Below are positions 1 to 20,314 of a stretch of 20,314 nucleotides of DNA, piece after piece. Below the pieces are notes generated by a model. The model saw nothing but the letters and a program-made list of their open reading frames with translations. It had not been told where the DNA came from and searched no databases. Positions within the stretch are counted from its first letter, which is position 1. Each line of letters begins with the position of its first letter. The DNA is taken from positions 460,386-480,699 of the forward strand of contig JANKJI020000004.1 in assembly GCA_024626585.2 (NCBI GenBank). Reading direction: 5' to 3'. This stretch comes from Ginkgo biloba. Its lineage: Eukaryota; Plantae; Ginkgophyta. The position numbers and the translations under genes are program-made.

Positions 1-81
1 TTTGAGTACATAAGGCCACCTAAGCCTTATTTGTAACTCATAACTTGTGATTTGAAATCTTCCGTGAAGCATTTGCTCATT

Positions 82-149
82 TGTGATATTTTAGACTCGA
101 GGGAGTCTCTTATGATATTTTGAATTCAAATGAGTCCCTTCATGATATT
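82..149. repeat. Short ~30-bp tandem duplication in an LTR-like AT-rich region
   Basis: TGATATTTTAGACTCGAGGGAGTCTCTTA followed by TGATATTTTGAATTCAAATGAGTCCCTTCA and a further TGATATT. Confidence 0.5.
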
Positions 150-1006
150 GTGTGTTATATTATGATCTATTTGGCCTTTGTGGCATGGTTTATTCATTAT
201 ATGGTGCATAATTCATGTATATATTGTTGGATTTTTATGGTTTATAACAATTTATGTTAATTTTGAGTAGTGTAACCTTGAAGGGTTGCTACACACATCA
301 TTAGCTCAAGTTCACTTATGATCTATTACCGTGACCATATTGTAAGCTATTTACTTTGAAGGTATGTATATCTTATTGTATGATGGGGAATGTATGTTTA
401 TTCTATTATTATCATAGAATTCTATTTATTTATGGTTTATCCGAGTTGTGAAACCCTGAAAGTTCACTACTAATACCCCTTTAACTATTCCTTATGCCAC
501 TAATTTTAATTGATACTTGTGAAGCACTTTAAAAAAAGGCTTTTAAGAGGTTCAACAACTAATGAGAAGTCAAAGGAAGCACCACTTTTTAACTATATGC
601 TTAGCTAGCCTTTAATATATGTGTAATTNNNNNNNNNNNNNNNNNNNNNNNNNNNNNNNNNNNNNNNNNNNNNNNNNNNNNNNNNNNNNNNNNNNNNNNN
701 NNNNNNNNNNNNNNNNNNNNNNNNNNNNNNNNNNNNNAAAAATTGAATTAAAGATCATTTACAAGCAATACGATCAACCTTTATTATTGAATGAGGTTAG
801 GAAAAGCATTCCCCATCCATCAAATTTAATTTGGGCTTAGTTTTTGGTTGTGAGACAACAATGAACAATAAATGTAGAGGGCAAGTTAGGGGTTGTTTGA
901 TAGCACGGTAAGGGGAGGAGGTCAAATGCAAGGATATCCTAGTTGATAGAGAGTATAAAGGAAGTCCACTACAATTAGATGACAACTAAGGCAATCTCTA
1001 AAATGC

Positions 1007-1290
1007 AAGGGGGAAGAATGTATGATGCACATACTATCACAATGTGGATCCAAGAGGACATAGTCTAAGTCCTCTATGTAGTAACATAATAATGAATGGT
1101 GGTTGAAATGTTTGAGTCGATGAAATAGGAGGGTGAAAATCAAATAGTTGGGTCTAATAAAAATGACGTATTTGTGAGACGTTTAATGTTTAGGATGTGT
1201 TGTTAGATGGACTAACGAAACTAGATAAAGTGGAGGACAATGTACTAGCACATCACCTAACAAACAAGCAAATGGATGGATAGTGGAAAG
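1007..1290 (+). mobile_element. Possible polypurine tract and start of a 3' LTR (runs into gap)
   Basis: AAGGGGGAAGAA (1007-1018) immediately followed by TGTA. No partner LTR is visible. Confidence 0.3.
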
Positions 1291-2632
1291 NNNNNNNNNN
1301 NNNNNNNNNNNNNNNNNNNNNNNNNNNNNNNNNNNNNNNNNNNNNNNNNNNNNNNNNNNNNNNNNNNNNNNNNNNNNNNNNNNNNNNNNNNNNNNNNNNN
1401 NNNNNNNNNNNNNNNNNNNNNNNNNNNNNNNNNNNNNNNNNNNNNNNNNNNNNNNNNNNNNNNNNNNNNNNNNNNNNNNNNNNNNNNNNNNNNNNNNNNN
1501 NNNNNNNNNNNNNNNNNNNNNNNNNNNNNNNNNNNNNNNNNNNNNNNNNNNNNNNNNNNNNNNNNNNNNNNNNNNNNNNNNNNNNNNNNNNNNNNNNNNN
1601 NNNNNNNNNNNNNNNNNNNNNNNNNNNNNNNNNNNNNNNNNNNNNNNNNNNNNNNNNNNNNNNNNNNNNNNNNNNNNNNNNNNNNNNNNNNNNNNNNNNN
1701 NNNNNNNNNNNNNNNNNNNNNNNNNNNNNNNNNNNNNNNNNNNNNNNNNNNNNNNNNNNNNNNNNNNNNNNNNNNNNNNNNNNNNNNNNNNNNNNNNNNN
1801 NNNNNNNNNNNNNNNNNNNNNNNNNNNNNNNNNNNNNNNNNNNNNNNNNNNNNNNNNNNNNNNNNNNNNNNNNNNNNNNNNNNNNNNNNNNNNNNNNNNN
1901 NNNNNNNNNNNNNNNNNNNNNNNNNNNNNNNNNNNNNNNNNNNNNNNNNNNNNNNNNNNNNNNNNNNNNNNNNNNNNNNNNNNNNNNNNNNNNNNNNNNN
2001 NNNNNNNNNNNNNNNNNNNNNNNNNNNNNNNNNNNNNNNNNNNNNNNNNNNNNNNNNNNNNNATAATTCCTTTCTTCCTTTCTACAATGTTTTTTCGACC
2101 ATCATGGCTTGATCATTCATTGCCTTCTTTGAAAAGTTCAGTTTGATTATGTCAGCATTTCACCCTACCACCTACGCAACAAGACATGCTTGGAAGTTTT
2201 ATTAAAGACCAAATGCTTTTGCAACTTGGTTTCTACAAAGAATAAAAAAGATCAGAAGGCATCTAATATGCAAAGAAAGATTTGGTGGTTTCACAGCCAC
2301 GACAGATCTAGGTCATATATTTTCAACTATAGCATATCTCACACAGCCAAAGAACCCTGGTTGTATAAGACACATCTTTCCTAGAGGATCTTTTAATTAT
2401 CCTGTGTAAATTTAATGGAATTGTAGAGTTGTTCTGGAGTGGCTACATTTAAGTAGCATTCTAGGAATGCTCTCACAAAAATGAGCATGAAAGGAATGCC
2501 ATAACAGTATTAGAACTAACACCCATGTCATACATAGCCTTGGCTGCATTGTAGATGAGGGCTTTGCATGGAACAAATGAGGACACAACAGAACACTCTT
2601 AACAGGATGAGGCACCTAAGGGCACACGTGAA

Positions 2633-3046
2633 TTGGTGGAGAAGCACATCAGTTCCTATAATAAGCTCCCAGATTTGACAAAGTGGACAACATTTTAGGA
2701 TCAAGGTAAGCGCACAGGAACATGCTCTCAGCAAGCAATGGTTCTAGCAGATCACAATGGCATTCGCAGAGTGTACAAACACCAGCCAAGCATCTTACAA
2801 AATGTCATGAAGAAGAAGCCCATACACAAAAGTGCCATTCTTGCTTAAGATCTATTCATTAGTGCTCCGAGAATTTTTTAGCAAATGGCAACAAGGTTAA
2901 AATAATAACTTAGTACTCAGCTTCCCCAAGTTACTTGATGGAGAAGCACACAAGTTCCTTAAAAAGTTCCCACATTTTCCCATGTATCATATTCAGGGCA
3001 TAATTTCATGATTAAAGTGAATGAAAATGTGCTCAACCAACTATTC
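2633..3046. repeat. Dispersed direct repeat pair (~65-110 bp, 302 bp apart) downstream of CDI
   Basis: TTGGTGGAGAAGCACATCAGTTCCTATAATAAGCTCCCAGATTT (from 2633) vs TTGATGGAGAAGCACACAAGTTCCTTAAAAAGTTCCCACATTT (from 2935), with weaker similarity continuing ~50 bp further. Confidence 0.65.
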
Positions 3047-3666
3047 AAGACAACATATGCACAACCTACCGATTACCACAAAAAATATTTCAGAGTCTTG
3101 TATTCAGTGTAAAAGCATATCAAGCAACCAAAATAATTTGCTTCCACAAGGCACATTCGTTAGTGCCCTAGTCAAATATCAACCAACAAGATTGACATAA
3201 CTTCTTGTTAGAATTCCAGTGGAACTGAAACAGATCGTGAAAAAAAAAATCATTTAAACTTGAAATAATGGGGATACAATAGAGCATTCTGCTAGCTACC
3301 AGGCATTACAACAATTTCTTCTGCAAAATGGATGGGACTAACCCTTTTGTCTGAAATATGGATGAATAGAATAATAAACTAAAACAGCTCAAGAACATCT
3401 TCTCCTAAAGCTCCACTGCACATTATAATACATGCAGCTAATGTGCTGCAGTGCTGAATACTTGTAGTAGGAAAACAATATCCTCTCACCGTCCCCATAG
3501 AATAATGCCGCCAAGTAGAATTCTCGATCATGCTGCAATCTAGAATACCTCAATCATGGCCCAATCTTGAAATTCTTGAATACACAGAAACAAAATACAT
3601 AAAAGATACTACTCTAAAGAAGGTCCCTTTAATGCAAATTTTTTGAGATAATCTTGCTAGCATCAA

Positions 3667-4893
3667 CTAGGCCTCAACTGGAGGCTCTTTAAGGCCATTC
3701 ATACCAGCAGTAAGAACCTTCTCCTTCAAGTAAAAACCTAACAACTTCTGCAAAGCATTAACCTCCTTAACCTTACCCTCCAGATCCACAACCCTGCTCT
3801 CAAGTTCATCAGATCTCTCGCGGATCCTATTCTCCAACAACTTTACAAGCTCATCTTGAATAACCCTCTGGATCATCTGGGTCCTTATGTACTCATCCCT
3901 CTCCTTAAGCCAAAGATCTGCAAACTCACAGTCCTTCCACGCCTCAAACCAGGGTCCCCCCAATGTATAATGAATAGCTTTTGGAAGTTTATTCTCATCA
4001 TCGACTTCATTGTGACCAACAAGGAAATTCCAAGCAAACGGAACAGGACCAATGTCATCGTCATCAAGCCACATAAATCGGTGCAAAAATGCACCAGATT
4101 GAGAATTCACAACACTAGGTGTCAATACCCGGTTTTTTGGATGGGAACAGTTATACAGCACCATTGATGACCAATTCTTTCTGGGATACGCTGTTTGCAC
4201 AACCCCATCCATTTTTGTAGTATTCTTGGGAGTATAATCATGCTTAACACACATAATCGCATACTTATCATCTGCAAGCTCAGCCAATTCCCTTATGTCT
4301 GCAGTATAAAGAAAATCACAGTCTATAAAAACTGCCCAGCCTTCGAAACCAGCTAAGAACGGAGTCAAGAATCTGGTAAAGGAAAATTCCGTGCTTTCAG
4401 TTCTATCCCGGTTTCTCCAATAAAGCCCGGTTTTGCGTAAATCTGATTGTTTAATGGGAATTACCTCCACTGGTATGGTCGTATGCTTAAGAATTGAGTA
4501 GCGGCAAACTTCATAAGCCATATCTTCACGCGCATCGTAGCCTACGAAGACCTTAAGTTTGTTTATGGTTTTTCCGCTCCTCGTCACCCCGGGACCTCCG
4601 GCTATGCTCGGAGCCGGGCCAATTGCATGCTCTGAATCAGATAAGCTGGGTTCATTTTGCTTCAAATCCCTAGAACTTGCCAAAGCAATGGAAGAGGATA
4701 CTGCAAAGCCTAGCCCTAGACCGGCTGCCGCTAAGAACACTTTCAAAGTTCTATGGTTCGGAACCAACGGACGTGACTGTCCGTTTCCCGCGGTGAAGAA
4801 CCGAATGCAGAGCTTCGGTTCGGCATTTGGGACGCTTAAAACAGATGTAATTTTGGGGGAAATATGTTTCAGACATTGACGGAAAATGGCCAT
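3667..4893 (-). CDS. CDI: CDI-like (cadmium-induced protein family) nucleotide-diphospho-sugar transferase, GT8-related, with N-terminal targeting/TM extension and C-terminal coiled-coil tail
   Basis: Uninterrupted 408-aa ORF. Residues ~113-335 carry the CDI-family motifs VFVGYDxRED, ESTEFSFTRFLTP, GWAxFxDCDFL (DxD at aa 191-193), KHDYTPK..TKMDG..Q..YPRKNWSSMVLYNC.HPKN, GAFLHRF.WL, WNFLVG and HYTxGGPWFEAWKDCEFADLW, recognised from Arabidopsis CDI (recall, no search run). Confidence 0.93.
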   Translation of the reverse strand: MAIFRQCLKHISPKITSVLSVPNAEPKLCIRFFTAGNGQSRPLVPNHRTLKVFLAAAGLGLGFAVSSSIALASSRDLKQNEPSLSDSEHAIGPAPSIAGGPGVTRSGKTINKLKVFVGYDAREDMAYEVCRYSILKHTTIPVEVIPIKQSDLRKTGLYWRNRDRTESTEFSFTRFLTPFLAGFEGWAVFIDCDFLYTADIRELAELADDKYAIMCVKHDYTPKNTTKMDGVVQTAYPRKNWSSMVLYNCSHPKNRVLTPSVVNSQSGAFLHRFMWLDDDDIGPVPFAWNFLVGHNEVDDENKLPKAIHYTLGGPWFEAWKDCEFADLWLKERDEYIRTQMIQRVIQDELVKLLENRIRERSDELESRVVDLEGKVKEVNALQKLLGFYLKEKVLTAGMNGLKEPPVEA

Positions 4894-5185
4894 AACTAGA
4901 ATTGGTTGAAATCTATGAGAAAGACGGTGAGAATGAACCTTTTAGATCATAATTTGAATTGCTATAATTTTAAGGGAAAATATTTTAATCAAATGAAGGA
5001 AAATGGCCACTCCAGGTATCCATCTAAAGCTCTAGAGAGGTCGAACAAAATGAACCGTTTATGTGACTATTTGGATAGCTTAGGCTAAAATATTTTGATA
5101 ATTTGACGGAAAACGGGCATACCTGGTATCGATCGAAAGCTTTGGAAATGATGAAGAGAACGAAACGCTTAGATCGGCATTTAAT
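4846..5185. repeat. Three degenerate tandem units (~110-117 bp) overlapping the CDI start codon and 5' leader
   Basis: Anchor GGAAAATGGCCAT (4881-4893), GGAAAATGGCCAC (4998-5010), GGAAAACGGGCAT (5108-5120). Each is preceded by AAATAT(G/T)TT and followed by similar GAAA(T/G)CT...GAA(T/C)GAA...TTAGATC-type blocks. Confidence 0.8.
4913..5122 (-). other. Putative 5'-UTR intron (~210 nt) of the CDI-like gene
   Basis: Minus-strand donor CAG|GTATGC (GT at 5122-5121). Acceptor TTCTCACCGTCTTTCTCATAG| (AG at 4914-4913) with a pyrimidine tract, 19 nt before the ATG. No transcript evidence. Confidence 0.45.
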
Positions 5186-5208
5186 CGCCTCTATCAATCC
5201 CTTACAGC

Positions 5209-5283
5209 TCAATTTCCATAGAGATTCGAACCTTCAACCTGAGCGTCTAATTGCTGAAAATGCAGGTGAAGTTCACCAAGCAT
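5209..5283 (-). other. Candidate upstream ORF (24 aa, MLGELHLHFQQLDAQVEGSNLYGN*)
   Basis: GCC-ATG context at 5283 and TGA at 5211-5209. It is a uORF only if transcription starts upstream of 5283, which is unknown. Confidence 0.3.
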
Positions 5284-5339
5284 GGCGATCTGGTAGACGC
5301 AGAGCGATGTAAAAAAAGCTGGCAGTGAGACAGTAGTAA

Positions 5340-5765
5340 CGTGAAACTTAACGGCATTATTGTTCAAGACAAATTCACCTGACGGCGTTACTCGTTGCTA
5401 AGCTGTTCTGACAGTCCGTATTATCGTACAGTTCTGTACTGAAGCTTGGAAACGTCCTACTAACGGCGTTAATGCCCCGATATTGTCGGTGACCTTTAAT
5501 TAGTTAGTTTCTTAACACGTGGACCTTGCTTGACCTCTGTTTCCTTCGTTATATTTTCATTATAAATGTTAAGGAAACGCCGTCAAATAGTGAACTCTTG
5601 TCCCGTTACAAAAGACTACATAGCTCCGCCGTGGTAAATTAATATAGTGGAACTTCGGACATAAGCGTTTAAGTTCTGCTTTAGTTAAATTTTTTATATT
5701 TAAAGGGAAAGTTCCCCTTTGTCACTTAAGTCATCTTACCCGACCCCGTTGAATAACGGCACATG
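5340..5765 (-). promoter_or_regulatory. CpG-rich proximal promoter of the CDI-like gene with MYB/MSA-like AACGG cluster, DRE/AuxRE and G-box/ABRE
   Basis: TAACGGCATT 5349-5358, TGACGGCGTT 5380-5389, TAACGGCGTT 5461-5470, AACGCCGTCA 5576-5585, CCGTTA 5603-5608, CCGTTG 5746-5751, TAACGGC 5754-5760, TGTCGGT 5484-5490 (ACCGAC on minus), ACACGTGG 5515-5522. Confidence 0.55.
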
Positions 5766-8700
5766 GGGCATCCCCAACATTGTCCTTCCCTACATGGCAA
5801 CAATTCCATTAGGAATCTCGGCTTTCATAATAAAAGTGAATATCGATGTGAACTTCTCAAGGGAGGAATGTAGTGGTAATTGAAGGGATGCCATAGTTGT
5901 GGGGACCAAGGGGACTAGAGGGACCAAACACTCACGTAATTGAGTTTTTTTAAACGTGCACGTAATTGTAGAATAGTGTACACACTAGCTTCTTAAATTA
6001 GGATTCCTTCATACTAGAAGTAATTTGTATCTTATAACCCTCATCTGTATATATCTTTCAACCCATTACTATTATTTGCATGTGAGTGTGTGCAATAAGG
6101 GATAAATAAATATGTGAAATGATCTCCAACAAATATTAACATAAAAGCAATGGCATCCTTGAATTCCAAAAGTAGGATTTTTATATATGTAGGGCAAAAT
6201 GGTTTTGCATAGTAAAGGAAGGATTCTTTGTGTTCATTAATGACCCTGTTCATCATATAAAGCATTCACGACCATAAATAAACCATAAAATGTCTCTACA
6301 AAGGGATACACTATTCTTAGGATGCTAACCATGCATGAAGTCTATTTCAATAATTTATGTTAAAAATCAAAAGGATAGTATCAACGTCATAAAAAATAGA
6401 CCATTTCTATATAAAGTGATAAGTATATATTTCTAAAATTAACTCTTTTTAATCCTCTAAGTTCAATCTTATTTAGGTCCTAGTGTGGTTAAAATTATAG
6501 ATTCTCATTGATAGATACAAATAAATGACGATATTAAAGGAGATATAATTTATTGTATACCTAAAGGTCCTAACGATTAAGGATGACTTAAAAATATCTA
6601 TCCACTAGAGTGTAACTAAAGCATGCATAGATATATATCCTAAATAATATCTTAAAAGTTAATCATATTCATACAAGGGGACTTATAGTACATCTAATTT
6701 TAGACTATATATGTGTCTCTTCCATATATGTAGGATATAAAAAAATAATCCACCAAAATAATAAATTCACCCAATTATAGATATGAACTAGATTACCATA
6801 TACAGGGAGCTTATAATGATAGTAATTATTAAGTCTTTATGTATTTTATGGATAATTTGTTTTAATTATATATTAAACACATAGTTAATAAATTGGTTGT
6901 GAATGAATGGTCATATGATGAAGATGTACCTCTTAAAAAATATTGCTAAATCCACCTAGATGTTTATGCCCTAGGTAGTCCATATTATAACAATCATATA
7001 TTTATTAATTATTCTACATTTTATCAACTTATATTCTATTAGATTTATATGGCCTAGGTCTACATTATTCCATTTATGTTGAGATCAAGTCTTCCTAATA
7101 ATATTATAGCAATGACCTAAATCCTATTACTGATTCAATGACTTCCCATATCATACTTATACAACATGGATAGAAATTCAAAAATAAATTAACAAGTTAA
7201 ATTATAACATAAATCCCCATTTATTATATAAACTCAAAGATAAACAATTATAAAATTATTCATTTATCACTTGCATCCATAGATCACAAAACACTTACAT
7301 AATGAATCCAACCATAAACCTTTTCATTAGCTTCACTTAAATTAAATAAATAAAAGAGTCTAATTCATACCACAATTCTCTTATCCTTCAATACTAACTC
7401 TTATAATTATTTAATCTTTCCAACTCTAAAAAAATTAGGTGGTATGATTTATATCTTCTTATCTTCATTCTATCCTAAATTATCTTGTAGTCTACCTATA
7501 ACAAAATATAATAGGTTATTAACCTTATCAATATTTAGTTACATTCTTAGTAACTAATTATTTACATTAATCCCATTAATAATATGCATATCATTTATGA
7601 TCTATTCTTTTAAATAGATCCTTTTAATCAATATTATGGTTGTTTTATGGAAACTAATATCAATTTTAAGGGTGAGCCTAAATCTTGTTGAGGGGGTGTT
7701 TTCCTGTATACCATATTTGAGGTTTATAATTGGTGTTTAAAAAATTAAAAAAATTAATTAGACTCCTCTATGGTTTTATTAATTTTTTGTATATTCTTAG
7801 GAGATGTTAGATTCATTCCTACCTTTAAGAGAAAATAAGGATGTGTTCATCAATATCACCAAAAGTAATTTCTTATTGTTGCCTAAACTATGCCTCAACT
7901 AGTTGATTTTTAACCTCATTTAATTCTCTAGGGATACTCTTCCTATCAATATATCATCTGGTGATAATTATTCAATAATNNNNNNNNNNNNNNNNNNNNN
8001 NNNNNNNNNNNNNNNNNNNNNNNNNNNNNNNNNNNNNNNNNNNNNNNNNNNNNNNNNNNNNNNNNNNNNNNNNNNNNNNNNNNNNNNNNNNNNNNNNNNN
8101 NNNNNNNNNNNNNNNNNNNNNNNNNNNNNNNNNNNNNNNNNNNNNNNNNNNNNNNNNNNNNNNNNNNNNNNNNNNNNNNNNNNNNNNNNNNNNNNNNNNN
8201 NNNNNNNNNNNNNNNNNNNNNNNNNNNNNNNNNNNNNNNNNNNNNNNNNNNNNNNNNNNNNNNNNNNNNNNNNNNNNNNNNNNNNNNNNNNNNNNNNNNN
8301 NNNNNNNNNNNNNNNNNNNNNNNNNNNNNNNNNNNNNNNNNNNNNNNNNNNNNNNNNNNNNNNNNNNNNNNNNNNNNNNNNNNNNNNNNNNNNNNNNNNN
8401 NNNNNNNNNNNNNNNNNNNNNNNNNNNNNNNNNNNNNNNNNNNNNNNNNNNNNNNNNNNNNNNNNNNNNNNNNNNNNNNNNNNNNNNNNNNNNNNNNNNN
8501 NNNNNNNNNNNNNNNNNNNNNNNNNNNNNNNNNNNNNNNNNNNNNNNNNNNNNNNNNNNNNNNNNNNNNNNNNNNNNNNNNNNNNNNNNNNNNNNNNNNN
8601 NNNNNNNNNNNNNNNNNNNNNNNNNNNNNNNNNNNNNNNNNNNNNNNNNNNNNNNNNNNNNNNNNNNNNNNNNNNNNNNNNNNNNNNNNNNNNNNNNNNN

Positions 8701-10409
8701 NNNNNNNNNNNNNNNNNNNNNNNNNNNNNNNNNNNNNNNNNNNNNNNNNNNNNNNNNNNNNNNNNNNNNNNNNNNNNNNNNNNNNNNNNNNNNNNNNNNN
8801 NNNNNNNNNNNNNNNNNNNNNNNNNNNNNNNNNNNGATGTGATTTTTTTGTGTCAGAGAATTCTAAATTTAAGACACAAGAGTGGGTAGGGGAGTTGTGA
8901 ACCCAGGGGGTGTTGTATTCTTACAGACCTATGTACGCAAGGATAGCGTAAGTAAACGTTTAATTAGTGAAAGCTATTTCACATTTTTTTAGATTAGCTA
9001 GGGATTGATTTACCAAATTTAAATAGGTGTTTAATCCAAATAATGATGATAATTTCCTCCCCTGGATCCCAACATAAATCTGGTTTTCATCTTTTCAGGG
9101 CATGATATAAATTCATGCCAATTTAGAACAAAATCTTCTACTAGTAGGTTTTGTAGCACCGGAGGCCACCAGTCCTGTTGAATGTGCAGACATATAGAAT
9201 GGCCTTCAGTCATTAGTGGTATGTTAAGTGGAATATTTTGGATAATGTTTCATTGCCTAAGTTTTCAATTTCCAGGATTTATATTTAAACAAAAGAAAAT
9301 GCACACAGATTAGAATACATTTTCTATACTCTCTCTGTATACATGTGTTTATATAAAAACACACAAAACTTAAAACTAAAGCAGATGTCTATTGCTTTTA
9401 CTAGGAATTAGCCCTGGGATTCCTTTCAACCATCAGATTCAACAATGACGTACCTTACCTTTCTGCTCTGCAAATCTATACCAACAAATCCTTCCTGAAT
9501 TTTAGGTCTGTGCATCTTTTTCACGAGTTTCTTTGATAAAATTTGTGTCCTACTAGCCGATCTAAAGCAATCAAGTTAAGCTGTTGTATGCCACGGGAAA
9601 AATTTGCTTTGTAATGAACGTCGGAAGCCAAATTTCTGGCTGAAAAATGCCTAGAAATTATTAGTTTTAGGCCATGTTTAATATTTGTCAAAAACGCTAA
9701 AATGCAGAGAAATGAATATGCTTTTTAGTTGAAAATCCTATAAACTATTCTCAAATACCAATGTTTGGGCTTTTGTGCTCCAAGCTGTGAATTTGAACTA
9801 AATAATGATCAAATAAGTGAATTCTATTCAAACTTATAGTGAAATAATGGTTAAATATTGTAGGAACAACAATGGATGAACATGTACTTGCAAGATGTAA
9901 ACAGAATATAGAAGATGAAGAAAAAATAACCCGAAATGGTGCAAATAACAGAGAAACCATAGATTTAGGAAAGTATGATGAATTGCTAGGAAACCATAGA
10001 TAAGTACAAAAGGTAATATCATATTTATTGAGTTAGAAGCTTTGAGAGAGGGCCCACGACATATGTTGAGATTTGTGGCTTCCTATAGTTGCGGGGCTGC
10101 CTTGGAGCAATTGCTCTGTTCTGGAAATCAAAATAAATCTTTCCCATTTCTTTTACTTCCGTTGACAATTTCTTCTCAATAATTCTTTGGATTGAATACC
10201 AATTGCAGATACAAGAGTTGTATCTAAGATACAACTTGAAATGCTTTAAGAAAGCATATATCTCGTAACTTGAAATACAAGGTGAAACATAATTATTTTA
10301 AGGCAAGAAATAATATTATTGAGACCCAAAATGGGAATAACTAAAATAATATGTATTAAGTTAATAATTTATAATAAGAAATAGTATTTTATGTAAAATC
10401 ATCAAATGC

Positions 10410-10717
10410 TATAGGAAACAAGGGTCGTGGGGCACCTGCCACCATAATTGACCATTGGGAGCACCTGCTACCCAATGTGGTCTAGGTCTTCTTNNNNNNN
10501 NNNNNNNNNNNNNNNNNNNNNNNNNNNNNNNNNNNNNNNNNNNNNNNNNNNNNNNNNNNNNNNNNNNNNNNNNNNNNNNNNNNNNNNNNNNNNAATATTG
10601 CAATGATTGTACATGCGAGCAAGATGGTAGGCAAGTGGAATGATAATGTGTAGGTCTAGGTTTGAATCTCAGAGAGGGTGGACTTGCAACATATTTTGGC
10701 AAACAACATTGCTAGAA
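10410..10717 (+). mobile_element. Degenerate 5' LTR end and primer-binding site of a Ty3/gypsy-like element
   Basis: ...CAACA (10687-10691) TATTT TGGC...ATTGCTAGAA, resembling a decayed tRNA-Asp PBS (TGGCGCCGTTGCCGGGGA). The same 15-mer AACATATTTTGGCAA occurs at 19105-19119. Left boundary uncertain (contains a 100-N gap). Confidence 0.4.
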
Positions 10718-11140
10718 TTTTTTTTCGTCGAATCATTCACATAAAAAATTATGCAATGATGGGTTGTTTGTCACCCAGATAGACAACGCCATTCCATTGA
10801 GCTATTTCTTACACAAATATAGGTCTAAAGAAATAGTTATCATTAATACATCTTGTTCAGATAAAAGGGTTATAGGGATTCATGGAAACCACTTATTTGT
10901 AACTCTTAAAACTTACAATTTATAAATTTTGTGGTATTTTGAATGTATTTGATAATCTATATCCATTAATACATTATTTACTTCTAATTTGATATTACTT
11001 TGTAATTATTCATGATTGAAGTTCAAAGGGGCGATAATTGCCATCTTAATTTGTAATGCATTATAAAATATTGCTAATTATCAGTTTTATAAATTCTTTA
11101 AGTTGTATAGTTTAATGTTTTAAGTTTTTTTGACTTATTG

Positions 11141-11551
11141 AAAGGGTGGTTCATGATGATAAATGTTATCACCGACCAAGGGACACTATATCTATGGGTA
11201 GAGTATTTGAAGGTGCAGTTGCATGAATCCATCCCATAGACATTGCAAAAAGGTAACCCTTTTTGCATGTCAAATTTACTAATTTCTTTAGTACTGATGA
11301 AGTATCCACCATTAGGTACTGTAGATAGAATTCCCATCGGTTAATATTTTTGGTATTATGACCACCGATAGAACAAATAAGTGAAAGATAAATATACCAT
11401 GATGATGTTGGATTGGAAGGATAGAGTGTATGGTGGATCATTCATAACCATGAGAGTGCCAAGGGGATTTAACTTGCACTATTTCCAAGGAGACAATCCA
11501 TAGATGTAGTTATTTTTAGAGTTGGATTCAATAAAGATCAAATGTCTAAGG
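11141..11551 (+). pseudogene. Decayed retrotransposon extra ORF (plant-mobile-domain-like)
   Basis: One frame reads KGWFMMINVITDQGTLYLWVEYLKVQLHESIP*TLQKGNPFCMSNLLISLVLMKYP..., matching the W..I..I..G..W...L...L...F.MS.LL pattern recalled from plant LTR-element extra ORFs. Several in-frame stops. Confidence 0.5.
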
Positions 11552-12009
11552 NNNNNNNNNNNNNNNNNNNNNNNCTTACATCATAACATGGGTGCATCTA
11601 AAGGGGAATATAACTGATAGATGGGGAAGACACTGCAAGAAGTCCCTAGATCTCCATTACTAAAATTGACATCAATTTTGGGAGAAGCATCATAAAATAG
11701 GACTCTAAATAAGAGGAAAGAGAAAGAGTAAGAGATGGATAAAGATAAAAATAAGAAGAATCCACCACCAAGTGAGGAAGAAGAGGAAGAATAAGAAAAA
11801 GAGGAACAATTAAAGAGAAGATCAAAGAAACAAANNNNNNNNNNNNNNNNNNNNNNNNNNNNNNNNNNNNNNNNNNNNNNNNNNNNNNNNNNNNNNNNNN
11901 NNNNNNNNNNNNNNNNNNNNNNNNNNNNNNNNNNTATAATGAAAATGATTGTCCCGTTAATTTTATCAAAATGGCACTCAAATCCTAATAGAAATACTTT
12001 GTAGTGACA

Positions 12010-12213
12010 TGCATAGATAAAGACTTGTTAAAATTCAATGCTCTTGGATCTGCATTATATAGAATTCCTTAACAGTGGTACATCCATTTAGAGAAAAAAA
12101 ATGAAGTTTAAAATTGGAAGAAGTTACATATGGGTTTAATTGAGCTTTGTTTTCAAGAACAAGTTCAATCTCAAAATATTAGGCAATTGGTCATACAAAA
12201 AATCGTACACTTT
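12010..12213 (+). pseudogene. Degenerate Ty3/gypsy gag (Retrotrans_gag-like) fragment
   Basis: Frame reads ALGSALYRIP*QWYIHLEKKNEV*NWKKLHMGLIELCFQEQ..., fitting the L...P..WY..L......W..L...F gag capsid pattern. Two stops. Confidence 0.55.
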
Positions 12214-12286
12214 AGATTTAGTAAAGCGGATCGAAAGGATTGTTGGTCGACAAAGACAAAGGAGTTAGAAAAACTAATTTTATAAC

Positions 12287-13571
12287 ATGTTCCCTTCACA
12301 AACCTATGATGACCCTTTCACCTGCTCCCCATGGCATTTGAAATATACAATAATGGCCTCTATTTCCCTATGGTCTCACACCAGTCTTGCTTCACATTTT
12401 CACTGTCTCAACAAGCCTTGTAGCCTTCAACAATGGTGTCCCATCATTCTTACAACTCCTACCAAGCCTTGGTGTTTTGATTCCTCACCAAGACCTCCAA
12501 GCAACCTGTGACTTAGCTCCAGTGAGCTCTAGTCACCCTGATGAGCTCCAAATAATATCTTCACCTGCTTGCAATGGCGTCATAGACTACCAACAACATC
12601 ACCGAGATGGTACCTCACAATTTTATATCTTCTATGTTTATTTCATCACTCAGGCCTCGACGTCACATACTTTACCATCCTTAAAAAAAACCCTCTGACT
12701 AGCCTTTTGCACCAATCACTCAATGTTCAACCTTTGGCATCCTAGTTGGATGGTGTTCCTCCTACAAGCTCCATAGGCCAACAAATTGTGTCCTTTAAAT
12801 ATTTTCTCTCATAATTAGAACTTAAACATTGATCTCCCTGTAACCTTCTGAACACCCATAGATTTTTCTTTGAAGTGTAGCCTGCTACATACATTCAACA
12901 AAATCCATAATTTTCATGGAGTTATCCTACAACCACTTCACACTCAAGAACACAAAATAACTTGTATTCTCTTTACATAAATTTTCAACAATTTGTAATA
13001 AAATATAGAATTCTCAAAAAATTCTCTAAATCAAGAATTCTTTACGAACACCACATAAAATACATTCACCAATATTTCCATAAACCTGTAAACAATATAC
13101 AATATTCCTAAATACCTTCAAGAGTTTTAATTAGACAAATAATTCAAACAATANNNNNNNNNNNNNNNNNNNNNNTTGTAAAAACAACAAACCAAATCCT
13201 AGTACAGGCTAAGGATTTCCCTAAGCTCTGATACCAAATGTGAAAAATAAACAAGAATACTAGAATTGATCTAATACCCCACAAAAGAACACAGACATAT
13301 AAATCTAGTAGAATTGGTCTACCTTCAATTCATTAACTCTACATTAGCTTTGTACATAGCCCCAGGGTGTATTTATACATTTNNNNNNNNNNNNNNNNNN
13401 NNNNNNNNNNNNNNNNNNNNNNNNNNNNNNNNNNNNNNNNNNNNNNNNNNNNNNNNNNNNNNNNNNNNNNNCTTTAACCCTTTGAATGGACATAGGTCTC
13501 ACGACATTAGGTCATGACCCTATTTATATTAATTCACATGTAAACATTACAAATAGATAAATATTCTAACA
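12287..13571 (-). mobile_element. Truncated LTR retrotransposon: 5' LTR (13571-13239), iMet PBS and decayed internal/gag region
   Basis: The minus strand reads TGTTAG...(TATAAATA near 13370-13377)...TTCACA-TT-TGGTATCAGAGC. The internal region is purine-rich on the minus strand with a weak zinc-knuckle-like remnant (YFKCHGE) near 12320-12345. Internal boundary approximate. Confidence 0.7.
13225..13236 (-). mobile_element. Primer-binding site complementary to initiator tRNA-Met
   Basis: GCTCTGATACCA on plus equals TGGTATCAGAGC on minus, 2 nt from a CA LTR terminus. Confidence 0.88.
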
Positions 13572-13981
13572 TTTCCCAACAACAAACTAGTGAGAACCCA
13601 CTATATGTCTAACTAACTATATAATAAAAAAGAAATATTATAGAGACACAAATGCATAAATAAATGTTATAAAGTAAAATAAAAAAGAATATAAACTCCT
13701 ATGCTAACAATGAGACAATTTACCCACACTCTATGTTGGCGTAGGGTGCCATCCACCCAACTATGTCATGGTTTAGAGAACATAGGTTACCTAATAACAA
13801 CCTTCTAGTAAGGAAGAGAAATTATCCAATCTTCATTAATCTTAAGGAAGTCTTTTACATATCAAAGAGGTCACCAATAATCGACGACGCTTCCATACAA
13901 CCAATAGGAATCGATTCATTATCCATAACATCCATACTTTCGCTTTGATTATAAGTAACTTCCCATCAACTGATGGAAAGC

Positions 13982-14323
13982 TAAATACACCTAAGATGAA
14001 AGTAATTGTCACTTACATTAATTGCATACATACAATAAAATGATATGTGCAAGTACCTTACAAGTAATCATTACATGATATCACATAACTCTGTGCCTTT
14101 ACCTTTGTTGTTTTAAATGTCTACTTACAATTGAGATGCAAATACGTATCTCATTTCTCGCTTTTGGTTCTTTCCACTCATTGCAACTACTTAGTCAAGT
14201 CGCGTGACACTTGTAATGCTTTAACAAATCTTGCCCATTATTACTTACGCTCAAAATGCAAGTGAGCATGCACTTGCACCTAACATGAAAGTAGCTACTT
14301 TACTCGCACCTGATGTGCAAGTA
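13982..14323. repeat. Array of degenerate 23-bp palindromes, consensus TACTTGCA-N7-TGCAAGTA
   Basis: Copies at 13982-14004, 14122-14144, 14242-14264, 14271-14293, 14301-14323. Confidence 0.6.
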
Positions 14324-14537
14324 ATCTTTTCCATCAACCATTGCTACTCATGTATAAACAGATGCATCATTATCCTCACCATTTCATCCAAAGAATAAAA
14401 AGACTCAAAGATCATCCATGTCCTTTTCCAATCACCAATTAATGTAANNNNNNNNNNNNNNNNNNNNNNNNNNNNNNNATACAGAAAGGGATGATAAAAC
14501 TAAGCCAATGATGGGGACTAATTAAACCCCAAAAATC

Positions 14538-14715
14538 TTCATAAATTTACAAACTAATTCATGATTTTTCAGTTTCCTTCACAGGTTAGTAGTTAATGGA
14601 TGTGGAACTTCACAAGCTTGAAGAACTAGAAATTCATAAGGTTTTAGTTTTCTTCACAGGTTAGCAATCAATGGGATGTGTGCTTCATAATATGAAGAAC
14701 TAAAATTCTATAAGA
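14538..14715. repeat. ~75-bp tandem repeat, about 2.3 copies
   Basis: CTTCACAGGTTAG at 14577-14589 and 14652-14664, each followed by ...ATGG(G)ATGTG...CTTCA...TGAAGAACTA. Confidence 0.8.
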
Positions 14716-15828
14716 TGGCCTATTTGTAATAAGCACCATGAGTAACTTAGTGAGTATGAGGTTTGAATACTATATATATGGGTTGTTTGGAAGACCAATT
14801 CTTTTTTTTTTTATTTGTATGTCCCATAACCTATGTAATAATATCACTAATGTTCTAGTTTGAACTTTTTCCATGTATTGTAATAACCTAAATATTGAGG
14901 CATTGCATTACAAACATAAATTTTGAGTAGCTAACATTATAGGTTATGTTCATGCACACTCACTATTATTATCTTTCAAGTTTTATATATATGACTAGCA
15001 TTAGTAAACCCCAAATGCATAATCAATTAGAAAAACCATAATACAATTCATTATTTCATATAAAAGAAATCTTGTNNNNNNNNNNNNNNNNNNNNNNNNN
15101 NNNNNNNNNNNNNNNNNNNNNNNNNNNNNNNNNNNNNNNNNNNNNNNNNNNNNNNNNNNNNNNNNNNNNNNNNNNNNNNNNNNNNNNNNNNNNNNNNNNN
15201 NNNNNNNNNNNNNNNNNNNNNNNNNNNNNNNNNNNNNNNNNNNNNNNNNNNNNNNNNNNNNNNNNNNNNNNNNNNNNNNNNNNNNNNNNNNNNNNNNNNN
15301 NNNNNNNNNNNNNNNNNNNNNNNNNNNNNNNNNNNNNNNNNNNNNNNNNNNNNNNNNNNNNNNNNNNNNNNNNNNNNNNNNNNNNNNNNNNNNNNNNNNN
15401 NNNNNNNNNNNNNNNNNNNNNNNNNNNNNNNNNNNNNNNNNNNNNNNNNNNNNNNNNNNNNNNNNNNNNNNNNNNNNNNNNNNNNNNNNNNNNNNNNNNN
15501 NNNNNNNNNNNNNNNNNNNNNNNNNNNNNNNNNNNNNNNNNNNNNNNNNNNNNNNNNNNNNNNNNNNNNNNNNNNNNNNNNNNNNNNNNNNNNNNNNNNN
15601 NNNNNNNNNNNNNNNNNNNNNNNNNNNNNNNNNNNNNNNNNNNNNNNNNNNNNNNNNNNNNNNNNNNNNNNNNNNNNNNNNNNNNNNNNNNNNNNNNNNN
15701 NNNNNNNNNNNNNNNNNNNNNNNNNNNNNNNNNNNNNNNNNNNNNNNNNNNNNNNNNNNNNNNNNNNNNNNNNNNNNNNNNNNNNNNNNNNNNNNNNNNN
15801 NNNNNNNNNNNNNNNNNNNNNNNNNNNN

Positions 15829-16580
15829 CCCACCAATTGAGTCGCCGGTGCCAAGACCACTTACGTGAAGCATAAAATCCTAGAGCAAAGAAGGAAAAGG
15901 TTTTTTTTTTTTGTTAGTTGCTTAGTTGTTGTTGTTGGGGAACGAGTGGCAGAGAAGGAACAAATCATCGAGTGAAAGGCAGTTCCCTACAAGCAATCAA
16001 GTGGAGAAGAACCTAGACAGATCATTGAGTGTGAGGCAGTCTAAGGAAGATTGATGTGTAGTTGAGGTCGTGAACACCTACAAGGTCCAAGTGTTGGAGC
16101 CAAAGAATCAACGCTCAATGTCAGTGTAATCTAGTTGAGCAGACCTAAGTAAAATTGTCGATAGAGGCAACTCAGGGTAGAGATGAATACTCAATAGAAT
16201 GGCAAGATTGAGGTAATCAGAAAAGGCATTGAGGATTTTTCCACAATGCAAGCTAATTGAGCAGAACTTAGTAGAACCACCAATGGAGGCAACTTAAGAG
16301 ACTATTATACTTGTTGTGAATTATTTAGTTATTGGAATATGTTGCATTTACCCTTCGATAGTGAGGAAGAGCTAAGGTGGTTGTTTGTAATGACCAAAAG
16401 ATGTTGACTAATATCATCCTCGATTTTTATTCCCCATGAGGATTTCTCTAATTCAAAAGAGTGTCTTTGTATGTGCATATTGAATTTGGTTACTTTATGT
16501 ATGTTGTATTATGTATTGATCCTCACTTGTTGTTAGCATCATTGAGTGTTCGTTACTTTACTATGCTTATGTATGCATCA
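15829..16580 (+). mobile_element. LTR-like remnant with internal ~50-bp direct repeat
   Basis: CTAGTTGAGCAGACCTAAGTA...GAGGCAACT (from ~16131) vs CTAATTGAGCAGAACTTAGTA...GAGGCAACT (from ~16253), followed by a TG-rich U5-like tail ending CATCA. No clear PBS. Confidence 0.35.
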
Positions 16581-18399
16581 GGGGTTGCCTCACCTATTGA
16601 CAAATTTTGACAGGCAACCGCATCCAACATAGGGGATGACCCAGCGATGATGTCAGTGTAGCTTATCTGCTAAGGTCTTGGGGGCGGCTAGTGACAACTC
16701 CAATTTTCCTAAACCTGACAGTGTTAAGATCGTTGCATTTATTTTAGTCATCCACCGGCTGCATCAATACATGCCCAAGTATTTNNNNNNNNNNNNNGTT
16801 GTTTAATAGAATAACTATGGCACTATATTTATGGCAATGTCTATGTGGCCAACAATCTCCCCATTAATACCTTGGACCTCACGCGAAAACCATTAAGTGG
16901 AAAAATCACAAGTGGAAATGTTATAATTTCACTAGGTGAAATTACAATAAAAAATAACCATTCTTCACCCGAATTTGAACCTATGCCCTATGATTCAAAC
17001 CTGTGCCATGTCATTTTCTAGTTCAATAGATTACCATCATGCCTACATGGAACCTTTTTTTTTTTTTTTTTTCTTGTATTTCCACCTAAAGTGACAATTT
17101 CGTNNNNNNNNNNNNNNNNNNNNNNNNNNNNNNNNNNNNNNNNNNNNNNNNNNNNNNNNNNNNNNNNNNNNNNNNNNNNNNNNNNNNNNNNNNNNNNNNN
17201 NNNNNNNNNNNNNNNNNNNNNNNNNNNNNNNNNNNNNNNNNNNNNNNNNNNNNNNNNNNNNNNNNNNNNNNNNNNNNNNNNNNNNNNNNNNNNNNNNNNN
17301 NNNNNNNNNNNNNNNNNNNNNNNNNNNNNNNNNNNNNNNNNNNNNNNNNNNNNNNNNNNNNNNNNNNNNNNNNNNNNNNNNNNNNNNNNNNNNNNNNNNN
17401 NNNNNNNNNNNNNNNNNGTTAGCATGATCTTCAAAGGAGAAAGAGGGGTCAACATCAACCTCACTACCTATGCAACTCGTTGCACACTAATAGAGGCTAT
17501 TGATGGCCCAACAACACTAATAACATTGAACGAGATGACAACAAGGTACATAAGGCTAAGAGATACCAACAATTTTAGTTCTCTCGTATCTTGGCTATTG
17601 AAATAAGATAATGGGATGTTTGCATGGTTGTTGGAATTTGAGGACAAGATCTCCATGTCTTTTCAAAAGAGTTTAACAACATAAATCTATTAATTACATG
17701 GTTCTTCCTTGTTGTCTTAGGTCATAGGATAGGTAAGACCGACTTCATAAATATGTAACTATAATAGAACCACTTAACAATGGTAAACATGCATATTTAA
17801 ATTTTATTCCTATTGTAGAAATAATAAAGATGAGTTTGATTTAATCTCTGCATGTCTCTCTTACTAATTCTATAGTTATTTTAGTATGAGGGTTTTGATT
17901 CATTTACAAATAGTAGGATTATAAGATAGAGGTGTAAAGGGTAGGTTTTAGTGGGATCTTGTATTTTATTATGCTCCAGTATTGATTATATGTTTAAGGA
18001 AAGTAGTATAACAGAAAAATCAATTGTCATACAATTTAAGTTTCATGGGAAAAAAAATTCCAAGTAACTTGTATTCAATAGACCTAATCACTCTTTACTC
18101 AGTATAGAAAAATAAAGGCTAATACTTATTCTTTCTTTGAAGATAGTACCACATGCACTTGTAGGAAAAAATATGGTAATTACTAATCTCAATATACAAT
18201 GCCTTAGAAGCAAAAATTTTCATAAATGCAATATTAATCTAATCCATATCCACAAGTTAGGAGTTTCATATGCTACCTTGTATAAGAAATCAATACACAG
18301 AATATCTACCATATATAAATAAAAATGTCTATAAGCATACAATAATTTAAACTAAACAACATGAACCATACTAGTCCTATTTCCATAGCCTATGCAGGG

Positions 18400-19131
18400 C
18401 CATGACATATTTTGACTTTTGCTATGTATTGTAATGCAAATTCTAGACATGCATGGGTCAAGTAATAATAGCAAATTTTCCCTTTGATGTTCAAACTGAG
18501 ATAATATCAAATATTTGAGAAATCCTTGTCTCTACCCGCACTCACCTATTTGACAACAAATGCATAACATCATAGTTAATATATGTGAAATATTATATCT
18601 TCTTTTCTAAAGAAGATCTCACTTTTTGTGCAAGAGGGCACTTAGATCCAAGAACTATCCCCATTCTCTTGTAAGACTAAGTTGAAGGATTACAAGTTTC
18701 CAATTAGGATCATTGAGTTGCGATTCAACTTGTGGATGAATCGTTTATCATAAACTATTATTACCCTTTTTAACATATTTTTCCACATAACCTATCCTTG
18801 TAACACTTCCCAAGTTAACCCATTGAGTGTCACCATCATCTTATATGTACCCCTTTTATGCAAAGGTAAAAGGGGGAACCTACTTCTATGGCATGCATAC
18901 ACTATCTTATTCATTTTCTTGAAGATCATCATTACAATGCATCATTTTCTCTCCATATATGTCTTAACTATCATGTTCTAGTGTATTCTCTTGATTTAGT
19001 TATGCATTATTTTATATTAAGCATATTTTTTCCATAAAGAACCCTCATTGTCCTTTAATATGTTTTTTATAGGAATCATTTATTGGGGAGTGGTATTTGT
19101 CTCTAACATATTTTGGCAACCATACTAGGGA
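18400..19131 (+). mobile_element. LTR 3' end plus degenerate tRNA-Asp-type PBS (Athila-like gypsy)
   Basis: TAACA (19104-19108) TATTT TGGCAACCATACTAGGGA (19114-19131), which resembles TGGCGCCGTTGCCGGGGA after CpG/CHG deamination. Left boundary is a guess. Confidence 0.5.
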
Positions 19132-20314
19132 AATGCCCACACTTTCCCATCATTCATTCTTGTGAATATTTGTTAACAAATTTCTTGTAGGTCTTTTACT
19201 AGTCACTTTATCCAACAACCATGCAACCTGCACCATTTGTTGGAACTATTATAGGCACAACAATTGGGTTTCCCACTGTACAAAACTTTTTCAGCCAAAC
19301 AAAAAATATAAAGGATACTACCAATTGATGTGGTCGCTTTTTCCTTGGCATCGCACCTTTATCCTCTATATGGGTATTTTTTATACTACAANNNNNNNNN
19401 NGTGCCATAATTTTTCCTCTCTAACACTATATCTTTCTCCTAATGTGATTTATTCGTAGATCTAACAACTTTAGTCTAATTTTTTTGTGAATAGTTACAT
19501 TTCAACAATCCAATATGATAGATTCAAACAACATATTTATGAATGAGCCTTTTCAATTTATTTTGGGGTCCATTTATATAGCCTTTTTCCATCGAAAATG
19601 GATATGGGACCACCACACCACATCCAAGCATCTATGTTATGTAGTTGATTATACATCCAAAATTTTAACAACAAATCATTTACTAAAATCCTTTCAATAG
19701 TTGCTCTCATTTTTAATAATAGTTTCTTTTTCTTTTCACTGATACTCAAACCATCGTGGGCAAACCCATTGGACAACAACCATGCTCATACTTTTCAAGC
19801 ACTTTTTAGGAATATATAGTTAGATAGTTATCATAGTGGATGCACTTTTAATGGGACATTTTACCATTAACAATAACAACTTCAACTAGCCATCAACATT
19901 AACCCCGTAGTTGATACACTACTACACATTTTATAATTATCCTCCCATTATTATTATCACATTAACATTTTATATTACCATGAATATGGGACTCGTTTAT
20001 AATTATGTGGTCTCTTTTATTCTATTCCATTCCTTGCTAGAATAAGGCTCTTCTTAAAGACTTTGACCCCTTAATTCATTGCATTCACATGGGCCTCAAT
20101 ATTTGGAGGACATATTTTATTATCCTTTTAAGTACCTTATCTGATATAAATTGACCTTAGGGAACATCTCAAGTCAACTCCCAAGTTCTACCACCATCTT
20201 ATATATACCCTTTTTATCTAGAGGTGTTCTTCTAATATCTTGTCTTGAGAATGCTACCTTCATTTTGTTTCCCTCCCTTTATAGGGAGGATTATGGATTT
20301 TTCTTGAATATCAC

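Follow-up and report, generated by a model that had tools for sequence, protein, structure and literature searches.

The CDI-family glycosyltransferase of Ginkgo and other gymnosperms appears to carry an obligatory, conserved N-terminal sorting extension, for which a bipartite mitochondrial signal directing the protein to the inner membrane or intermembrane space (IMS) is the likeliest function; judged from comparisons of sequence, we hold this reading to have about an even chance of being correct. In the stretch of Ginkgo biloba DNA analysed here (20,314 nucleotides; hereafter the window), the minus-strand ORF at positions 3667–4893 encodes a 408-aa protein of this family, whose leader (residues 1–112) occupies 4558–4893 on the same strand. 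The leader is real, is unspliced in the mRNA, is conserved and is under purifying selection; which organelle receives the protein, where it is cut twice, how it lies in the membrane and what substrate it may have are what we infer from it.

The gene is transcribed as an unspliced RNA of ~2.1 kb (3238–5394, minus strand), with its 5' end near 5380–5394 and a poly(A) site at 3238, the latter marked by loose poly-T on 13 reads from a 3'-end library. Two transcript contigs span 3270–5380 and 3363–5394, and polyA RNA-seq depth is unbroken from ~3250 to 5356. No splice joints were found in the RNA reads or in the transcript contigs, so that splicing around the leader was rejected, and the RNA data are free of the splice into the ORF 3' of the leader that the sequence-only reading had named as fatal to its proposal; the Taxus gene likewise has no intron. 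An in-frame stop lies 17 codons 5' of the main ATG, which has G at both -3 and +4 and is preceded by a 5' UTR of ~500 nt (4894–5394, minus strand) with seven upstream ATGs, every one closed before the main ATG. Methionines occur in the protein at positions 1, 125, 214 and later, which bears out the earlier claim that 112 residues precede the core with no Met between M1 and M125.

That the gene is a member of the CDI family with a GT8-like fold is clear from its catalytic core. This GT-A domain (residues 113–335; 3889–4557, minus strand), the folded part of which begins near residue 100–113 (GGP.VT.SGK...KVFVGYD), is 65–78% identical to angiosperm CDI and 88% identical to the Cryptomeria 'protein CDI', with E-values down to 1e-137; comparisons with proteins named CDI also gave values of 70–88%. 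Its invariant D191-C192-D193 is kept, together with ~70 invariant columns, across 103 sequences. AF2 models the core with pLDDT ~85–95, and the top Foldseek matches are GT8/GT24 enzymes (E 6e-9 to 4e-6, probability 1.0). WbbM, GlyE, XXYLT1, the UGGT catalytic domain, LARGE1, glycogenin and LgtC share the core fold at 9–19% identity, and none of the solved GT8/GT24 GT-A enzymes has a leader of this type. A PDB sequence search with the window protein gave no match, and Pfam yielded nothing beyond DUF1514, matched below threshold within the C-terminal helix. That long helix (residues 336–408 plus the stop codon; 3667–3888, minus strand), modelled by AF2 over residues 325–396 with pLDDT 96–98, is probably a coiled coil; it evolves at a dN/dS of 0.14–0.22 and is kept in ferns, a lycophyte and Chara, but has been lost from angiosperm CDI. 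Arabidopsis CDI (At1g64980), a putative GT8 L-galactosyltransferase of RG-II side chain A, shares with the window protein the core, the D-C-D form of the DxD motif and one family tree. Proteins of the Arabidopsis type are ~260 aa long and listed as cytosolic, with neither a leader nor a C-terminal coiled coil, whereas the window protein has 112 additional N-terminal and ~70 extra C-terminal residues and a putative activity. That CDI moves L-Gal from GDP-L-Gal onto side chain A of RG-II is known for Arabidopsis alone (Peng et al. 2021, cited in PMC12168206), and the citing paper agrees with the sequence-only description of that protein as a short RG-II L-galactosyltransferase.

The leader of the window protein is built of three parts: a basic amphipathic N-terminus, a weakly hydrophobic Gly/Ala/Leu segment and a site whose -3 and -1 residues are small. 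The presequence-like part (residues 1–33; 4795–4893, minus strand) is basic, acid-poor and amphipathic, with a maximum 18-residue hydrophobic moment of 0.48, and ends R31-F32-F33↓T34-A35 (the arrow marks the predicted cut); it holds only two Arg, the remaining basic residues being Lys or His. A polar basic linker (residues 34–51, TAGNGQSRPLVPNHRTLK; 4741–4794, minus strand) then gives the hydrophobic segment its positive N-flank, residues 1–51 containing 4 R, 4 K, 0 D and 1 E for a net charge of +7. The hydrophobic segment itself (residues 52–72; 4678–4740, minus strand) is Gly/Ala/Leu-rich and ends A70-L71-A72, with a mean Kyte-Doolittle value of 1.86 and a summed Hessa value of +1.5 kcal/mol, where the Hessa scale, here and below, is a crude one, its values being plain sums with no weighting by position and no calibration on known Golgi anchors. 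An acidic, Ser/Pro-rich and variable linker (residues 73–112; 4558–4677, minus strand) leads into GGP(V)VT.SGK, a conserved motif that marks the folded domain's N-terminal edge, and the fern start Met aligns immediately before its GGPV. In the AF2 model the leader has pLDDT <50 with residues 2–8 as its sole helix and none over segment 52–72; short strands appear at 102–110, where pLDDT climbs from ~59 to 87. The basic N-terminus with a single acidic residue, the R-3-like site and the hydrophobic stretch with an AxA-like end had all been pointed out in the sequence-only reading and are indeed present, and this layout is more than chance, since nine homologues from gymnosperms and two from Nymphaeales repeat it.

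Each of the nine gymnosperm homologues recovered, from two clades, has the leader intact, as do two Nymphaeales (water-lily) proteins, and the stops or frameshifts in residues 1–112 by which the earlier proposal could have failed occur in no orthologue examined. The leader is present, including its first 14 residues, in Picea, Taxus, Cryptomeria (two genes), a Ginkgo homologue and Nymphaeales, the Picea homologue being 77% identical overall at 100% coverage. The dN/dS comparison that had been proposed as a check gave 0.41 and 0.50 for the leader in two independent pairs, indicating purifying selection, against 0.040 and 0.055 for the core, a contrast typical of a targeting peptide; segment 52–72 gave 0.16 against a Pinaceae-like orthologue. 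Throughout the leader-bearing proteins (12 of 12) the stretch ahead of the hydrophobic segment spans 46–67 aa, with a net charge of +7 to +11, a hydrophobic moment of 0.40–0.59 and an Arg or Lys within the first 5–14 residues, R5 and K9/R9 falling inside the amphipathic start, and in the gymnosperm proteins it contains 0–1 acidic residues. Its best-conserved island is [R/Q]-x-[F/Y]↓[S/T]-[S/A]-G-N. At the aligned position a relaxed motif, R.[FYL][STA][STAC], is found in 6 of 10 gymnosperm sequences, the window's RFF↓TA being a loose fit, and two further gymnosperm sequences fit the no-R (F/Y)↓(S/A) class; the Nymphaeales proteins have no match, and the -3 Arg is absent in Taxus, Cryptomeria A, the Ginkgo homologue and Cryptomeria B. 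Across the 12 proteins the hydrophobic segment has a mean Kyte-Doolittle value of 1.4–2.0 and unweighted Hessa sums of +0.8 to +5.1, and small residues occupy -3/-1 in every one, clade B and the Nymphaeales also having Pro at -5/-6; in the Ginkgo homologue just ~13 apolar residues precede SSPSLS. A twin-Arg before the hydrophobic domain is not conserved among them.

The membrane segment is absent in ferns, lycophytes, moss, Chara and most angiosperms. No leaderless gymnosperm CDI was present among the best 120 matches of two word-indexed protein searches, and the leader-bearing Nymphaeales proteins nest in the single angiosperm CDI clade (97/93*). Since every gymnosperm CDI among the matches listed has the leader and the Nymphaeales forms lie inside the angiosperm clade, the gymnosperm proteins are the counterparts of angiosperm CDI rather than additional copies accompanying a short form, and the term 'paralogue' used in the sequence-only reading is not supported. 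A leader-only word search (residues 1–112) gave no scoring match and missed the known orthologues too, and is hence uninformative; an ESM Atlas feature search with the same residues gave no usable match. The Met homologous to the fern start is kept solely in gymnosperm clade B (IMGGPV) and has been lost in the window's clade, for which reason internal initiation of a leaderless form in the window gene was rejected. In our best explanation the leader was joined on 5' of the ancestral start Met no later than in the seed-plant ancestor. The CDI of that ancestor apparently bore a sorting leader, which gymnosperms and Nymphaeales kept and other angiosperms lost.

We tentatively propose, at somewhat short of an even chance, that gymnosperm and water-lily CDI is imported into mitochondria by a two-step, MPP-then-IMP signal and works on the intermembrane-space side, where cytosolic nucleotide sugars would reach it through porin. 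In the bipartite mitochondrial reading as such, for which the odds are about even, residues 1–33 would act as a basic amphipathic presequence for entry via TOM/TIM23, MPP would cut after R-F-F, with ICP55 trimming possible, and the weakly hydrophobic segment 52–72 would halt translocation at the inner membrane. This would leave the GT-A domain and C-terminal coiled coil on the IMS side, the protein either staying anchored or being freed by an IMP-type signal peptidase after A-L-A72. A presequence followed by a hydrophobic segment, as the sequence-only reading had argued, fits the layout of IMS/inner-membrane signals, which consist of a cleavable presequence and a hydrophobic sorting signal (PMC8847149), and plant MPP/ICP55 sites follow RX(F/Y/I/L)↓(S/A)(S/T), with an additional no-R (F/Y)↓(S/A) class (PMC4986872). 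Yeast cytochrome c1, cytochrome b2 and Mcr1 and mammalian Smac/DIABLO likewise combine an MPP-type presequence, a moderately hydrophobic sorting segment and a signal-peptidase-type site (PMC8847149); the window leader has similar dimensions, with cuts predicted at ~33 and ~72, but no sequence homology to them, and a glycosyltransferase cargo is without IMS precedent. Plant IMP substrates are listed as unknown (PMC8847149). Arabidopsis CDI is counted as cytosolic by fluorescent-protein tagging and proteomics (PMC3914213), and localisation predictors are described as less reliable far from their training species (PMC11581415). The leaderless relatives of the window protein are soluble. Gain of a presequence by a soluble enzyme is a common evolutionary route. 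We know of no intermembrane-space glycosyltransferase and can name no acceptor there.

The same arrangement could instead be a type II Golgi (or ER) anchor, with residues 1–51 as cytosolic tail, 52–72 as signal anchor and 73–112 as stem, in which case the GT-A domain would face the Golgi lumen and add L-galactose to RG-II; we regard this as unlikely, at perhaps one chance in a few. Plant Golgi glycosyltransferases are typically built of a tail, one hydrophobic segment, a Ser/Pro-rich stem and a GT-A domain (established knowledge), and type II Golgi pectin enzymes (RGXT of GT77, GAUT of GT8) offer the same order of parts and are tied to RG-II by function. The hydrophobic segment is flanked by positive charge on its N side and by acidic residues on its C side, which fits an N-in orientation, and its mean Kyte-Doolittle value reaches the usual membrane threshold in most sequences. 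RG-II, to whose side chain A Arabidopsis CDI adds L-Gal, is a Golgi product, a Golgi GDP-L-Gal transporter exists, and gymnosperms seem, among the matches listed, to be without any other CDI; if gymnosperms both have leader-bearing CDI only and produce RG-II, this would argue for the Golgi anchor. Peng et al. reportedly placed Arabidopsis CDI in the Golgi in 2021. As an anchor, however, the segment looks weak. For stable Sec61-mediated insertion its Kyte-Doolittle values are high enough but its (unweighted) Hessa sums are positive in all 12 proteins, it is Gly-rich and in some orthologues runs for only ~13 residues before a polar, Pro-containing tail, and a permanent anchor gives no reason for the small -3/-1 residues conserved in every one of them, features that together point more to a signal-peptidase-type c-region than to a permanent Golgi anchor. 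An organelle presequence also fits better the near-acid-free 46–67 aa tail, the amphipathic start and the R-x-F/Y↓S/T island. Moreover, the remaining CDI family is soluble, lacking the membrane segment from ferns, lycophytes, moss and Chara to most angiosperms, the Arabidopsis protein is listed as cytosolic, and no change of evolutionary rate in the core hints at lumenal adaptation.

A plastid signal, that is, a bipartite transit peptide to the thylakoid lumen (Sec-type) with a TPP-type cut after A-L-A, or dual targeting to plastid and mitochondrion, strikes us as improbable. As in plastocyanin and PsbO/P/Q-type proteins, the window has an Ala/Gly/Leu hydrophobic domain with an A-x-A end after an acid-free, Ser/Thr-rich part, the classical lumen layout (established knowledge), and known plant lumen proteins far outnumber known bipartite IMS proteins. 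The ~50 aa before the hydrophobic part are near the mean transit-peptide length of 56, and dual-targeted proteins show a mitochondrial-like RX(F/L)↓(S/A) site (PMC4986872). What separates the leader from lumen transit peptides is its charged amphipathic start, found in 12 of 12, with Arg or Lys within the first 5–14 residues where transit peptides usually begin uncharged and hydroxylated, N-terminal Arg favouring mitochondria (PMC8847149); the conserved site looks to be of mitochondrial type, unlike the stromal consensus (V/I)X(A/C/M/S)↓(A/S/V), and no conserved twin-Arg stands ahead of the hydrophobic domain. Finally, the leader might be a non-functional or lineage-specific artefact of repeat readthrough or a wrong start, the real protein beginning at the core. 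The main ATG and first 14 codons do sit in the proximal of three degenerate tandem units of 110–117 nt each (4853–5190, minus strand; mutual identity 61–65%), the 5' UTR is long with its seven upstream ATGs, and the AF2 confidence of the leader is below 50. The distal unit is a decayed copy, read as an 11-codon uORF at 5120–5085, and unit 3 matches the orthologous Pinaceae-like transcript L001 around its start at 86% over 35 nt, which makes the repeat a local duplication of an old start and not the origin of the leader. Birth of the leader from repeat DNA was rejected on this match and on the conservation of its first 14 residues in other gymnosperms. The same leader recurs in Picea, Taxus, both Cryptomeria genes, the Ginkgo homologue and Nymphaeales, its dN/dS is <1, and M125, the earliest Met after M1, falls within the fold and is replaced by Leu in most relatives, all of which makes an artefact highly implausible.

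Very few enzymes have been assigned to the synthesis of RG-II. CDI is among them and is indispensable to pollen tubes, and its location poses a puzzle: the Arabidopsis protein is cytosolic by listing and has no membrane segment, whereas RG-II is assembled within the Golgi. The leader on gymnosperm CDI suggests that the enzyme may work there in another compartment than in Arabidopsis. Were the mitochondrial reading true, it would imply a second acceptor beside Golgi-made RG-II, now or once, and two-step import would make this the first intermembrane-space glycosyltransferase and the first candidate plant IMP substrate. A Golgi anchor, if true, would show by what route CDI formerly came to its substrate, and would raise the question of how the angiosperm form does so with no leader. 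The main text of the Marchantia preprint leaves Cdi unmentioned.

An antisense ORF of 106 aa with a TTG start (4559–4879, plus strand) was set aside as a mechanical ORF with no support, and an inverted repeat (4649–4678 and 5027–5056, 77%) was taken as chance. The assembly and the RNA disagree at position 4589, where the plus strand reads C in the assembly and A in all reads and both transcript contigs; on the coding minus strand this turns codon GGG into GTG, and the resulting G102V gives the orthologue consensus GGPVVT.

The CDI gene is encoded on the minus strand as an uninterrupted ORF of 408 codons (3667–4893) with an in-frame stop 17 codons upstream of its ATG, and its first 112 residues (4558–4893) constitute the leader. 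The stretch is present in 20 public runs from one organism, four of which were aligned to 2900–6400. PolyA RNA-seq depth was unbroken from ~3250 to ~5356, two transcript contigs spanned the gene (3270–5380 and 3363–5394), and a 3'-end library placed the poly(A) end at 3238. No splice joint of any kind, including one entering the ORF downstream of the leader as the sequence-only reading had considered, was detected over 2900–6400 in these four runs and the contigs, so the gene is intron-free in the window. The leader is expressed within the protein, and the mRNA joins it to the core without a break. The Taxus homologue is also intron-free, with a gene range of 1233 nt for 410 residues. At 4589, the assembly carries C (plus strand) vs. 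A in all of the RNA reads as well as the two transcript contigs; A converts G102 to V and gives back the orthologue consensus GGPVVT, and the mismatch reflects either an error in the assembly or a difference fixed between strains. Elsewhere in the window there is no N-free ORF of at least 110 residues, and the gene therefore appears isolated. N bases, representing masked sequence or gaps, account for 3192 of 20,314 positions (629–737, 1291–2062, 7980–8835, 15076–15828, 17104–17417 and smaller runs).

The same leader was found in full-length matches from Picea sitchensis (B8LMR9; 77% identity, 100% coverage), a Pinaceae-like transcript, Taxus, two Cryptomeria genes, Ginkgo and three further transcriptome proteins of gymnosperm type, and a recognisably similar one with a longer linker occurs in the Nymphaeales Nymphaea colorata and Victoria cruziana. 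None of these leader-bearing sequences has a stop or frameshift in the leader, a defect for which the sequence-only reading had asked orthologues to be checked. By the Nei-Gojobori method, dN/dS for the window vs. its Pinaceae-like orthologue and for a pair from clade B, a second gymnosperm clade, was 0.41 and 0.50 in the leader, 0.040 and 0.055 in the core, and 0.22 and 0.14 in the C-terminal tail; separate values for sub-segments are noisy owing to their small size. The ORF, RNA reads and homologues thus bear out a 112-residue leader ahead of the core, and conservation and dN/dS make it most improbable that the leader is non-functional, a reading they effectively exclude.

Pfam and PDB sequence searches with the CDI protein returned nothing significant; a word-indexed protein search returned thousands of plant relatives named 'protein CDI' by their sources. 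The core (residues ~113–335) is 65–78% identical to angiosperm CDI and 88% to a Cryptomeria protein, and Pinaceae sequences are the nearest relatives (77% overall, 88% in the core). An alignment of 103 sequences has about 70 invariant columns, D191-C192-D193 among them, and the AlphaFold2 model derived from it was confident for the core and for one long C-terminal helix (residues 325–396), with pLDDT below 50 for residues 1–91. Foldseek placed the predicted core among GT8/GT24 GT-A enzymes, its neighbours being WbbM, GlyE, XXYLT1, the UGGT catalytic domain, LARGE1, glycogenin and LgtC, in agreement with the label 'putative GT8' given to Arabidopsis Cdi (PMC12168206). The helix of ~70 residues (3667–3888, minus strand; pLDDT 96–98) probably serves oligomerisation as a coiled coil. 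Gymnosperms share this conserved helix with ferns, a lycophyte and Chara, but angiosperm CDI lacks it; its presence in ferns, the lycophyte and Chara indicates that it is older than the leader and was likewise lost in angiosperms.

In a maximum-likelihood tree of the core only, the window protein grouped with Picea, Taxus and Cryptomeria A (99/93), Ginkgo with Cryptomeria B in clade B (98/95), and all angiosperm CDI in a single clade (97/93), inside which lie the Nymphaeales proteins that carry the leader (100/97); support for how these three groups branch was weak. Among the best 120 rows of a core-only search of proteins of 123–390 residues, no leaderless gymnosperm CDI was found, the sole gymnosperm entry being a leader-bearing Cryptomeria protein. 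On present data, the window protein and its kin would thus be the gymnosperm counterparts of CDI rather than an extra paralogue. The sequence-only reading therefore stands as to a CDI-family enzyme with a conserved, unspliced leader under dN/dS below 1, and is not supported, on tree and core search, as to 'paralogue'. The simplest history would have the leader gained once, before the seed-plant ancestor, then lost within angiosperms. Fern proteins begin with Met immediately before GGPV, and this residue aligns to an internal Met (IMGGPV) in clade B, lost in the window's clade; the leader was therefore added upstream of the ancestral start. As predicted, no Met lies between M1 and M125, the latter being inside the fold and Leu in most relatives; judged from its sequence, the window's gene cannot initiate a leaderless product at the ancestral start. 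The clade-B paralogues that keep this Met (P0005, P0006, P0007, P0009 and P0010 of our protein alignment) could in principle also yield a leaderless isoform.

Residues 1–33 open with M-A-x-F-R-Q/H and are amphipathic (18-residue hydrophobic moment 0.40–0.59 across the 12 leader-bearing proteins compared), residues 2–8 being the only leader helix in the model. In these 12 proteins the stretch before the hydrophobic segment spans 46–67 residues with net charge +7 to +11, and gymnosperms have 0–1 acidic residues there. Conservation within this variable stretch peaks at an island reading [R/Q]-x-[F/Y] then [S/T]-[S/A]-G-N, in the window protein R31-F32-F33|T34-A35. For plant mitochondria the consensus reads RX(F/Y/I/L)|(S/A)(S/T), alongside a no-R class (F/Y)|(S/A) (PMC4986872); a relaxed R-3 pattern occurs at the aligned place in 6 of 10 gymnosperm sequences, and the no-R class fits two more. 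Residues 52–72 are Gly/Ala/Leu-rich, with mean Kyte-Doolittle values of 1.4–2.0 across the proteins compared and summed Hessa energies of +0.8 to +5.1 kcal/mol, all positive, both without a control set and the latter summed without position weighting. In the c-region, small residues occupy −3/−1 in 12 of 12 sequences, followed by acidic residues, with Pro at −5/−6 in clade B and Nymphaeales; a variable Ser/Pro/acid-rich linker (73–112) leads into the folded domain.

We favour, at an even chance, mitochondrial import: leader-bearing CDI would enter via TOM/TIM23, MPP would cut near residue 33, the hydrophobic segment would arrest in the inner membrane, and the GT-A domain would face the intermembrane space, either anchored or freed by a cut after A72. 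Cytosolic solutes have access to this space, so an enzyme that was once cytosolic would presumably keep its nucleotide-sugar supply. Appreciably less probable is a type II Golgi anchor, the default plan of plant wall glycosyltransferases. The leader's layout fits that plan, which also suits the reported RG-II function of CDI and the apparent lack of a second gymnosperm CDI among the best-ranked matches, and Peng et al. in 2021 reportedly localised Arabidopsis CDI to the Golgi. However, the hydrophobic segment is weak, the residues at −3/−1 form a conserved site, the tail lacks acidic residues and resembles a presequence, and all leaderless relatives are soluble; fluorescent-protein tagging and proteomics are cited as placing Arabidopsis CDI in the cytosol (PMC3914213). 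A plastid/thylakoid-lumen or dual signal, which shares the hydrophobic domain plus A-x-A, we consider unlikelier still, given the charged, amphipathic N-terminus and an upstream site of mitochondrial type.

The 5' UTR of ~500 nt (4894–5394, minus strand, from transcript contigs) contains seven upstream ATGs, each terminated before the main ATG, which has G at −3 and +4; orthologue transcripts have 134–289 nt of 5' UTR and 1–2 upstream ATGs. This unusually long 5' UTR with its upstream ATGs may impose translational control. Three degenerate tandem units of 110–117 nt (4853–5190, minus strand; 61–65% mutual identity) overlap the start, the proximal one containing the main ATG and first 14 codons and the distal one a decayed copy of the start, an 11-codon uORF (5120–5085) echoing that of the protein itself. 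Picea, Taxus and Cryptomeria share the conserved first 14 residues, and the distal unit aligns with the start of the Pinaceae-like orthologue (86% over 35 nt). Both observations speak against a de novo origin of the leader from repeat DNA, and the repeat thus appears to have arisen when an old segment spanning 5' UTR and start was duplicated locally. Other single-base differences in the 3' and 5' UTRs (3617, 5068, 5144), which some of the RNA reads show, are probably polymorphisms.
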